Source: Bdellovibrionales bacterium
GTDB lineage: Bacteria; Bdellovibrionota; Bdellovibrionia; Bdellovibrionales; DASUEL01
Direction of reading: 5' to 3'
Assembly (NCBI GenBank): GCA_050250255.1
Contig: JBFWOZ010000003.1
Span: 1-64,000 of the forward strand
DNA length: 64,000 nucleotides
Shown: positions 1 through 64,000 of the stretch, in pieces
Layout: every line of letters begins with the position of its first letter
How positions within the stretch are numbered: the stretch's first letter is position 1
Notes under the pieces: generated by a model
Told to the model about the DNA's origin: nothing
Databases searched by the model: none
Seen by the model: only the letters and a program-made list of their open reading frames with translations
Translations under genes and position numbers: made by a program

Positions 1-645
1 TTTCTGAGGCCACCGATTACCCATATGAAGGCATGGAGTTTGTGGTTTCTCAATTAATTGAAGTACTGCAAAATCACTTGATGGCCAGCCGATGCCTTTA
101 GATTCGTATTCTTTATATTTTGGCAAAAGCTCTTTGAGATATAGGGGGGAGAATGGCTGTACAGCTCCTTTACCTGCCGCAATTAATCGTGCTTTCTTTT
201 TTTCTCCATTCACTTCGAGTTCACACAAAATTTTATCCGTGACGACTTCGTTCTTGAAGCTTCTCAGAGAAAGCCATTGCTGTTGTCCAAATTCCAGATT
301 GGGCCCTCTAATTGCTTCGTACTCAACGTACTTCTCGAAGTCGTTATCGCCAAACTTAAAGCAAGATTGAATGCAATGATCCGCCGTTAAAAAGTGCCCC
401 TCATTCGAAATGAATGTGCCTGTACAATTCATATTGGGGAAGTCTGCTGAAAATGAAGCTTCAAAAATTGATTTAGCTCGTTTTTGGTGTTCACTCTCCA
501 ATTTAATGAATTCAACCAATGGTAAGAAAGTTTGATCCTGGCTATTTGAATTGGCTAAGGTTCGATTTCCAATGGCAAAAAAGGTCAAGCAGATGAATAG
601 ACCTTGAACAGTTTTGTGAACATGGAGCCATTGCTTGGAGCTCAT
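1..645 (-). CDS. Secreted trypsin-like serine protease, runs off the window edge
   Basis: Not in the ORF track. My translation from ATG 645 (preceded by AGAGG) gives MSSKQWLHVHKTVQGLFICLTFFAIG (signal-like) and then NCTGTFISNEGHFLTADHC, the trypsin-fold catalytic His motif. I read the frame open at least to 361. Confidence 0.75.
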   Translation of the reverse strand, partial: MSSKQWLHVHKTVQGLFICLTFFAIGNRTLANSNSQDQTFLPLVEFIKLESEHQKRAKSIFEASFSADFPNMNCTGTFISNEGHFLTADHCIQSCFKFGDNDFEKYVEYEAIRGPNLEFGQQQWLSLRSFKNEVVTDKILCELEVNGEKKKARLIAAGKGAVQPFSPLYLKELLPKYKEYESKGIGWPSSDFAVLQLIEKPQTPCLHMGNRWPQK

Positions 646-784
646 AATCAAATTACCTCTTGGACACTCATAGAGCAAAAAGCGTGATCACATTTCCAAT
701 CTCAAAACACCGATCTCAGCACATTAATGCTCAGGCCATGGAGCACGTCTGATGCTTTGACAGAAGGAGGCGCAAAAATTGTTT

Positions 785-892
785 TGTCTCATTTTGAGGG
801 CATAAGAACTCACCTATGAAGCCCAAGCAGGTATGCTTATTGGAATAGACTCTAGGTATGAGGTCGAAGTTTGTTTTGTGTCTCATTTTGAG
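785..892. promoter_or_regulatory. Two exact copies of semi-palindromic TGTCTCATTTTGAG (785-798, 879-892)
   Basis: 14-bp direct repeat with CTCA-N3-TGAG dyad, in and next to the divergent protease / glycoside hydrolase intergenic region. Confidence 0.4.
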
Positions 893-1937
893 TCAGCTGA
901 TTGCTTGTGGCCCAGGCATGAAGGTGAAAGATGCTGGAGTTCCTGTAGGGGCTCAGGCCGTGCAGCCTACTGGCAAAATGTTTTGGGGCGTGAATGCACA
1001 TTTGCCGGCAACGGACACCACCCAAGCGGTTCCAGCGCTGGATCGCGCGGTTGAGATGCACATGAGTTACGTCCGACTTGATATGCGATGGGATATTGTA
1101 GAACCGACTTCACGAAGTAACATTCAGCAAGCAGGTGAGTGGCAAGTACTAGATGCTTCTGTGGCTCAAGCTGTTCAGCGTGGACTTCGCCCGCTTCTTA
1201 TTTTAGGAGCCGCACCTGCTTGGGCCTCTACAAACGGCGGAGAAAATGGGACTTTGACTGCTGAAGGTAAAACACACTTTGTGGAATATGTGCGAGCGAT
1301 GGCTTTAAGATATCAAGGGCAAGTGGAATATTTTGAAGTGGGTAACGAACCAAATCTGAATCAGTTTTGGATCGGCACAACCGACGAATATATCGACCAA
1401 CTTTTACTACCGTCAATACAAGCCATTAAGTCTATTAATCCGAACTTAAAAATTGTCGGCCCAAGTCTTTCGGGCCTCTTGAGTGCGGACATCAAAGTTG
1501 AAGACTTCTTTCGTCGGCTGGGCGAAAGACAGACGGCTGAGGGAAAGCGTTTTTTTGATATTATTTCTCATCATGCTTATAGTGACACTCCTGCGGGTAT
1601 CATTGATGATCTCACGAAGGGTCGTAAGTCTTGCTATTTAAGTTATTGCATCACACAGAGGGAATCTATTTTGAAAATCCTCTCAGATAATGGTTTTAGC
1701 ACGGAACCTATTTGGCTGGATGAATTTGGTTGGACATCTGCGACGGATGCAGAAGCTGAGGTTCAGGGGCAAAAAGTTCTTGAGACCTTACAAAAATTAG
1801 CGGCAGTTCCACGAATTGAAGCGGCTTTTGTTTACCATCTTTCTGATGATCCACGAATTGCGAAAGACTATGGATTATTGAAAAGTGATCACACACCTAA
1901 AAAATCTTATTATCATTTAAGAGATGCGCGGCCTTAA
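858..1937 (+). CDS. Clan GH-A glycoside hydrolase lipoprotein (GH39/GH5-like)
   Basis: Lipobox LIAC; YVRLDMRW; acid/base motif FEVGNEPN; nucleophile motif PIWLDEFGW. Confidence 0.8.
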   Translation: MRSKFVLCLILSQLIACGPGMKVKDAGVPVGAQAVQPTGKMFWGVNAHLPATDTTQAVPALDRAVEMHMSYVRLDMRWDIVEPTSRSNIQQAGEWQVLDASVAQAVQRGLRPLLILGAAPAWASTNGGENGTLTAEGKTHFVEYVRAMALRYQGQVEYFEVGNEPNLNQFWIGTTDEYIDQLLLPSIQAIKSINPNLKIVGPSLSGLLSADIKVEDFFRRLGERQTAEGKRFFDIISHHAYSDTPAGIIDDLTKGRKSCYLSYCITQRESILKILSDNGFSTEPIWLDEFGWTSATDAEAEVQGQKVLETLQKLAAVPRIEAAFVYHLSDDPRIAKDYGLLKSDHTPKKSYYHLRDARP

Positions 1938-3364
1938 ACGGAAACTTCAGGTGGGCGAGAGCTTGAATTAGTTTTTGGCGATTTTAAACCTGCTGTCAGT
2001 TGTCCGATATTTTTAACCCAAATAATTTTGTCTACTAAGTTTTGAGGGACATCAAAAAGACGTTTGCGGTTAGAGGCTGGCAAATAGAATTTGCTAAAAC
2101 CTAATTTCGCCGCCTCTTTAATTCGTAAGTCTGCAAAGGGAACGGCGCGGACTTCACCTGACAAACCAATTTCCCCAAAGTAGCAAGATTGAGGATCGAC
2201 GGGGAGACCTTTCTCGCTGGAGATCAAAGCCGCTGCAACGGCTAAATCGGCGGCAGGTTCCATGAGCTTCAATCCTCCCACTACGTTTACAAAAACATCC
2301 GACTGGGAAAGGTGCAAACCGCCGTGACGATCCAAAACCGCAATCAACAGATGAGTTCGATTCACTTCCAGTCCGATGGAGTTTCTACGTGGCATCGGCA
2401 TTGGACTCTTTATCGTAAGCGCTTGTACTTCACAGAGAAGAGGACGCGATCCTTCGATAGAAGCGAAAACCACAGAGCCGATGGCGGCCTCTTGTCTTTC
2501 CTCTAAAAAAAGCTCGGAAGGATTTGGAACTTCTTTTAGCCCGCTCGAAGCCATCTGAAAAATGCCGAGCTCATGGGTAGCTCCAAAACGATTTTTCAAA
2601 GCACGCAAAATGCGGAAGTGATGATGGCTATCGCCTTCAAAAGAGAGAACCGTATCCACAAGATGTTCAAGAACTTTTGGACCCGCTAAGTTTCCATCTT
2701 TCGTGACATGTCCGATAACAATCACGCTAATATTTTCTGATTTTGCAAACGTCATGAGGTGTCCGGCGCACTCGCGCACTTGAGAGACCGAGCCGGGCGC
2801 AGAAGTGATCGTTGGAAGAAAAACTGTTTGGATGGAATCCACCACGAGAACATCTGGTTTTTTTGATCGGGCAATATCCAAAATATGTTCAAGATTATTT
2901 TCACTGCCGATTTGTAATTCGCTCTGAAGAGTTCCAAGGCGTCTGGCTCGTTGACTTGTTTGGGCAACACTTTCTTCTGCGGATAGATACAAAACTTTTG
3001 CGCCCTCTTTTGCAAGCCCCTCAGCCATCTGCAAAATGAGTGTGCTTTTACCAATGCCTGGCTCTCCGCCTAGGAGCACAAAGCTCCCGCGCACAAGGCC
3101 ACCGCCAAGGACACGATCGAGCTCACTGATTTTGGAACTTAAACGCTCCTTAGGAGAGTGGTCATCGGGGACGGCGTTAATTGTGTAAACGGCTTGGGAA
3201 GAGCTTTTTGTTTGTAGGGAGCGGCCACCTGCTGCTGGCTCCGTGAAGGTTTCTTCTACAAAAGAATTCCAGCTGCTGCACTCTGTGCAACGACCTTCCC
3301 AGCGGGGCCTTTGTGCACCGCAGGACTGACAGACAAATATAGTTTTGGTCTTCGACTTAGCCAT
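1934..3364 (-). CDS. radA: DNA repair protein RadA/Sms
   Basis: CQSC..CTEC zinc finger, GEPGIGKST Walker A, KNRFG motif, Lon-like C-terminus. Start placed at MAKSK. Confidence 0.97.
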   Translation of the reverse strand: MAKSKTKTIFVCQSCGAQRPRWEGRCTECSSWNSFVEETFTEPAAGGRSLQTKSSSQAVYTINAVPDDHSPKERLSSKISELDRVLGGGLVRGSFVLLGGEPGIGKSTLILQMAEGLAKEGAKVLYLSAEESVAQTSQRARRLGTLQSELQIGSENNLEHILDIARSKKPDVLVVDSIQTVFLPTITSAPGSVSQVRECAGHLMTFAKSENISVIVIGHVTKDGNLAGPKVLEHLVDTVLSFEGDSHHHFRILRALKNRFGATHELGIFQMASSGLKEVPNPSELFLEERQEAAIGSVVFASIEGSRPLLCEVQALTIKSPMPMPRRNSIGLEVNRTHLLIAVLDRHGGLHLSQSDVFVNVVGGLKLMEPAADLAVAAALISSEKGLPVDPQSCYFGEIGLSGEVRAVPFADLRIKEAAKLGFSKFYLPASNRKRLFDVPQNLVDKIIWVKNIGQLTAGLKSPKTNSSSRPPEVSV

Positions 3365-3405
3365 GCTTCCGGGTATCATAAATATCTATCTAAAGAAAAG
3401 GCAAT

Positions 3406-5871
3406 TTGTTGATGACTCTCTACGTCCGAATCACGCTTTTGTTCTGTTTTCTTGTGGGCTTTGCAGGAAGCATCCAGCGCGCTCATGCTGCAGATAAAGG
3501 GCCGAATTATGAGGTTTTTCAATCTCTCATGAAGGCTGCTCAGTACGACGAAGCTTTTCGTGTGCTTTCGACTGATATTGAAAAGGAATCCAACCTCAAC
3601 TTAAAAAGTCTTGCTTATTTTGGACTTGGGTATATTTCGCAACTTCAAAAGAAAGATGAAAAAGCCATCGAATATTTTGATTTGGCGCTTGTGCCTTCAA
3701 AAGAATTTGAAGATCTCATTCGAATTTATAAAGGCCGTAGCTTAAAAACTCTGGGAAAGTCGGCAGAGGCCAAAGCAGAGTTTCAAAAAGCGCAATCACT
3801 GGAGCCCAAGATAGGGCGTGCCGTTATCGAATCGCACATGGCCTTGGCCGAGCTTGAGCTCTCAGAAAAAAAATGGACTCCAGCTTTCAATTTGCTCGCG
3901 AAATTAGAAAGACGTACACGTGGAGATATTCGTTACCCTGAAGTGCTCATGGGACTTGTGCGAACTGAACTCTTTAGGAACAAGCGCTTTAATGCCTGTA
4001 AGTGGGCGCGAAAATTGTACTCTCGCTTTTCTCATCACAGCCTCACGCAGAGTTGGGGAATTGATCTCCATAAAGTTACGGTGGATTCTAAACCCCTCGA
4101 GTGCGTAGCCTCGCTTTCGGATCAGCGTGCGAGAATTAAAAATTTGCAGCAGCAAGGTTTGAGTGAACGTGCTCTGAAAGAGATTGAAGAGGTGAAGACG
4201 CGTTCAACAGCTCTCACGAAAGTTCACGTCGATACGCTCTTAGCGAATTATTATTTAACGGAAGGGAAGGTGACGGAAGCATTTAATGTCCTTCTTCCTT
4301 ATTACAAAAAAGAGGGTCGTGATTTTGCTTTTTTCATGCTTCTCGGTCGAGTGGCGGCAAGAGCTGGTGAATTTCAAGTTGCCGTTGGTTCTTTTCAAAG
4401 AGCGCATGCACTGAACAGAAAATCAAAGGCAGGGCGTTCTGCTTTGTTTCAAGCGGCTTTCTTAAGCTATCAATTTCAAGATTATGATGGTGCCAGCCGA
4501 CGCTATGAAGAATTCATGAAAAAGTATCCACGTTCTGGTTTGAGCCAAGATGCCAAATGGCATTTGTCCTGGATTCGCTACTTAAAAGGTGACTATGTTG
4601 GCGCCTATGAAGGATTTAAATCCAGCGCGGGTGCAAAGAAAAAACGTAAACCCACTTTGATGGCCGAGAAGAACATGTATTGGATGGCGATGAGTCTCTA
4701 CAAGATGAATCGCAACTCTGAGGCCATCGCGCAATTTGAACGAATTGCCGCTGATAAATCTTTGGGATTCTACAGTCTTTCCGCAAAGGCCAGACTTCAT
4801 CAACTTAAGGCGATTGATATTCGCCAGCTCGCAAAACAAGCCGACGAATCGAAGGATGAAAAGTCCTCTCCCATAGGTGATGCAGCTCAGCTTGCGGCTC
4901 TCTCAGAAACGGCACAATCGCTTGCCGAAAACGAAGAGAACGAGAGCGAAGATGATGAAAAAACTCTTGCGACTTTTGAATCAGGCGAAGATGAAGCAGA
5001 TGGAGATGAAGGCGCCGAAGCCGTCGCTCAAGAGCCCGCCTCTTTAGCGAAGGCTTTCAAAAGTGCGAACATGGCAAAGCGCTTTCAGCGAGCCAACGAT
5101 CTCATTTTGCTCGGATTCACAGATTGGGCGACGTGGGAACTGTTTGAATTGGAACGTCGAACTTCTCAACCGAATCATTTAAAAACTCTTGTTTCCAGGT
5201 ATGAGTCCATCGGCGCTTTCCATCGTTCAAGCTACATTTCACAAATCTTTTTTTCACGACAAAGATACAGTTTCGGTTTTACGGGAGAGGGGCGCCTCTT
5301 TTGGCAAGCCGCTTATCCACGTGCCTACGAAAGATCCGTGACCACTTTTGCGCGAACTTTCAACGTCCCTGAGGAATTTGCGTGGGCCATCATGAGAGCA
5401 GAGAGTCAGTTTAAATCCGACGTGAAATCTCCCGTGGGGGCCTTGGGACTCATGCAGCTGATGCCTTATACCGCGATGCAAGTCGCAAGAATTTTGGACT
5501 TCAAAGGATTTACAGTTCCCCAGCTTTTCGACTCTGGAACAAATGTGCGTCTAGGCGTTCGGTATCTTCAACGACTACAGAAGCAATTTGAAGGGAATAT
5601 CGCGCTTTCGGCCGCAGGCTACAACGCGGGTCCGCACAAGGTGAGGGGTTGGATAAAATCCTTTGGTTCGGGTTTAGATGTCGATGAATTTGTGGAACAT
5701 ATTCCTTATTTAGAAACGCGGAACTACGTTAAAAAAGTAGTCCAAAATTATCATATTTACCGACAGCTTTATAATAAGTCCGCGAAGAGCGATGAGCTTT
5801 TGAGCTGGCTTGCGAAGCCTGTTGGGATCACCATCACCGGCGAAGTTGAATCTCGCGAAAATTGGGATTAA
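3406..5871 (+). CDS. slt: Slt70-like soluble lytic transglycosylase with TPR repeats
   Basis: Signal peptide, TPR-like helices, C-terminal SLT motifs AIMRAES, GLMQLMP, AGYNAGP, IPYLETRNYV. Confidence 0.9.
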   Translation: MLMTLYVRITLLFCFLVGFAGSIQRAHAADKGPNYEVFQSLMKAAQYDEAFRVLSTDIEKESNLNLKSLAYFGLGYISQLQKKDEKAIEYFDLALVPSKEFEDLIRIYKGRSLKTLGKSAEAKAEFQKAQSLEPKIGRAVIESHMALAELELSEKKWTPAFNLLAKLERRTRGDIRYPEVLMGLVRTELFRNKRFNACKWARKLYSRFSHHSLTQSWGIDLHKVTVDSKPLECVASLSDQRARIKNLQQQGLSERALKEIEEVKTRSTALTKVHVDTLLANYYLTEGKVTEAFNVLLPYYKKEGRDFAFFMLLGRVAARAGEFQVAVGSFQRAHALNRKSKAGRSALFQAAFLSYQFQDYDGASRRYEEFMKKYPRSGLSQDAKWHLSWIRYLKGDYVGAYEGFKSSAGAKKKRKPTLMAEKNMYWMAMSLYKMNRNSEAIAQFERIAADKSLGFYSLSAKARLHQLKAIDIRQLAKQADESKDEKSSPIGDAAQLAALSETAQSLAENEENESEDDEKTLATFESGEDEADGDEGAEAVAQEPASLAKAFKSANMAKRFQRANDLILLGFTDWATWELFELERRTSQPNHLKTLVSRYESIGAFHRSSYISQIFFSRQRYSFGFTGEGRLFWQAAYPRAYERSVTTFARTFNVPEEFAWAIMRAESQFKSDVKSPVGALGLMQLMPYTAMQVARILDFKGFTVPQLFDSGTNVRLGVRYLQRLQKQFEGNIALSAAGYNAGPHKVRGWIKSFGSGLDVDEFVEHIPYLETRNYVKKVVQNYHIYRQLYNKSAKSDELLSWLAKPVGITITGEVESRENWD

Positions 5872-5950
5872 ATACGCTCTGTAACCCCTTGGCATTTATT
5901 GACTTTCTCTAAGAACAAAGCGACTTAGAAGGAACAACCGAGGGGAAATC

Positions 5951-7558
5951 ATGACGCAAAACATCACTCCATTTTGGATCAAGTTCGTTGTCGCTTTTGT
6001 TCTTTCCATCACGCTCACAAATTGCACAAAAAATAAGAAGCAAGAGTACGGTCTCGATATGCGAGAAACTCTTCGCGTGAATTTAGAGACTGAGCCACCT
6101 TCTTTGGATTGGAGTAAATCCACAGATACGGTTTCTAGCAAAGTGGAAGATAACATCATGGAGGGACTTACGACTTATAACCTCACAGATCCAGATTTGG
6201 GACTTTTACCAGCGCTTGCAGAAAGCTGGGCCCCTGCTGAAAAAGGAAAAATTTGGACCTTTAAAATTCGTAAAGATGTGAAGTGGACCGACGGTGTAGA
6301 GCTCACCGCACAACACTTTGTAGATAGCTGGGAACGACTTTTGAACCCGGCGACGGCTTCTGAATATGCATCTTTTCTTTTTGGAATCAAAAATGCTCAG
6401 GCTTATTTTGATAAAAAGGTAACAGACTTCGCCCAGGTGGGAGTGAAAGCGATCGATGCTCATACTCTTGAAGTGACTTTGAATCAGTCGATGAGCTTCT
6501 TTCCTTACCTTACCACCCATCATTCGACCTATCCGATTCGTAAAGACGTGATTGAAAAACACGGTGACGCTTGGACAAAGCCTGAGAACATGATCACTTT
6601 AGGAGCCTACAAATTAAAAGTGTGGGATCACGATAAGGCGATTGTTCTTGAGCGTAACGACAGCTACTACGGCGAAAAAGCGAAAATAAAAAATATTCTG
6701 TGTTACATGATCGTTGAAGAATCTACGGCAATGAATCTTTACGAAACGTCAAAGCTCGACGTCATTGATAACATGAGCTCGGGTGATATCACGAAGTTCA
6801 AAGACGCTCCTGAGATGGTAAAAAAACCATTACTTGTTCTTCAGTATTATGGTTTCAACACCAAGAAAAAACCTTTCGACAATCATTTGATCCGTAAAGC
6901 TTTTGTTCATGCTGTGAATAGGGAAGAAATGGTGGCCGTTCTTAGGGGTGGTCAAATTCCACTTTCAAGTTGGGTGCCGGTGGGCATGTTTGGACATGAG
7001 CCAGAGCGAGGGTTGAAGTTTGATCCTGAAAAAGCGAAGCAGTATTTGATTCAAGCTGGCTTTGGTGGAGATAAAAAACTTCCTAAAATCACCATCGTGA
7101 CAAATACGGGTGATGATCACCGCCGTCTCGCGGAAAATTTTCAAGCTCAAATCAAAAAGAATCTTGGTGTCGATATTGAGATTGCGAACGAAGAATGGAA
7201 GGTTTTCCTCAACCGCCTTAAAGTGGATCCTCCAGCGATTTTCCGCATGGGTTGGTCAGCCGATTACCCAGATCCTGATAACTTTATCAATTTGATGACA
7301 ACTTTCTCCGCACAGAACTACACACGGTGGAAGAGTAAAGACTATGACCAACTTGTAGAAGAGGGTGTGGGGCAGCTTGATAAAGAAAAGCGTCGTGCGA
7401 TCTACTCACGCGCACAAAAGATGCTTGTGGAAGAAGACAATCCCGTGATTCCGCTCTACACGAGTGTTCGACATAAGTTGATTAACAAGCGTGTAAAGAA
7501 TTATCCGGTGAACTCACTCGATAAACTCATTTGGAAAAACGTTCAGTTAAATCCATGA
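5951..7558 (+). CDS. oppA: Peptide ABC transporter substrate-binding lipoprotein
   Basis: Lipobox LTNC; EPPSLD, ALAESW, WTFKIRKDVKWTDG, GWSADYPDP (family 5 SBP). Confidence 0.9.
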   Translation: MTQNITPFWIKFVVAFVLSITLTNCTKNKKQEYGLDMRETLRVNLETEPPSLDWSKSTDTVSSKVEDNIMEGLTTYNLTDPDLGLLPALAESWAPAEKGKIWTFKIRKDVKWTDGVELTAQHFVDSWERLLNPATASEYASFLFGIKNAQAYFDKKVTDFAQVGVKAIDAHTLEVTLNQSMSFFPYLTTHHSTYPIRKDVIEKHGDAWTKPENMITLGAYKLKVWDHDKAIVLERNDSYYGEKAKIKNILCYMIVEESTAMNLYETSKLDVIDNMSSGDITKFKDAPEMVKKPLLVLQYYGFNTKKKPFDNHLIRKAFVHAVNREEMVAVLRGGQIPLSSWVPVGMFGHEPERGLKFDPEKAKQYLIQAGFGGDKKLPKITIVTNTGDDHRRLAENFQAQIKKNLGVDIEIANEEWKVFLNRLKVDPPAIFRMGWSADYPDPDNFINLMTTFSAQNYTRWKSKDYDQLVEEGVGQLDKEKRRAIYSRAQKMLVEEDNPVIPLYTSVRHKLINKRVKNYPVNSLDKLIWKNVQLNP

Positions 7559-8634
7559 GATTAGGCACGGTTCTTGGCCTTTGTTTTGGGCTTTTTGCAT
7601 TACTTTCGTTGCTGAATAGTTTTTTTCAGTGGGATTTGGACCCTCTTTGGATTTACGGGGGTCTTCTTTTTTTTAGTTTCTTAGGTTCTCTTTACGTTAT
7701 CATCACTCAGCAAATGCTCGTCTATGTGACGAAACGTTTGATCGAAGCTTTTGTTACCCTTTTGATTATTGCAACGCTGACCTTTCTCATGCTTCGGTTT
7801 TTACCCGGTGGCCCTTTTGATAGCGAGAAAGCGCTCCCCCCAGAAATCAAAGCGAATATCGATGCGAAGTATGGGTTGGATAAGCCACTCCTTATTCAAT
7901 ATGAAACTTATATTGTGAATCTCTTTAAGGGAGACTTTGGCCAGTCATACAAATTTATTGGTCGTACCGTCTCGGATATCATCGCTGATGCTTATCCCAT
8001 TTCTTTTCAGCTAGGAATTTACGCTCTTATCTTGAGTTTTCTTGTTGGTGTACCGCTTGGAGTTCTTGCGGCTTCGAAACATAATACTTGGATCGATAAC
8101 TTGACGATGATTGTGGCGATGAGTGGGGTTGCCGTACCGAGTTTTCTTACCGCACCTATTTTAATTTTAGTTTTTTCTATCTGGAATGATTGGTTGCCGC
8201 CCGCTCTATGGGAAGGACCAGAGTATTATATTTTGCCGGTCATTGTATTGGGTGTGCGTCCTGCAGCTTACATTGCGAGACTGACGCGAGCGAGTGTATT
8301 AGAAGTCATACAGGCGGACTTTGTCAGAACAGCGAAAGCGAAGGGTCTTGATCATTTCACAATTTTGTTTAAACACGTTTTGCGAAACTCCCTTATTCCT
8401 GTACTGACTTACGCCGGACCACTCGTGGCCGGAATTCTTTCGGGTACATTTATCGTCGAAGTGATTTTTAATATCCCAGGCATGGGTCGACATTTCGTGA
8501 TGAGTGTAACGAACCGCGATTATCCTCTCGTCATGGCGCTCACACTTCTTTTTGGATTTAGTTATGTCATAGCTAATCTTATCGTAGATTTGATGTATGG
8601 AATTGTGGATCCTCGCATCCGGGTTAAATCATGA
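7555..8634 (+). CDS. oppB: Peptide ABC transporter permease with N-terminal hydrophobic extension
   Basis: LPGGPF, GDFGQS, DFVRTAKAKGL EAA loop, NRDYPLV. Confidence 0.9.
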   Translation: MRLGTVLGLCFGLFALLSLLNSFFQWDLDPLWIYGGLLFFSFLGSLYVIITQQMLVYVTKRLIEAFVTLLIIATLTFLMLRFLPGGPFDSEKALPPEIKANIDAKYGLDKPLLIQYETYIVNLFKGDFGQSYKFIGRTVSDIIADAYPISFQLGIYALILSFLVGVPLGVLAASKHNTWIDNLTMIVAMSGVAVPSFLTAPILILVFSIWNDWLPPALWEGPEYYILPVIVLGVRPAAYIARLTRASVLEVIQADFVRTAKAKGLDHFTILFKHVLRNSLIPVLTYAGPLVAGILSGTFIVEVIFNIPGMGRHFVMSVTNRDYPLVMALTLLFGFSYVIANLIVDLMYGIVDPRIRVKS

Positions 8635-9530
8635 GCCAGGATACAATTGTAAAAAGTCAGTCTCTTTATGGGGATGCCCTTAAGCGCTTAAAGAAAAACA
8701 AAGCTGCTGTCATCTCCGCCTACTTTATTCTTTTGGTACTTATTGTTGCTGCTTTAGCTCCTTGGATCACACCCTACTCTTTTGAAGAGCAAAACATTGA
8801 TCAGCTGCTCGCAACTCCTAACGCCACAAATTGGTTGGGGACGGATCATTTAGGAAGAGATTTATTCTCACGAATTATTTATGGAGCCCGCGTCTCTATG
8901 ACGGTGGGAATTGTCTCTTCGCTGATTTCTCTTTTTATCGGTCTTCTGGTCGGATCTTTCGCTGGATGGGTTGGTGGTGCTATAGATCGTCTTATCATGC
9001 GAACCTGCGACATTATCAGCACGATCCCAGAGATCCCGCTGATGATTCTTTTGAAGCTGATGATTGAAGCTTTTGATTTGATTGATAATCCGGAATTGAA
9101 AGCTCTTGTAAGTATGATTGCGGCCCTCTCTATTTTAAATTGGATGAGTATGGCTCGTATGGTGCGTGGCCAAGTTTTGCAAGCACGAGAAATGCTTTAT
9201 GTTGAAGCTGCTAGGGCGCTCGGCCTTTCACAGATTCGAATTGTCGTACGACATATTCTGCCTAATATTTTAGGCCCGGTGATTGTTACGCTCACATTTA
9301 TGATTCCTTCGAGCGTTCTTTTAGAAAGTTTCTTAAGCTTTATTGGTCTAGGTTTACAGCCTCCATACAGTAGTTGGGGAGTCCTTGCGAATGATGGATG
9401 GCGCTCAATTCGAACGTATCCGCATCTCATTCTTTTCCCTGGGTTTGTGATCTATATTTCGATGTTGGCTTTTAATTTATTTGGTGACGGCTTAAGAGAT
9501 GCTTTTGATCCCAAACTAAAAAACAGATAA
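8631..9530 (+). CDS. oppC: Peptide ABC transporter permease
   Basis: WLGTDHLGRDLFSR, YVEAARALG, HILPN, GDGLRDAFDP. Confidence 0.92.
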   Translation: MSQDTIVKSQSLYGDALKRLKKNKAAVISAYFILLVLIVAALAPWITPYSFEEQNIDQLLATPNATNWLGTDHLGRDLFSRIIYGARVSMTVGIVSSLISLFIGLLVGSFAGWVGGAIDRLIMRTCDIISTIPEIPLMILLKLMIEAFDLIDNPELKALVSMIAALSILNWMSMARMVRGQVLQAREMLYVEAARALGLSQIRIVVRHILPNILGPVIVTLTFMIPSSVLLESFLSFIGLGLQPPYSSWGVLANDGWRSIRTYPHLILFPGFVIYISMLAFNLFGDGLRDAFDPKLKNR

Positions 9531-9541
9531 ACGAGGTTTCT

Positions 9542-11104
9542 ATGTTGTTTCGTATTTTATGTTTAGTTTTGAGTTTCGCGATTCTTAATAGTTGTACAAA
9601 AAAAGAAACAAAATCCGATCCCAATACCTTCGTTTTTCGAGTGGCTTCTGAGCCACCCAATATTGACCCTGCAAAAGGTGTAGATACAGTTTCTATCGAT
9701 CTCATGAATAACTTAGGAGAAGGTCTTCTTCATTTTGATAAGGACATGAGACCGGTTCCAGCATTGGCCGAATCCTATGAAGTGAGTCGAGACGGACTAA
9801 CTCTTAAGTTTAAAATTCGCTCAGGAGTTGTCTGGAGTGATGATGTTCCTCTCAAAGCTCAACATTTCGTAGAATCTTGGGAGCGTTTGCTTCGACCTAC
9901 AACGGCCGGGGAATATGCTTACTTTCTCTTTGATATTAAAAATGCTGAAGAGTACAACTCTGGAAAAATAAAGGACTTTGCACAAGTGGGTGTAAAAGCT
10001 CTTGATGATCAAAATCTCGAGGTCCAACTTCGTTCACCAGCCAGCTACTGGCTCAATATGGTGGCGTTTGTTGTGACTTATCCGGTGCGTGTGGATCTTG
10101 AAAAAAAGGTTGGGGATAAATTTATGGACCCAGCAAACTTTGTAGGAATTGGACCTTACAAACTTGTGGAATGGGCTCACGATAATAAATTGGTTTTAGA
10201 ACGTAACGAAAAGTATTGGGGTAAAAAACCTGCGATCAAAACGGTCGTGGCCCTCATCGTAGAGGATGCTTCCACAGCGATGAGCCTTTTCGAAAAAGGC
10301 CGCATCGATTTTATGCGCCGAATTCCTTCTCTGCAAATTGAGCAGGTGAAGAACGACCCTCAATTTCATAATCGTACCTATCTTCGTGGCTACCACTTTG
10401 GATTTAATATTAAGAAAAAGCCCGTAGACAATGTGAAAGTACGAAAAGCTCTTGCCCACGCGATTGACCGTGAAGAAATTGTGAAAATCTTAAAAGATGG
10501 TCGGATTCCTACCACTTCATGGATTCCTGATGGACTCTTCGCTTTTAATAAAGACATTGGGCTTAAGTTTGATCCTGAAAAGGCGAAAAAACTTCTCGCT
10601 GAAGCTGGATATCCTGATGGAAAAGGCTTCCCGCGAATGTCTGTGGTGTACGATGTTCGCGAAGATAATAAAACCGTTGTCGAAGCCCTGCAAGGAATGT
10701 GGAAGAAGCATTTGAATATCGAGGTCGAACTTTCGAGCCAAGAGTGGAAGGTCTACTTAGAGTCTCTAAGAGCTGATGCGGCCCCGGTATTTCGTTTTGG
10801 TTGGGGCGCCGACTTCCCAGATCCGCACAATTTCATGGATATGTTTCTCTCTAAAAGCGGAAACAACCACACAAAGTTTGCGAGCAAAAAATATGACGAT
10901 CTCATTCGTCAGGGGTCTACAGAACAAGATCCTAAAAAACGAGCTCTGATCTACGATCAAGCACAGAGAATTCTTCTCGAAGAAGAAGTGGCCATCGTTC
11001 CGGTGTTTCAAGAAGGGCTCAATTATCTTTTGAATAAAAGGGTAAAAGATTTCCACATTGACGCGATCAGCAACTTGTTCATTCAGGACTTCCGCATCGA
11101 GTAA
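9542..11104 (+). CDS. oppA: Second peptide ABC transporter substrate-binding lipoprotein
   Basis: Lipobox LNSC; family 5 SBP motifs; clearly paralogous to 5951..7558. Confidence 0.88.
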   Translation: MLFRILCLVLSFAILNSCTKKETKSDPNTFVFRVASEPPNIDPAKGVDTVSIDLMNNLGEGLLHFDKDMRPVPALAESYEVSRDGLTLKFKIRSGVVWSDDVPLKAQHFVESWERLLRPTTAGEYAYFLFDIKNAEEYNSGKIKDFAQVGVKALDDQNLEVQLRSPASYWLNMVAFVVTYPVRVDLEKKVGDKFMDPANFVGIGPYKLVEWAHDNKLVLERNEKYWGKKPAIKTVVALIVEDASTAMSLFEKGRIDFMRRIPSLQIEQVKNDPQFHNRTYLRGYHFGFNIKKKPVDNVKVRKALAHAIDREEIVKILKDGRIPTTSWIPDGLFAFNKDIGLKFDPEKAKKLLAEAGYPDGKGFPRMSVVYDVREDNKTVVEALQGMWKKHLNIEVELSSQEWKVYLESLRADAAPVFRFGWGADFPDPHNFMDMFLSKSGNNHTKFASKKYDDLIRQGSTEQDPKKRALIYDQAQRILLEEEVAIVPVFQEGLNYLLNKRVKDFHIDAISNLFIQDFRIE

Positions 11105-11117
11105 GTGAAAGATTTTT

Positions 11118-12221
11118 TTAGACGTTAAATCGGAAGAGAAACATATCTCCGTCTTTCACGACGTAGTCTTTTCCTTCCGAACGGTATTTGCCAGCATCTT
11201 TAACGGCATTCTCACTTTTGAACTTCATAAGATCATCAAAGTGATAAGTTTCGGCGCGGATAAAGCCTTTTTCAAAGTCGGAGTGAATTTTCCCTGCCGC
11301 TTGCGGGGCTTTCATCCCTTTTGTAATGGTCCACGCGCGAACTTCTTTAGGGCCTGCTGTAAAAAATGTGTAGAGATCGAGAAGGTTATAGGCTTCGCGA
11401 ATGAGGCGACGAAGGCCTGATTCTTTTGCGTTCATGGAGCTCAAAAATTCTTTTTGTTCATCGGGTGGGAGCTGTGCAATTTCTGCTTCCATAGAACTAC
11501 AAATCACGATGGCCCGGTAGTTTTCCTCTTTCGCGCGTTTTTGAACTTGCTCGACCCAGTTATTTCCGCCAGCTACAAAATCCGATTCATTCACGTTACA
11601 AGCGTAGAGGACAGGCTTATGTGTAAGTAGGTGAAGCTCTTGGGCGATGGGAATTTCCATATCATTTTCAAGAGCCACGCTTCGAGCGGGAAGTCCTTTT
11701 TGAAGAGCGTCGAGTAGGCGCTTCAAATAAGCGGCTTCGGCTTTCATTTGGGTATTGTTGGTGCTTTGGGCGGTTCTTGCCACTTTTTGATAACGCTTGT
11801 CGATGACATCTAAGTCAGCAAGCATGAGTTCCGTGTTGATCACATCAATGTCACGAAGCGGGTCAATAGAGCCCGAAACGTGAATGATATTTGGGTCATC
11901 AAAACAACGGACCACATGCACAACGGCATCAACTTGGCGAATATGCCCAAGAAATTGATTTCCAAGACCTTCGCCTTTGCTCGCACCGGCGACAAGGCCT
12001 GCGATATCAACAAACTCAATCGTGGTGGGAAGAATTTTTTCTGGTTTAAAAACGCTAGCAATTTGATCGAGACGTTCATCAGGAACGGTCACCACGCCTA
12101 CGTTGGGATCGATGGTACAAAATGGGTAGTTGGCAGCTTCGGCTTTCGCGCTTGTGAGAGCATTAAAGAGCGTGCTTTTACCAACATTTGGGAGTCCTAC
12201 GATTCCACACTGGAGTGCCAT
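11118..12221 (-). CDS. ychF: Redox-regulated ATPase YchF
   Basis: GIVGLPNVGKSTLFNALT, NYPFCTIDPN, C-terminal TGS ending FRFNV. Confidence 0.98.
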   Translation of the reverse strand: MALQCGIVGLPNVGKSTLFNALTSAKAEAANYPFCTIDPNVGVVTVPDERLDQIASVFKPEKILPTTIEFVDIAGLVAGASKGEGLGNQFLGHIRQVDAVVHVVRCFDDPNIIHVSGSIDPLRDIDVINTELMLADLDVIDKRYQKVARTAQSTNNTQMKAEAAYLKRLLDALQKGLPARSVALENDMEIPIAQELHLLTHKPVLYACNVNESDFVAGGNNWVEQVQKRAKEENYRAIVICSSMEAEIAQLPPDEQKEFLSSMNAKESGLRRLIREAYNLLDLYTFFTAGPKEVRAWTITKGMKAPQAAGKIHSDFEKGFIRAETYHFDDLMKFKSENAVKDAGKYRSEGKDYVVKDGDMFLFRFNV

Positions 12222-12240
12222 GAAAGGGCCTTTCTGATCG

Positions 12241-12876
12241 TTATTTTTCTGGTTTATCTGTTTCCGCTGTATCGATTTTTTGATTAAAGGCGGTCATTGT
12301 TTTTTCAAAACCATTTTTCAAAAATGATAATACACCCTCTGTCGAGCGATTCAAATACTCCGGCATTTGTTCCATTTCTTTTTCGGAGAAATTTTGAAGA
12401 ACCCAGTCAGAAACTTGCATGCCGGGAATAGTGGGGCGCCCGACACCAAGCTTGAGACGGGCGTAGTCTTGAGTACCTAAACGTTCGTTAACACTTTTAA
12501 GCCCATTATGACCTGCGGGACCCCGATTTTTTTGAAACTTCATGCGGAAGTAAGGCAGGTCCACTTCGTCATGGATTACGAGGAGTCGAGAAAGGTCAAT
12601 TTTATAAAAATTCATGAAAGGCTGAAGGGCTTCTCCAGATAAATTCATGAAAGTTTGTGGTGCTAAGAGGAAAACTTTTTCATTAAAGATCGTGAATTCA
12701 GAAACTTCTGAATTCCATTTCTTATCCATTCTTTTAACAGAATGGACTTGGACTTTTTTTTGATTCTCGGGATCTTGAAAGGTTTCGCAGAGATGATCAA
12801 TGGCGAGAAAGCCGATGTTATGCCGAGTGTAGGTATATTTTGAACCCGGGTTGCCTAAACCTACAATCAGATACAT
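12241..12876 (-). CDS. pth: Peptidyl-tRNA hydrolase
   Basis: LIVGLGNPG..Y..TRHNIGF, FMNLSG, GHNGLKS. Confidence 0.97.
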   Translation of the reverse strand: MYLIVGLGNPGSKYTYTRHNIGFLAIDHLCETFQDPENQKKVQVHSVKRMDKKWNSEVSEFTIFNEKVFLLAPQTFMNLSGEALQPFMNFYKIDLSRLLVIHDEVDLPYFRMKFQKNRGPAGHNGLKSVNERLGTQDYARLKLGVGRPTIPGMQVSDWVLQNFSEKEMEQMPEYLNRSTEGVLSFLKNGFEKTMTAFNQKIDTAETDKPEK

Positions 12877-12881
12877 TCAGA

Positions 12882-13586
12882 TTACTTCTTAGCGCCGCCG
12901 GCAGCAGGTGCAGCAGCACCTTCGCCTTCTTTATCTTTCTTACCTTTAGCAATAACTTCTGGCTCAGCAGCAGGCGTTGCTGCTCCGGCAGCCGCCGCTG
13001 CTTGAGGAGTCGCTTCTTCTTCCTTAATGATTGTCACTGTCGCTAGAGTCAGTCCGGCGTCAGAAATCAACTTCATTCCTTCAGGCAATTTAATGTCTGA
13101 AGCGTGAGCACTATCATGTACGCCGAGATCAGAAATATCGACTTCGAAGTAGTCAGGAATTGCGTTTGGTAAACATTCGATTTCAATCTCACGAGCGATC
13201 GGTTGGAAGAGACCGCCATCAGCAATACCGCGAGCTTTACCCACAAAACGAAGCTCAATTTTCACTTTGATCGTTTTTGTTAAATCAAGAGCGTAAAAAT
13301 CAATGTGAGTGAGACGACGAGTGACCGGATGAATCTCTTTGTGCTTCATGATCACTTGAAGACCATTCAACGTGCTTTCAGATGATTTCAAAGTAAAAAT
13401 CGTGTTATCAAAAGTGTGAGAAATATACTTTTGAATTCCTCTTTCAGGAGTAGAGAGAGAAATGTTTTTCATTTTAGGGCCGTAGATGTTTCCTGGAACA
13501 GCGGCATTTGATCTTACAACTTGGTTGTTGTGCTTGCCAGGGACACGGGCTTGAACTTCAAGGGTGATAGTTTCATTGGATTTCAT
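12882..13586 (-). CDS. rplY: 50S ribosomal protein L25 / general stress protein Ctc
   Basis: VPGNIYG, HPVTRRLTHIDFY, EPEVIAKGKK tail; prs-rplY-pth synteny; start at MKSNE after GAAGGAG. Confidence 0.93.
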   Translation of the reverse strand: MKSNETITLEVQARVPGKHNNQVVRSNAAVPGNIYGPKMKNISLSTPERGIQKYISHTFDNTIFTLKSSESTLNGLQVIMKHKEIHPVTRRLTHIDFYALDLTKTIKVKIELRFVGKARGIADGGLFQPIAREIEIECLPNAIPDYFEVDISDLGVHDSAHASDIKLPEGMKLISDAGLTLATVTIIKEEEATPQAAAAAGAATPAAEPEVIAKGKKDKEGEGAAAPAAGGAKK

Positions 13587-13596
13587 AATCTCTCCT

Positions 13597-14541
13597 TCAA
13601 ACGAACAATGAACTGACGGAATCGTTTCCGTGAATTCTTTTGATGGCTTCAGCAACAAGGGGTGCCACCGTAATAACTTTAATTTTTTCGCACGCTTGGG
13701 CTTCAGGACTTAAAGGAATTGTGTTCGTAAACACGACCTCTTCCAACTGACTTGCTTGAATTCGCGAAATCGCTGGGCCCGACAAAACCGCATGTGTTGC
13801 TACGGCAAACACCCGTTTTGCCCCATTTTTAATCACGCTGTCAACGGCTTGTATCAAAGTCCCGGCTGTATCGATAATATCGTCCAAAATAATGGCTGTT
13901 TTACCCTTTACATCCCCGATTACGTGGAGGGCAACGGCCTCATTAGGGCCTAAACGTCGTTTATCGATGATTGCGATGGAGCATTCCATACGTTTTGCGA
14001 AGGCTCGAGCACGCTCGACCCCTCCGGCATCAGGGCTCACAACGATTATATCTTCTCCAACGCCCCATTTTTCACGAAGGCTACGGGCAAGGGTAGGAAT
14101 AGCAAAAAGGTGATCTACAGGGACGTTAAAAAAGCCCTGGATTTGGCCTGCGTGAAGATCAACCGCAAGCACGCGCTGGGCTCCGGCCGTCGTAATAAGA
14201 TCAGCAATACACTTTGCAGAGATTGGCGCTCTTGGAGCAACTTTGCGATCTTGTCTCGCGTAACCAAAGTAAGGAATCACGGCGGTGATTCTTGAAGCAG
14301 AAGCTCGCTTAAAAGCATCTAGCATCAAGAACAGCTCCATATAATTTTCATTAGAAGGTGGGCAGGTACTCTGGATCACGAAAACATCAGATCCGCGAAC
14401 ATTTTGTTGAATTTCTACTTGAATTTCGCCGTCGGCGAAGCGCTTTACTTGGCATTGACCAAGGCTTGCCCCAATTTCCTTAGCAATGGCACTGGAGAGA
14501 GCATGATTCGAATTGCCCGCGAAAATCTTGAGATCTAGCAT
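13597..14541 (-). CDS. prs: Ribose-phosphate pyrophosphokinase
   Basis: FADGE, PYFGYARQDRK, DLHAGQIQGFF, VSPDAGG, DDIIDTAGT. Confidence 0.98.
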   Translation of the reverse strand: MLDLKIFAGNSNHALSSAIAKEIGASLGQCQVKRFADGEIQVEIQQNVRGSDVFVIQSTCPPSNENYMELFLMLDAFKRASASRITAVIPYFGYARQDRKVAPRAPISAKCIADLITTAGAQRVLAVDLHAGQIQGFFNVPVDHLFAIPTLARSLREKWGVGEDIIVVSPDAGGVERARAFAKRMECSIAIIDKRRLGPNEAVALHVIGDVKGKTAIILDDIIDTAGTLIQAVDSVIKNGAKRVFAVATHAVLSGPAISRIQASQLEEVVFTNTIPLSPEAQACEKIKVITVAPLVAEAIKRIHGNDSVSSLFV

Positions 14542-14585
14542 GTCGAAAGTTGTATCGAATAGGGTTAGTTCTGTCTAGAAATCAT

Positions 14586-14716
14586 TTGCGCATGGATAAA
14601 AAGCGCCATCTGCTTCGTTGCAATCACCAAAATCTCGCTCCAACGTACATAAACGTACGCCTTCGCTCGGTTTTGGCTTGAACGCCTCGCATCTGACACT
14701 TTTTATCCACGCGCAA
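14586..14716. repeat. About 130-bp imperfect palindromic (MITE/REP-like) element overlapping the pdxJ 3' end
   Basis: Left arm TTGCGCATGGATAAAAAGCGCCATCTGC versus reverse complement of right arm TTGCGCGTGGATAAAAAGTGTCAGATGC; internal CGTAC-ATAAAC-GTACG hairpin. Confidence 0.6.
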
Positions 14717-15443
14717 GACATTGCAGGTATTTTGCGATGGTGGTTTTCATTCCCATATCGAGGGCGTCGCAGACAAGCGCATGGCCGATGGAAACCTCCG
14801 CAATCACGGGAATTTGCTTAACGAGAAACATAAGATTTTCAAGATTTAAATCATGACCCGCATTGACGCCAATACCTGCTTCATGGGCCTTGAAGGCAAG
14901 GCGTTGATAACGGGCTGTTACACTGTCGCGCTCAGGAGTCAGGTAAGCATCGGCGTAGGCTTCTGTGTAGAGCTCGATACGGTCGGCTCCCACTTCTTTA
15001 AGTAAAGCTATGGTTTGTTCGTTATCATCAACAGGTTCAAGAAAAAGCGAAACGCGCGCACCTGACTTTTGTAGCTCTGGAATCACTTTTTTGAGAAAAT
15101 CTTTTTGTTCTTTGAGGTTCCAGCCCGCATTCGAAGTTAGCACTTCCGGGGGATCAGGAACTAAAGTTGCCTGTGCGGGTTTAACCTCTTGAATCAGTTG
15201 GATGAAATCTTCAGATGGATAACCTTCGATATTGAATTCCACAGTTTTGACGGCTTTTGCTAATTGGTAGACATCGGTTCGTCGAACGTGTCGTTCATCG
15301 GGGCGTGGATGAACCGTGATACCCTCAGCACCATACTCGATGATTTTTAGGGCCATGGCGAGAACATCGGGATTATTTTTTCCGCGAGAGTTTCTCAGGG
15401 TTGCGAGCTTGTTAACGTTGACGCTGAGTTTGGTGCGATTCAT
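14703..15443 (-). CDS. pdxJ: Pyridoxine 5'-phosphate synthase
   Basis: LSVNVNKLATLRNSRG, GITVHPRPDERH, IELYTE, NAGHDL, EVSIGHAL. Confidence 0.97.
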   Translation of the reverse strand: MNRTKLSVNVNKLATLRNSRGKNNPDVLAMALKIIEYGAEGITVHPRPDERHVRRTDVYQLAKAVKTVEFNIEGYPSEDFIQLIQEVKPAQATLVPDPPEVLTSNAGWNLKEQKDFLKKVIPELQKSGARVSLFLEPVDDNEQTIALLKEVGADRIELYTEAYADAYLTPERDSVTARYQRLAFKAHEAGIGVNAGHDLNLENLMFLVKQIPVIAEVSIGHALVCDALDMGMKTTIAKYLQCLARG

Positions 15444-15480
15444 GGCCTACGGAATACTCCTTTTCCTGAACGGGCGCTAG

Positions 15481-15566
15481 TAAAAGGTGCCAGTGTCATT
15501 TTTCTGGCTACGTTGCATCCACTTCGTGGAGCAACGTAGCCAGAAAAATGACACTGGCACCTTTTA
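15481..15566. repeat. Long perfect palindrome (36-bp arms), REPIN-like
   Basis: TAAAAGGTGCCAGTGTCATTTTTCTGGCTACGTTGC (15481-15516) and its exact reverse complement (15531-15566), 14-nt spacer. Confidence 0.9.
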
Positions 15567-17519
15567 TTCCGCTTTCATAGAAGGATATGGGCGAATCTTT
15601 TCATCATAAACTTGCGTGTTGAGGAGAAGTTGAACTGCAGCGGCTACTTTTCCAGTGTGAGCAATGGCGCCAGAATTTAAAGTGCCACGAGCTTTGTGCC
15701 AAAAGAAATTATTGCTCATAAGTTTGATCTCAGCGGGGCTAAGTGATCGAAGTTTTTTATCACTTTTGAGACGAGCCTCAACAGTTTCTTGGCTATCTTG
15801 TGCGGCCCCTTGTCCACCGTTATAAGATGCCGTAATCATCAGAGCATTGTTAGGGAAGTAGCTGTTGAGTAGAGTAATATGTCGTGCAAAAGCAGGCATT
15901 GCTTTTCGAAAAATGACACGGTCATCATCCGTGCGACAAACACGTCTTTGCTTTCCATTCACTTTGCCCCAAATTGGATTAAAAAGATTTGTGAGGCCAC
16001 GGTCGCGAGCAGTGGCTTTCATGAATTGCATAACGCCACATTCTCCAGCAGCGCCTCCAAGATTCATAAATCCTGTTTCTACAACAGTCATAGCGGCTGC
16101 TAAAACGCCCGCGTGATTGGCTTGCTTCATTTGATTTAACATCAGCTGGAAACCCCAAGCATCGCTATTTTCTTCATGGCGAGTTTGTTTTTCCATTGTT
16201 TTATGAATGTTTAAAACATTGATGAGTTGAAAATCGAGATCCGACTGTAGAAATTTACGATATTTCCTGAAAAACTGCGCTTTCGTTTCACGAGCATAAA
16301 TCGTTGGATCTTGTGGGGCACAATCTTTCATGATGCTTTGAATAGTGGCTTCTACTTGCGGAGAATTTTGTGAAGGATGAGCGATAGTGCATTCGCCTTT
16401 TCCGAGACCCTGATCAATACGAATAGGCTTGTCGGAAACGCCAGGTGCTGGTGCAGGTTTACTTGCAGCGCGAGCTGCTGCTGGTTTTGGTCGTTCAAGA
16501 GAAAAGACAAACTGCGCACGAGGTTTACTAGGAGTTGTAGCTGTTGGCGTCGATGCCCCTGGAGCGGGTTTTGTAGGTAAGGGTTTCGTTGGAGATAAAG
16601 AAGTTGGGGGAGTTGGTACAGGTGTTGGCGTGTCCTCTGCCGTGTCTTCTTGCAAGAAAATCAATTCACCATTTTCTTCATCATTTCCTACTAGATCCGT
16701 GCGGCCAATACTCTTAATGGCACCCGCGGTTTCGGAAAGGTCGATTTTATCACCCTCTGGGCTGACGAGATCCCCTTTAAGGATGGTTTGGTCAACCAAG
16801 TTGTCGCCAACCTTTACAGGTTCAGTGACTTCATATTGGGAAGTTCCATTTACGATGGTAGATGCACGTACTTTTACGGCAGTTCCTTGCTTGTGAGAGA
16901 GATAAAACTCTCGGGCTTGTCGACTCATTTTATTGGGATCAATTTCTTCAGACTCTTGAGTTTTTAATATCCGCTCCTCATTGTGGAACATGATTCCACC
17001 GAGAACATCATTTGTCTTACTCGACTTGATTAAACTTTGTATCACTTCACAAGAAACACTTTCGCAAGTGGCATCAATGTAGATGTCGCTTTGGTGACCA
17101 GAAACAGTTTGAAGTTTTGCACCATAAACCGGACCTTGTTGGTTTTGCCACTGGGTCAATTGACCTTTTAAAACCTGAGGTTCGGTGATGCCTTTCCAAA
17201 AGATTTGAACTTCCATTTCGTTGTTTTGAATCAAACCATCTTGAAATTGAGAGTTAAAACGAGCTTTTTCAATACTTGCGGCAAAGAGTTTTGCTTCTGT
17301 GGTTTTAGGAATTTGGCTATCCAATTTTTCATAGTTAGGAGTTGCAGAAAAAGTGGTGTAGGGCTTTTCATCTTTATTAAGAGCGCCTGTTCGTAAGTTC
17401 TGTCCGTTAAGTTCTAATTGGGGACTCGCCCGAAAGGCTGTCCCACAAGCAGATAGAACTAGCACGGCTAACAAAAAGGAAATGATTTTTTGCGGGCGAT
17501 TACTTGTCACGTTCTGCAC
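15564..17519 (-). CDS. Lipoprotein with Pro/Thr-rich linker and C-terminal lytic transglycosylase (SLT-like) domain
   Basis: Lipobox LSAC; PTP/PAPA linker; VVETG, GVMQFMKATA, ASYNGGQG match the SLT ES / GLMQ / AYNxG motifs. Confidence 0.72.
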   Translation of the reverse strand: MQNVTSNRPQKIISFLLAVLVLSACGTAFRASPQLELNGQNLRTGALNKDEKPYTTFSATPNYEKLDSQIPKTTEAKLFAASIEKARFNSQFQDGLIQNNEMEVQIFWKGITEPQVLKGQLTQWQNQQGPVYGAKLQTVSGHQSDIYIDATCESVSCEVIQSLIKSSKTNDVLGGIMFHNEERILKTQESEEIDPNKMSRQAREFYLSHKQGTAVKVRASTIVNGTSQYEVTEPVKVGDNLVDQTILKGDLVSPEGDKIDLSETAGAIKSIGRTDLVGNDEENGELIFLQEDTAEDTPTPVPTPPTSLSPTKPLPTKPAPGASTPTATTPSKPRAQFVFSLERPKPAAARAASKPAPAPGVSDKPIRIDQGLGKGECTIAHPSQNSPQVEATIQSIMKDCAPQDPTIYARETKAQFFRKYRKFLQSDLDFQLINVLNIHKTMEKQTRHEENSDAWGFQLMLNQMKQANHAGVLAAAMTVVETGFMNLGGAAGECGVMQFMKATARDRGLTNLFNPIWGKVNGKQRRVCRTDDDRVIFRKAMPAFARHITLLNSYFPNNALMITASYNGGQGAAQDSQETVEARLKSDKKLRSLSPAEIKLMSNNFFWHKARGTLNSGAIAHTGKVAAAVQLLLNTQVYDEKIRPYPSMKAE

Positions 17520-17569
17520 TCCCGAGAGATTTAATGGGTCTAAAAAACCCTGTTCCGTAAGGTCTTAGT

Positions 17570-17585
17570 ATCAAGTTTTGTACCA
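17570..17585 (-). promoter_or_regulatory. sigma54-like promoter upstream of the transglycosylase lipoprotein
   Basis: TGGTAC-AAAAC-TTGAT on the minus strand versus consensus TGGCAC-N5-TTGCA; the -12 GC is GA here. Confidence 0.35.
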
Positions 17586-17744
17586 GTAAGAACTCGGCTA
17601 GGAAGCGATTAAAGCTACCATTTCAAGGTTTTGAGGGGCGTTATTTAGACAAGTGACGTAAATGGTCCTTTTTATAAGGCATAGACAGGATAGTAGGCAT
17701 TCGTTTGGTTTTAAGTTGGAATATTTATGGCAGAGCTATTCCTT

Positions 17745-18233
17745 ATGAAGTGGATCCTCGTTTTTTTCATCAGTTTTTCTCAAGCGGCTTACGCCGCCAA
17801 TCTTAGTTGTGGATTACTTCGTGGAAAACAAACGATTTCTGCTTTTCAATTAAGCAAAATCATTCAATCGGTACTGACTCCAGATGTACTGACAAAAACT
17901 TGGAGTGATTTTAGAGAAGAAATTATTCTCAAGGGGAATCCGGAGAAAATTGATTTGCAACTTTTTGGACATTGTTATGCAGCAACGGAAGCTCTTTATC
18001 ATTTGTTAGGAGGGAAAAAAGCTGGCCTCACTCCTATGAGGATTGCGACCGCATTAGGAACTCACTGGTATTTGCGAACAAAAGAGGGAAAATACATTGA
18101 TCTAAGTGCGAAACAATTTTCGGTTGTGCCTGATCATTCAAAAGGAATAGGTGCTGGTTTTCTCACACGTGAACCTTCACATCGAGCCCAAGAAATCATC
18201 AAAAGAGTGAAAGAGAAATTGAAAAGAGAGTGA
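17745..18233 (+). CDS. Secreted hypothetical protein with possible Cys-His-Asp (papain/transglutaminase-like) triad
   Basis: Signal peptide MKWILVFFISFSQAAYA; GHCYAATEALY...THWYL...YIDLSAKQF. Confidence 0.5.
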   Translation: MKWILVFFISFSQAAYAANLSCGLLRGKQTISAFQLSKIIQSVLTPDVLTKTWSDFREEIILKGNPEKIDLQLFGHCYAATEALYHLLGGKKAGLTPMRIATALGTHWYLRTKEGKYIDLSAKQFSVVPDHSKGIGAGFLTREPSHRAQEIIKRVKEKLKRE

Positions 18234-18281
18234 TTTTAGTTGACCGATTGCTGTCCTATCAGAGTTAATGAACTTAACAGC

Positions 18282-18545
18282 ATGAAGCCAACAGAACAGA
18301 ATTCAATGGAAGAAAAGTCTGGGACAGGACTCCCTCATTCCGAAACTATTTCGGACAAGCTTTTAGTTCTTCGACAGAAAGCGGGATTCACTCCCGGCAA
18401 ACTCGCGCAACTCACGGGTGTTTCGGTGCTCACAATCAATCTTTACGAAAACCCTTATTACGAACAGTATGATCTTAAAACGCTCAAGAAGCTTATTGAG
18501 GCTTGTGGCGGCAAGATAGACGTTACGATTCAAGTGCCTCTTTAA
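18282..18545 (+). CDS. XRE-family helix-turn-helix protein
   Basis: LRQKAGFTPGKLAQLTGVSVLTINLYE...LKTLKKLIEACG; start uncertain. Confidence 0.75.
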   Translation: MKPTEQNSMEEKSGTGLPHSETISDKLLVLRQKAGFTPGKLAQLTGVSVLTINLYENPYYEQYDLKTLKKLIEACGGKIDVTIQVPL

Positions 18546-21241
18546 GTCTCGGTAATACAGCGCATGACTTCGTCGACGGTGGTGAGACCATTGACGGCCA
18601 TTTGAAGTCCGCATTCAATCAACGAAACGAAGCCGTCGTTTTTTACACCTTTTTTGAGTTCTTCAAACCCTGCGCTCATTGTTAAAAGCGCTTTCACTTC
18701 CGGTGTTTTTCTCCAGACTTCGTAGACAGGGATACGATCATAAAAACCTGTATCTTTACATTTCGTGCAGCCACGTCCTTCGGACATATGCTCAGGCATT
18801 TGTGTCAGATGAGGAAGATGTTTTTTCAAAAATGCGATTTCGTGTGTTTTGATCGGTCGTGTCTCTATGCAGTGTTTGCAAATACGTCTCACAAGGCGCT
18901 GTGCGAGAACTCCAAGGAGGCCGGCGGCGATCGTACCTGGCGGGACACCCATCTCTTTCAAGCGAGGAGTAACATCAAGAGATGAATTCGTATGGAGCGT
19001 AGAGAGCACGAGGTGACCCGTGATGGCAGCTTTGAAAACGATTTGCGCGGATTCTTCATCGCGCACTTCACCCACCATGATGACATCTGGATCTTGCCGC
19101 AAAACGCTCCGTAAAGCTTTTGCGAAAGTCATTCCGGTCTTTTCGTTGACTTCGACCTGATTGATTCCTGCGATATTCATTTCAACAGGGTCTTCAAGCG
19201 TGATGAGGTTTGCATCAGAGCGATTCAATTCATTGAGGACCGAATAAAGTGTGGTGCTCTTACCCGAACCTGTAGGACCGGTGATGAGGAAGAGTCCTTG
19301 ATTACTCTGAGTGACTTCACGAAGGATCGAAATCAATCGACGGTCAGGAGCGAGCATGTTGTAAGGGATGATCGCATTTTTCGTTTGGATTAAACGCAAC
19401 ACCATTTTCTCGCCATTTTTTGTTGGGATGTAAGAAACGCGTGCAAGTATGGCGTTGTCACCAATTTTGAGTTTCAATTGTCCATCCTGTGGAATGAAAT
19501 GATTTGCGATATCCATTTGGCACATGACCTTAATGCGACTCATTAATTCACGTGCGAGATTTTTCGGAAATTTTTCTGAATGTTCTTTTAAGACCCCATC
19601 GATACGAAAGCGTACGACCATAATTTCTTCACCACATTCGAAGTGAATGTCACTTGCTCGGTCGTTGAATCCTCGAGCGATTAAATCATCCAGTAGCGCC
19701 ACGGTGTTGGCAGAAATTGCGGTGTTGCCAGGTGTAGGAGTTGGTGTCGTTGTTGCGTTAAGATTTTTTATGTAGTTTTGAAACTCTTTAGACCATTTCG
19801 AATAATCAGCTTCGCTGATCATTTCAAGTTTGATTCGGTAATCGAGCAAATAGCGTCCAACAAGCGGATAAATGGTTTCGCGATTGGCATTGACGGTTCC
19901 GATGGTCACTTCTTTTTCGTGAATTTTCACGGGAATGATTTTGTGATCATTGATGATAGAAAACGGAATGAGCGACGCCAATTCTTCGATCTTTAATGTT
20001 TCGGTGATGATCGAATGATTGATACCGGCGCGCTGTGAACGTTTTTGAATTTTTTGAGCAAGCCCTTGTGAGAGTCGTATGCAAAACTCCGAAGAAGCGA
20101 GGAGATGTCGAACGGTGTCTGCAGGTAAGGCGTGGAGGACCGTAGCGCGTGTCGCTTGTGCGACAGACGGCTGAGGAACATTTGCGAGAAGTGCTGCTTC
20201 TCCAAAATGGTTCCCTGGAAGGATTTGACCAGACTCCGTAAAGCCACTTGTTTTTGGTAAAGGACGATGAAGAGAGATCTTCCCTGATTCCATCAAGTAT
20301 AAATAATCGGCGGTTGCGTTATTGAGGAAAACTTTTTCTCCAGCTTTGAAGTGTAGAGTTTTAAAATGCGGAATAAGTTGCTCTAGGTATTCTGGCGGGA
20401 AATGGGAGAAGAGCAAATTGGATTTTAAAAGGCTGAGTAAGTCAGGATATGTCGGAACGATAGGTTCACGATTGATATTTTCTGAATCTGGCGGAGGATA
20501 GTTAACGTTTAATTTTTTAAAAAGTGCATCGTAATCGTTTTGTGTAATCAAACAAGTGTTGATAGTGAGATTCGTAGTAGATTTAAAATGTTCGTAAAAT
20601 GTGCTGTTGAAAGGATCTAAGAGGGAGACATGGAGAACATTGTTGTCGAGTGACAGAGGAAGCACGCCATATTTTTTCCACAGAGTGCTGGGCAAATGTT
20701 GAAGAATTTCTTTTCTCGGTCGTAAATAGCGCAGTTGATAAAACTCCACAAAAGATTTTGAAGAGTTAGATTTCATATACAAGCCAGCGAGGTAGACGGC
20801 AAGTCGTTGTGCGATTTGTGGATGAGTGCGAAGGACGTGCAGAAATGCATCGCCTTTGATTTTTAAAATTTCTGTTGGTTCGTAGGCAAAAGCGGATCCT
20901 GATTTGCTATTTTTTGAGAGCACGGAGAACTCTGAGAAGTGTGCGGGCTTTTTTAAAAGTATGAGACGAGCGATATGTTTGACCTCGGGTATGTACTTCA
21001 CAATTTCGACGGCACCGGATTTGATGAAGTACACGTGATCGCCAATTTCATTTTCTAAAATAATTGGTTCGCCAACTTCAAAACTTTGTTTTTCAAAAAA
21101 GCCGGCGATGGATTGCAGAAGTTCTTCTTCTGCATCTTTGAAAAGCACTGTGGTTTTTAAAAACTCAAAATCGTCTTCCGCAAGTTCTTCGCGATGCGCT
21201 AGAACTCCGTTTATGGACTCGAGTTTTGGAGCCGCCGTCAT
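18542..21241 (-). CDS. GspE/PilB-family assembly ATPase with two tandem cNMP-binding + GspE N-terminal domain modules
   Basis: ASDIHFE, GPTGSGKST, LRQDPDVIMVGEVRD, GHLVLSTLHTN, CKHC/CTKC zinc motif; N-terminal CNBDs (VYFIKSGAVEI...HFSEFSVL and LYLMESGKI...HFGEAALL), each followed by a T2SSE_N-like segment. Confidence 0.88.
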   Translation of the reverse strand: MTAAPKLESINGVLAHREELAEDDFEFLKTTVLFKDAEEELLQSIAGFFEKQSFEVGEPIILENEIGDHVYFIKSGAVEIVKYIPEVKHIARLILLKKPAHFSEFSVLSKNSKSGSAFAYEPTEILKIKGDAFLHVLRTHPQIAQRLAVYLAGLYMKSNSSKSFVEFYQLRYLRPRKEILQHLPSTLWKKYGVLPLSLDNNVLHVSLLDPFNSTFYEHFKSTTNLTINTCLITQNDYDALFKKLNVNYPPPDSENINREPIVPTYPDLLSLLKSNLLFSHFPPEYLEQLIPHFKTLHFKAGEKVFLNNATADYLYLMESGKISLHRPLPKTSGFTESGQILPGNHFGEAALLANVPQPSVAQATRATVLHALPADTVRHLLASSEFCIRLSQGLAQKIQKRSQRAGINHSIITETLKIEELASLIPFSIINDHKIIPVKIHEKEVTIGTVNANRETIYPLVGRYLLDYRIKLEMISEADYSKWSKEFQNYIKNLNATTTPTPTPGNTAISANTVALLDDLIARGFNDRASDIHFECGEEIMVVRFRIDGVLKEHSEKFPKNLARELMSRIKVMCQMDIANHFIPQDGQLKLKIGDNAILARVSYIPTKNGEKMVLRLIQTKNAIIPYNMLAPDRRLISILREVTQSNQGLFLITGPTGSGKSTTLYSVLNELNRSDANLITLEDPVEMNIAGINQVEVNEKTGMTFAKALRSVLRQDPDVIMVGEVRDEESAQIVFKAAITGHLVLSTLHTNSSLDVTPRLKEMGVPPGTIAAGLLGVLAQRLVRRICKHCIETRPIKTHEIAFLKKHLPHLTQMPEHMSEGRGCTKCKDTGFYDRIPVYEVWRKTPEVKALLTMSAGFEELKKGVKNDGFVSLIECGLQMAVNGLTTVDEVMRCITET

Positions 21242-21248
21242 ACTCTAG

Positions 21249-21275
21249 GTATCGGAAAAACCTCAGATTTTTCGA
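21249..21275 (-). promoter_or_regulatory. sigma28 (FliA)-like promoter
   Basis: TCGA-N15-TCCGATAC, ending 7 nt before the ATG of the ATPase gene. Confidence 0.5.
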
Positions 21276-21339
21276 GTATTGAAGGACTGTAAAGGTCCCC
21301 ATGGGAAGGGAAGATTTTAGACTCTGTAGAGAGAGCTGG

Positions 21340-21371
21340 CAAAAAGTCGAGAAGCTATTTTTATTCTCGAC
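21340..21371 (-). terminator. Probable intrinsic terminator
   Basis: GTCGAGAA...TTCTCGAC stem followed by a T5 run on the minus strand, just after the lipoprotein stop. Confidence 0.55.
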
Positions 21372-21384
21372 GAAAGGACAGGCT

Positions 21385-21732
21385 TTAGTTGCACTTAAAT
21401 CCAGCTCCTTCTAGCTTTTTTTGCATCTGACTTGCTACAGATTCGCAGTGCCCCATGCCATTTTGTGAATTTGCGATGGGACTAATTTCGGTCAATTTGC
21501 TGTAAACTACCTGACAACCACCATTGAGCGGTTGCACTGAAATCACTCGTTTGTCTTTCCCAGAAGTGCATTTTATCTCTTTTGCTTGAGTAGTGACTGC
21601 GGGTGTACTTTTCTTAGAACTCACGACTGCTGCGGATTTGGGGCCGTTTGTTTTTTCAACTTTTTGCTTTGAGGAACAAGCTGGCACTAAAAAAAACGTT
21701 AGGATAAAAACGATTTTTGTTTTGAGAGTCAT
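21385..21732 (-). CDS. Small lipoprotein, four-Cys C-terminal domain
   Basis: GGAGG RBS, lipobox VPAC, Ser/Thr/Lys linker, four further Cys. Confidence 0.7.
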   Translation of the reverse strand: MTLKTKIVFILTFFLVPACSSKQKVEKTNGPKSAAVVSSKKSTPAVTTQAKEIKCTSGKDKRVISVQPLNGGCQVVYSKLTEISPIANSQNGMGHCESVASQMQKKLEGAGFKCN

Positions 21733-21813
21733 GATGTTCCTCCGACTGCTTTGTTCTATTGTCACATGCTTCTTAAAAAAATCAATGGTAGGATGCCTTG
21801 AAAGGGATATCTT

Positions 21814-22335
21814 ATGCTAAAAAAATGGTGTTATTTCTCTGTGGGTCGCTATCAAGTCAAGATTGATCAAGAAGATCTCAAGCGGGTCGCTGAATATACA
21901 TGGCGTATTCGCCGTCGGAAAGACAGTTCCAAACTTAGCATTATTACGAGTGTCCGCACCGATAGAGGTGTGAAGAACGTGAGTCTTCCCCAGTTTCTTA
22001 TGCGACCGGCGAAGGGAAAGCTCGTGTATCCGAGACGTCATCTTGAGGGCTTCGATTACCGCAAAAACAACTTAATTGTCTGTTCCATTCAACAACGTCA
22101 GCAAATGCTTCCGAAAAAAAGAAAAGACACCAGTTCAAAGTATCGAGGCGTCTCCTATCTTAAAAAGAAAGACAAATGGCGTGCGGCGATTACGGTCGAC
22201 AGACGATCTATCAACCTCGGAGATTTTGACTCTGAAAAGGAAGCCGCTTTAGCTTATAATCGCGCTTCCAAAAAATATTTTGGCGAATTCCATTTCGAAA
22301 ACACCATTACCCAAAGTAAAAATCGTCGCCTCTAA
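21814..22335 (+). CDS. AP2-domain protein with degenerate HNH-like region
   Basis: SKYRGVSY...KWRAAITV...INLGDFDSEKEAALAYNRASKKYFGEF (AP2), preceded by a segment resembling the HNH part of HNH-AP2 proteins. Confidence 0.82.
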   Translation: MLKKWCYFSVGRYQVKIDQEDLKRVAEYTWRIRRRKDSSKLSIITSVRTDRGVKNVSLPQFLMRPAKGKLVYPRRHLEGFDYRKNNLIVCSIQQRQQMLPKKRKDTSSKYRGVSYLKKKDKWRAAITVDRRSINLGDFDSEKEAALAYNRASKKYFGEFHFENTITQSKNRRL

Positions 22336-22351
22336 AAAAACATTTTTGTTG

Positions 22352-22717
22352 TTAATGTGTAGAGGTAGGTGAATCTAAATCTTTCCATGGCGCTGGAGTT
22401 TCGGAAGAGACCACTTTCGCGTTTTCTGGAAGATGCGACTCACGGTCCTCAGGATCATCGAGTTCAGAGCTTGGAACTTCGCTGGGAGCAGTCGACTTAC
22501 GATCAAAGACAGGTTGCTCTTGTTCGTCTCGATCATACTCATTTTTTTCGTCTGGCATATAGTTCAAGCCGATCAAAAATGCCTCTCCCGAAATTTCTTC
22601 GGAGTCACCAGGGCTGTCCTCGGTTGGTGGTTTGTCATCCCCATAGCTTCGGAGATTGAATTCTTGTTCGGAGATAATATCGCGCTTTTTTTTGTTAATT
22701 TGAGTGTTGCGACCCAT
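22352..22717 (-). CDS. Acidic, probably disordered hypothetical protein
   Basis: AAAGGAGG RBS before ATG; D/E/P/S-rich. Confidence 0.6.
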   Translation of the reverse strand: MGRNTQINKKKRDIISEQEFNLRSYGDDKPPTEDSPGDSEEISGEAFLIGLNYMPDEKNEYDRDEQEQPVFDRKSTAPSEVPSSELDDPEDRESHLPENAKVVSSETPAPWKDLDSPTSTH

Positions 22718-22740
22718 GGTGCCTCCTTTTGAAGGTAGAG

Positions 22741-22757
22741 ATGCAAACTTGAATCCG
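22741..22757 (-). promoter_or_regulatory. sigma54-like promoter
   Basis: CGGATTCAAGTTTGCAT (GG-N10-GC), 23 nt upstream of the start at 22717. Confidence 0.45.
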
Positions 22758-22828
22758 TCTCCGAAGAACTTTTAATTTTGTTTAGAGATAAAAAGTGGGG
22801 AAAAATGTCTCGTCCAACGGGTAGAAAT

Positions 22829-22854
22829 AAAAAGGCCGCTTTGAAAGCGGCCTT
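22829..22854 (-). terminator. Intrinsic terminator
   Basis: AAGGCCGCTT-TGA-AAGCGGCCTT hairpin with T-run on the minus strand, right after the stop at 22866. Confidence 0.75.
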
Positions 22855-22865
22855 GCAGAAGAAAA

Positions 22866-23105
22866 TTACTTCTCGTTCAGATTGAGTACAGGTCGCGCGG
22901 CCTGTTTTATTTCGCGAGGAGGCGGATCGCCTGGATCCTCTTCCACATCTGGTCCTACGCTGTAACGTTCACGGATGGCAGGTGGAGGATCGCCCTCCTC
23001 TTCCACATCTGGTCCTGAAGCAAAGCCTTCACGGACAGATGCAAGGCTTGAGCTTGGGCTTAAGGCCACAAGTAAAGCTGCAGATAAAATTATTTTGGAA
23101 AACAT
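22866..23105 (-). CDS. Small secreted protein with two GPDVEE(E/DP)GDPPP repeats
   Basis: AAAGGAG RBS, signal peptide MFSKIILSAALLVALSPSSSLA, repeat also visible in DNA (TCCTCTTCCACATCTGGTCCT twice), downstream terminator. Confidence 0.7.
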   Translation of the reverse strand: MFSKIILSAALLVALSPSSSLASVREGFASGPDVEEEGDPPPAIRERYSVGPDVEEDPGDPPPREIKQAARPVLNLNEK

Positions 23106-23244
23106 CGATACTCCTTTTGTTTCGCAATTGGCACAAAACCAATTCGTGCATCCCACTTCAATTTGGAGACAGCTCATACAGAATAACTGATTTTAAAGAC
23201 TCTCTCAAATTTTCTAGGCGGTTTGTCTCAACTTAAGTCATCCT

Positions 23245-26106
23245 TTAATTGGGAGCAGACGTAGAAAGCGTAAAAAGAATTTGAGTGTCGTTACCAAGAG
23301 CTACGGAACCCTGATAAATTCCCAAATGGAGATGGAGCGCGTAGACCTGTCCCAAATCGAGCGCTTGATAAATTTCGGCTCCCACGCTCCACGGAAGGCC
23401 ATCTCCTAAAAGATTTTCTCGCGGAACTCCTGCAATCTGGGTTCGCAGGGCGCCAGAGAGTCGACCAAAATAAAACGAAGAAGCACCTAGTCCTCTTTCA
23501 ATATCTGAAAGCGGAAAAGTGTAATGCGCACTTCCTATAATAAGTCGTTTTGTTAGGATGGAATTTGGAGCCGCACCGTATAGCGGATAATCACTAGCTA
23601 AGGCGTAAGGAAAAGAATGCTGGCTGCCCGCAGTTAAGAAGGTATTGGACCCGGGTTGGGTTCCGATAAAGCCTGCACCATCAAGGGAGAGATGAAGTAC
23701 ATGTTCGCTTTCACGGAGGGCATGATGACTTTTAATCTGAACGACACTTAAGCTTGTCGACGTCTCTTCACTTTTGAGTGATAAAAATTCGCTCAACTGA
23801 AGGGCATATTTGCGGCCTGCCTGGGCAAAGCTTGCGCCCATTTTTTTATAAGTTGTATCACTTTGTATTTGTACTCCAGCGCCTACGTACTCTGCGCTAG
23901 AAGTTAGGCGGCGTGTTTCATGAAATAAAAAAGGTTTTATGACTTCGTAATTTCTACGTGGTGAGAGGAAATGGGCACTGACTTCGCTATGAAATATTTC
24001 GTAAAGAGGTGAGTACCCGTTTACAGGTTTTACGTTATGAGAAGTAGAGAGATCCCAAGCAGTTTCGCTTCGGCCATTGAAATAATAAAAATTACTAATG
24101 ATTTTCTGTGTGACGGAATCGTGTCGTAGGTCAAAAGTGTAATGTTGAAAGTAAAGTGGATCCACGGCACCAAGAGTAGCTCCAAGTTGAGAAGCTCCTG
24201 GCCTAAGTACGATGCTTGGAGCCAGGTACTGAGGTGAAAGGTATTTTGTGCCTTTGTAATCTGACTCTACGTAATTGTTTGCGGGCTCTAACGTGATTAT
24301 TTCTGGTTGAATAGTTGCTTTTTGAGTAGTGAGAGGTGCAGTTGGTACTGCAAATCGAGCCACATCATAACCTTTTGCATGGTAACCAATCCCGTAAATC
24401 CATTTTTTTTGAGGATCAAGAACAGGAAAGAAGAATCCACCTTCTACGTTAGACAACTGTTTAAGGTCACCCGAAGGAATCGTGAGTTCATATATATTTG
24501 TTACTCCGGTGCGATCAGAAGAAAAGATAACTTTTTTTTCTGAAACCCAAGACGGAAAAAGGTTTTGAAACCCATCTACGATCAATGCTTTGGTTTTTCC
24601 ATTAAGATCAATTTGATAAAGATCCTCACCGCCGGTTTGTGAATTGTGAAGGCTAAAGAGAATCACTTGGCCGCTCGGAGAAAAACGCGGTCCAGAGATC
24701 CGGGAATAGTTTTTCGCTTCTAAAAGAATTTTGGGTTGGTTCCATCCCGTGTCTGTTAAAATTAATTGATTTTTTCCACTATGATTTTTGACATAAACAA
24801 TCTGTTTTCCGTCTGGATGAATATCAGGATCACGAGCGCGTAGGGCGGGACTCACCGAAATAATTTTATTTTGCTTCAGGTCGTAAATATAAAGATCACT
24901 GAGCCGGTAAAAACGATCTTTGTGGCGAGCTTGATCAAATGCGAGAAAACGCCCGGACCCAGAGAGGGAAATTTGGTAACCTGAGGCGCGCGAGGTGAGG
25001 GGCACCGGAGGATTCCACGTTCCGTTTTCATTGAACGAGAGCTGCAGAACACTATTTTCAAAATCAGGATGGTCACGATTGGTAAAAAGAGTTTTTCCGT
25101 CATGCGAAAGGACAAGCCCGTGATAAATATGGCCCGTGTCGGTTAGAAATTCGAGGGCTGTTACGGGTTTCTTGCGAATTTCTGCCAGCTCTCTTTGAGC
25201 CTGAAGCTGAATGCTTTCAAGAGTTTTTTTCCATAAGTCGTCAAAGGTTTCAAAGCCGGCTGCTTTGAGAGCGGGACCAATAGCGAACGGGAGGGATTTG
25301 GATTGTTGGTACAGCAGAGATTTTAAAACTTCTGGCTTTTGTGCGATCATTTCACGAATTAAAAAGTATCCAAATAAATAAGGTCGCACGCCCCAAGGCC
25401 ATTCTTTGTAATCAAAAGTGAAAACGGTGTCTTTACGAGCGAAAAAAGAATCATCTAAGACGTTTTCGAGATGAGCCGTCCTCATCATCATTCGGTACTC
25501 ACTGCTCTCGCCACGCCCCTTAGGAGTGAGGTGAGTCTCAAGATAGACGGCCAAACCCTCTTTCACCCAAGCAGGAGTTGTAATTTGAGGTCGCATGGAT
25601 GAGCCCATAAGCGCGGAAAGAGGACGGTAGAGGCCCGTTCTCTGATCAATTTGCGTTACGTGGGTTAATTCGTGAGTGAGGAGCCAGTCGTGCCAATCGG
25701 CATACTGATTGAGTCCTCGAGCGTATTGGGGAAGTGCGATGGGATAAAAAATTTGTCTCTCGGGAAAATGAAGAGTGTAGATTGGTGGTTCATCGGATTG
25801 ATCGATGACCACGATATGAGTTGGACCAGGTTCACTCCCAAGAGTATGAGTGACTTTGTTGTAGGACTTTTCAGCAACTCCTGCGACTCGACGTCCAACT
25901 TCATGTAGGTGTTCAGGATAGTGAACAAAAAAATGCGGAGTTTGAAGAGTCCGATAAAACAGTTTCGGATCGAGTTGATTGCGAAGAAGTTGTTCGGCGG
26001 TGTAACTCACGACTTGTGTAGGGAGAAGAATCAGTAAGAGTGTCATGAGCCATTGTTTGAGAGCGGGCATGCTCTCTAGCTTGAACATCAATCTTGAATT
26101 GGTCAA
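23245..26106 (-). CDS. Exported multidomain protein: HExxH metallopeptidase + TolB/PD40-like beta-propeller + possible C-terminal beta-barrel
   Basis: LTHELTH...PAWVKEGLAVYLE (gluzincin-like); DPDIHPDGKQIVY, PRFSPSG, FSSDRTGVTNIY repeats; beta-rich C-terminus. Confidence 0.75.
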   Translation of the reverse strand: MTNSRLMFKLESMPALKQWLMTLLLILLPTQVVSYTAEQLLRNQLDPKLFYRTLQTPHFFVHYPEHLHEVGRRVAGVAEKSYNKVTHTLGSEPGPTHIVVIDQSDEPPIYTLHFPERQIFYPIALPQYARGLNQYADWHDWLLTHELTHVTQIDQRTGLYRPLSALMGSSMRPQITTPAWVKEGLAVYLETHLTPKGRGESSEYRMMMRTAHLENVLDDSFFARKDTVFTFDYKEWPWGVRPYLFGYFLIREMIAQKPEVLKSLLYQQSKSLPFAIGPALKAAGFETFDDLWKKTLESIQLQAQRELAEIRKKPVTALEFLTDTGHIYHGLVLSHDGKTLFTNRDHPDFENSVLQLSFNENGTWNPPVPLTSRASGYQISLSGSGRFLAFDQARHKDRFYRLSDLYIYDLKQNKIISVSPALRARDPDIHPDGKQIVYVKNHSGKNQLILTDTGWNQPKILLEAKNYSRISGPRFSPSGQVILFSLHNSQTGGEDLYQIDLNGKTKALIVDGFQNLFPSWVSEKKVIFSSDRTGVTNIYELTIPSGDLKQLSNVEGGFFFPVLDPQKKWIYGIGYHAKGYDVARFAVPTAPLTTQKATIQPEIITLEPANNYVESDYKGTKYLSPQYLAPSIVLRPGASQLGATLGAVDPLYFQHYTFDLRHDSVTQKIISNFYYFNGRSETAWDLSTSHNVKPVNGYSPLYEIFHSEVSAHFLSPRRNYEVIKPFLFHETRRLTSSAEYVGAGVQIQSDTTYKKMGASFAQAGRKYALQLSEFLSLKSEETSTSLSVVQIKSHHALRESEHVLHLSLDGAGFIGTQPGSNTFLTAGSQHSFPYALASDYPLYGAAPNSILTKRLIIGSAHYTFPLSDIERGLGASSFYFGRLSGALRTQIAGVPRENLLGDGLPWSVGAEIYQALDLGQVYALHLHLGIYQGSVALGNDTQILFTLSTSAPN

Positions 26107-26126
26107 AACCTTTTCTTCTGGAGAGG

Positions 26127-26158
26127 TTTTTTCCCAGGAAAAGAGCTCCTGGGAAAAA
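26127..26158. terminator. Hairpin, possible bidirectional terminator
   Basis: TTTTTCCCAGGA-AAAGAGC-TCCTGGGAAAAA. Confidence 0.5.
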
Positions 26159-26379
26159 TAAATTGTACGATTCTATCTTAAGAAAGCGCGAACTTGATAG
26201 CCAGAGGAAAGGTCTTGAAGAGTTAAAATAATTTTTTTGGAAACACGGTTCACGAGGACGGATGCGACTTGAATTTCTGCCGAAGTATTTGGATCCATTT
26301 GGATGTGGATTAGCTTTGATTTCTTTGCAAACGTATCTGGGTGTAAAGAAGTGGCCTGATTAGTTAAAATACTAGGCTT

Positions 26380-27207
26380 TTATTTGGCCCAAAGTTGTTT
26401 TTCCAGATCTGCAATCTGTGTTTGAAGTGTCTGAATTCGTTGAAGTCTCTCTTGCTCATTTCCAGAGGCGGTGAGCTGGCGTTGCCAATAGAGGAGGTCG
26501 GTATTGAGATCGGCAAGTCGGCGATCATGTTCTACAAGCTGACTATGAAGAGCAAGTTTTTCTTCTTGAGCGGCATTTGATATTTCAAGAGATTGAATGT
26601 TGGATGTGATTTCAATAGTTCTCATTTGTGACTGAATTTGTTCTTTATAAGTTTGCAACTGAGCCAAAGAAGAATTGATTGTAACATTCGGGGTTGTCGT
26701 TGGTTCAGGAATGCTTGCGGGCGCACGTCCCATTTGTGCCTGTAGATCGGCGATAGATTGGTTCACCGTTTGAATTTGATTTTCTAGATTTACAATGGCG
26801 AGATCGGACTGGATTTTCTGTTGTCTTAAAAAAAATTGTTCCTGCTCGCTGACTTCGAAAGTTCTTTGGCCCAAGTCACTGATGAAGGTTTGCAAACTTT
26901 GAATTTCTGTCTGCAAAGCCTGAATATAATTTTTCACAGTATCCACATGAGATTGTTGATTGGTCACACGAGCAAGTGCAGCGTTCAATTGGGAGAGTCG
27001 AGCTCTGAGTAGATTTTTCAGTTGAGTACGGTCCGAGGGAGTAGGGACAGTAGTCAGTACGGAAGGTTGTGGAGGTGTTGACGCCGCTGTTTCAGTGATT
27101 TCAGAAACGCGAGCTTCTGTTTCGCTTTCTGTGCGGTCAAAATATCCCTTTTGATCTAAGAAGAGAACCACGGCTGCCAGAAGAAAAATAATAAATAGCA
27201 ATTTCAT
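26380..27207 (-). CDS. Membrane-anchored Gln-rich coiled-coil protein
   Basis: GAGGAGG RBS, N-terminal TM MKLLFIIFLLAAVVLFL, heptad-rich body. Confidence 0.7.
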   Translation of the reverse strand: MKLLFIIFLLAAVVLFLDQKGYFDRTESETEARVSEITETAASTPPQPSVLTTVPTPSDRTQLKNLLRARLSQLNAALARVTNQQSHVDTVKNYIQALQTEIQSLQTFISDLGQRTFEVSEQEQFFLRQQKIQSDLAIVNLENQIQTVNQSIADLQAQMGRAPASIPEPTTTPNVTINSSLAQLQTYKEQIQSQMRTIEITSNIQSLEISNAAQEEKLALHSQLVEHDRRLADLNTDLLYWQRQLTASGNEQERLQRIQTLQTQIADLEKQLWAK

Positions 27208-27230
27208 CCTGTCCCTCCTCAATAGAGGAT

Positions 27231-27246
27231 TGCAAGTGCCGAGCCT
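27231..27246 (-). promoter_or_regulatory. sigma54-like promoter
   Basis: AGGCTCGGCACTTGCA (GG-N10-GC), 23 nt upstream of the ATG at 27207. Confidence 0.5.
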
Positions 27247-27444
27247 TACTGAAGTTGTCTTTAAGCTTCTTTTGGTGCTTCGCCTGGGGCAAAATACCTC
27301 AGTAAATAAGGCGGTTAGAAACATCATAAGGCTATTACTTCGAGATGTGTTACCCCTATAAGCTGTTGGTAGTGATGGGCAATTCGCTCCCCGTAAGCTT
27401 GGACCATAAATTGCGAGGTTCTTAAACTAGTTGAAGATCTGATT

Positions 27445-28269
27445 ATGAATGGTCGTTTAGTAAAACAACCGCTCTCAGAAACGGGAGCGAAAAACCGCTC
27501 TTTAGGATTGCTCACTATAGGAGATTCAGCAGACGTTTTGGGTTTAATCCTTCGAGTGCTTCCCAACGGAAGAAATTCTAGTGGCCCTATTTTAAAAGAA
27601 TATGCAGATCGATTAATAGACATTGGAATTGCTTACGAAGCGGTGGATGCAAACTTTCTTAGAAAAGCGGCACAAACACCAACTTTGAGACAAGGTGCTA
27701 ATTTGGTTACGTTTCTATCGGAAATTGAATTTGTTGTAGAGCATGCCACTCGGTTGGCTGATATAGATGCTCGGACCTATGCTCCATGGTTACGCTCTCT
27801 TGTAGCTCCCGTTCAGAAGGAATTTGCCGAGGCGGTGACAAAGTCAGGCTTCGCCTTACCACAACCCACTGAACGCCTTTACACTGGAATAGAATCTACT
27901 AGCGCCGAGTTTTCCAATTTAGGAGGCTCCCTAAAAGTCATTATCTTGAAATCCAAGCCAACCGTTAATGATCTTTTGTTGCTAAAAGCAGTCATAAATC
28001 TCGTGGATTATGGAACATTTATGAAAGCTTATACAAAAATGTTATCAAAAGGAACATCCACGATTGCAGAGCTCCCTAGTTTATTTGGTTTGGATCAGAA
28101 AGACATTTCTAAATTCTTAAACGCTAATACGAGAGAAAGTCAGATAAACGATTTTACAGTTTCTAGGGGTGGATCCGTCATGAAAACAGAGATTCTTCGT
28201 GGCGCTATAAAGGATCTTATCGAAGTTAAGTTGCTGGCTCTTCCAGAGAAAGTATTAACGGAAATTTGA
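27445..28269 (+). CDS. Hypothetical protein, possibly a 5'-truncated remnant
   Basis: 274-codon ORF, no clear RBS; coding-like sequence broken by stops lies upstream. Confidence 0.5.
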   Translation: MNGRLVKQPLSETGAKNRSLGLLTIGDSADVLGLILRVLPNGRNSSGPILKEYADRLIDIGIAYEAVDANFLRKAAQTPTLRQGANLVTFLSEIEFVVEHATRLADIDARTYAPWLRSLVAPVQKEFAEAVTKSGFALPQPTERLYTGIESTSAEFSNLGGSLKVIILKSKPTVNDLLLLKAVINLVDYGTFMKAYTKMLSKGTSTIAELPSLFGLDQKDISKFLNANTRESQINDFTVSRGGSVMKTEILRGAIKDLIEVKLLALPEKVLTEI

Positions 28270-28378
28270 TCAATTAATTCTTTTGTATTGGCAGGGTGAT
28301 CGCCGACTTAAATCTTAAAGATTGTTTATTAATGACACATGATGGGATAGCGGCTAATTTCTAATCTGAGAGGCGGCC

Positions 28379-29152
28379 ATGTCAAAAAAAAGCATTAAAC
28401 TCATTGTTATCATTTTGGCAGTTCTGTTGTTGGGCATAGTAACTTTATTAATATTTGAGCCTTTTGGTTCTAGAGAAAAAATAAAACCTAAACAAGGCGA
28501 CGTAGTAGAGAGCATTTATGGTCTCGGCACGGTAACGGCAGATAAGTTATATCGTGTAAGGGCCGGTATCATGCTCACTGTGCAAAAACTTTTTGTTAGA
28601 GAGGGAGATCTTGTAAAACCGGGTGAGCCTTTGGTTCAGCTTGACGAAAATGTTATGCGTTCTACCATAGAGGGAACGGTAACTTCGATCGCCTATAAAG
28701 AAGGAGAGTTAGTGACTCCACAAGTTGCAATTGTGACTGTCACAAATCTTGAGAATCTTTTTCTTGAGATCAGCCTTGAGCAGCAATCCATTCTAAGAGT
28801 TAAAAAGGGACAAAATGTCCAAGTCTCTTTTGAAAGCTTAAGAAACGAAAAGTTTGAGGGCACAGTGTCGTCAGTTTACCCAAGAGACAGCCAATTTATT
28901 GTTCGCATTGAGCTAAAAATCTGGCCCCCAAGTGTGCTGCCTGGCATGACAGCTGATGTGGCCATACTTGTCGGTAAAAAGCTCAACGTTTTGCTGATCC
29001 CCATTCGTAGTATTGTTGGCGGACAAGTGACTCGCATTAGAAGTGGCAAACGAGAGCGGGTGCCTATAAAACTTGGCGTGATTGACGGTGAGTGGGGCGA
29101 AGTCATTTCTGAAAATATTGGCAAAGATGATGAGCTTGTCTTAAGAAAGTAG
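28379..29152 (+). CDS. Periplasmic adaptor (membrane fusion) subunit, short hairpin
   Basis: N-terminal TM; lipoyl-like VREGDLVKPGEPLVQL...STIEGTV; LPGMTADV. Confidence 0.85.
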   Translation: MSKKSIKLIVIILAVLLLGIVTLLIFEPFGSREKIKPKQGDVVESIYGLGTVTADKLYRVRAGIMLTVQKLFVREGDLVKPGEPLVQLDENVMRSTIEGTVTSIAYKEGELVTPQVAIVTVTNLENLFLEISLEQQSILRVKKGQNVQVSFESLRNEKFEGTVSSVYPRDSQFIVRIELKIWPPSVLPGMTADVAILVGKKLNVLLIPIRSIVGGQVTRIRSGKRERVPIKLGVIDGEWGEVISENIGKDDELVLRK

Positions 29153-29158
29153 TCTTAA

Positions 29159-30409
29159 ATGATTTTTCTAGCTCTTAGACATTTATTAAGTCGAAAAAAG
29201 CAAACCAGTTTAACTCTACTAGGTATTATTCTCGGTACAGCGGCTTACATTGCGATTTCTGCAATGATGTTGGGCTTTCAAACGTTCATTGTTGATCAAC
29301 TAGTCAACAATGACTCTCACATCAGAATCAAAGCCCGTGAAGAAATGTTAAATGAAAAAAGTTTGTATGCTGCTTTTTTTGATTCTGACACCCACGTGCA
29401 CTGGGTAAAGCCGCCATCAGGTAGAAAAGACAATGCTTATATTTTAGCACCTCGAGAATGGCTTGATCGGCTAGAGGCAGATGAACGAGTGTCTGGGGCT
29501 TCACCACAATTGGTTGCACAAGGAATTGCCACCTACGGTAAGATCACACAAGGTATTAGCCTGGTGGGCGTAGATCCAGACAAGCAGCGTGGGGTTTCAA
29601 ACATAGAAAGCTCTATGATTAAGGGTCGGTTTGCCGACATTGGAACCACTGGCAACCGAATTGCTGTGGGAGATGCTTTTTTAAAAAAAATAGGCGCGGC
29701 TCAAGGCGAAACTATTTTTTTGACACTTGGTAAGGGGTTGCCTCAACCTTTTCGCATTGTTTCGGTTTTTCATTTGGGTGTGAAAGGTTTAGACGAAACT
29801 CGAATTTTTGGTTCGCTCGTAGATGTGCAACAATTAAATCAAACGCCCAGCCGAATTTCTGATATCGCGATTCGTTTAACAGATGTCAGTATGGCGGCCG
29901 AAGTCGCCTCAACTTATAATCTTATCGGCCAAGAAAATGTGCAAAGTTGGGATCAATCAAACGAAGGTATAATGTCGGTGTTTAAAACCCAAGATATCGT
30001 TCGCAATGCTATGACCATTTCAATTCTAGTTGTGGCCGGCTTCGGAATTTATAATATTTTAAGTTTGGCCGTCACTCACAAGCGGCGCGAAATTGCGATT
30101 TTAAGGTCGATGGGCTTTGAGCCCTTCGATATTACAAACTTGTTTCTCATTCAAGGAATGATTTTAGGACTCGTGGGAGGCGTTGTTGGTCTTGGCTTTG
30201 GAGCGATTTCTTCTTACGTAATGTCTAATATTGAAGTTTCGGCGGATCGCGGTTTAGGTGGCAGCTACATGATGGTCTCAAGCGATCTTATGATCTATGT
30301 GAAGGCTTTTACTATGGCGCTGCTCTCTTCAAGTTTCGCGAGCTATTTTCCGGCTCGCTTTGCTGGTAAGCTTGAGCCCATCGATATTATTCGAGGTGAA
30401 AATTCGTAA
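29159..30409 (+). CDS. MacB/LolC-like (FtsX-fold) ABC permease
   Basis: LTLLGIILG, KRREIAILRSMGF, PARFAGKLEPIDIIRG. Confidence 0.9.
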   Translation: MIFLALRHLLSRKKQTSLTLLGIILGTAAYIAISAMMLGFQTFIVDQLVNNDSHIRIKAREEMLNEKSLYAAFFDSDTHVHWVKPPSGRKDNAYILAPREWLDRLEADERVSGASPQLVAQGIATYGKITQGISLVGVDPDKQRGVSNIESSMIKGRFADIGTTGNRIAVGDAFLKKIGAAQGETIFLTLGKGLPQPFRIVSVFHLGVKGLDETRIFGSLVDVQQLNQTPSRISDIAIRLTDVSMAAEVASTYNLIGQENVQSWDQSNEGIMSVFKTQDIVRNAMTISILVVAGFGIYNILSLAVTHKRREIAILRSMGFEPFDITNLFLIQGMILGLVGGVVGLGFGAISSYVMSNIEVSADRGLGGSYMMVSSDLMIYVKAFTMALLSSSFASYFPARFAGKLEPIDIIRGENS

Positions 30410-31071
30410 TGTCGATTGTTATGAGTAATATCAAAAAAAGTTTTGGAGAGCCACACACGCTGGTTTTGAAAGGCATTTCGGGAGAAGTCGGAGACGGCGA
30501 AATGGTGGCGATCACGGGGCGTTCAGGCTCTGGTAAAAGCACGTTGTTATATATTATTAGCAGTTTAGATGCTCCTACATCGGGTGAAGTGTTAGTCGAT
30601 AATGTTTCGCTCACAGCAATGGGAAAAAAGGGAGTTCATAGTTTCCGTAATCAAAAAATGGGATTTGTGTTTCAGTTTCATCACCTGTTACCCGAGCTGA
30701 CGGCGCTTGAAAATGTTTTAATGCCGGCATTAAAAACTAAAACGGAAAAGCAGCGTCGTGAATTTGCGTTAGAGCTTTTAACAGAGTTCGGGATTCGCGA
30801 TAAAGCGGAAAGTTTTCCGAGTCAACTTTCTGGCGGCGAGCAACAGCGAGTTGCCATTGCTCGCGCTTTAGTGATGAAACCCTCTATATTATTTGCTGAC
30901 GAACCGACCGGAAACTTGGATTCGAGCAACGGGCAAATTGTCATGAATCTTTTTAAACGAATTAATAAAGAACATGGCACCACAATAATTTACGTCACCC
31001 ACGATCAAATATTTTCTCAAATGGCTTCTCGCCAGATCAATCTTGTCGATGGCATAATTAGTAGCCAATAA
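30409..31071 (+). CDS. LolD/MacB-like ABC ATP-binding protein
   Basis: [43 protein letters not shown]. Confidence 0.93.
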
Positions 31072-31262
31072 ATTCATTGTTTACCCAAACTCAGGGGGCT
31101 CGTGATTTAGCTGCTGAATTTTCTGATTTCGCCGCGCTTTTAAATGGCTAAAGAATGCTTAAAGATAAAAACCTAAAGCCGCGCCAACGGATAGTTGAAT
31201 GAAGAGAACCCTTTATGGTTGACTAAGGTGACCCCCGACCTAGGCTTGTCGAACCACTCACG

Positions 31263-31430
31263 GTGATTAAAACGTATCAGGTGCAGTGGAAGAGGCCAAA
31301 GATTGATAACAACGAGCTGGCAAGCCTGCGTTGGGGCAAGAAATGGTCTTTAAGTCGAATTGCTAGGTATTACGGATTATCAAAACCGTCAATCTGTAGA
31401 AGGCTTAATTTATTAAATCCGTTATACTAG
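31263..31430 (+). CDS. Small HTH protein (55 aa, below the ORF track cut-off)
   Basis: My translation from GTG: MIKTYQVQWKRPKIDNNELASLRWGKKWSLSRIARYYGLSKPSICRRLNLLNPLY; HTH-like WSLSRIARYYGLSKPSI. Confidence 0.4.
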   Translation: MIKTYQVQWKRPKIDNNELASLRWGKKWSLSRIARYYGLSKPSICRRLNLLNPLY

Positions 31431-31444
31431 ATTCAAACCATTTC

Positions 31445-31481
31445 TTGTGTTTTTTATTAAAGTACGGTATATTACCGTACT
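31445..31481 (+). promoter_or_regulatory. sigma70 promoter with overlapping palindromic operator for the TA operon
   Basis: TTGTGT-N17-TATATT; perfect dyad AGTACGGTA-TAT-TACCGTACT (31461-31481) over the -10; AGGAG RBS follows. Confidence 0.75.
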
Positions 31482-31493
31482 AGGAGCTTTGGT

Positions 31494-31784
31494 GTGAACA
31501 GCTTTGAAGTTAAAACGGAAGTATTGGTTTCGAAGCTTGCTGAAAAGCAGCTTCGAAAAATTCCAAAGCACATTATGGAGTCGCTGCGGAACTGGATGGA
31601 AACAGTTGAACGCTTAGGAATTCGAGAGGCACGTAAGTTTCCAGGTCTTCATGATGAACCGCTGCAAGGTGATAGAAAGGGCCAACGCTCGGTAAGATTA
31701 AATAAAGCCTATCGCGCTATTTACATAGAAACCATCCAAGGGCTTGAACTCTTGGTAATAGAGGTAAACAAACATGAGTACTAA
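31494..31784 (+). CDS. higB: RelE/HigB-family mRNA interferase toxin
   Basis: LHDEPLQGDRKGQRSVRLNKAYRAIY; toxin-first order. Confidence 0.8.
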   Translation: MNSFEVKTEVLVSKLAEKQLRKIPKHIMESLRNWMETVERLGIREARKFPGLHDEPLQGDRKGQRSVRLNKAYRAIYIETIQGLELLVIEVNKHEY

Positions 31785-32070
31785 GAAATTAAGATCAGTT
31801 TTAGAAAAAAACCTTGGTCCTATGAGTTTTGGTAGTTTCTTGCGAGGAGCTAGGACCGTTAAAGATTTAAGCCAAGTCGAAATGGCTAAGTTCTTAGGAA
31901 TTACAAAAAGCACTCTCTGCGATATTGAAAAGGGCCGTCAATCTGTAACGCCAGCCCTTGCGGCTAAAATTGCTAAGAAGTGCGGGCTATCTGTTGTGGT
32001 TGCGGTTGAAACTGCGGTTAATGATCAATTGCGCCGAGCGGGTTTGAAGATTTCAGTTAAGGCATCCTAA
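31774..32070 (+). CDS. higA: HigA-like XRE HTH antitoxin
   Basis: LSQVEMAKFLGITKSTLCDIEKGR...AAKIA; overlaps the toxin stop. Confidence 0.8.
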   Translation: MSTKKLRSVLEKNLGPMSFGSFLRGARTVKDLSQVEMAKFLGITKSTLCDIEKGRQSVTPALAAKIAKKCGLSVVVAVETAVNDQLRRAGLKISVKAS

Positions 32071-32107
32071 TTCAAGATGGATTTTATAATTCGACCAGCG
32101 TAGGAAT

Positions 32108-32184
32108 TGGTGACCACGGCAAGAATTGAACTTGCGACCCACAGTTTAGGAAACTGTTGCTCTATCCAACTGAGCTACGTGGTC
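32108..32184 (-). tRNA. tRNA-Arg(CCT)
   Basis: Cloverleaf: GACCACG/CGTGGTC acceptor + ACCA, D-arm GCTC..GAGC, anticodon arm ACAGT-TTCCTAA-ACTGT, T-arm GCAAG-TTCAATT-CTTGC. Confidence 0.96.
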
Positions 32185-32192
32185 ATTGAAAA

Positions 32193-32612
32193 CTAAACGT
32201 TTGCGCTTACGCGACCCATTCGACTGTGATCCAGTTGACCCTCATAAAGCTTATGAAGTTCGTACTGTTGAATGGCATCCGCAATAATTGGAAGAGCCAT
32301 GACAGCTAATCCAACGCTTAAGACCGGAAGAAGATTGTTGGGTTCATGCCCAAACTTTTTTTGGATTTTTACCATGTCATCACCCATAATGTATTCGTGA
32401 TAGATGTGGTATAGCCCAAACGTGAACAGTGAGAGGAAAAACCACTTCCAAAATCCATACTTTGGGTAGCCGAGTAACTGGTTCCAAACGCGAATTTGGT
32501 GGGCTTGCCAGAACAAGTTGTAAATGCCGAAAGTGATGAAACTTAGGAAAACACAGAGAACAATGTTTTTTTCAACCTCTTCAAAGCGCGGCAAATTCGT
32601 ATTTTTATCCAT
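32193..32612 (-). CDS. DUF4234-like membrane protein
   Basis: Duplicated LSFITFGIYNLFW / LSLFTFGLYHIY motif. Confidence 0.75.
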   Translation of the reverse strand: MDKNTNLPRFEEVEKNIVLCVFLSFITFGIYNLFWQAHQIRVWNQLLGYPKYGFWKWFFLSLFTFGLYHIYHEYIMGDDMVKIQKKFGHEPNNLLPVLSVGLAVMALPIIADAIQQYELHKLYEGQLDHSRMGRVSANV

Positions 32613-32735
32613 ATGCAGCAAATCTAATATACTTCACAAATGAACTCAATCAATATCGTGAGTCCGCCTCTTGACTCTTCTGCCACATGATTCATATTTG
32701 GAATCTGTTATAGCGACTTAAACTCAGAGGAGAGT

Positions 32736-33317
32736 ATGAAAACTTACGTTTTACTTTTAGGTGTATCCATGTTGTTTCTTTCGGGTTGCGGAATTCAATC
32801 CATCCCTCAAGCCAAAAACCAAGTCGAAGCTTCAGTGGCCGAAGTCACGAATCAATATAAGCGTCGCGCAGATTTAATCCCCAATTTAGTGACTGTTGTA
32901 AAGGGCTACGCCAAGCACGAACAAGAAACTCTTGAAGGTGTTGTCGAAGCGCGCGCTAAAGCGACTAGCATCAATTTAGATCCAACAAAACTCGATGCAC
33001 AAACTCTTGAGAAATACCAACAGTCGCAAGGACAACTTACGCAAGCTCTCGGCAAACTGATGGTGATCAGCGAGAACTATCCCAATTTAAAAGCAGATGC
33101 GAACTTTCGTGATCTTCAAGCCCAGCTTGAGGGAACTGAAAATCGTATTACGATTGCTCGACAAAGAAACATCGAAGCGATCAAAGCTTTTAACGACTTA
33201 ATCACTGTGCCTCCAACAAGTTGGACAAATAGCCTTTTCTATAAAAACGATAAGCTTCCACAGTGGACTGTTGTTGGAGCTGAAACTCTTCAAGAAGCTC
33301 CGAAAGTAGAAATGTAA
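32736..33317 (+). CDS. lemA: LemA family lipoprotein
   Basis: LSGC lipobox; QYKRRADLIPNLV, ENYPNLKA, LEGTENRI. Confidence 0.93.
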   Translation: MKTYVLLLGVSMLFLSGCGIQSIPQAKNQVEASVAEVTNQYKRRADLIPNLVTVVKGYAKHEQETLEGVVEARAKATSINLDPTKLDAQTLEKYQQSQGQLTQALGKLMVISENYPNLKADANFRDLQAQLEGTENRITIARQRNIEAIKAFNDLITVPPTSWTNSLFYKNDKLPQWTVVGAETLQEAPKVEM

Positions 33318-33320
33318 TTT

Positions 33321-34049
33321 GTGACAAGGTCGTTATTTGCCTCCTTATTGACGGCGCTTCTTTATGAAAATGCTTTGGCGTTTGAGGTGCCAGCTTTTAC
33401 TGCGCCCGTTGTAGATCAGGCGCAAGTCATGAGCGCTGAGACGGAATCCAAACTTTCTCAAGCACTAGAGAGCGTCCGCAAAAAAGGTGGGAGCCAAATT
33501 GCTGTCCTTACAGTCGCGAGTCTTGGTGGCGAAGCCATTGAACAGGTTTCCATACAAGTCGTGGATCGATGGAAGTTAGGCACCGCCACGAAAGATAATG
33601 GAGTTCTACTTTTAGTAGCGACTCAGGACCGTCAGGTAAGAATTGAAGTAGGCCAAGGCCTCGAAGGTGATCTTCCTGATGCTTACGCAAAACGTATTGT
33701 GGAAGATACGATTGTTCCTTATTTTAAAGCTGGTGATGTGGAAAGCGGAATCGTCGCAGGAGTTCAGGCGATTCTATCACGTACGGATCCTGGGCTTGAG
33801 CTCGGTTCCGCTCCTGCGCAGAGAAGTTCACCAGCGCGTTTACATGTACCAGGCGGACATATTCTTCAGCTCGTTTTCTTTTTAATCTTTTTTGTTGTGT
33901 CGTCGATATTCCGTGGCTTTTCTGGCCGACGTCGTTCTCCATGGGGGCTTTCACCTTCAGGCCATTGGGGTGGTGGAGGTTTTCGAGGAGGATTTGGCGG
34001 CGGTGGTGGCGGCGGTTTCAGCGGAGGAGGGGCATCTGGACGGTGGTAA
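33321..34049 (+). CDS. TPM-domain (YgcG-like) protein with Gly-rich tail
   Basis: VVDQA, DNGVLLLVA..DRQVRIEVGQGLEG, GGGFSGGGASGRW. Confidence 0.9.
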   Translation: MTRSLFASLLTALLYENALAFEVPAFTAPVVDQAQVMSAETESKLSQALESVRKKGGSQIAVLTVASLGGEAIEQVSIQVVDRWKLGTATKDNGVLLLVATQDRQVRIEVGQGLEGDLPDAYAKRIVEDTIVPYFKAGDVESGIVAGVQAILSRTDPGLELGSAPAQRSSPARLHVPGGHILQLVFFLIFFVVSSIFRGFSGRRRSPWGLSPSGHWGGGGFRGGFGGGGGGGFSGGGASGRW

Positions 34050-34086
34050 AAAATCTCTTATTCAATGCTCTTGGCTACACTCTTTC

Positions 34087-34710
34087 ATGAACGAACAGGA
34101 TGTGGAGCGCATTTCAGAAGCCGTGAGACAGGCTGAAAAAACCACCTCCGGCGAAATCGTACCGATGGTTGTGCGCCGTTCGAGTTCTGTTGGACATGTC
34201 CCTCTCATATTAGGGCTGCTACTTTTAATGGGAGCTCTCTTTTTAGATTTTAATTGGCTCGCTCAGGAGAGCACATTTCTGCGAAGCTTAAGTTGGCTGC
34301 TTGAGCTTCTCATCATTTTTCTTCTTATCCGTTTTCTTGCTCCACTACATTTTATTCAAAGATGGCTGAGCGATCGTGACGATTTGGCTCGCCAAGTGGA
34401 AATGCGAGCGGAATTAGAATTTTACGAACATGGTTTGCAGAAAACAACAGGGGCCACCGGAATTCTCATTTTTGTTTCTTTAATGGAGAGAAGAGCCGTA
34501 ATTCTTGCAGATTCCTCTATCTCTAGCAAATTGCCTCCTGATATTTGGGATAAATTTTTACACGAATTAACAGAATCTATTCATCAAAAACAATTTGCTC
34601 AAGGAATGTTAAATATCATTGGGAAAATGGGAGAGCTTATTACGGCTCAGTTCCCTCGCTCTGAGCATGATCATGACGAACTTCCCAACGAACTCATCGT
34701 GAAGGACTAG
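34087..34710 (+). CDS. TPM-domain membrane protein
   Basis: AEKTTSGEI, TGILIFVSLMER, DELPN; usual lemA-TPM-TPM triad; start uncertain. Confidence 0.85.
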   Translation: MNEQDVERISEAVRQAEKTTSGEIVPMVVRRSSSVGHVPLILGLLLLMGALFLDFNWLAQESTFLRSLSWLLELLIIFLLIRFLAPLHFIQRWLSDRDDLARQVEMRAELEFYEHGLQKTTGATGILIFVSLMERRAVILADSSISSKLPPDIWDKFLHELTESIHQKQFAQGMLNIIGKMGELITAQFPRSEHDHDELPNELIVKD

Positions 34711-34711
34711 T

Positions 34712-35641
34712 ATGAACCCCTTAGAGCTCGAAAACTTGAAAAAGAACTATGGAAGTCTTCAAGCTTTAAAAGGTGTCAACCTGAGTATGAAAACGGGCGA
34801 AGTTCTTGGGCTTTTAGGTCCAAACGGCGCTGGTAAGACAACTATTATTTCCATTCTGACAACTCTCGAGAACCCCTTATCGGGGACAGCTAAAGTTTTT
34901 GGAGTGGATGTCGCGAAAAGTCTTCGCGACGCGAAGCTGCTTTTAGGATACGTTCCCCAGGAAATCGTAAGCCACGGTTTTTTTACGGTCGAAGAAATTT
35001 TGGAATTCCACTCTGGCTATTACGGAATTCAAAATAATAAAGAACAAATCAATTATCTGTTGGATCGTCTCAGTCTTAGTGAGCATCGACATAAAAGTGT
35101 CAGACAATTAAGCGGAGGGATGAAGCGTCGTCTGCTGATCGCCAAAGCTCTCGTTCATAAACCTAAACTTTTGCTTCTCGACGAACCAACAGCGGGAGTT
35201 GATGTCGAGCTCAGAACTTCTCTTTGGAAATTCGTACGCGAATTAAATCAACAGGGAATGAGTGTTCTTTTAACCACCCACTACTTAGAAGAAGCCGAAG
35301 AGCTATGTGATCGCGTGGCCATTATTCATAAAGGTGAAATCCTTCAGGTGGGTGAAACGAAAGGTCTCGTGCGACAGCTCACACAAAGACAGGTGGATAT
35401 CACGTTGAATCACGCACCTGTAAATTTAAAAAATGTCTATTTAACAAAGCAAGTACAGAACGAATTAGAATTTCGTCTTCCTTATCAGGTGACTCTCGGG
35501 GAGCTCCTCGCGCAACTCAATCTTCCGATGGAATCGATTAAGGACCTGCGAATTCGTGAGGGGAATTTAGAAGAGGCCTTTATTCATATTTTACAAAGAG
35601 GTCATCTGTCGCCCAAAGAATCATCGGTAGGTGTCCAGTGA
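34712..35641 (+). CDS. ABC-2 type ATP-binding protein (YadG-like)
   Basis: GPNGAGKTT, LSGGMKRRL, LDEPTAGVD. Confidence 0.92.
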   Translation: MNPLELENLKKNYGSLQALKGVNLSMKTGEVLGLLGPNGAGKTTIISILTTLENPLSGTAKVFGVDVAKSLRDAKLLLGYVPQEIVSHGFFTVEEILEFHSGYYGIQNNKEQINYLLDRLSLSEHRHKSVRQLSGGMKRRLLIAKALVHKPKLLLLDEPTAGVDVELRTSLWKFVRELNQQGMSVLLTTHYLEEAEELCDRVAIIHKGEILQVGETKGLVRQLTQRQVDITLNHAPVNLKNVYLTKQVQNELEFRLPYQVTLGELLAQLNLPMESIKDLRIREGNLEEAFIHILQRGHLSPKESSVGVQ

Positions 35642-36447
35642 AAACTTCCACAGTAGATATGTCTCGTATGAAATGGGTGCCCTTTCTCTCTCTCTTGAAA
35701 AAGGAAATCAAACGTTTCCTTCGAGTTGCGAGACAGACGCTGCTGATTCCGCTTGTAAACTCGGGCCTTTATCTTTTCATTTTTGGCGTGAGTCTTGGAG
35801 ATAAAATAGCGATGGAGGGAGTGCCTCACTATCTCGCATTTCTCATTCCAGGAATTTTGATGATGGGTTGTATGAACAATGCGTTTCAAAATTCTTCAAG
35901 CTCCATTGGTTCTTCAAAGTTTCATGGAGATTTAGAAGATCTTCGCGTTGTTCCTCTCTCAGCCAGCCAAATTGCCTTAGCGATGAGTTTGGGCGGACTC
36001 GTGCGTGGAGTGGCGGTCGCTATTTTGATTTTTTTAATGGGCGACGTATTCTATTGGTTTTCTGTTGGTGAATTTTTAACGATTCAGCATCCGTTTCTTT
36101 TGACTTACTTTCTCGTGACTGGTGGCCTTGTTTTTTCGTGTCTTGGAATCGCTATTGGTTTTTGGGCAAAGAATTTTGACCAGATGACAGCGGTGGGTGG
36201 ATTCATCCTTCTCCCGCTTTTATATTTAGGTGGGGTCTTTTTCTCTATCGACCAACTCCATCCGATTTGGCAGTGGATTTCTCAATTAAACCCCATGCTC
36301 TATTTTATTAACGGGGTGAGGTATGGCATCGTTGGCCACACAGACGTGGAAATGGAAATTGCCGGGCTATTTACTTTTATCACCACGATTTTGCTTTACT
36401 GGCTTGCCGTGAGAAGTATACGTAACGGCATGTACGGTCGTTGGTAA
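35638..36447 (+). CDS. ABC-2 type permease (YadH-like)
   Basis: KEIKRFLR, YLAFLIPG, LGGVFFSI..L, NPMLY. Confidence 0.9.
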   Translation: MKTSTVDMSRMKWVPFLSLLKKEIKRFLRVARQTLLIPLVNSGLYLFIFGVSLGDKIAMEGVPHYLAFLIPGILMMGCMNNAFQNSSSSIGSSKFHGDLEDLRVVPLSASQIALAMSLGGLVRGVAVAILIFLMGDVFYWFSVGEFLTIQHPFLLTYFLVTGGLVFSCLGIAIGFWAKNFDQMTAVGGFILLPLLYLGGVFFSIDQLHPIWQWISQLNPMLYFINGVRYGIVGHTDVEMEIAGLFTFITTILLYWLAVRSIRNGMYGRW

Positions 36448-36457
36448 GGACGGATTT

Positions 36458-37792
36458 ATGTTTGACTCACTCTCAGAAAAATTACTCTCGAGCATCAAGC
36501 GCCTTAAGGGCCAAGCTAAAATTTCAGAAAGTAATATTGAAGAAACTCTTCGGGAAATTCGTTTAAGTCTTCTAGAGGCCGATGTTCATTTCAAAGTCGT
36601 AAAAACTTTCATTGATCGCATCAAACTCAAAGCTTTAGGCCAAGACGTAAAAGATCAGATCACAGCAGGTCAGCAATTTGTTAAAATTGTTCATGACGAA
36701 CTGGTGACGATTCTGGGTGGCGGTGCCGCGCGACTCGAACTTAAAGACAAACCTTCCATTGTCTTCCTTGTCGGTTTGCAAGGAGCAGGGAAGACTACGA
36801 CGGCGGCAAAGCTCGCTCTCCATTTACAAAAAAATCTTGGTAAGAGACCCGGCCTCGTTTCTGTAGACGTTTATCGTCCGTCAGCGATTGAACAGCTCAA
36901 GGTCTTGGCGGAAAAAAATCAAATTTTATTTTTTCCTTCACAGAGTGCGGATAAGCCAGAAGACATTGTGCAAAAAGCAAAAAAATGGGCAGAAGATCAA
37001 CTCATCGATGTTATCATTGTCGATACCGCCGGTCGCTTGCAAATCGACGAAACTCTCATGAGCGAGTTAAAGCGACTGAAAGAAATTGTACCTCCTCAAG
37101 AAGTGCTTCTTGTTGCCGATGCCATGCTTGGCCAGCAGTCTGTGAACGTTGCTGAAGGCTTTCATCAACAGGTCGGTCTCACGGGCTTAGTCCTCACCAA
37201 AATGGACGGGGATGCACGTGGCGGAGCGGCTCTCAGCATTCGCGAGGCCACAGGAGTTCCCATTAAGTTGATGGGCATTGGCGAAAAAGTGGATGCGCTC
37301 GAGGTATTTCACCCGGATCGGTTGGCGTCTCGAATTCTCGATATGGGAGATGTTCTTACGCTTGTGGAGAAGGCCCAAACGGTGATGGACGAGAAGTCCG
37401 CTAAAGATGCCGTTAAAAAAATGGCCAAAAACGAGTTCACCGTGGAAGATTTTCTCGCTCAGCTTCAGCAAATTAAGAAAATGGGAAGTATGGAGAGTAT
37501 TCTTAAAATGCTTCCCGGTATGGGGCAGGTCATGAAACAGGTAAAAAATATGGCCCCCCCCGATAAGGAGCTTAAAAAAATTGAAGCGATTATCTACTCC
37601 ATGACTATGGAGGAGCGTAGGGACCACAATATACTGAATGGTTCCCGCCGCTTAAGAATTGCCAAGGGAAGCGGTACACAGGTCAGCGATGTAAATAAAT
37701 TTGTTAAACAGTTCGTAGACGCTAAGAAAATGATGTCCCAAATGATGAAAATGGGTCTTGGACGTGGTGGCAGAATGGGTTTTCCTTTCTAA
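36458..37792 (+). CDS. ffh: Signal recognition particle protein
   Basis: GLQGAGKTT, DTAGR, TKMDGDARGG, Met-rich M domain. Confidence 0.98.
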   Translation: MFDSLSEKLLSSIKRLKGQAKISESNIEETLREIRLSLLEADVHFKVVKTFIDRIKLKALGQDVKDQITAGQQFVKIVHDELVTILGGGAARLELKDKPSIVFLVGLQGAGKTTTAAKLALHLQKNLGKRPGLVSVDVYRPSAIEQLKVLAEKNQILFFPSQSADKPEDIVQKAKKWAEDQLIDVIIVDTAGRLQIDETLMSELKRLKEIVPPQEVLLVADAMLGQQSVNVAEGFHQQVGLTGLVLTKMDGDARGGAALSIREATGVPIKLMGIGEKVDALEVFHPDRLASRILDMGDVLTLVEKAQTVMDEKSAKDAVKKMAKNEFTVEDFLAQLQQIKKMGSMESILKMLPGMGQVMKQVKNMAPPDKELKKIEAIIYSMTMEERRDHNILNGSRRLRIAKGSGTQVSDVNKFVKQFVDAKKMMSQMMKMGLGRGGRMGFPF

Positions 37793-37890
37793 ATTGACCC
37801 CATTGCCCCTTAAATTGTATTTTAGGCTTGCAGAGTTAGTTTTTTTTGATAAAAGTTTCGTCTTGTCCGTCATGTGAAGGAGAACTTGTA

Positions 37891-38142
37891 ATGGCAGTAG
37901 TAATTAGATTGGCTCGCTTTGGTGCTGTACACGAACCGAAATACCGTGTGACTGTAGCTGATCAAAGATTTTGTAAAGAAGGACGCTTTATCGAGGTTGT
38001 AGGACAATACAACCCAAATCCCCGTGGTAAAGAACAAGGTTTGAAATTAGATATGGAAAAAATCGGCGACTGGATGAAAAAAGGTGCCCAACCAACGGAT
38101 CGCGTACGAAAGCTTATTGCAAACGCAACAGTTAAGGCATAA
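37891..38142 (+). CDS. rpsP: 30S ribosomal protein S16
   Basis: MAVVIRLARFG...GRFIEVVGQYNP...GAQPTDRV. Confidence 0.97.
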   Translation: MAVVIRLARFGAVHEPKYRVTVADQRFCKEGRFIEVVGQYNPNPRGKEQGLKLDMEKIGDWMKKGAQPTDRVRKLIANATVKA

Positions 38143-38227
38143 TCATTTAGTGACTGAATCAAATAAAATCAATTTAGCTTGGAGAACAAAAACGGTCTTC
38201 AAGTAGGATTGGCTAACTAGGGGATAG

Positions 38228-38476
38228 GTGATGGACCACACAAGCTTGAAAGAACTCGTAGAGTTCATGGCCAAGGCTCTCGTTGATGAGCCTGATCAGG
38301 TCGAGGTCAATGAAGTCATTGGTGAACAAACGACTGTCGTTGAACTCAAAGTTGCAAAAGAGGATTTAGGTAAGGTCATCGGTAAGCAGGGAAGAACTGC
38401 TCGCTCCATGCGCACTATCCTTAATGCTGCTAGCACAAAGTTGAACAAACGTAGTGTTCTAGAAATCGTTGAATAA
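38228..38476 (+). CDS. khpA: KH-domain RNA-binding protein KhpA
   Basis: [13 protein letters not shown], between rpsP and rimM. Confidence 0.93.
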
Positions 38477-38508
38477 AAGCTGAAATTGACTGTTCAAAAC
38501 TTTAAATC

Positions 38509-38539
38509 CCCAGAGCCTTAACAACTCTGGGTTTTTTTT
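38509..38539 (+). terminator. Intrinsic terminator
   Basis: CCCAGAG...CTCTGGG followed by T8. Confidence 0.75.
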
Positions 38540-38608
38540 GCCTTTTTCACCCCTTTTCTTGACGCGATGCAGGCTCATGAGGTAGACGATCTCTTCAATG
38601 CCTAAGGA

Positions 38609-39247
38609 GTGTCCGTGAGCCAAACTGAAAATGCCTCCACTGAATCAAAAACCGCTGCTGAAAGAATCAAAGTGGATCAAGAAAAAATCCATTACGAAAA
38701 CATTCCTGGCTACACCACGGTCGGAAAAGTTCGCGACGCCCATGGGTTAAAAGGCGAATTATTTATTATCGTTTTCGCAAAAAAAGCAGATTGGGCGGAG
38801 AAGCTCAGTCGTTTTGTACTTGTTTGGCGAGAGCAAGTCGAAGGCCAATGGGTTCCCGTATGGCGCTCGTTTAATGTAGACCGATTAAAACCTCACAAGG
38901 TTGGCCTTATTCTACGAACTAAAGAATTAGAAAACCGAACCGACGCTGAGTTTTTTGCAGGAGCCGCATTCCAAATTCCTAGCGACTGTTTGGTTTCTCA
39001 ACCCGGTGAACGTATTTACCTTAAAGAAATTGAAGGTTTCACAGTTACGACTGCCGAAGGCGAAGTAGGACCTGTTCGTTCTTTTTCCTCTAACGGAGCT
39101 CAGGATTTGTTAGTTGTAGAGAGATCCTCTGATCAATTTGTTGAAATTCCGTTTGTGAAAGATTTTATTAAGTCCATCGATTACAAAGCGCGAGTGATCA
39201 ATATGGATCTTCCCTCGGGACTGATTGATTCTGAAAAAGTTCAGTGA
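38609..39247 (+). CDS. rimM: Ribosome maturation factor RimM
   Basis: VGKVRDAHGLKGE, NGAQDLLVV, IPFV; synteny. Confidence 0.93.
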   Translation: MSVSQTENASTESKTAAERIKVDQEKIHYENIPGYTTVGKVRDAHGLKGELFIIVFAKKADWAEKLSRFVLVWREQVEGQWVPVWRSFNVDRLKPHKVGLILRTKELENRTDAEFFAGAAFQIPSDCLVSQPGERIYLKEIEGFTVTTAEGEVGPVRSFSSNGAQDLLVVERSSDQFVEIPFVKDFIKSIDYKARVINMDLPSGLIDSEKVQ

Positions 39248-40044
39248 TCACGTTCTCTGTACTTACACTTTTCCCAGACATGATTGAAGCCACTCTGAAA
39301 GAGGGTGTCGTCGGTCGTGCTTTTGCAAAAGGTCTTTTGAAACTTCAAACCATTCAGCTTCGTGACTACGCGAAACAAGATGTGCATAAGTCTGTAGATG
39401 ATCGTCCTTACGGCGGTGGCGACGGTATGGTAATGATGCCTGAGCCCTTAACAAAAGCTCTTCTCCATGCCCGATCACAAAATTCTCTCATCAAAGTGAT
39501 TTATCTTTCCCCTCAAGGGCGTCTGCTCACACAAAAAGTGGCAGAGGAATTAGCGCAATACGAACATTTAGTTATTTTAAGTGGGCGTTACGGTGGTGTT
39601 GATCAGCGTGTGCTTGCTGAATACATCGACGAAGAAATCTCGATTGGTGATTACGTGCTTTCTGGCGGCGAGCTTGCGGCGAGTGTCGTGATTGATGTGG
39701 TCGCTCGTTTAAAGCCAGGGGTCTTAGGTCATGGAGACTCCGCGGAGCAAGATAGTTTTAGTGGTGATGGGCTTTTAGAAGCTCCGCTTTTTACTCGGCC
39801 TCGACAGTTTGAAGGTTTAGATGTGCCAGAAATTTTACTTTCAGGAGACCATCAAAAAATTCAGCGATGGCGATATCTCATGAGTGTCTATAACACTTCG
39901 ACGAAGCGTCCTGATCTTTGGGTTCAACTATGTGAAAAAAATCCGCAGCTGAATGTAGAGCTTCAAGACGCAAAAGATTTAGTAAAAGAATTGAGCGAAT
40001 CTCAAAAAAGAGCCTGCGGAATTCTCTCGGGAACTTCGGTATGA
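39244..40044 (+). CDS. trmD: tRNA (guanine-N1)-methyltransferase
   Basis: VDDRPYGGGDGMVM, LSPQG, SIGDYVLSGGE. Confidence 0.97.
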   Translation: MITFSVLTLFPDMIEATLKEGVVGRAFAKGLLKLQTIQLRDYAKQDVHKSVDDRPYGGGDGMVMMPEPLTKALLHARSQNSLIKVIYLSPQGRLLTQKVAEELAQYEHLVILSGRYGGVDQRVLAEYIDEEISIGDYVLSGGELAASVVIDVVARLKPGVLGHGDSAEQDSFSGDGLLEAPLFTRPRQFEGLDVPEILLSGDHQKIQRWRYLMSVYNTSTKRPDLWVQLCEKNPQLNVELQDAKDLVKELSESQKRACGILSGTSV

Positions 40045-40610
40045 ACACTCCCCCACGAGTCGCGGTAGGACTTGTCCACTGGCCTGTTTATGACAAAGCA
40101 AAGAGCGTAGTTTGTACCAACGTTACAAATTTTGATGTTCATGATATAGCTCGTGCGAGTCGTACCTACGGGGTTGAAAAATACTACGTGATTAATCCCA
40201 TGAAAGAGCAGCTCGCGTTTGTGAGTCGCATGCTAGATTTCTGGAGAGTCGGCTATGGGTCTAGCTACAACCATATGCGTCACACGGCCCTCACGATGGT
40301 GGACGTAGCTCATTCCTTACCCGAAGCCCTACAGGCTTGGGATCCGAACACTAAAATCATTACAACATCTGCTAAAGCTCAGCCTGGCATTGAGTCGATC
40401 GATTTTAAGGCCCTTAGGGAGGAGATGTGGTCATCGGGTGGGGGAAGTTACTTTATTGTCTTTGGAACGGGCTTTGGGCTTGAGGAGAGCGTTTACGAGA
40501 ACACTCGGTTACTCGAACCTATAAAGGGAGCAGTGGGTGGTGGGGAATATCGTCACCTTTCTGTTCGCTCTGCCGTAAGTATCTGTCTTGACCGTCTATT
40601 GGGAGCATGA
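40041..40610 (+). CDS. SPOUT-class RNA methyltransferase (TrmD-associated)
   Basis: LVHWPV, TNFDVHDIAR, FGTGFGL, YRHLSVRSAVSICLDRL. Confidence 0.88.
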   Translation: MNTPPRVAVGLVHWPVYDKAKSVVCTNVTNFDVHDIARASRTYGVEKYYVINPMKEQLAFVSRMLDFWRVGYGSSYNHMRHTALTMVDVAHSLPEALQAWDPNTKIITTSAKAQPGIESIDFKALREEMWSSGGGSYFIVFGTGFGLEESVYENTRLLEPIKGAVGGGEYRHLSVRSAVSICLDRLLGA

Positions 40611-40644
40611 TAGCTACGAGGATTCAAATTAGCCGGAGAAACCT

Positions 40645-41064
40645 ATGCTCGATTTAATCAGACGTGTAACTTTAGGAAAACAAGCTCACCGTGTTCCAGA
40701 GAACTTTCGCTCCGGCGATACTGTGGAAGTTTATGTAAAAGTAAAAGAGGGTGAGAAAGAACGCGTTCAGATCTTCAAAGGCGTTGTGATCAAGCTTCAA
40801 GGTGCAGGCATCGGCCGTACTTTTACAGTTCGTAAAATTTCTGACGGCGTAGGCGTGGAAAGAACATTTCCATTCTCAAGCCCTGCGGTTGAAAAAGTGG
40901 GAATCGTTTCTCAGGGTATCGTGAGAAGATCAAAACTTTATTACTTACGTGGTCTCGAAGGCAAGAAAGCGCGCGTTCAAGCTGATTGGATGTCGGCCCT
41001 TGCTGGTTCAGAGGGCACTGCTAAAAAAGCTTCAAAAAAAGATGAAGCTACTCCTAAACAATAA
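40645..41064 (+). CDS. rplS: 50S ribosomal protein L19
   Basis: [37 protein letters not shown]. Confidence 0.97.
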
Positions 41065-41695
41065 AAAATCATTTAAAAAATTAAAGTGGACAGAGTTTCA
41101 TCCGCAACCTGCAATTGGTGTGGATGAAGCGGGGCGCGGTTGTCTTTTTGGTCCTGTTTATGCGGGCGCTGTCATTCTCAAATCCGAGAAGGGTCTTCGT
41201 CGTTTTACAGATTCCAAAATGCTCGCTGAAGAAGAGCGCGAAGAGCTCTACGAGCTGATTATGGAAAACCATCTTTACGGTGTTGGTTCAGCAAGTGTTC
41301 AAGAAATCAATCAACTCAATATTCTTCAGGCCTCTCTCCTTGCGATGAAGCGTGCGGTGCATGCGCTGGGAGTCAAAGTGGGCCATGTATTGATTGATGG
41401 AAATCAAAAAATTCCGAGCTTATGTGATCCGCAGCTCGGTCATGAGTTTCTTCAAACAACGATCATAAAAGGAGACTTGCGAGTGAAGCCGATTGCAGCA
41501 GCATCGATTGTTGCGAAGGTGTCTCGAGATCGACAAGTCCGTCAGTTGGCTCTTCAGTATTCTCAGTATGGTTTAGAGCAGCACAAAGGTTATGCGACCC
41601 AAATTCATCGTGAAGCGATTGTGAAGCATGGACCGACGCCTGAGCATCGCAAGTTTTTTGCCGGTGTGAAGGAATATTGGAGTGAAACTTTTTAA
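41042..41695 (+). CDS. rnhB: Ribonuclease HII
   Basis: [32 protein letters not shown]; start uncertain. Confidence 0.95.
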
Positions 41696-42032
41696 AAAAA
41701 GAAATTACCAAGCACTCGGTGAAGAGCTCGAACAAAAAGTTTTACAGTTTTATTTAAAGCAAGGATTTCAGCTGAAAGCCCAACGCTATAAAAGCCACTT
41801 TGCCGAAATCGATCTCATTTTTATTTCCCCCTCGGACCATCTCATCTTGGTCGAAGTAAAGTCTGCACCACGCCCAGGGTTTGAGGCGTTTCGCGTGTCG
41901 GCTTCGCAGAGAGTGCGACTACGAAGGGCTCATGAACAGTTCGCATGTCATTACACTCATGTGGAGTCGCACCTTGCCGTTGTGAGTCAGGATGGTGTTA
42001 TTGAGGTCCATAAAGATCATCTCATCTTTTAG
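41682..42032 (+). CDS. yraN: YraN family putative endonuclease
   Basis: GEELE, AEIDLI, LVEVK PD-(D/E)xK-like motif; follows rnhB. Confidence 0.85.
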
Positions 42033-42095
42033 GACGGTCTTGGCGGAATCCAAAGTATTTGACACAGCACCGAATAGTCGAAAAACTTAAAGGAT

Positions 42096-42509
42096 ATGAA
42101 CCGTTTCTCCCAGGCTCCTCGTAAATTTTTAATTGTGGTGTTGAGCCTGTCGCTAAGTTTATCCATTATGTGCCCTCAAGCAGCACAAGCAGAGCCGACC
42201 CGAGAATTATTTATGAGCGCTGCTTATGGGGTTCTTGCAGGAACACTCGTAGGTGCAGCCACTTTGGCTTTTACAGATCGTCCTGGTGATAACTTAAAGA
42301 ATATCGCAAGGGGAGCCTCTTTAGGACTCTACGCAGGGATTTTGTTAGGCCTTTACGTAGTTTACGTTGTGCCTGGTGAAGGTGATGAGGACGGCGAAGA
42401 TTATGCGCCATCAGAAGAATCGAGCATTCGCCCGATTCTCTCGCCCATTGTCAGTGAGACGGGCAACCTTGAAGGGGCCCATCTCTCCGCAAAAGTTTTT
42501 TCTTTTTAA
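42096..42509 (+). CDS. Exported hypothetical protein with Gly-zipper-like helices
   Basis: Signal peptide; YGVLAGTLVGAA, GASLGLYAGILLG; terminal Phe. Confidence 0.65.
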   Translation: MNRFSQAPRKFLIVVLSLSLSLSIMCPQAAQAEPTRELFMSAAYGVLAGTLVGAATLAFTDRPGDNLKNIARGASLGLYAGILLGLYVVYVVPGEGDEDGEDYAPSEESSIRPILSPIVSETGNLEGAHLSAKVFSF

Positions 42510-43111
42510 TAACAGTACGCAGATCTTTCCATTGCATTGATAGCATCGTCGAGTCGGAAGTAACATTGGTTATTAACGATGACTCCTTGGTAAGCAACAC
42601 CGTAGCTTGTTTCACACCAACGGTTGTTTCTATCACGAACTTTGGGTTGCAGGATTTCACAATTTCGAGTGCGACTAAATTTGTTACATGAAGTAGTGAT
42701 TCGCATTTGCTCTAGAGCGCGATCAATATTTGTGAAACAGGCGTTGTCGACGATGTAACCGCCATAGGTAAATGCATGGCCTGTTGGACAAAAACGCTGA
42801 CTGTAATCTCTTCTGGTTGGTGGGAGAAGTTCGCAATAACCCTCACGAGCGGGAGGTGGATAAGAGCAAGCTCTCAAAAAACGTCGAGCGTCGTAGGCTC
42901 CTTGAATTGTGCTGTGACAGGCATTGTCTACGATGTAGCCATCATAGATGACTCCGTAACCTTGGGTGCAGTAGCGGCCAGTGATATCTCTTTGGCCAGG
43001 CTGTGTGAGTTGGCAGTAATTGTACTGATCTACTTCGTCAGCCGCAACACTTGGCTGAGTCGCTATGAGTGTGATTATAAAAACAAAAAAAGTTGATAAA
43101 AAAGTCGTCAT
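42506..43111 (-). CDS. Secreted Cys-rich protein with three ~50-aa tandem repeats
   Basis: AAGGAG RBS, signal peptide, three repeats each with 4 Cys and a Y.G.IV.N.C motif. Confidence 0.75.
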   Translation of the reverse strand: MTTFLSTFFVFIITLIATQPSVAADEVDQYNYCQLTQPGQRDITGRYCTQGYGVIYDGYIVDNACHSTIQGAYDARRFLRACSYPPPAREGYCELLPPTRRDYSQRFCPTGHAFTYGGYIVDNACFTNIDRALEQMRITTSCNKFSRTRNCEILQPKVRDRNNRWCETSYGVAYQGVIVNNQCYFRLDDAINAMERSAYCY

Positions 43112-43251
43112 AAAAGTCTCCTTGTTGAGAGGAGAGTTTATCGAGTTTCTCTCGGGGGAATTCAATAAGAAAAAAATGGTAGCAGAAAGAAACTGTTCCT
43201 CGTAGTCATAATGGCTCTGAAAAATTTGGCGGGATTATTTAAGCTTCTCTA

Positions 43252-45633
43252 TTAGTTGCGATAACGATCAAAGGAGCTGGAGTTCATAGTACGCGCGCCG
43301 CTTCCATAGTTGATGGTGAAGGCAAAGCCGTACTTTGTTTCGCTTCCTGAATCGTTAATAGGATGATCTTCAAACCATGTGAATCCCCAGCAATCCCCTG
43401 GTGGAATGATGTCAATCACGTAATTAAAGTTGGTGAGGCGTCCGCTAGTTGTTGAAAAGTTCAGTCCACCTGCAACTTGAAAGTATTTTGATTTATAGCC
43501 AATGGCGGGGGTTACGTTCTGACTGTAGTTTAAAACATCAGAATGAGTGGCATACCGGAAAGGATATGAGGTGGCGTTTGGTTGGTAGAGCGTCTTCTTG
43601 ATTTGAAATTCATGGGCTGTATTGATTTGTAAAAAATTACGACCAAAATTATAGCGTACGCGCGAAGAAAAAGCGGTGATGTTGTCATAGTGGTAGTAGC
43701 GGGCCGTACTGTTGCTTTCGAGATATCCCAAACGCAAATCGAGAATACCGTACAGAGGTCCGTAAGGCTCGAGAGCTTCACCCTCTTTATGTTCCCTTGA
43801 CGCTTCGTAATTATCATAGGGTTGAGAGAGAGTGAAGTTGGCAAGGCGGTAATAGTTAGAGCTTTCTTCATTTCCCGTTCGACGAGTGAAAATATTGGTG
43901 AGGTTAAAGGTTGTAATGTGACGATCATACAATCTGTCATAGTCATCAAATTGGGGGAAGTCGGAATTGCTCAGGGCTTGCTCACGTTTGAAGAATGGTT
44001 CGTTCTCACCGAAAAAAGGATGGGGCGGTTGATCCAGCCACGGAATATTTGTGTAGACAAGCTCAGGCTGTACTTCGTGTTTGTATCTTGTTGCTTTGGG
44101 GTTTTCTCGGTCACCTAAAATCGTAGCAAATTGAGTGCGTCCAGAAATAGTTCCTCTTACATACCGGCGAGAAGCCGAAGGTTGATCAGTGATTCCAAAT
44201 TGGTAATTGCTCTCGAGATAAGAAATGGAAGGAAGCAGGTCGAGATATCGACCGGCGTGTAGAGGATAACTTAATCGTGGTTCAAATTCAGCTCGCTGAC
44301 CAGCTCGAATCAAGTCGGTATTAGGGTCAAACACTTGTGGGTTGGTAGCATTTTTGTTCACGGTTGGGGGAGTGGCGCGTCTTCCGGTCACGGGGTTGAC
44401 GTTGAGTTTATCAAAGTTTCCAGAGCTACGAGCAAAGTTCGTATACCGACCTTCCATTTCGAAAAGCATATCTCCTACAACTTTTTGTGGAGCGAAAGTA
44501 TATTTGATGCTGGGATAGCGGTGAACAGACTCGGAATCTCCAGAGAGCGGGTCTGCGGCCAGAAGGTTTTTATGGTGACTGGCTTCGATGCTGACATGAT
44601 GGTTGTCAGAATTTTTTGTAAGAGAGGCCTTGCTTACTAAAGCTGGGTCTCCATGCCCTCGAATATCTCCGGGGAAATCACGAGGGTATTTCGTATCGGT
44701 AACGTAATTGATTTGTGTTCGTTGAACGTAATTATTGGGAAGATCATAATAGTGACGATACTTAAAAAGGTATCGTGGGATATGCTGACCTTGACGGTCA
44801 GAGAGTTCATCAGGCGTAGCAAAACCTTTATCTCTTAAAAAAGAAGTATCAAGTTCTCCAAGACTTCTGTCTGTGAGCATATATCGATAATTGAGATGTC
44901 CTTTCGGACCCCTTCCCTGGTAGTTTTCAAAAGTCCACGTGGAGTCTGTGCTATCAGACATCGCCCAGAAGAAAGATTGGGAATAGACGAATCGCGACTG
45001 ATTTCCGTAATAAAGTTGCGGGAAGAGAAGACCTGATTTTCTTTGAGTGTTTATGGGAACCATCAAATAAGGAAGCCAAAAAATGGGAACCCCAGAGATG
45101 TACATGACGGGATTCCAAATGTGGGCGTAGTCACCCATAGTCGCGCGGATGCTGGAACCGCGAAACTTCCAGGATGCGGGACAAGTGTTACATGCCGTAA
45201 ACTCTCCCGAGCGGACGATGTACTCGTCGTCGCCAATTTTTTCAATGACCTCGCCGGTGAACTGAATCTGTGCACCTTTTTCGACGTAGGCGTTATAAAC
45301 AATCCCCTTGTTGGTCTCATAGTTAAAGGTTCCGTGAGTGCCGATCGCTTTTGAAAGGGGACTGATGAGAGAAAGATCTCCCGTAGCTTCAATCGTTTTT
45401 GTTTTTACGTTCACAGTGGCTTGATTGGCGCGAATGTGTTGGTTTTTAAAAACCAACTGCACGTTACCCTTTAAGAAAATCATTTGTTTTTTTGTGTCTC
45501 GTACCATGGAGTCAGCGTTGAGAAGCATGGACTCCACTTTTGAAGACACTTGCGCATTGCCATGTATGGAAAAGCCAAGGACAGCGAGAAAAACAAAATA
45601 TATGAACGTGCCTCTAAAACACAAAATTGTCAT
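43252..45633 (-). CDS. lptD: LPS assembly outer-membrane protein LptD
   Basis: OstA-like N-terminus (NADSM, LKGNVQL), FTACNTCPASW, PIFWLPY, RKSGLLFP, DCWGF near the C-terminus; start uncertain. Confidence 0.88.
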   Translation of the reverse strand: MTILCFRGTFIYFVFLAVLGFSIHGNAQVSSKVESMLLNADSMVRDTKKQMIFLKGNVQLVFKNQHIRANQATVNVKTKTIEATGDLSLISPLSKAIGTHGTFNYETNKGIVYNAYVEKGAQIQFTGEVIEKIGDDEYIVRSGEFTACNTCPASWKFRGSSIRATMGDYAHIWNPVMYISGVPIFWLPYLMVPINTQRKSGLLFPQLYYGNQSRFVYSQSFFWAMSDSTDSTWTFENYQGRGPKGHLNYRYMLTDRSLGELDTSFLRDKGFATPDELSDRQGQHIPRYLFKYRHYYDLPNNYVQRTQINYVTDTKYPRDFPGDIRGHGDPALVSKASLTKNSDNHHVSIEASHHKNLLAADPLSGDSESVHRYPSIKYTFAPQKVVGDMLFEMEGRYTNFARSSGNFDKLNVNPVTGRRATPPTVNKNATNPQVFDPNTDLIRAGQRAEFEPRLSYPLHAGRYLDLLPSISYLESNYQFGITDQPSASRRYVRGTISGRTQFATILGDRENPKATRYKHEVQPELVYTNIPWLDQPPHPFFGENEPFFKREQALSNSDFPQFDDYDRLYDRHITTFNLTNIFTRRTGNEESSNYYRLANFTLSQPYDNYEASREHKEGEALEPYGPLYGILDLRLGYLESNSTARYYHYDNITAFSSRVRYNFGRNFLQINTAHEFQIKKTLYQPNATSYPFRYATHSDVLNYSQNVTPAIGYKSKYFQVAGGLNFSTTSGRLTNFNYVIDIIPPGDCWGFTWFEDHPINDSGSETKYGFAFTINYGSGARTMNSSSFDRYRN

Positions 45634-46396
45634 CTTGTCTAAGAAGCTGAATTCTTTTTGCTGCATGACTTGTTTTGGCTCGCTTATAAAACTCATCCAT
45701 GAGTTCATCAAAAAATTGAGGTTTAAAATGTGCAATGTAGATGGGAACTTCTTTGTTATCGATTTTATTCAGTTCATTTAACAATTGGGCAGTCGTGAAG
45801 TGACCAGAAGCTTTTGCTAACGAATCAAGGCGGGTAGGAAATGAAATTTCTGTAAAAATCGCTTTTAAATTAGGGCATTGATTGGCAGCCATCCAGAGGG
45901 CGTCAGTCGGTCCTGTATCTCCGCTAAAAACAATTTGAGATTTGCCATCATCTAAGATGAAGCCGACAGCATGTGCAGGATGATTCACCTTTTCATGATG
46001 AATTTTGATACCATGAATGTTGAATTCTTTTTCAAGAGGTTCGAAATGGAGAAGCGTTTTGGTGCGTGCGGTATCAACATAGATTTTAGAAAAATCAGGC
46101 CAGAGGACATTGTTAAAAAGATGTTTATGAATGTCTTCGAGGATCACCGATGTTGAACGTAGTACGAGTGGTTTACGATCTTTATGGAAAGAATTTTCGA
46201 TGAGAAAGCAGATGTCTTTTACATGATCAATGTGTGGGTGTGTGATGAGAATGTGCTCAATTTTGCCTTGCTCTTCTAATGTCAATGAAGAGGCCGCAGA
46301 ACCACAATCGATGAGAAAATCATCGTTGATCATGTAACAACTTGTTCTGTAGCCAGGAGCTGTGCCGCCATGGCTTCCAATGATTCTTACATTCAT
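45614..46396 (-). CDS. Metallo-beta-lactamase-fold class II 3',5'-cyclic nucleotide phosphodiesterase
   Basis: IGSHGG, LIDCG, ITHPHIDH, FSGDTGPT, EISFP, SGHFT; adjacent to the cyclase. Confidence 0.82.
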   Translation of the reverse strand: MNVRIIGSHGGTAPGYRTSCYMINDDFLIDCGSAASSLTLEEQGKIEHILITHPHIDHVKDICFLIENSFHKDRKPLVLRSTSVILEDIHKHLFNNVLWPDFSKIYVDTARTKTLLHFEPLEKEFNIHGIKIHHEKVNHPAHAVGFILDDGKSQIVFSGDTGPTDALWMAANQCPNLKAIFTEISFPTRLDSLAKASGHFTTAQLLNELNKIDNKEVPIYIAHFKPQFFDELMDEFYKRAKTSHAAKRIQLLRQDDNFVF

Positions 46397-46447
46397 CCCT
46401 CATTTATTAGGCAACGAGGGTGAGCGTCTGTCAACAAATCCCCAGTG

Positions 46448-49120
46448 CTATTTCGTCTTCATTTCGTACACGCCGTCCCAGTCTGGAGGAGGGGGGCTTT
46501 CCTTGTACTCAGTTGTGCGTTCGAGATAGAGCTTAGAGGGATTATCGTCAGGGTTGATTTTCAATGCATTTGCGAAATGCACGTGAGCTTCATCCCAATT
46601 TTTCTCGTGATATTGTTTAAAACCCTTCTCAAACTCCTCGAGCATAGGCAGTGCTTTGCACTCCTTGGATTTTGGAGCAATCAGCTCGTAAATTTTTACG
46701 GGTTGCATCTTGCCTTTAACTCGTACCCAATCGACTTCCCGAGCTATAAAGTCATTTTTCACTTCTTCGTACGTAAATTCGCTGATGATAATACGTGTTC
46801 CGTATTGCTTATTAATACTTTCAAGACGAGAGCCCAGATTTACCGCGTCCCCCATGACCGTGTAGCTTCTCACGGTTTCTGAACCCATGTTACCAACACT
46901 CATTTCTCCAGTGTTGAGACCGATTCCGACATCGATAGTGGGGAGGCCCATCGCTTTGAATTCCTGATTGAGCTTAGGAAGCAAATCAATCATATCAATG
47001 GCACATTGGCAGGCCTTCTTTGCGTGGTCTGGATAAGGAATCGGCGCTCCAAAAAACGCCATGATGGCATCGCCCATATATTTATCAAGAGTACCGTCAT
47101 TTTTAAAAACCAGCGCTGTCATAGGCGTTAAATATTTATTTAAAACATCAGAAAGTACTCGGGGATCGAGTTTCTCAGAAATAGTAGTAAAGCCACGCAA
47201 ATCAGAAAAGATCACTGTCATGCGCTGCTTTTTTCCACCCAAATTGATGTTATCTGGGTGCTTTAAAACCTCAGCAACAATGGCGGGCGAAACGTATTTT
47301 TCAAAAGTGCCTCTCATCGCCTTCTTTTTACGCTCTTCAGTAAGATATTTGTAAAAAGTGAGCATCACGTACATTGTAAAAACCATCATGAGTGGAAGAA
47401 TGACGGCGACAATGATACCGGCCTTGAAGAGGTAGAAGCGATCGACGAAGTAAATAGCTCCGACAGTACCTGCTGTCACAAGCAGCCCCTGAACAGCTCC
47501 TAAATGAGAAAGTGCGAAGCTTAAAATAAGGCCCATGATAGCTAACGCCATCAGCATTTTAGGGCCTTCACTGTGATGATTCACGAGAAAATCAGATCTC
47601 AACATATTGTCGATGAGGTTGGCGTGAGTTTCTACTCCAGGATAATTTTCGGAAAAAGGTGTGACACGAAGATCGTAAGTGCCGGTAGAGGTGGCGCCAA
47701 AAATAAGGATTTTATTTTTTAAGAAATCGGCTTTCTTAACCACTTGTTGAATAACCTTGTCGCCTTGTCGAATGCTAATGTTGGCATCATCACGTTTATT
47801 AAAAAGTTCATAGATGCTCATGTGCGGGAACATGTGATCGCTTCCGGCATAGTTGATTAAAAGTCGACCTTGGCCATCAACGGGAAGAGTTTGTACTTCA
47901 GTGCCTTCGCTATCAATGAGTGCAAGTTTCGAAACGATTTTGGAGGCGGGATCCGTAGGATCTTGCTCTAAAGTGATCATAGCGTTGAGATCTTTTGCGA
48001 GGAGAACGGATTTGAGTGCGAGAGAGCTCATAAAGAGACCACCGTAACGAACCAGAACACCACTTCGACGAACGGTTCCGTCTCCGTCTAGCGTGGCATT
48101 GAAATAGGCCGTATGTTTTGCGCCCTCGTTAATGACGGAGAGGTTGGTCCACCATCGACCTGTACGATGAACGGTATTATTAAGACTAGAGGTTTTAATT
48201 CGGTGAACGGCTTCATCAAAGTTGAGTTCCGCCCATCCCTCGATGCCTGTACGTAATTGTGGCCAAGACAAAGCGAGTTGTTCGTACATCTCATCTTTGT
48301 GTTCGCCTGTAGAAATGAGCCAACGATCACAATAGGCTGTTTGCGCTTTCCCGATAGCCTGAGGCAATTCTTCTGGGTTTTTGTTTTCCTCAGCCCATTG
48401 TTTGGTCACATGAGTTTCAATATCTGTAAAACGCTGTTGTAAGAAAGCTTTGAAAGCTTCAGGTATTGCAAAAGTATCTTGATCAACCGCGATGACGGGT
48501 TTTTCTTCTTTTTCCAGATGTGCATATTGAGGAGTTTTTTCTGCCAAAAGATTTCCACAAAATTCCTGATAAGGGTAGTAACTATCAGAAGGTTCGTCGT
48601 AGTAAGAACCCATGACAAGGTGGCTCGATTGTTTTTCAACCGTACGTGCGAGAACCCAATCCGTGTTTGCTTTTGATAATTCTTGGTCGATGAGCTCGTT
48701 GAGTTCGCTATTCACGAGTTTCGACTCTTTGATTTTTGAAAGTGAAAGGGTTGCTTGATTTTTATCTGGCTCTACAAAAACGGCATCGAAGGCCACAACT
48801 TTGGCTCCATAGCTGACAAGAAGATCAATGATCTCTGCTATTTTACCTCTTGGCCATGGCCATCGACCGATCTTTTCCTCCGAGAGTTCATCAACAGCGA
48901 TAATTGCAACATCCGTTGAGCCGGGCCGTGGTCCACGGTCGTTCAAGCGGATATCGATGGATTTTTGATGCATTTCTGTTAAACGCTGTAAAACCCAACT
49001 TGAAGAATGAGTGTCGACATAAAATTGAAAACCCATCCAGAGAAAAATAAAAGTAATGATGAGTCCTAATTTAAAGGCGGAGGGTGTAAATAATTTTGTA
49101 ATAAATAATTTCATATCCAC
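46448..49120 (-). CDS. CHASE2-domain class III adenylate cyclase with C-terminal TPR
   Basis: GRWPWPR, DGDGTVRR, YPGVETHA (CHASE2); three TMs; FSDLRGFT, DKYMGDAIMAFFG, YTVMGDAVNLGSRLE. Confidence 0.93.
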   Translation of the reverse strand: MDMKLFITKLFTPSAFKLGLIITFIFLWMGFQFYVDTHSSSWVLQRLTEMHQKSIDIRLNDRGPRPGSTDVAIIAVDELSEEKIGRWPWPRGKIAEIIDLLVSYGAKVVAFDAVFVEPDKNQATLSLSKIKESKLVNSELNELIDQELSKANTDWVLARTVEKQSSHLVMGSYYDEPSDSYYPYQEFCGNLLAEKTPQYAHLEKEEKPVIAVDQDTFAIPEAFKAFLQQRFTDIETHVTKQWAEENKNPEELPQAIGKAQTAYCDRWLISTGEHKDEMYEQLALSWPQLRTGIEGWAELNFDEAVHRIKTSSLNNTVHRTGRWWTNLSVINEGAKHTAYFNATLDGDGTVRRSGVLVRYGGLFMSSLALKSVLLAKDLNAMITLEQDPTDPASKIVSKLALIDSEGTEVQTLPVDGQGRLLINYAGSDHMFPHMSIYELFNKRDDANISIRQGDKVIQQVVKKADFLKNKILIFGATSTGTYDLRVTPFSENYPGVETHANLIDNMLRSDFLVNHHSEGPKMLMALAIMGLILSFALSHLGAVQGLLVTAGTVGAIYFVDRFYLFKAGIIVAVILPLMMVFTMYVMLTFYKYLTEERKKKAMRGTFEKYVSPAIVAEVLKHPDNINLGGKKQRMTVIFSDLRGFTTISEKLDPRVLSDVLNKYLTPMTALVFKNDGTLDKYMGDAIMAFFGAPIPYPDHAKKACQCAIDMIDLLPKLNQEFKAMGLPTIDVGIGLNTGEMSVGNMGSETVRSYTVMGDAVNLGSRLESINKQYGTRIIISEFTYEEVKNDFIAREVDWVRVKGKMQPVKIYELIAPKSKECKALPMLEEFEKGFKQYHEKNWDEAHVHFANALKINPDDNPSKLYLERTTEYKESPPPPDWDGVYEMKTK

Positions 49121-49121
49121 A

Positions 49122-49973
49122 TCACTTCTTTTTCGTTTCGTTGGATTTCTTTAATGCTAATATTTTTGAGTAGATTGTCTTTCTATTCATTTTCGTTCGA
49201 GACTGAGCCGCTTTCAAGATATCTTGATGTGACAAACCCTCTCGTAGCTGTGAGTCTAGCCATTGGTCGAAGTCTTTGTCTGTCGTCTCATTTGCCACTG
49301 GTGCGTAAATAAAAACAAATTCTCCTTTGGGAGGCTTTTCTTCAAAATGCGCGAGGTGTTCGGAGATATTTGCAAATAAAAATTCTTCGAATTTTTTTGT
49401 CATTTCACGTGCGATAAAGAGTGGAGAGTCGCCAAATATTTCTAGGGCCTCTTGAAGATGCTCTACGACTCGATGAGGAGATTCAAACACCACAAAACGA
49501 TGTTCTAATGTAGAGAGTTTTTTAAAAAATTTTTTTCTTTCACCTGATTTTGAGGGGACGAAACCAAAAAACGAATGGGCGGCGCCACCGATCGGGCATA
49601 CGCTGAGAGCGGCCATGACGGAACTTGGACCAGGCACAGGGACCACTCGGATTCCTTCCTTGTAGCAGAGTTCTAAGATGTTGTGTGAAGGGTCGGAAAC
49701 TCCAGGTGTGCCAGCATCTGAGACCAAAGCAACGGACTGTCCTTGCTTGAGAAGTTGAATCAATCCAAGCGCCGAGTTTCTTTCGTTGTGATCATGGTAG
49801 CTAACGACCTTTTTGACTTTGATTCCTAGTTCATTTGCCAGCGTTTTGAAAACGCGCGTATCTTCTGCGGCAATGACATCGACATCAGAGAGCAGGCTTT
49901 TAGCCCTGGGACTTAAATCTAGATTTTGTCCGATAGGTGTAGAGATTACGTAGAGTTGATTCTGTGCAACCAT
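49122..49973 (-). CDS. rsmI: 16S rRNA (cytidine1402-2'-O)-methyltransferase
   Basis: LYVISTPIG, AAEDTR, LVSDAGTPGVSDP, FESPHR, AREMTK..EE. Confidence 0.95.
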   Translation of the reverse strand: MVAQNQLYVISTPIGQNLDLSPRAKSLLSDVDVIAAEDTRVFKTLANELGIKVKKVVSYHDHNERNSALGLIQLLKQGQSVALVSDAGTPGVSDPSHNILELCYKEGIRVVPVPGPSSVMAALSVCPIGGAAHSFFGFVPSKSGERKKFFKKLSTLEHRFVVFESPHRVVEHLQEALEIFGDSPLFIAREMTKKFEEFLFANISEHLAHFEEKPPKGEFVFIYAPVANETTDKDFDQWLDSQLREGLSHQDILKAAQSRTKMNRKTIYSKILALKKSNETKKK

Positions 49974-50096
49974 ATGAGTTATCAAAACCTAGCCTTTGTA
50001 TTCATTGTCCCATTAAACCTGCAGGATATAATGAAAGTTATCGACACTTCTGCTCGGAAAAATAAGCTGTCGCGAGGAAAAATAAGGGGAGGCCTA

Positions 50097-50531
50097 ATGG
50101 TCGCAGAAATATCCAAAAGAGGCGAAATCACAATTGTGCGTTTAAAGGGACGATTGGATTTTGAAACACCTGAGCCTTTTAAGAGAACCTGCCTTGCGAA
50201 GTTGAAGAATGAAAAAGTGGTTTTTAATCTTCAGGAACTCAACTTTGTAGGATCATGTGGGATTACGATCTTTCTAGATTTGCTCAATGAATTTTCTACG
50301 AGCAATAGTGTGAAACCTAAATTTTGTGGTTTAAATTCGGAGTTTCGTCGTCTGTTTTTGAGTATCCATAACGGACCTGTCGAGATTTATGATGATCAAG
50401 TGAAGGCTCTGAGCGCGTTTGACCTTGCCGTTTCCGTAATCGATTTTGCTTCTCAGCAAATTGCAGAAACCGCGGAGTGGACTGAAGATGAAGAAAAAGA
50501 CTTCATAGAGGACCCCATTCAACCTGTCTAA
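50097..50531 (+). CDS. STAS-domain anti-sigma factor antagonist
   Basis: VRLKGRLD, VFNLQELNFVGSCGI; GGAGG RBS before MVAE. Confidence 0.82.
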   Translation: MVAEISKRGEITIVRLKGRLDFETPEPFKRTCLAKLKNEKVVFNLQELNFVGSCGITIFLDLLNEFSTSNSVKPKFCGLNSEFRRLFLSIHNGPVEIYDDQVKALSAFDLAVSVIDFASQQIAETAEWTEDEEKDFIEDPIQPV

Positions 50532-50771
50532 TTACTGACAAAAATAAGTAGATTTTGAAACGTGATTTCCCTGGGCTGTCTGGCTGCAAGATTTGAAAAA
50601 GCGGTCAGGTGAACCAGTGGGTGCTCGAGTAGGGTATTGTGTATCCGTTCGAAATCTGTCGTTCAAGGATGTCACAGGGTCATAAGGTTCAGCTGCTTTT
50701 TCTGAGCTAGAACAGGCGGTGAAAGCCAATTGGACGAGAAAAAAGGTAAAAATCAGTTTCCCTAAGTGCAT
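50532..50771 (-). CDS. Small lipoprotein
   Basis: Signal peptide with lipobox FTAC, C-terminal Cys pair. Confidence 0.65.
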   Translation of the reverse strand: MHLGKLIFTFFLVQLAFTACSSSEKAAEPYDPVTSLNDRFRTDTQYPTRAPTGSPDRFFKSCSQTAQGNHVSKSTYFCQ

Positions 50772-50778
50772 ATCTTTT

Positions 50779-50806
50779 CTATCGGTGAATTATGAAGAAA
50801 TCTTTG
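50779..50806 (-). promoter_or_regulatory. sigma28-like promoter
   Basis: CAAA-N16-ACCGATAG ending 7 nt before the ATG at 50771. Confidence 0.5.
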
Positions 50807-50839
50807 CTTGGCCCCCTCTAAAAATGGTATGAATAGAGC

Positions 50840-51775
50840 ATGTTTTTGCAACGAACTATCCGAGAGCCTATCAAAGTAGAGGGTATCGGACTCCATACGG
50901 GAAAAAAAGTCGGCCTCACCTTTCGTCCAGCGCCAGCTAATGCGGGTGTTCATTTTGTCCGTGCCGATTTGCCTCATAAACCGACTCTTGCAGTTCATGT
51001 TAAAAATATCACGGCGACGTCTCAGGCAACAACTCTTGGCGGTCCTGATTTTTCTGTAGCGACTGTGGAACATTGTCTTGCTGCACTTGCAGTTTTACGT
51101 ATTGATAATTTGATTATTGAATTGATGGGCGAAGAAATCCCGATCGGTGATGGAAGTGCCTGGGTGTTTTGGAATGCTCTTAAAAACGTCGGACTCATCG
51201 AACAAGAGCAACCTAGAAAATATCTCTACATTACAAAAACAATCTATCTTGGAAACGAAGAACGTCACGCGTACATCATGCCTTACAATGGCCTAAGAGT
51301 GACATGCACGATTGATTTCCCACATCCACGTATTCGCACTCAGTATATTGATTTGGACATTAATCAGAACTCTTTTGAAACGCAGCTCTCGCGTGCGCGT
51401 ACTTTTGGTTTCTTAAAAGATGTTGAATATCTTCAATCAAGAGGATTGGCGCTCGGTGGTAGTTTAGACAATGCCATTGTTCTTGATGATATGAACATTA
51501 TAAATCCAGGCGGATTACATTATCCTGATGAATTTGTCCGTCATAAGGCGATGGATGCGTTAGGTGATATCGTAACTCTTGGGCAACCTTTGATGGGACA
51601 TCTTGTTCTTTACAAAGCCGGTCATGATCTTATGAGTCGTTTTGTGAAAAAGGTTTTAGAAACTACGGACTCCTACGTAATGAAAGAATTAGGAACGGAT
51701 CTTGTTGTGGATGATGATGGCCGTTCTGCATGGGCTTCAAAATCCAATAGTGAGTTAGGTTCGTACACCGATTAA
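50840..51775 (+). CDS. lpxC: UDP-3-O-acyl-N-acetylglucosamine deacetylase
   Basis: GIGLHTG, TVEHCLAAL, ARTFGF, GGSLDNA, HKAMDALGD. Confidence 0.97.
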   Translation: MFLQRTIREPIKVEGIGLHTGKKVGLTFRPAPANAGVHFVRADLPHKPTLAVHVKNITATSQATTLGGPDFSVATVEHCLAALAVLRIDNLIIELMGEEIPIGDGSAWVFWNALKNVGLIEQEQPRKYLYITKTIYLGNEERHAYIMPYNGLRVTCTIDFPHPRIRTQYIDLDINQNSFETQLSRARTFGFLKDVEYLQSRGLALGGSLDNAIVLDDMNIINPGGLHYPDEFVRHKAMDALGDIVTLGQPLMGHLVLYKAGHDLMSRFVKKVLETTDSYVMKELGTDLVVDDDGRSAWASKSNSELGSYTD

Positions 51776-51781
51776 GCTTCC

Positions 51782-52459
51782 ATGGAAGAATACGAATATT
51801 CAGCTCGTGATATCGCATACATTGGATTACCTTTTAATGCGCCCACTCTTCTCAAAATGTATTCCCAGGGAATTTTTCCTTGGCCTCACGAAGACGAGCC
51901 AAGTTTATGGTTTGCTCCCCAGAAAAGGGGCATTCTTTCTTTCGATGAACTTCATATTCCCTCTAGCCTTATAAAAAAAATTAAAAAACAGAATTTCACT
52001 TTTTCCTGCAATCAAAACTTTGAAGCGGTTATGAGAGCTTGTGCCGAACGCAGCCGAAAAAATCAATCTGGCACTTGGATTATTGAAGAACTGATTCCCG
52101 CTTACTGTGAGTTGCAGAAGAAGGGCTACGCCTTAAGCCTGGAGTGCTGGCGAGATCAGGAACTTATAGGCGGAATTTATGGCGTCTGGATTCAAAATTA
52201 TTTCAGTGCCGAAAGTATGTTTGGCTTAGAAAGTGATGTCTCAAAGTTGTGTTTATTAAAGCTCATTTCACTCTTGCAATGGTCTGGGTCGGAATGGCTC
52301 GATATCCAAATGGTGACCTCTGTGACGCATCAATTTGGGGGACGGTATGTTTCTAAAAAAGACTTCACAAGAATGCTTTTACAAGCTCTCAAAAGTTCGC
52401 CAAAATTAGGGAGTAGCCTAAATATTAATGAATTGCCATGGCCGGCGAGTGTGAAATGA
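51782..52459 (+). CDS. aat: Leucyl/phenylalanyl-tRNA-protein transferase
   Basis: YSQGIFPW, GTWI, GGIYGV, FSAESMF, SK, WLDIQ. Confidence 0.9.
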   Translation: MEEYEYSARDIAYIGLPFNAPTLLKMYSQGIFPWPHEDEPSLWFAPQKRGILSFDELHIPSSLIKKIKKQNFTFSCNQNFEAVMRACAERSRKNQSGTWIIEELIPAYCELQKKGYALSLECWRDQELIGGIYGVWIQNYFSAESMFGLESDVSKLCLLKLISLLQWSGSEWLDIQMVTSVTHQFGGRYVSKKDFTRMLLQALKSSPKLGSSLNINELPWPASVK

Positions 52460-53301
52460 AAGAAAATTTTTCGAGACAGCTAGGTGTTTCCCTTTGTTTA
52501 TCTCTGGGGAGTGTTTTTTTATTTATTATCAGTTGCACGAACATTGGCCTTTCTCAGCTCAATGACCGAGTTTCTGATAACTTTTCTGGCGGTCTCGCCG
52601 CTCCAGCCGATATCGATCCGACAGGAACAAACCAATTTTCTTTTGTTGTAATGGGAGACACTCACGTAGGGAGTCCTGGTGGGGGCGTAATTGATCGGAT
52701 TGCAAGTCTTGCTCAAGCAAACGGTGATGCGTTTGCGGTTGTCACCGGTGATTTAACTCACGGTGGTTTGGAGGGTGAATTCAGCCAATTTAAAGCGATA
52801 TTTGATCGCTTCTCCCTACCTTGGAGAGCCGCGATCGGGAATCATGACATCTTTTTTGGTGGATGGTCTCGTTACCGCACACAGATTGGGCGAAGTATTT
52901 ATTCCTTCAATGCGGATAATGCCCATATCGTTATGCTCGACACGGCAAATGGAGTGATGGGACAGAATCAGCTGGAATGGCTTGAACAAGATCTCAGCCG
53001 CAATACGCGGCCGCATGTTATTTTAGTGTCTCATTTCTCACCGTGGAACGGCCATTTTTCAAGCATCTATCGGATGTCTTCCGAAGAGGAAGCGGCGATC
53101 GTGAAGGACATTGCTTATCGACACGGAGTAGACCTTTATTTTGCGGGTCATTATCACGGACACGCGGAAGGTGATCTCGGTAATACAAAATATATTGTGA
53201 CCGGCGGAGCCAACGATCAAATGGATTTGGGGCAACGACAAAACTTCATTCGCGTAAGAGTGAATGGGGACAGCATAAGTGCGGAATCAAACTTCTTCTA
53301 A
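52456..53301 (+). CDS. Calcineurin-like metallophosphoesterase lipoprotein
   Basis: IISC lipobox; GDTH, GDL, GNHD, GHYH. Confidence 0.88.
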   Translation: MKENFSRQLGVSLCLSLGSVFLFIISCTNIGLSQLNDRVSDNFSGGLAAPADIDPTGTNQFSFVVMGDTHVGSPGGGVIDRIASLAQANGDAFAVVTGDLTHGGLEGEFSQFKAIFDRFSLPWRAAIGNHDIFFGGWSRYRTQIGRSIYSFNADNAHIVMLDTANGVMGQNQLEWLEQDLSRNTRPHVILVSHFSPWNGHFSSIYRMSSEEEAAIVKDIAYRHGVDLYFAGHYHGHAEGDLGNTKYIVTGGANDQMDLGQRQNFIRVRVNGDSISAESNFF

Positions 53302-53398
53302 TAAGGTGCCAGGTTCCGTTTCCGGGTCACACCACGTCATAAAATGGACGCGGTGTGACCCGGAAACGGAACCTGGCACCTTATTATGGCACCTTTTA
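53299..53398. repeat. Long palindrome (35-bp perfect arms) plus an extra partial arm; same termini as 15481-15566
   Basis: TAATAAGGTGCCAGGTTCCGTTTCCGGGTCACACC (53299-53333) and its reverse complement ending at 53386, then TGGCACCTTTTA (53387-53398). Confidence 0.9.
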
Positions 53399-54760
53399 GA
53401 GGAGGTCGCCGAAATCTTCGCGATCGGGGAGCGGGCTAGAGCCCAAAGCAGCGTGTGATTGGTGCTTTTTTGAGTGACCGCTTTGAATTTCCAGAAATAA
53501 ATCTTCAATACGATCGGCAGATGCCGTGTTCTCTTCACCAATCAAAGTTTGGGGGACGAGAGGGTTTTGAAAAAGAGCCTCCGTGCCAGCGAGTGTGGGT
53601 CTTGTAACTTCTAGTATCGATGCAGAAGGAATGACCTCTGCTTGGAGTTTCACTTGGCGAATACGCAAACGAAGGAGTTCATTTTCTTTCCGGGCTTCTT
53701 GCATATCTTCGCTCAATTTTTGATTGAGACGCTGAGCAGCTCCCAAATGGGCTTCGAGCATCTCTGCGTTCTTCTTGCTTTCTGTCCATAGCTCTTCAAC
53801 CGTCCTGATATCGCCTTGCAGTTTTTGGATATCTGCCTGGTACGAAGCCTCAAGGGTCAAAAGCTTGCGCTCAGCCAAAATAGTCTTGTTTTCGTGAGCG
53901 GCGTTAGCCTCTTCGAATTTATTTTTTATAATTGTGGTTTGTTCCAGTTTTTGTTTTTGGTGTTCAAAGTCGATTTTGTAAAGTTCGAGTTCTTTAGAAA
54001 TATGGCCATAACGTTTTTCGTGATAATCCACGAGCGTTTTCTGATCTTGTTCGAAGTGGTCAGACTGAGCTTTCATATGCGTTAGTAGCTCTTGAATTCG
54101 TGCTCCAAGCTCATGACTTTTGAGTTCGCTTCTTTGGGCTTTATCTGTCTGCGTTTGAAGATCAAATTTTAAACTTTTCACCCATGGGCGAACATTCTTT
54201 TTTATTTTGGATTTATATTTTTCAAACCACTGAAGCTTTTGCTGTAAAGCAGGTACCAAGGAAGCTTCATTTTTATATTTTCTAAAAAGAGGAGTGATTA
54301 CTTCTCGGATGCGGCGGTGATACTGTTCTAACCGACGAATATGGCCGATAAATAGGGCGCGATCTTTCTCTGTTTTCTCTTTGAGATTTCGGTGATCGAT
54401 AACGAGATTAGCGTATGCTTTTTCTGCATTTTCTTTATCGATACGGTATGTGATTACTAAATTTTCTTGAGTTTGGAAACGCTTGTGAAGAACTTGGATT
54501 TCTTCTTTGTAAGCTTCTTTTTGAGACTGAAATTGTGTGAATTGATTTTGGTAATGTTGAATACCTTGCTCTAAATCACTCACCCGGCGGATATGAATAT
54601 TTAATCTTGTCGAGAGATCTATATTTTGTTGAATCAAACTTTCAATCGCAACGGAGTGTGTTGAGTTGTGTGTTTGAAAAGCAACATCCAATGTCGCCGG
54701 TTCAGAAGGAATGGGAACATTGATTTCTGTATGATTTTGAGACGACATGAAAAACCTCAT
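53396..54760 (-). CDS. Long coiled-coil hypothetical protein
   Basis: 454-codon ORF, Q/E/K-rich heptads, no TM. Confidence 0.7.
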   Translation of the reverse strand: MRFFMSSQNHTEINVPIPSEPATLDVAFQTHNSTHSVAIESLIQQNIDLSTRLNIHIRRVSDLEQGIQHYQNQFTQFQSQKEAYKEEIQVLHKRFQTQENLVITYRIDKENAEKAYANLVIDHRNLKEKTEKDRALFIGHIRRLEQYHRRIREVITPLFRKYKNEASLVPALQQKLQWFEKYKSKIKKNVRPWVKSLKFDLQTQTDKAQRSELKSHELGARIQELLTHMKAQSDHFEQDQKTLVDYHEKRYGHISKELELYKIDFEHQKQKLEQTTIIKNKFEEANAAHENKTILAERKLLTLEASYQADIQKLQGDIRTVEELWTESKKNAEMLEAHLGAAQRLNQKLSEDMQEARKENELLRLRIRQVKLQAEVIPSASILEVTRPTLAGTEALFQNPLVPQTLIGEENTASADRIEDLFLEIQSGHSKKHQSHAALGSSPLPDREDFGDLL

Positions 54761-54862
54761 CCTAAAGCTTTAGCAGGTCTCGATATGAGACCTATGGTTC
54801 TATTTTATGTTCCACAGCGAGCCTGTCAAAAGACCTAGGCAATATATTCTATGTTCTCGATT

Positions 54863-54889
54863 TAAGTCCTGATCGTGGGTGTCCGAAAA
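54863..54889 (+). promoter_or_regulatory. sigma28-like promoter
   Basis: TAAG-N15-TCCGAAAA ending 8 nt before the ATG at 54898. Confidence 0.5.
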
Positions 54890-54897
54890 GTTCTTAT

Positions 54898-55461
54898 ATG
54901 GCTGATAATACAGCAAAAAAAGATCTTGAATTAGTCGAAGGCGAGGAAACCGAAGAGCATTTTGAAGAAGAAATGGTCTCTGACGGTAATCCTGATTCGT
55001 TAGGGAATGCCATCGTCCAATTTACGACTGCCGAAAAATATGACCGCGCGATTCGAGAGCTAAGAGCTTATCAAGAGTACAAAGCAAACTATCCGACGTA
55101 TGCCGACAGAACGGATCGCTTATTTGAACATATCGAGAACGTTATCAACGCGATTCGCTCGAAAAAGAACCTTACTCGTGCAGTGAACATTTCTGCATCA
55201 AAAAGAAAAGAAATCAGTCAGGTGGTCGGTCACCACATCAAGCAACTTAAAGGGAGTCTCCAGCGTGTTGTACAGATTGAACAGCAGCTTCGTATGAAAG
55301 ACTCCAGGTCTACCATTTGGGTTGTAAAGGCTATGTTTTTAAGCTGTTTTGCAATAGGCGGGATAGCTCTTTTTATGGAAGCTTACGAACATATGCAGGT
55401 TTCTTATGAGCTTTTGCTACAGCATCTGGAAAGCATCATCGCACGTTTACTCAATTTATAA
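54898..55461 (+). CDS. Hypothetical protein with C-terminal TM helix
   Basis: Acidic N-terminus, helical body, IWVVKAMFLSCFAIGGIALFM. Confidence 0.65.
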   Translation: MADNTAKKDLELVEGEETEEHFEEEMVSDGNPDSLGNAIVQFTTAEKYDRAIRELRAYQEYKANYPTYADRTDRLFEHIENVINAIRSKKNLTRAVNISASKRKEISQVVGHHIKQLKGSLQRVVQIEQQLRMKDSRSTIWVVKAMFLSCFAIGGIALFMEAYEHMQVSYELLLQHLESIIARLLNL

Positions 55462-56628
55462 ATTTTTATAGGCGGCTTCAAGGATCGGTATAAAAAAGCC
55501 GGCAGGTAGTTGCCGACCATTCACGAAGATGGATGGTGTGCCTTCGATGCCAGCACTTTTCCCTTGTGCAGCTTGAGCTCGAATCACATTCGTCGTTTCT
55601 TCAGAGCTAAGGCACTGGCTCAAAGTTGCGTAATCTAAGCCTAAATCTTTAGAAGCAAGTTCAAAGTTAGACTGATCCGCTTGTCCTTGTTTATGAAAAA
55701 CCCAATCATGAATCGCCCAGCCCTTATTTTGTTGTTCGCTACAATAAGTGCTTTTTGCTAATGGACAGGTACGCCCTTCGCGAGGAATGGCGGCATTACA
55801 TGCTCCATCGAGAGGGTAGTTTAGAAAAATCAGCTGAACATCGTTACGAGAGTTGGCGAAAGCATGCAGACTAGGAGCCGCTCTTTTGCAATGTGGGCAA
55901 CCAAAATCTGCAAATTCGACGATGGTCATTTTGTACTGACCCGCTTTGTCTCGAAGATGAAGTCCGGTGCTGGTATCAAAAGTGTTCACGCGAGCCGTTT
56001 TCCAGTTATTCAGGGCATCCGTTATAATCACGTCTAAATTTTTTACGTGAGAGGAAACGGCCATGCTATCGGCCATAAATGTGAAAACAGGAATGAGCAA
56101 AAGAAACACAAGAGGCGTTCTAGAGCCATCAGGACCTGGGGCAAAAAGCGTTTTGACGTCTGAAGGTAAAAGAGAGAAATCCAAAGATTCTAAATTTTTA
56201 AATGTACCAATCCATGTGAGAAGTGAAAGTACATAGGCAAAAATACAAAAAAGACAGAAAGTGCCGAGTTGAGTGAAGGAAATAACACCCATAACGATAG
56301 AGCCTAAGAGAATAAAGCTTGCGATATAAAAACTGAGGCGACGAAGAAAGGGCGTTGCGGAAGCGATAAGTTGCCAAAAAAGAAAAAGAGCAAGAACGGT
56401 ATTAGTGAGTGCCGCCCAAAGAGCGATGGGTTTTCCAAGGAATTCAGAAAAAGGACTTGTGTTGACCGTGTCACAGCTAAAAGTTTGGTTGATATTACAA
56501 ATACTCGGAGAGTCTGAGGCCCCAAATATTAAAGTATAGTGATGTTGGGTGAGGTACATATGCACACCCACCGCGATCACGGTGGAAACCAGAGATAACC
56601 AAAGGGGCCATTTCGTTTGATGTTTCAT
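55456..56628 (-). CDS. VKOR-DsbA/thioredoxin fusion (disulfide bond formation)
   Basis: VKOR loop ICNINQTFSCDTV and FCLFC; DsbA-like EFADFGCPHC and GIEGTPSIFVNG. Confidence 0.92.
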   Translation of the reverse strand: MKHQTKWPLWLSLVSTVIAVGVHMYLTQHHYTLIFGASDSPSICNINQTFSCDTVNTSPFSEFLGKPIALWAALTNTVLALFLFWQLIASATPFLRRLSFYIASFILLGSIVMGVISFTQLGTFCLFCIFAYVLSLLTWIGTFKNLESLDFSLLPSDVKTLFAPGPDGSRTPLVFLLLIPVFTFMADSMAVSSHVKNLDVIITDALNNWKTARVNTFDTSTGLHLRDKAGQYKMTIVEFADFGCPHCKRAAPSLHAFANSRNDVQLIFLNYPLDGACNAAIPREGRTCPLAKSTYCSEQQNKGWAIHDWVFHKQGQADQSNFELASKDLGLDYATLSQCLSSEETTNVIRAQAAQGKSAGIEGTPSIFVNGRQLPAGFFIPILEAAYKNL

Positions 56629-56639
56629 ATAGCTCGGGT

Positions 56640-58250
56640 ATGATAACTCTCATGTCGAGATCATTGCAACCAAGTTGGCTGCGAGCGCGAAAGTTACTAT
56701 TGCAACGGGTCAAGGAGCATATCGGATCATTGCTAGGTCCGCTTCCTAGGGACCTGTATAGCGCCCGAAAACGTTATGAAAAGGAATTTGGTTCGGGATG
56801 GACGATTTCTAGTTCCGATGAGCTTCTTAAAAGAGTCGAAGAAAGCCGTATCGTTTTAGGGGCCGATTTTCATGCTCATGTTCAATCTCAGCGTACCCAC
56901 TTAAGAATTTTAAGGTCTTTACCTCAGCGAAAAAAAATCATGTTAGCTCTGGAAGTTTTCCCTGTTCGGGAGCAGAGGAATCTTGACCTCTATCTGCAGA
57001 AAAAACTTACGGAAGCTCAATTTCTCAAACGTATTCGATGGGACGAGGTATGGGGATTCCCATGGAAACACTACCGGCCCTTGCTACAGCTGGCGCAGGA
57101 AAGAGGTTACAAAGTTGTCGCTTTGAATAGCTCTGTGAATAAAACAAACGAGCGGAGCTTAAATCAACGCGAAAAAATGGCTGTTCAAGTTCTGCAAAAA
57201 AAAATTAAAACCTCACCTGAGGCTCTGATTTACATCGTTTTTGGAGATCTACATCTTTCGCGCGCACAATTGCCTCAAAAACTTCTTCCGCTTCTAAAAA
57301 AACCTTCAGATTTACTAGTGATTCATCAAGATTCAGAAAGTCTTTACTTTAAGCTAGCGATACAAAAAGTAGAAAACAAGGTTTCGGTCCTGCGCAAAGG
57401 AAAAAATCATTTTTGTGTTATGACGTCTCCTCCTTGGGTCCGTTGGCAAAACTACCAACTTTTTCTCGAAGGGGAGGGCGAGCAAGAATTAGAGATGAAA
57501 TTAGACCCTACAGAATGGGTGCGCCACTTGCTCCAAGTGGTGATGGAGGATTTGTCTCTAAAACTTCCGGCGCAGGACTTTGAGGCGTTTGATTTACAAA
57601 GCGAAAACGTCTGGCGTTTGTTAGAAAAAAATCTTTCTCAAAAAGAATTATTGATGGCTCAGCATCTAATGGGCCGTAATCGTAGTTTTTTTCTTCCAGG
57701 AAAGAAAAATTTTATTTTGTTAAGTCATAACATCAACCACGTATCTGCCCTGTGCGGAGACTATTTGCAATGTCAATTGAGTGGTAGGAAAACAACCCTT
57801 TGGAACTTTTCTCAAGATTTTGAGGCCGCGGTTTGGTTGGAAACGCTTTGTTTTTTTGCAAGTAAGTTGATGAACCATCGCCGCAAGCCAGATCGCATCG
57901 AAGATCTCATGACCCAAGGTGCAGAAATGAAAGAGACTCTCCTCCTGGTTTTGGGTTTGAAAATGAAGTTTTTGAAATGGGCTCAAGGTCCTGAAGGACA
58001 TTTTGATGTCTCGAAAAAGTTTAAACCAAGACGAAAATCGAGTTACTTTCATGCAGCTCAGGTCCTGGGGGGCCTGCTCGGCGAACGTCTTTTTGCAAAT
58101 TATCGGTCTGGCGTTATAAGATCAAAGAAGGTCCAAGAGTGGATGGCTTTTGATGTTTATAACGAGAGCTTTCATGATTTTTTCAAATCTCGTATTAAGC
58201 AGTTAGAAGTTGTTCCCTCCTGGCTAGAAGAACAAGATGTTCGGTTATAA
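56640..58250 (+). CDS. ChaN/Tiki-superfamily domain protein with C-terminal extension
   Basis: IVLGADFH..Q, LALEVF..Q..LD.YL, W...WGFPWKHYRPLL, VVALN, FGDLHL. Confidence 0.7.
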   Translation: MITLMSRSLQPSWLRARKLLLQRVKEHIGSLLGPLPRDLYSARKRYEKEFGSGWTISSSDELLKRVEESRIVLGADFHAHVQSQRTHLRILRSLPQRKKIMLALEVFPVREQRNLDLYLQKKLTEAQFLKRIRWDEVWGFPWKHYRPLLQLAQERGYKVVALNSSVNKTNERSLNQREKMAVQVLQKKIKTSPEALIYIVFGDLHLSRAQLPQKLLPLLKKPSDLLVIHQDSESLYFKLAIQKVENKVSVLRKGKNHFCVMTSPPWVRWQNYQLFLEGEGEQELEMKLDPTEWVRHLLQVVMEDLSLKLPAQDFEAFDLQSENVWRLLEKNLSQKELLMAQHLMGRNRSFFLPGKKNFILLSHNINHVSALCGDYLQCQLSGRKTTLWNFSQDFEAAVWLETLCFFASKLMNHRRKPDRIEDLMTQGAEMKETLLLVLGLKMKFLKWAQGPEGHFDVSKKFKPRRKSSYFHAAQVLGGLLGERLFANYRSGVIRSKKVQEWMAFDVYNESFHDFFKSRIKQLEVVPSWLEEQDVRL

Positions 58251-58272
58251 TTCTCAAAGAGGAGAGTTCGTC

Positions 58273-59808
58273 ATGGAATGGTTTCTCTATCGATCAGGAC
58301 AGGTAGAAGGTCCTCTTAGTCAATTAGAGCTTCTGACAAAAATTAATACAGGAGAAATTAACGATGATGAGCTCATGTGTCGTAAAGGTGATGAACATTG
58401 GAAAACTCTAAAAGAGTTTCGTCCGGAATTGATCGTCAAGATTTCCGATCACGCAGAGTTGCAACCTCATACCTCCAAAGAGTGGATTCTCCTCGTAGAG
58501 AATATGTCACTTGAAGATGGCGAGCTGAAGCAAGGACAGTTTGTTCAGAATGGGCCATTCACCAAAGAAGAAGTTGTGGATTTAATCCAAACAGGAAAAG
58601 CAAAGTACTCAGATTATATTTGGAAATCAGAATTCGTTCAGTGGTCTCGCATTAACGAAGTAGATGAATTTTTCCATTCAGGGACTTCCAGGAACGTGAT
58701 GGATTTTATTGAGCCTGCAGAAGCCGTTGCTTCTGATGTAGAGGCGACTCCAGAAGCGCTTCTTGAAAATGTACTCAAGCAAGTCAGCCCTACTCAGCAT
58801 TTAGATTTTGTAGAAAGTTTTCCTGAGGCGATGGAGCCGGTCACGGAGCTATCTCCCCAAACAGAGCCTTTAATCGTTTCAGCAGCGGCGGAAGAAGTGG
58901 AGCCAGTAGAAGAGGAAACAGCTTTCACTGCAGCTCCTAGTGAAGAAGTCATCGAAGAGCCAGAGGAAGAGTCTGCGACGGTCTCTGAACAACCAATATC
59001 TTTAGGGGCGTTCACTCTCTCTGAGCGTCTTCAGGAAGAACCACGCAAATTAGAAGTGACAAAGCAACCCCTTCAGGAATCTGCCTGGAACTTTAAAAAA
59101 CAGATCGATAAGGCTGCACAGGGACAATTACTTCCTTGGGTGATGCTCAGTCTTTCGCTTGCGATGACCGGCCTTTTTTCTGTCTGGTACTTCACGCAAG
59201 AACCTGATGTTGCACCAAGCGCTCTTCATGTTCCTCATCAGCAAAACAAAAATCCTGATTTACAAAAACCATCTATAAATCCGAAAAAAGAAAACATGAC
59301 TAAGGAAGAGCCAAAAACGGCGGGGCGTACAGAGGCGCTGGACATTCCGGCAAAGACAAGGGTCGCTGCTAAAAAGAATAAACCTGTCGCCAAAATGGCA
59401 CAGAAGTCAAAGGCAGCTTCAGTTGCAAAAAAGGTGGCTTCGAAACCAGCCAGTAAGAAGGTCATATCTTCACCAGTTGTCGAAAAAATTGCGACAAGAT
59501 ACCAGAAAAAGGCCGAGCTTCTTGATCGTCAATATGCACGCTTAAAAGACCGTCCATTTGAATGGAAACGTTTTTATACGAACTGGAAAGCGGAGCTTCA
59601 TCAAGCAGAAGAGGGGAATCTTTCGCGCGCTTCGAATAGTGCTTTGATGAGAAAACTAAGTTTGGGAAAAAGAAGATTGGTCCAACGGGCAGATATGATG
59701 GACCAATCAATTTCTAGTGAAAAAGCTGTCTCTTCAGATTTTGAAGAAGAGAATATCCCTCAGATATTCAAAAATATTACTCAGCAAGCACGGAGCAAGA
59801 AGCAATAA
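58273..59808 (+). CDS. Bitopic membrane protein with two GYF_2 (DUF4339)-like domains
   Basis: WFLYRSGQVEGPLS...WK and QNGPFTKEEV...IWKSEFVQWSRI; acidic linker, one TM, basic C-terminal part. Confidence 0.75.
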   Translation: MEWFLYRSGQVEGPLSQLELLTKINTGEINDDELMCRKGDEHWKTLKEFRPELIVKISDHAELQPHTSKEWILLVENMSLEDGELKQGQFVQNGPFTKEEVVDLIQTGKAKYSDYIWKSEFVQWSRINEVDEFFHSGTSRNVMDFIEPAEAVASDVEATPEALLENVLKQVSPTQHLDFVESFPEAMEPVTELSPQTEPLIVSAAAEEVEPVEEETAFTAAPSEEVIEEPEEESATVSEQPISLGAFTLSERLQEEPRKLEVTKQPLQESAWNFKKQIDKAAQGQLLPWVMLSLSLAMTGLFSVWYFTQEPDVAPSALHVPHQQNKNPDLQKPSINPKKENMTKEEPKTAGRTEALDIPAKTRVAAKKNKPVAKMAQKSKAASVAKKVASKPASKKVISSPVVEKIATRYQKKAELLDRQYARLKDRPFEWKRFYTNWKAELHQAEEGNLSRASNSALMRKLSLGKRRLVQRADMMDQSISSEKAVSSDFEEENIPQIFKNITQQARSKKQ

Positions 59809-59809
59809 A

Positions 59810-60103
59810 TTACTGCTTCTTTTTTGAAGGCTTAGCGACGAATTCTTTAAATTCTTTTCCAGCGCGAAATTTTGGAACTTGAGTCGCTGGAAGATTAAAA
59901 GTTTCCCCTGTCTGAGGATTGCGGCCTGTGCGCGCCTTGCGATCGGCTAAAGTGAAAGTTCCAAAGCCTACAAGCTTTACACCTTCTCCTGTTGATACCG
60001 CACTTTGAATAATCTCAAGGGTTGCGTCTAAAAACGATTCCGATTGTACTTTTGTAAGTTGAGCTTTGAGAGCAAGTTTTTCGACGAGTTGAGCTTTATT
60101 CAT
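59810..60103 (-). CDS. hup: DNA-binding protein HU
   Basis: MNKAQLV, LVGFGTF, ARTGRNPQTGE, PKFRAGK. Confidence 0.95.
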   Translation of the reverse strand: MNKAQLVEKLALKAQLTKVQSESFLDATLEIIQSAVSTGEGVKLVGFGTFTLADRKARTGRNPQTGETFNLPATQVPKFRAGKEFKEFVAKPSKKKQ

Positions 60104-60250
60104 CTGGCGATTCCTCCGTGAAGAACGTGTGTTTAAGTTTTTATTTTAGAAAGAGAGAAAGATTTAATTCCGGTCAGAATTTTGGTCAAGAAAATTGATC
60201 TCGAATGTTTACTTTCAAAACGCGGCAATTATTGGTATGGTGGAAAAATC

Positions 60251-61948
60251 ATGTTGACATCATTAAAACAAAAAATAACCGCAAAGCTTTCTGAATTTAC
60301 GAGTTTATCCGAGGCAGAAGTGCTTGACTTGCTTGAGGTGCCTAAAAATCAGGAGCATGGAGAGCTCTCACTTCCGGTTTTTTCTTTAGCAAAGCGTTTT
60401 AAAAAAGCACCTGCTCTGATCGCAAGTGATGTCAAAGAAAAGATGTCATCAAGCGGAATTTCTGAGCTGCAAAATGTGGATTCTGTTGCAGGTTTTGTGA
60501 ATTTTAAATTTGATGCGCGCTATCTTCAAAAAATCCTTCTTGATACAACGAGTAAAAAAAATATTGGTTTTACGACCGTAGGTGTTGGAAAAACTGTCAT
60601 CATTGATTATTCGTCTCCTAATGTCGCAAAACCTATGAGTATTGGCCATTTACGAGCCACCGTCATCGGGCAGGCGATACGAAACTTAGCAGAAAGCCAA
60701 GGCTATAAAGTCATTGGTATTAATCACTTGGGGGACTGGGGCGTACAGTTCGGAAAATTGGCGTGGGCTTACACAAATTGGGGCAAAGAATACCCTTTTC
60801 AAGAAAAACCTTTTGAATCTCTTTTCCAGCTTTATGTGCGCTTTCATGAAGAAGCGGAAAAAGATAAAAATCTCGATGCTCAGGGCTCGGCCTACTTCAA
60901 GCGCTTGGAGCAAGGGGATGCCGAAATTCAAAAGTTGTGGCGTCTTTTTTTAGATATTTCTATGCAGGAGTATCAACGTATTTATGGGCTCCTTAATATT
61001 CACTTTGATTTGATTCAAGGTGAGGCTTTCTACAACGATCATTTGGCCCCTACGGAAAAACGTTTAAAAGATGCGGGAATTTTGGAAGAAAGCCAAGGCG
61101 CTCAAGTGGTCTTTATTAAAGACGATATGCCTCCCTGTATTATTCGTAAATCTGATGGAACATCTCTTTATGCAACTCGTGATATTGCTTCGGCAATTTA
61201 CCGTCGTGAAGTTTTAAAAGGAGATAAAATTCTTTATGTTGTAGGCGTAGATCAGATGCTTCACTTTCAACAGGTCTTCGGGGTTTTAAAAAAGATGGGA
61301 TATGCATGGGCCGAAGGCTGCGAGCATATCGCATTTGGAATGTATCGTTTTAAAGATGAGGGTAAGATGTCCACTCGCCGTGGCCGTGTGATTTTTATGG
61401 ACGATGTTCTACAGCGTGCCATTGAAATTGTGAGAAAACGTGTTGAAGAAAAAAATCCTGATTTACCGAACATTGAGAAGATTGCTCAGCAGGTCGGTGT
61501 GGGCGCGATTGTTTTTAACGATCTCGTCAACGATCGAGTGAAGAATGTGGATTTTGATTGGGACCGTGTTTTAGATTTTGAAGGGGATAGTGGGCCTTAC
61601 GTACAATATTGTTCAGTAAGATGTTCCAGTATTCTTAAAAAATACGGTAAAGAAGTTGAGAAGAAGTTTGAAGTCACTTTAGATTCTCCAGAAGAGCGTG
61701 TATTGATGCGAACGCTCTTACTCTACGAAGACACACTTAAGACGGCCTTTTCGCTCTATCGACCAAATGTGGTGGCTCAGTATCTCCTGGACCTCTGTCG
61801 AGCCTTCAATCACTTCTACCAGAAGCATAGAATCCTAGATGGCGAAGAAGCTCTAAAGATTTCTAGGCTTTCTTTGGTGCTTTGCACACAAGATGTTATC
61901 AATTCCGGGCTAAAGGTCCTGGGAATGCAAGCCCCAGAGCAGATGTAA
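60251..61948 (+). CDS. argS: Arginine--tRNA ligase
   Basis: DYSSPNVAKPMSIGHLR, NHLGDWG.QFG, KMSTRRG, GPYVQY. Confidence 0.97.
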   Translation: MLTSLKQKITAKLSEFTSLSEAEVLDLLEVPKNQEHGELSLPVFSLAKRFKKAPALIASDVKEKMSSSGISELQNVDSVAGFVNFKFDARYLQKILLDTTSKKNIGFTTVGVGKTVIIDYSSPNVAKPMSIGHLRATVIGQAIRNLAESQGYKVIGINHLGDWGVQFGKLAWAYTNWGKEYPFQEKPFESLFQLYVRFHEEAEKDKNLDAQGSAYFKRLEQGDAEIQKLWRLFLDISMQEYQRIYGLLNIHFDLIQGEAFYNDHLAPTEKRLKDAGILEESQGAQVVFIKDDMPPCIIRKSDGTSLYATRDIASAIYRREVLKGDKILYVVGVDQMLHFQQVFGVLKKMGYAWAEGCEHIAFGMYRFKDEGKMSTRRGRVIFMDDVLQRAIEIVRKRVEEKNPDLPNIEKIAQQVGVGAIVFNDLVNDRVKNVDFDWDRVLDFEGDSGPYVQYCSVRCSSILKKYGKEVEKKFEVTLDSPEERVLMRTLLLYEDTLKTAFSLYRPNVVAQYLLDLCRAFNHFYQKHRILDGEEALKISRLSLVLCTQDVINSGLKVLGMQAPEQM

Positions 61949-61971
61949 TTCGCGAAAATCCTCAATTCATC

Positions 61972-61999
61972 TCATATCTTGTCGTGTTTTGACCGATAG
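61972..61999 (+). promoter_or_regulatory. sigma28-like promoter
   Basis: TCAT-N16-ACCGATAG ending 8 nt before the ATG at 62008. Confidence 0.45.
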
Positions 62000-62004
62000 G
62001 ATTC

Positions 62005-62682
62005 TTGATGTCACTCAAGGCGTTTAGCTTTTGGATTTTGATCCTCACCATAGGAATTCTCCAGTGGTATTCCTATGTTCGCGAACACTTCAACGGAAAA
62101 GTGTTCTACGAGCACCGTACAAAAGTGCTCGAGGCACAGCTTCGCCGCCAAGAAATGAAAACCGCTCTTGCTTATTATCAACTTCAAGATTTCCAGCAAT
62201 CCGTCGCTACGATTTTACCCAAAGCTTCTAAAGAATTAGGAGCTTATCAAAAGCGTACGATTGCAAGTATTGTACAGGCGCCAGATTCAGAAAAACTAAG
62301 CATTCAAGATTCAAGCGCACTTTTTGAAAAAGCAAAACGCCATTTTCGTTCTGAGGAATTCGATGAGGCATCAGATCTTCTGAAGAAACTTATTGAGCAA
62401 TTTCCGCTTTCAAGTCACGTGATTGACTCTTATTTTTTATTAGTAGAGAGCACGTATCAGATGAACGAGCTCGATGAATGCGCAGATTACATTGATTCAA
62501 TGGTCACCCTCTTTCCAGAGCATGATCTGACCGGTTTTGCGCTCTTAAGAATGGGACAAATTTTTACGTCGCGTGATCGTCTTGAAGACGCGGAACAAAT
62601 TTATAATACAGTTATTAATAACTTTAAGAATCCAGAAATGACGGAACAGGCGTCTAAACTTCTTAAAGAGATTTCTTTATGA
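62005..62682 (+). CDS. Membrane-anchored coiled-coil/TPR protein (CpoB/BamD-like C-terminus)
   Basis: N-terminal TM; LFEKAKRHF...LIEQFPLS, ALLRMGQIF...A..IY..VI TPR pattern. Confidence 0.72.
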   Translation: MMSLKAFSFWILILTIGILQWYSYVREHFNGKVFYEHRTKVLEAQLRRQEMKTALAYYQLQDFQQSVATILPKASKELGAYQKRTIASIVQAPDSEKLSIQDSSALFEKAKRHFRSEEFDEASDLLKKLIEQFPLSSHVIDSYFLLVESTYQMNELDECADYIDSMVTLFPEHDLTGFALLRMGQIFTSRDRLEDAEQIYNTVINNFKNPEMTEQASKLLKEISL

Positions 62683-63434
62683 AAGTCTTAAAGTACTTTC
62701 TTGTGTTCATGATTTTCTTTATTGAGATTCGTGTGAAAGCGTCGGTTGCTTACCCAAAATTGGGTGAGGCGATTCAGGAGCCTCTCAATTGTTTGGCTCA
62801 GCAAGTAGTTTGTGCGGTGAGCACTTTTGATAAATCAAAATATGACCTTACAGTTGGGACTGCTCATGTTATTCTTGGTGGTCGCACAACGATTTTGCGT
62901 AATGATGCAGACCTCATCACGCTTGTGTCGGGTGAAATTTGGGTACGCACGAATGGACATATCAAGATTCAGTCTGAGTTTGGATCTTATGTTTTAGAAA
63001 AGGCCGAAGCTTGGGTGATTAAAGAAAATGGCAAAATGCTCGTGCGCACAGTCTCTGGCGAGGCCGATGTCCTTCCGCGTGGAGGAAAAGAATTACCATT
63101 GCCCGCAGGTTTTGAAGTTTGGATATCAGCAGTCGACGCATCAGGGGTAGCGACGAGTTCGATTCCTCGGGCTATTGATATTCGTGATCACATGAAAAGA
63201 TGGGCGCAACTTTTCCCAGGCACCAAAGCCGAATTTAAAAAAGCGGTCTTAGCGTTTCGCACAGTTTGGAATGAGTCCGTTGAAAAAGCTGCGACTTTTC
63301 ACGCAGAAGTCGTACAAAGAAATATCGCGAGCGAACAAAATGAAGCTCTCAAGAAAAAACAAACTCTGGAGCAAATCAAGCTTGAGAATCAGCGCCTTCG
63401 CGCTCTGTTTCGCAAAAAACTCTCACTCGAGTAA
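62679..63434 (+). CDS. Exported hypothetical protein with FecR-like beta domain
   Basis: Signal peptide; LVSGEIWV, VRTVSGEADV segments; helical C-terminus. Confidence 0.55.
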   Translation: MKVLKYFLVFMIFFIEIRVKASVAYPKLGEAIQEPLNCLAQQVVCAVSTFDKSKYDLTVGTAHVILGGRTTILRNDADLITLVSGEIWVRTNGHIKIQSEFGSYVLEKAEAWVIKENGKMLVRTVSGEADVLPRGGKELPLPAGFEVWISAVDASGVATSSIPRAIDIRDHMKRWAQLFPGTKAEFKKAVLAFRTVWNESVEKAATFHAEVVQRNIASEQNEALKKKQTLEQIKLENQRLRALFRKKLSLE

Positions 63435-63443
63435 AAATTGATT

Positions 63444-64000
63444 TTAAACTGAAACTTCGAAATCTCTCAAAGCTTGATTGAGGGACGTCTTCATGTCAGT
63501 GCTGGCTTTTCGCTGACCGATGATTAAGGCGCAATTCACTCCGTAAGCTCCAGCAGGAAATTTTTTGGTAATGCTACCTGGTATCACCACCGATTGTGCG
63601 GGTACGTGTCCTTGAAGAATTTTTTCTGTAGGGCCACTGACATCAATAATCTTTGTGGAAGCGGTGAGAGTGACGCCGGCTCCGAGGACGGCGCCTTCGC
63701 CGATGCGAACACCCTCTACGATGATGCAACGGCTCCCGATAAAAGCATTGTCTCCAATGATCACGGGGCTCGCTTGTGCGGGTTCCAGAACTCCGCCAAT
63801 TCCAACGCCGCCTGAGAGATGAACGTTTTCACCAATCTGAGCGCAAGAACCTACGGTGGCCCAAGTGTCGACCATGCTGCCTTTGCCCACAAAAGCTCCG
63901 ATGTTCACATAAGAGGGCATCAAGATCGCGCCGGGGCTAACGAAAGCACCAAAGCGAACGAGCGCATGAGGAACCACGCGTACGCCTTCTTGGCCGGTCC
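63444..64000 (-). CDS. dapD: Tetrahydrodipicolinate N-succinyltransferase, 5' end outside the window
   Basis: MPSYVNIGAFV, MVDTWATVGSCAQIG, HLSGGVGIGGVLEP; frame open to the window edge. Confidence 0.96.
   Translation of the reverse strand, partial: TGQEGVRVVPHALVRFGAFVSPGAILMPSYVNIGAFVGKGSMVDTWATVGSCAQIGENVHLSGGVGIGGVLEPAQASPVIIGDNAFIGSRCIIVEGVRIGEGAVLGAGVTLTASTKIIDVSGPTEKILQGHVPAQSVVIPGSITKKFPAGAYGVNCALIIGQRKASTDMKTSLNQALRDFEVSV

Follow-up and report, generated by a model that had tools for sequence, protein, structure and literature searches.

A PilB/GspE-class ATPase of Bdellovibrionales with two tandem CNBD-MshEN_C modules, the first with a conserved yet apparently non-canonical nucleotide pocket

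The window, a stretch of 64,000 nucleotides from a Bdellovibrionales bacterium, encodes an 899-aa protein in which an extension ATPase follows two copies of a module composed of a cNMP-binding domain (CNBD) and an MshEN_C subdomain. Judged by its residues across the family, nucleotide pocket 1 is conserved yet non-canonical, i.e. rewired, and pocket 2 is decayed. The features are as follows:

18542..21241, minus strand: (CNBD-MshEN_C)2-PilB/GspE ATPase gene, 899 aa, ATG start, from Pfam and family profiles
20780..21169, minus strand: CNBD1, aa 25-154, from Pfam and family profiles
20885..20938, minus strand: phosphate-binding cassette of CNBD1, apparently rewired, aa 102-119; in most members Gly is replaced by Ser/Ala and Arg by Lys/His, and Glu is retained
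20495..20749, minus strand: N1, an MshEN_C/GSPII alpha-beta subdomain without the preceding MshEN_N c-di-GMP helices, aa 165-249
20042..20446, minus strand: CNBD2, aa 266-400, with an apparently decayed cassette and a C-helix predicted to pair with that of CNBD1
19772..19996, minus strand: N2, the MshEN_C subdomain next to the ATPase, aa 416-490, with an R-Y-L-x-x-Y-R stretch and E444 conserved in the family
18557..19711, minus strand: PilB/GspE ATPase core, aa 511-895; Walker A spans aa 655-662, and Walker B, the Asp box, the His box and the Cys4 zinc site are also present
21250..21255, minus strand: FliA/sigma28-type -10 box CCGATA, 8 nt upstream of the ATG; this copy has a poor -35, but relatives have a match

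A preliminary description of this DNA had placed two CNBDs and two N domains before an intact T2SS/T4P ATPase core, and both parts of this layout stand. Pfam returned two cNMP_binding stretches (E 9e-26), two stretches of PF05157 (MshEN/T2SSE_N; E 6e-13) and T2SSE at aa 514-894 (E 3e-114; 382 bits against a cut-off of 24.9), in agreement with the family profiles that set the domain borders, and the N-terminal segments do score as CNBDs. The two quoted cassettes, FSEFSVLSKNSKSG and FGEAALLANVPQPS, and both N-domain peptides were all found in the translation, as were Walker A, Walker B, the Asp box, the His box and the Cys4 site. Among 70 full ATPase domains of the family, Walker A, the Asp box and the Cys4 site are each retained in 69 and Walker B and the His box each in 68; all catalytic motifs are intact in 66/70, and P0039 is a member that has lost them. 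The core is 34-41% identical to known extension ATPases (Foldseek E ~1e-35). With its ATPase domain, motifs and GSPII domains, the protein is by sequence a member of the PilB/GspE extension ATPase superfamily (PF00437 + PF05157), and hexameric filament-driving activity is predicted for it.

By score, clade and gene context it does not class as an ortholog of T4aP PilB or T2SS GspE: its NCBIfam scores are under the cut-offs for PilB (TIGR02538; 443 vs 676) and GspE (TIGR02533; 437 vs 630), as also for TfpB (385 vs 850), the family forms a separate clade, and the gene lies outside pilB-pilT-pilC, with the genome's gspE on contig C20. In the tree a long branch separates the family from the PilB and GspE of its own carriers. 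It was placed with none of PilB, GspE and the single-module family described below, and union was in no case rejected (p-AU 0.27, 0.35 and 0.46, respectively). E. coli HofB grouped with the family at a support of 90-94, which is probably a long-branch and composition effect. The source genome has its own pilB-pilT-pilC, a gsp operon and Tad-type genes, in line with the earlier view of an extra stand-alone motor. As that description had also stated for pilC/gspF and pilin genes, neither T2SSF (PilC/GspF) matches nor prepilin-motif ORFs occur within the window. In all 21 loci the gene is an orphan outside any pil or gsp operon, the neighbours in other genomes having been judged by eye and several contigs being short; ORF clustering of these 21 distinct loci found common genes only between close relatives.

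The doubled CNBD-PilB family is one rare clade of 74 non-redundant sequences, carried by 19 of 285 genomes of the class and by none of the 40 genomes of the best-sampled genus. All named members are from Bdellovibrionales and the named carriers are all uncultured genomes, for which taxonomy suggests a predatory lifestyle. The doubled architecture is thus rare, and a literature search by title and abstract start, with subscription papers mostly outside its scope, found no description of the doubled, rewired form; T4P-census supplements other than that of PMC5013675 may list it. The novelty of a CNBD-PilB protein holds for the doubled form only, as the fusion itself is not unique: an abundant family combines a single CNBD-MshEN_C module and a canonical pocket with the ATPase. 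This family is found in Acidobacteriota/Terriglobia, CNBD+MshEN Atlas clusters occur in Myxococcota and Hydrogenedentota, and our literature search returned no paper on it.

The single-module family shares the same module and a near-equal C-helix-to-N-domain spacing, but has one module with a canonical pocket (43/43) in place of two modules with a seemingly rewired and a seemingly decayed one. Geobacter PilB (5TSH/5ZFR), Thermus PilF (5OIU) and Vibrio GspE (4PHT) resemble the protein in ATPase core motifs and GSPII-type N domains, whereas the family described here has two CNBDs, its own clade, scores below the NCBIfam cut-offs and no pil or gsp operon. The best PDB sequence match of the N domains was to the GSPII domains of Thermus PilF (E 0.004), with X. 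citri PilB N1D matching weakly. The tandem (MshEN)2-4-T2SSE proteins listed by Wang 2016 (PMC5013675) are also extension ATPases with repeated N-terminal GSPII modules, in which each MshEN_C comes right after a sensor of second-messenger type; unlike in these MshEN-regulated ATPases, a CNBD here replaces the four-helix MshEN_N c-di-GMP subdomain. No RLG-type c-di-GMP motif had been seen before, and the relaxed MshEN motif of that paper indeed matched neither the 899-aa protein nor P0001-P0007, by a strict pattern that missed the genome's own PilB too. On this result the protein was not classed with the MshEN c-di-GMP receptors, which are defined by the 24-residue RLGxxL-type motif of the MshEN_N subdomain. 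Desulfotalea DP2226, which Supplementary Table 4 of PMC5013675 gives as the domain architecture MshEN-T2SSE-cNMPbind only, likewise fuses a CNBD to a PilB/GspE ATPase, but its CNBD is single and C-terminal, whereas here two N-terminal CNBDs are each welded to an MshEN_C. Acinetobacter baylyi TfpB is also an additional extension ATPase beside PilB; the excerpted text of PMC11656802 describes no sensor domain for it, and the 899-aa protein is far below the TfpB cut-off.

Pocket residues were counted in the 74 family sequences and compared with 196 background domains and 43 single-module domains. At the positions of the canonical Gly, Arg and beta2-beta3 Gly the 899-aa protein has S103, K113 and N64 in CNBD1 and G347, Q357 and N308 in CNBD2, so that the deviant cassettes reported earlier, with Lys or Gln for the conserved Arg, are real. 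The canonical G-E..R signature is present in 1/74 CNBD1 and 0/74 CNBD2 sequences, compared to 163/196 background domains and all 43 single-module relatives. Given these two family counts, neither site is likely to bind cAMP or cGMP in the ordinary, high-affinity way, which weakens the earlier proposal of cAMP/cGMP regulation in that form. A canonical cAMP/cGMP CNBD was rejected for the same reason, since the fold is there but the combination of cassette Gly-Glu, Arg209-equivalent and co-conserved beta2-beta3 Gly is absent. The source genome has four class III cyclase matches and five other CNBD matches, three of which, by eye, have a canonical cassette.

CNBD1 is the best-conserved N-terminal domain, with a mean pairwise identity of 40% vs 27% for CNBD2 (cassettes 58% vs 33%) over the 74 sequences; among the first 14 members its identity (45%) was close to that of the ATPase N2D (46%). 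A signature [S/A]E...[K/H/R] occurs in 69/74 CNBD1 sequences and in none of the 196 background or 43 single-module domains. The ribose Glu is retained in 72/74, the Arg position is basic (Lys in 40, His in 20 and Arg in 13 sequences), and S114 and S116 are found in 62 and 73 sequences, respectively. The losses comprise the cassette Gly (left in 2/74), the Arg (13/74), the beta2-beta3 Gly (9/74) and the C-helix Arg, which is mostly Leu; position 105 is a bulky Phe in 54/74. The ligand-facing residues of CNBD1 (E104, S106, basic 113, S114 and S116) are conserved, whereas the equivalent CNBD2 positions drift freely. The partner-helix position matching CRP Ser128 and PycTIR Asn143 (PMC11224242) is N/G/T/S in 71/74, with Asn in 34. 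A phosphate-blocking Glu at the Ala202 position is a feature of trypanosome PKA-R (PMC10959531); this position of CNBD1 is Ser in 72/74, therefore pocket 1 should lack such a Glu, and a trypanosomatid-type nucleoside-binding CNBD was rejected. In PKA, replacing the Arg by Lys lowers cAMP affinity about ten-fold but does not abolish binding (PMC2246266).

Two predictors concur that modules 1 and 2 may fold as one CRP-like pseudo-dimer via their C-helices. AF2 gave a pTM of 0.83 and a pLDDT of 88 for the N-terminal half and a pTM of 0.54 for the whole chain. As a complex, the two modules scored 0.89 vs 0.00 for the best control, a mark attained by 116/157 solved complexes and 2/215 mismatched pairs, with the difference that our run, unlike the calibration set, used a custom alignment and included cAMP, which was unscored; the score may reflect resemblance to solved CRP-family dimers. 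Between runs at least 91% of the contacts are the same, with a partner pLDDT of at least 89, and the best predicted contacts join aa 144-152 to aa 387-398 along the C-helices. CNBD1 cassette residues 104-114 fall within the predicted inter-module interface, as do R92, E444 and R469, which are conserved in the family together with E79 outside it; R92 and E444 are both near-invariant (co-present in 56/74), leaving too little variation for covariation. The earlier notion of two tandem sensor modules is thus half correct: the doubling is real, but the modules are not equivalent, CNBD1 alone being conserved like a working pocket and the pair being predicted as one pseudo-dimer. The CNBD fold matches Clr (7PZA; VIA Z 18.1, rmsd 1.8, 143 aligned); the top structural match, the cUMP-bound PycTIR CNBD (Z 18.9, rmsd 7.3, 148 aligned), is tied with cAMP/cGMP binders (Z 18.1, rmsd 1.8). 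Structure searches with the N-terminal half returned CNBD matches alone, barely probing the MshEN_C parts, and contained no chain of the same four-domain arrangement among the matches listed. A PycTIR identity for CNBD1 (PADLOC, E 6e-10) was rejected as general CNBD similarity, since PycTIR retains the canonical cassette. The CRP-family CNBD dimers of Bd1971, Clr and PycTIR share the long C-helix, here predicted to form the coiled-coil dimer, but the present dimer would be intrachain and asymmetric, with MshEN_C and ATPase as output instead of HTH, EAL or TIR.

The preliminary description had also proposed a sigma28-like promoter. CCGATA is present at 21250-21255 and a FliA-type promoter motif is, by pattern matching, conserved across the family, but the -35 of this copy (CTCGA) agrees with TTAAG in 1 of 5 positions. 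The attack-phase consensus is TTAAG-N16-CCGATA (PMC3627812). A CCGAT-like box (relaxed pattern) precedes the gene in 19/19 readable loci, in 17 of them 7-10 nt before the start, and the strict CCGATA pattern occurs in 14/21 loci vs 47/1296 background ORFs. The TTAAG match is best at a 16-nt spacer (mean 2.84 of 5; other spacers 0.95-2.26), where 12/19 loci have at least 3 matches. The same -10 box precedes the genome's own pilB and one pilT, and it lies near the start in 3/11 other canonical pilB loci checked; the genome also encodes FliA and flagellin-family genes. Counts from a sigma70 and terminator scan were at chance level, and a search for an RNA holder in this stretch listed none, which is neutral evidence.

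We tentatively favour, with chances somewhat short of even, an accessory T4P extension motor (alternatively one for T2SS) in which an intact PilB/GspE-class ATPase carries a duplicated CNBD-MshEN_C cap, with an attack-phase FliA-type promoter and gating by a phosphate-bearing nucleotide at CNBD1 only. The likely role would be to serve the cell's type IV pilus, or perhaps T2SS, with likely expression in the free-swimming attack phase. Each MshEN_C is predicted to follow the C-helix where CRP carries its DNA-binding domain; a ligand at pocket 1 would shift the C-helices and the beta4-beta5 hairpin touching N2, and this could alter the activity of the hexamer or its docking on PilM/PilC. A weakly bound 3',5'-cyclic mononucleotide would be the most likely ligand and would make a high-threshold switch. 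With the dimer built into a single chain, pocket 2 would be free to degenerate and serve as a structural partner. Against this reading stand the joint change of four canonical cAMP determinants in CNBD1, the tree, the poor -35 of this copy and the small share of other pilB loci with the box. A bolder and, in our view, improbable scenario is that Bdellovibrionales duplicated a cAMP-sensing module, fixed the two copies as an asymmetric CRP-like dimer within one chain and adapted pocket 1 to a messenger or prey cue new for CNBDs, which would directly switch on a dedicated attack-phase filament motor.

Both CNBDs could instead be ligand-blind, the cap being a rigid structural or protein-docking unit with CNBD1 conserved for N2 packing or a partner protein. 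Such a cap would resemble the CNB-homology domains of KCNH channels. The joint loss of cassette Gly, Arg, beta2-beta3 Gly and C-helix Arg, the Phe at 105 and the predicted interface position of the cassette and of conserved R92, E444 and R469, with E79 outside, would agree with this reading, but CNBD1 conserves its ligand-facing residues, while the same positions drift in CNBD2 despite an equal structural role in the dimer; we consider it rather unlikely, though to be taken seriously. Pocket 1 might also bind a ligand other than 3',5'-cAMP/cGMP, such as cUMP/cCMP, 2',3'-cNMP, AMP, an anionic metabolite or a prey-derived cue, as the non-canonical CNBDs of CooA and CprK bind other ligands. The family-specific signature, the N/G/T/S at the partner-helix position and the top, if tied, match to a cUMP-bound CNBD point this way, and non-canonical cassette patterns are linked to families binding other ligands (PMC2246266). 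However, cUMP-binding PycTIR has a canonical G-E-A..R-S (PMC11224242), so pyrimidine specificity does not predict the pattern of pocket 1, the nucleoside-type Glu is missing and no neighbour gene suggests a special ligand, which makes this option doubtful.

That the ATPase builds no filament and docks on pilus or secretion parts as a signalling or scaffold ATPase would agree with its orphan position in 21/21 loci, its long branch and the motif loss in P0039. PilB of M. xanthus likewise has a signalling role towards the production of exopolysaccharide. The intact motifs in 66/70 domains speak against it, as does A. baylyi, where a second, phylogenetically distinct motor, TfpB, serves the same pilus (PMC11656802), and we regard it as very unlikely. 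Least credible are two ordinary, cooperative cAMP/cGMP sites as in Bdellovibrio Bd1971, a cAMP-sensing dimer (PMC6717892): both domains score as cNMP_binding and retain the fold, but the near-absence of the canonical signature compared to the background leaves hardly any room for it.

In the account of PMC11656802, type IV pili are controlled by cAMP at the level of transcription and by c-di-GMP at the motor itself. A CNBD welded to the motor at the usual place of MshEN_N would be direct mononucleotide-type control, an idea that for CNBD-PilB fusions in general is already backed by the simpler, commoner families. The doubled family is a natural experiment, with an intramolecular, asymmetric CNBD pair (as predicted) and one strongly conserved non-canonical pocket. 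By prediction, its N-terminal half forms a compact unit of 480 aa fit for ligand screening, with clear mutation targets. The conserved FliA-type promoter motif would link the family to the programme that predatory bacteria run in the attack phase.

In the protein encoded by the ATPase gene, Pfam recognises two stretches of cNMP_binding, two of PF05157 (MshEN/T2SSE_N) and a T2SSE ATPase. Profiles built from relatives delimit two modules, each a cyclic-nucleotide-binding domain (CNBD) followed by an N domain, before the ATPase:

18542-21241, minus strand: ATPase gene, open reading frame of 899 aa
aa 25-154: CNBD1 (pocket 1)
aa 165-249: N1
aa 266-400: CNBD2 (pocket 2)
aa 416-490: N2
aa 511-895: ATPase

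The motifs quoted in the preliminary description are all present, and no match was found to the relaxed c-di-GMP motif of PMC5013675, as had been stated; this pattern is strict, since it also misses the genome's own PilB. Judged by position in the sequence, N1 and N2 each comprise just the alpha/beta MshEN_C subdomain; the place where the MshEN_N helices would stand is taken by a CNBD. The layout is like that of MshEN-gated PilB, yet by the membership tests applied the protein falls outside both the MshEN receptors and the PilB or GspE orthologs, and its CNBDs fall outside the canonical ones.

The doubled architecture, whose taxonomic spread had been left to be checked, is rare: it was found in 9 of 401 genomes of the phylum with a single-protein query and in 19 of 285 genomes of the class with a profile (both counts include the host). 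The profile scan detected it in none of the 40 genomes of the best-sampled genus. About 40 strong matches, mostly of 830-930 aa, came from a 50%-representative library, and 74 sequences remained after all sources were pooled and near-copies removed, a few of them without N2 or with N1 undetected. The ATPase domains of this tandem family form one clade (starred support of 98 in FastTree with 73 rows and of 100 in IQ-TREE quick trees) separate from the carriers' own PilB and GspE; its union with PilB, GspE or the single-module family was in no case rejected (p-AU 0.27, 0.35 and 0.46, respectively). Loss of the second MshEN_C marks one subgroup (L031:8223-10757; P0042, P0034 and P0044), whose layout is CNBD-N-CNBD-ATPase and whose members, where complete, keep the ATPase motifs. 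One genome has two first-module matches in separate open frames of ~900 aa (G512:C359 and C151), and in a high-GC MAG the copy is apparently broken by a frame change inside CNBD1 (L047:6009-6578).

Searching with a relative that has a single module before the ATPase gave 1387 matches; in all of the best 120, cNMP_binding occurs together with PF05157 and T2SSE, and those with a name, few in number, are Acidobacteriota. ESM Atlas lists CNBD+MshEN clusters for Myxococcota and Hydrogenedentota. The near-equal spacing from C-helix to N domain (31 residues in the collected protein P0007 and in module 2, 32 in module 1) suggests that the CNBD-MshEN_C module is a single evolutionary unit, duplicated in the tandem family. 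Supplementary Table 4 of PMC5013675, in its accessible part, lists a C-terminal cNMP fusion (DP2226) and no N-terminal one. Many proteins of ~1000 aa (P0275, P0281-P0381), from Patescibacteria wherever a name is given, combine two PilB-type ATPase domains in a single chain, and a few have three.

All 15 loci with named carriers in the species-genome scan belong to Bdellovibrionales-type MAGs. The proposal of a motor additional to a pilus or T2SS encoded elsewhere agrees with the host genome, which separately has pilB-pilT-pilC, pilM-type genes and a gsp operon; within the 64-kb window neither a PilC/GspF match nor a prepilin-motif ORF was found, as described before. The host also encodes FliA and seven flagellin-family matches, along with matches to a Tad-type ATPase and platform, four to class III cyclases and five further ones to CNBDs. 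Ten further genomes were probed for the ATPase core, and each has at least one ordinary PilB/GspE; eight of these are carriers, which have it besides the tandem-family protein. Across 21 distinct loci, no neighbour gene was common beyond close relatives. One carrier has, immediately after the ATPase gene and overlapping it, a gene for a 436-aa membrane protein whose C-terminus resembles a CNBD and which looks by eye like an ion channel (L016:11484-12794). The window itself contains:

18240-18545, plus strand: HTH_3 small protein, encoded convergently with the ATPase gene and overlapping its stop by 4 nt, not recurring in other loci
21814-22335, plus strand: AP2-domain protein upstream of the ATPase gene, absent from other loci
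45614-49120, minus strand: membrane class III nucleotidyl cyclase (890 aa, Pfam match), then a 260-aa ORF resembling, by eye, a metallo-beta-lactamase-fold phosphodiesterase; the pair lies 25 kb from the ATPase gene

The motif of the suggested sigma28-like promoter is shared across the family and less well matched in the window's own copy, whose -35 is poor. At 14 of 21 loci a strict CCGA[TA][AT] box is found no more than 20 nt from an in-frame ATG, versus 47 of 1296 ORFs of the host genome; a pattern loosened after inspection is found at 19 of 19 loci with a readable start (two were dropped), 7-10 nt upstream in 17. Matches to TTAAG, which played no role in the choice of box, peak at a 16-nt spacer, the arrangement of the attack-phase FliA consensus (PMC3627812). 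The short distance to the start suggests a nearly leaderless mRNA. The same box precedes the host's pilB and one pilT, but among 11 further canonical pilB loci just 3 carry it, so the link to T4P rather than T2SS is weak. Across the host genome, CCGAT occurs in excess at 7-8 nt upstream of ATG codons (17 at the two distances, against ~2 at each of the others, in 3482 ATG contexts; e.g. C53:14521, C2:13268, C38:20411 and C39:22682), which suggests a group of FliA-type transcripts with almost no leader, those of pilB and a pilT among them.

The deviation of both cassettes from the canonical form was borne out in a joint alignment of 74 CNBD1, 74 CNBD2, 43 single-module and 196 background domains (Table), although neither comparison set is an independent sample, the background being matches to the query and the single-module set mostly close kin.

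Table. Phosphate-cassette forms by domain set.
Set: canonical G-E..R; [S/A]-E..[K/H/R]
CNBD1: 1/74; 69/74
CNBD2: 0/74; 18/74
Single-module: 43/43; 0/43
Background: 163/196; 0/196

CNBD1 conserves E104 (72/74), S106 (72/74), a basic residue at 113 (73/74), S114 (62/74) and S116 (73/74), and its mean identity is 40%, compared with 26% for N1, 27% for CNBD2 and 30% for N2. The beta2-beta3 Gly, which co-evolves with the Arg in cAMP binders (PMC2246266), is retained in only 9 of 74 CNBD1, and the C-helix Arg is also lost. CNBD2 mostly keeps its glycines, including the beta2-beta3 one, and the C-helix Arg; the phosphate Arg is absent and the cassette variable. These patterns argue for selection on pocket 1, even if it is no classical cAMP site, while pocket 2 appears nonfunctional; that both are ordinary cAMP sites is the least probable reading by our estimate.

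AF2 gave a pTM of 0.54 for the full chain versus 0.83 (pLDDT 88) for aa 20-496. Folded as two chains, the modules scored 0.89 against 0.00 for the best control, a mark reached by 116 of 157 solved complexes and 2 of 215 mismatched pairs, although the strongest predicted contacts run from C-helix to C-helix in CRP-dimer geometry and the score may partly reflect resemblance to solved CRP-family dimers. The two-chain runs agreed in at least 91% of contacts, with a partner pLDDT of at least 89, and the predicted interface also takes in cassette residues, the CNBD1 beta4-beta5 hairpin (81-95) and N2 442-476. In CRP, the partner subunit reaches the base through Ser128. PycTIR Asn143, five residues past the C-helix Arg, has been equated with it (PMC11224242). 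The equivalent residue 402 is N, G, T or S in 71 of 74 sequences, whereas its expected counterpart for pocket 2, residue 159, varies; this fits the pattern of one live site.

A ligand-blind cap, with which the lost canonical determinants could be squared and the selected pocket 1 less easily, is a serious but clearly less likely alternative to a gated motor. That pocket 1 binds another ligand would suit its altered cassette; we consider it unlikely. A non-motor role of the ATPase is improbable: of 70 full ATPase domains, 66 retain intact catalytic motifs; one member, P0039, is a pseudo-ATPase in which Walker A/B and the His box have degenerated. The single-module protein P0127 likewise shows, by eye, changes in Walker B and the His box. 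Our interpretation also draws on PMC11656802, PMC6717892, PMC10959531, PMC12622784 and PMC8316039. Overall, the protein represents a genuine variant, conserved and rare, among second-messenger-capped extension ATPases. Our tentatively preferred reading, which we rate at a little under an even chance, is that of a motor that would act as an accessory in the attack phase and may be gated by a cyclic mononucleotide weakly bound at CNBD1.
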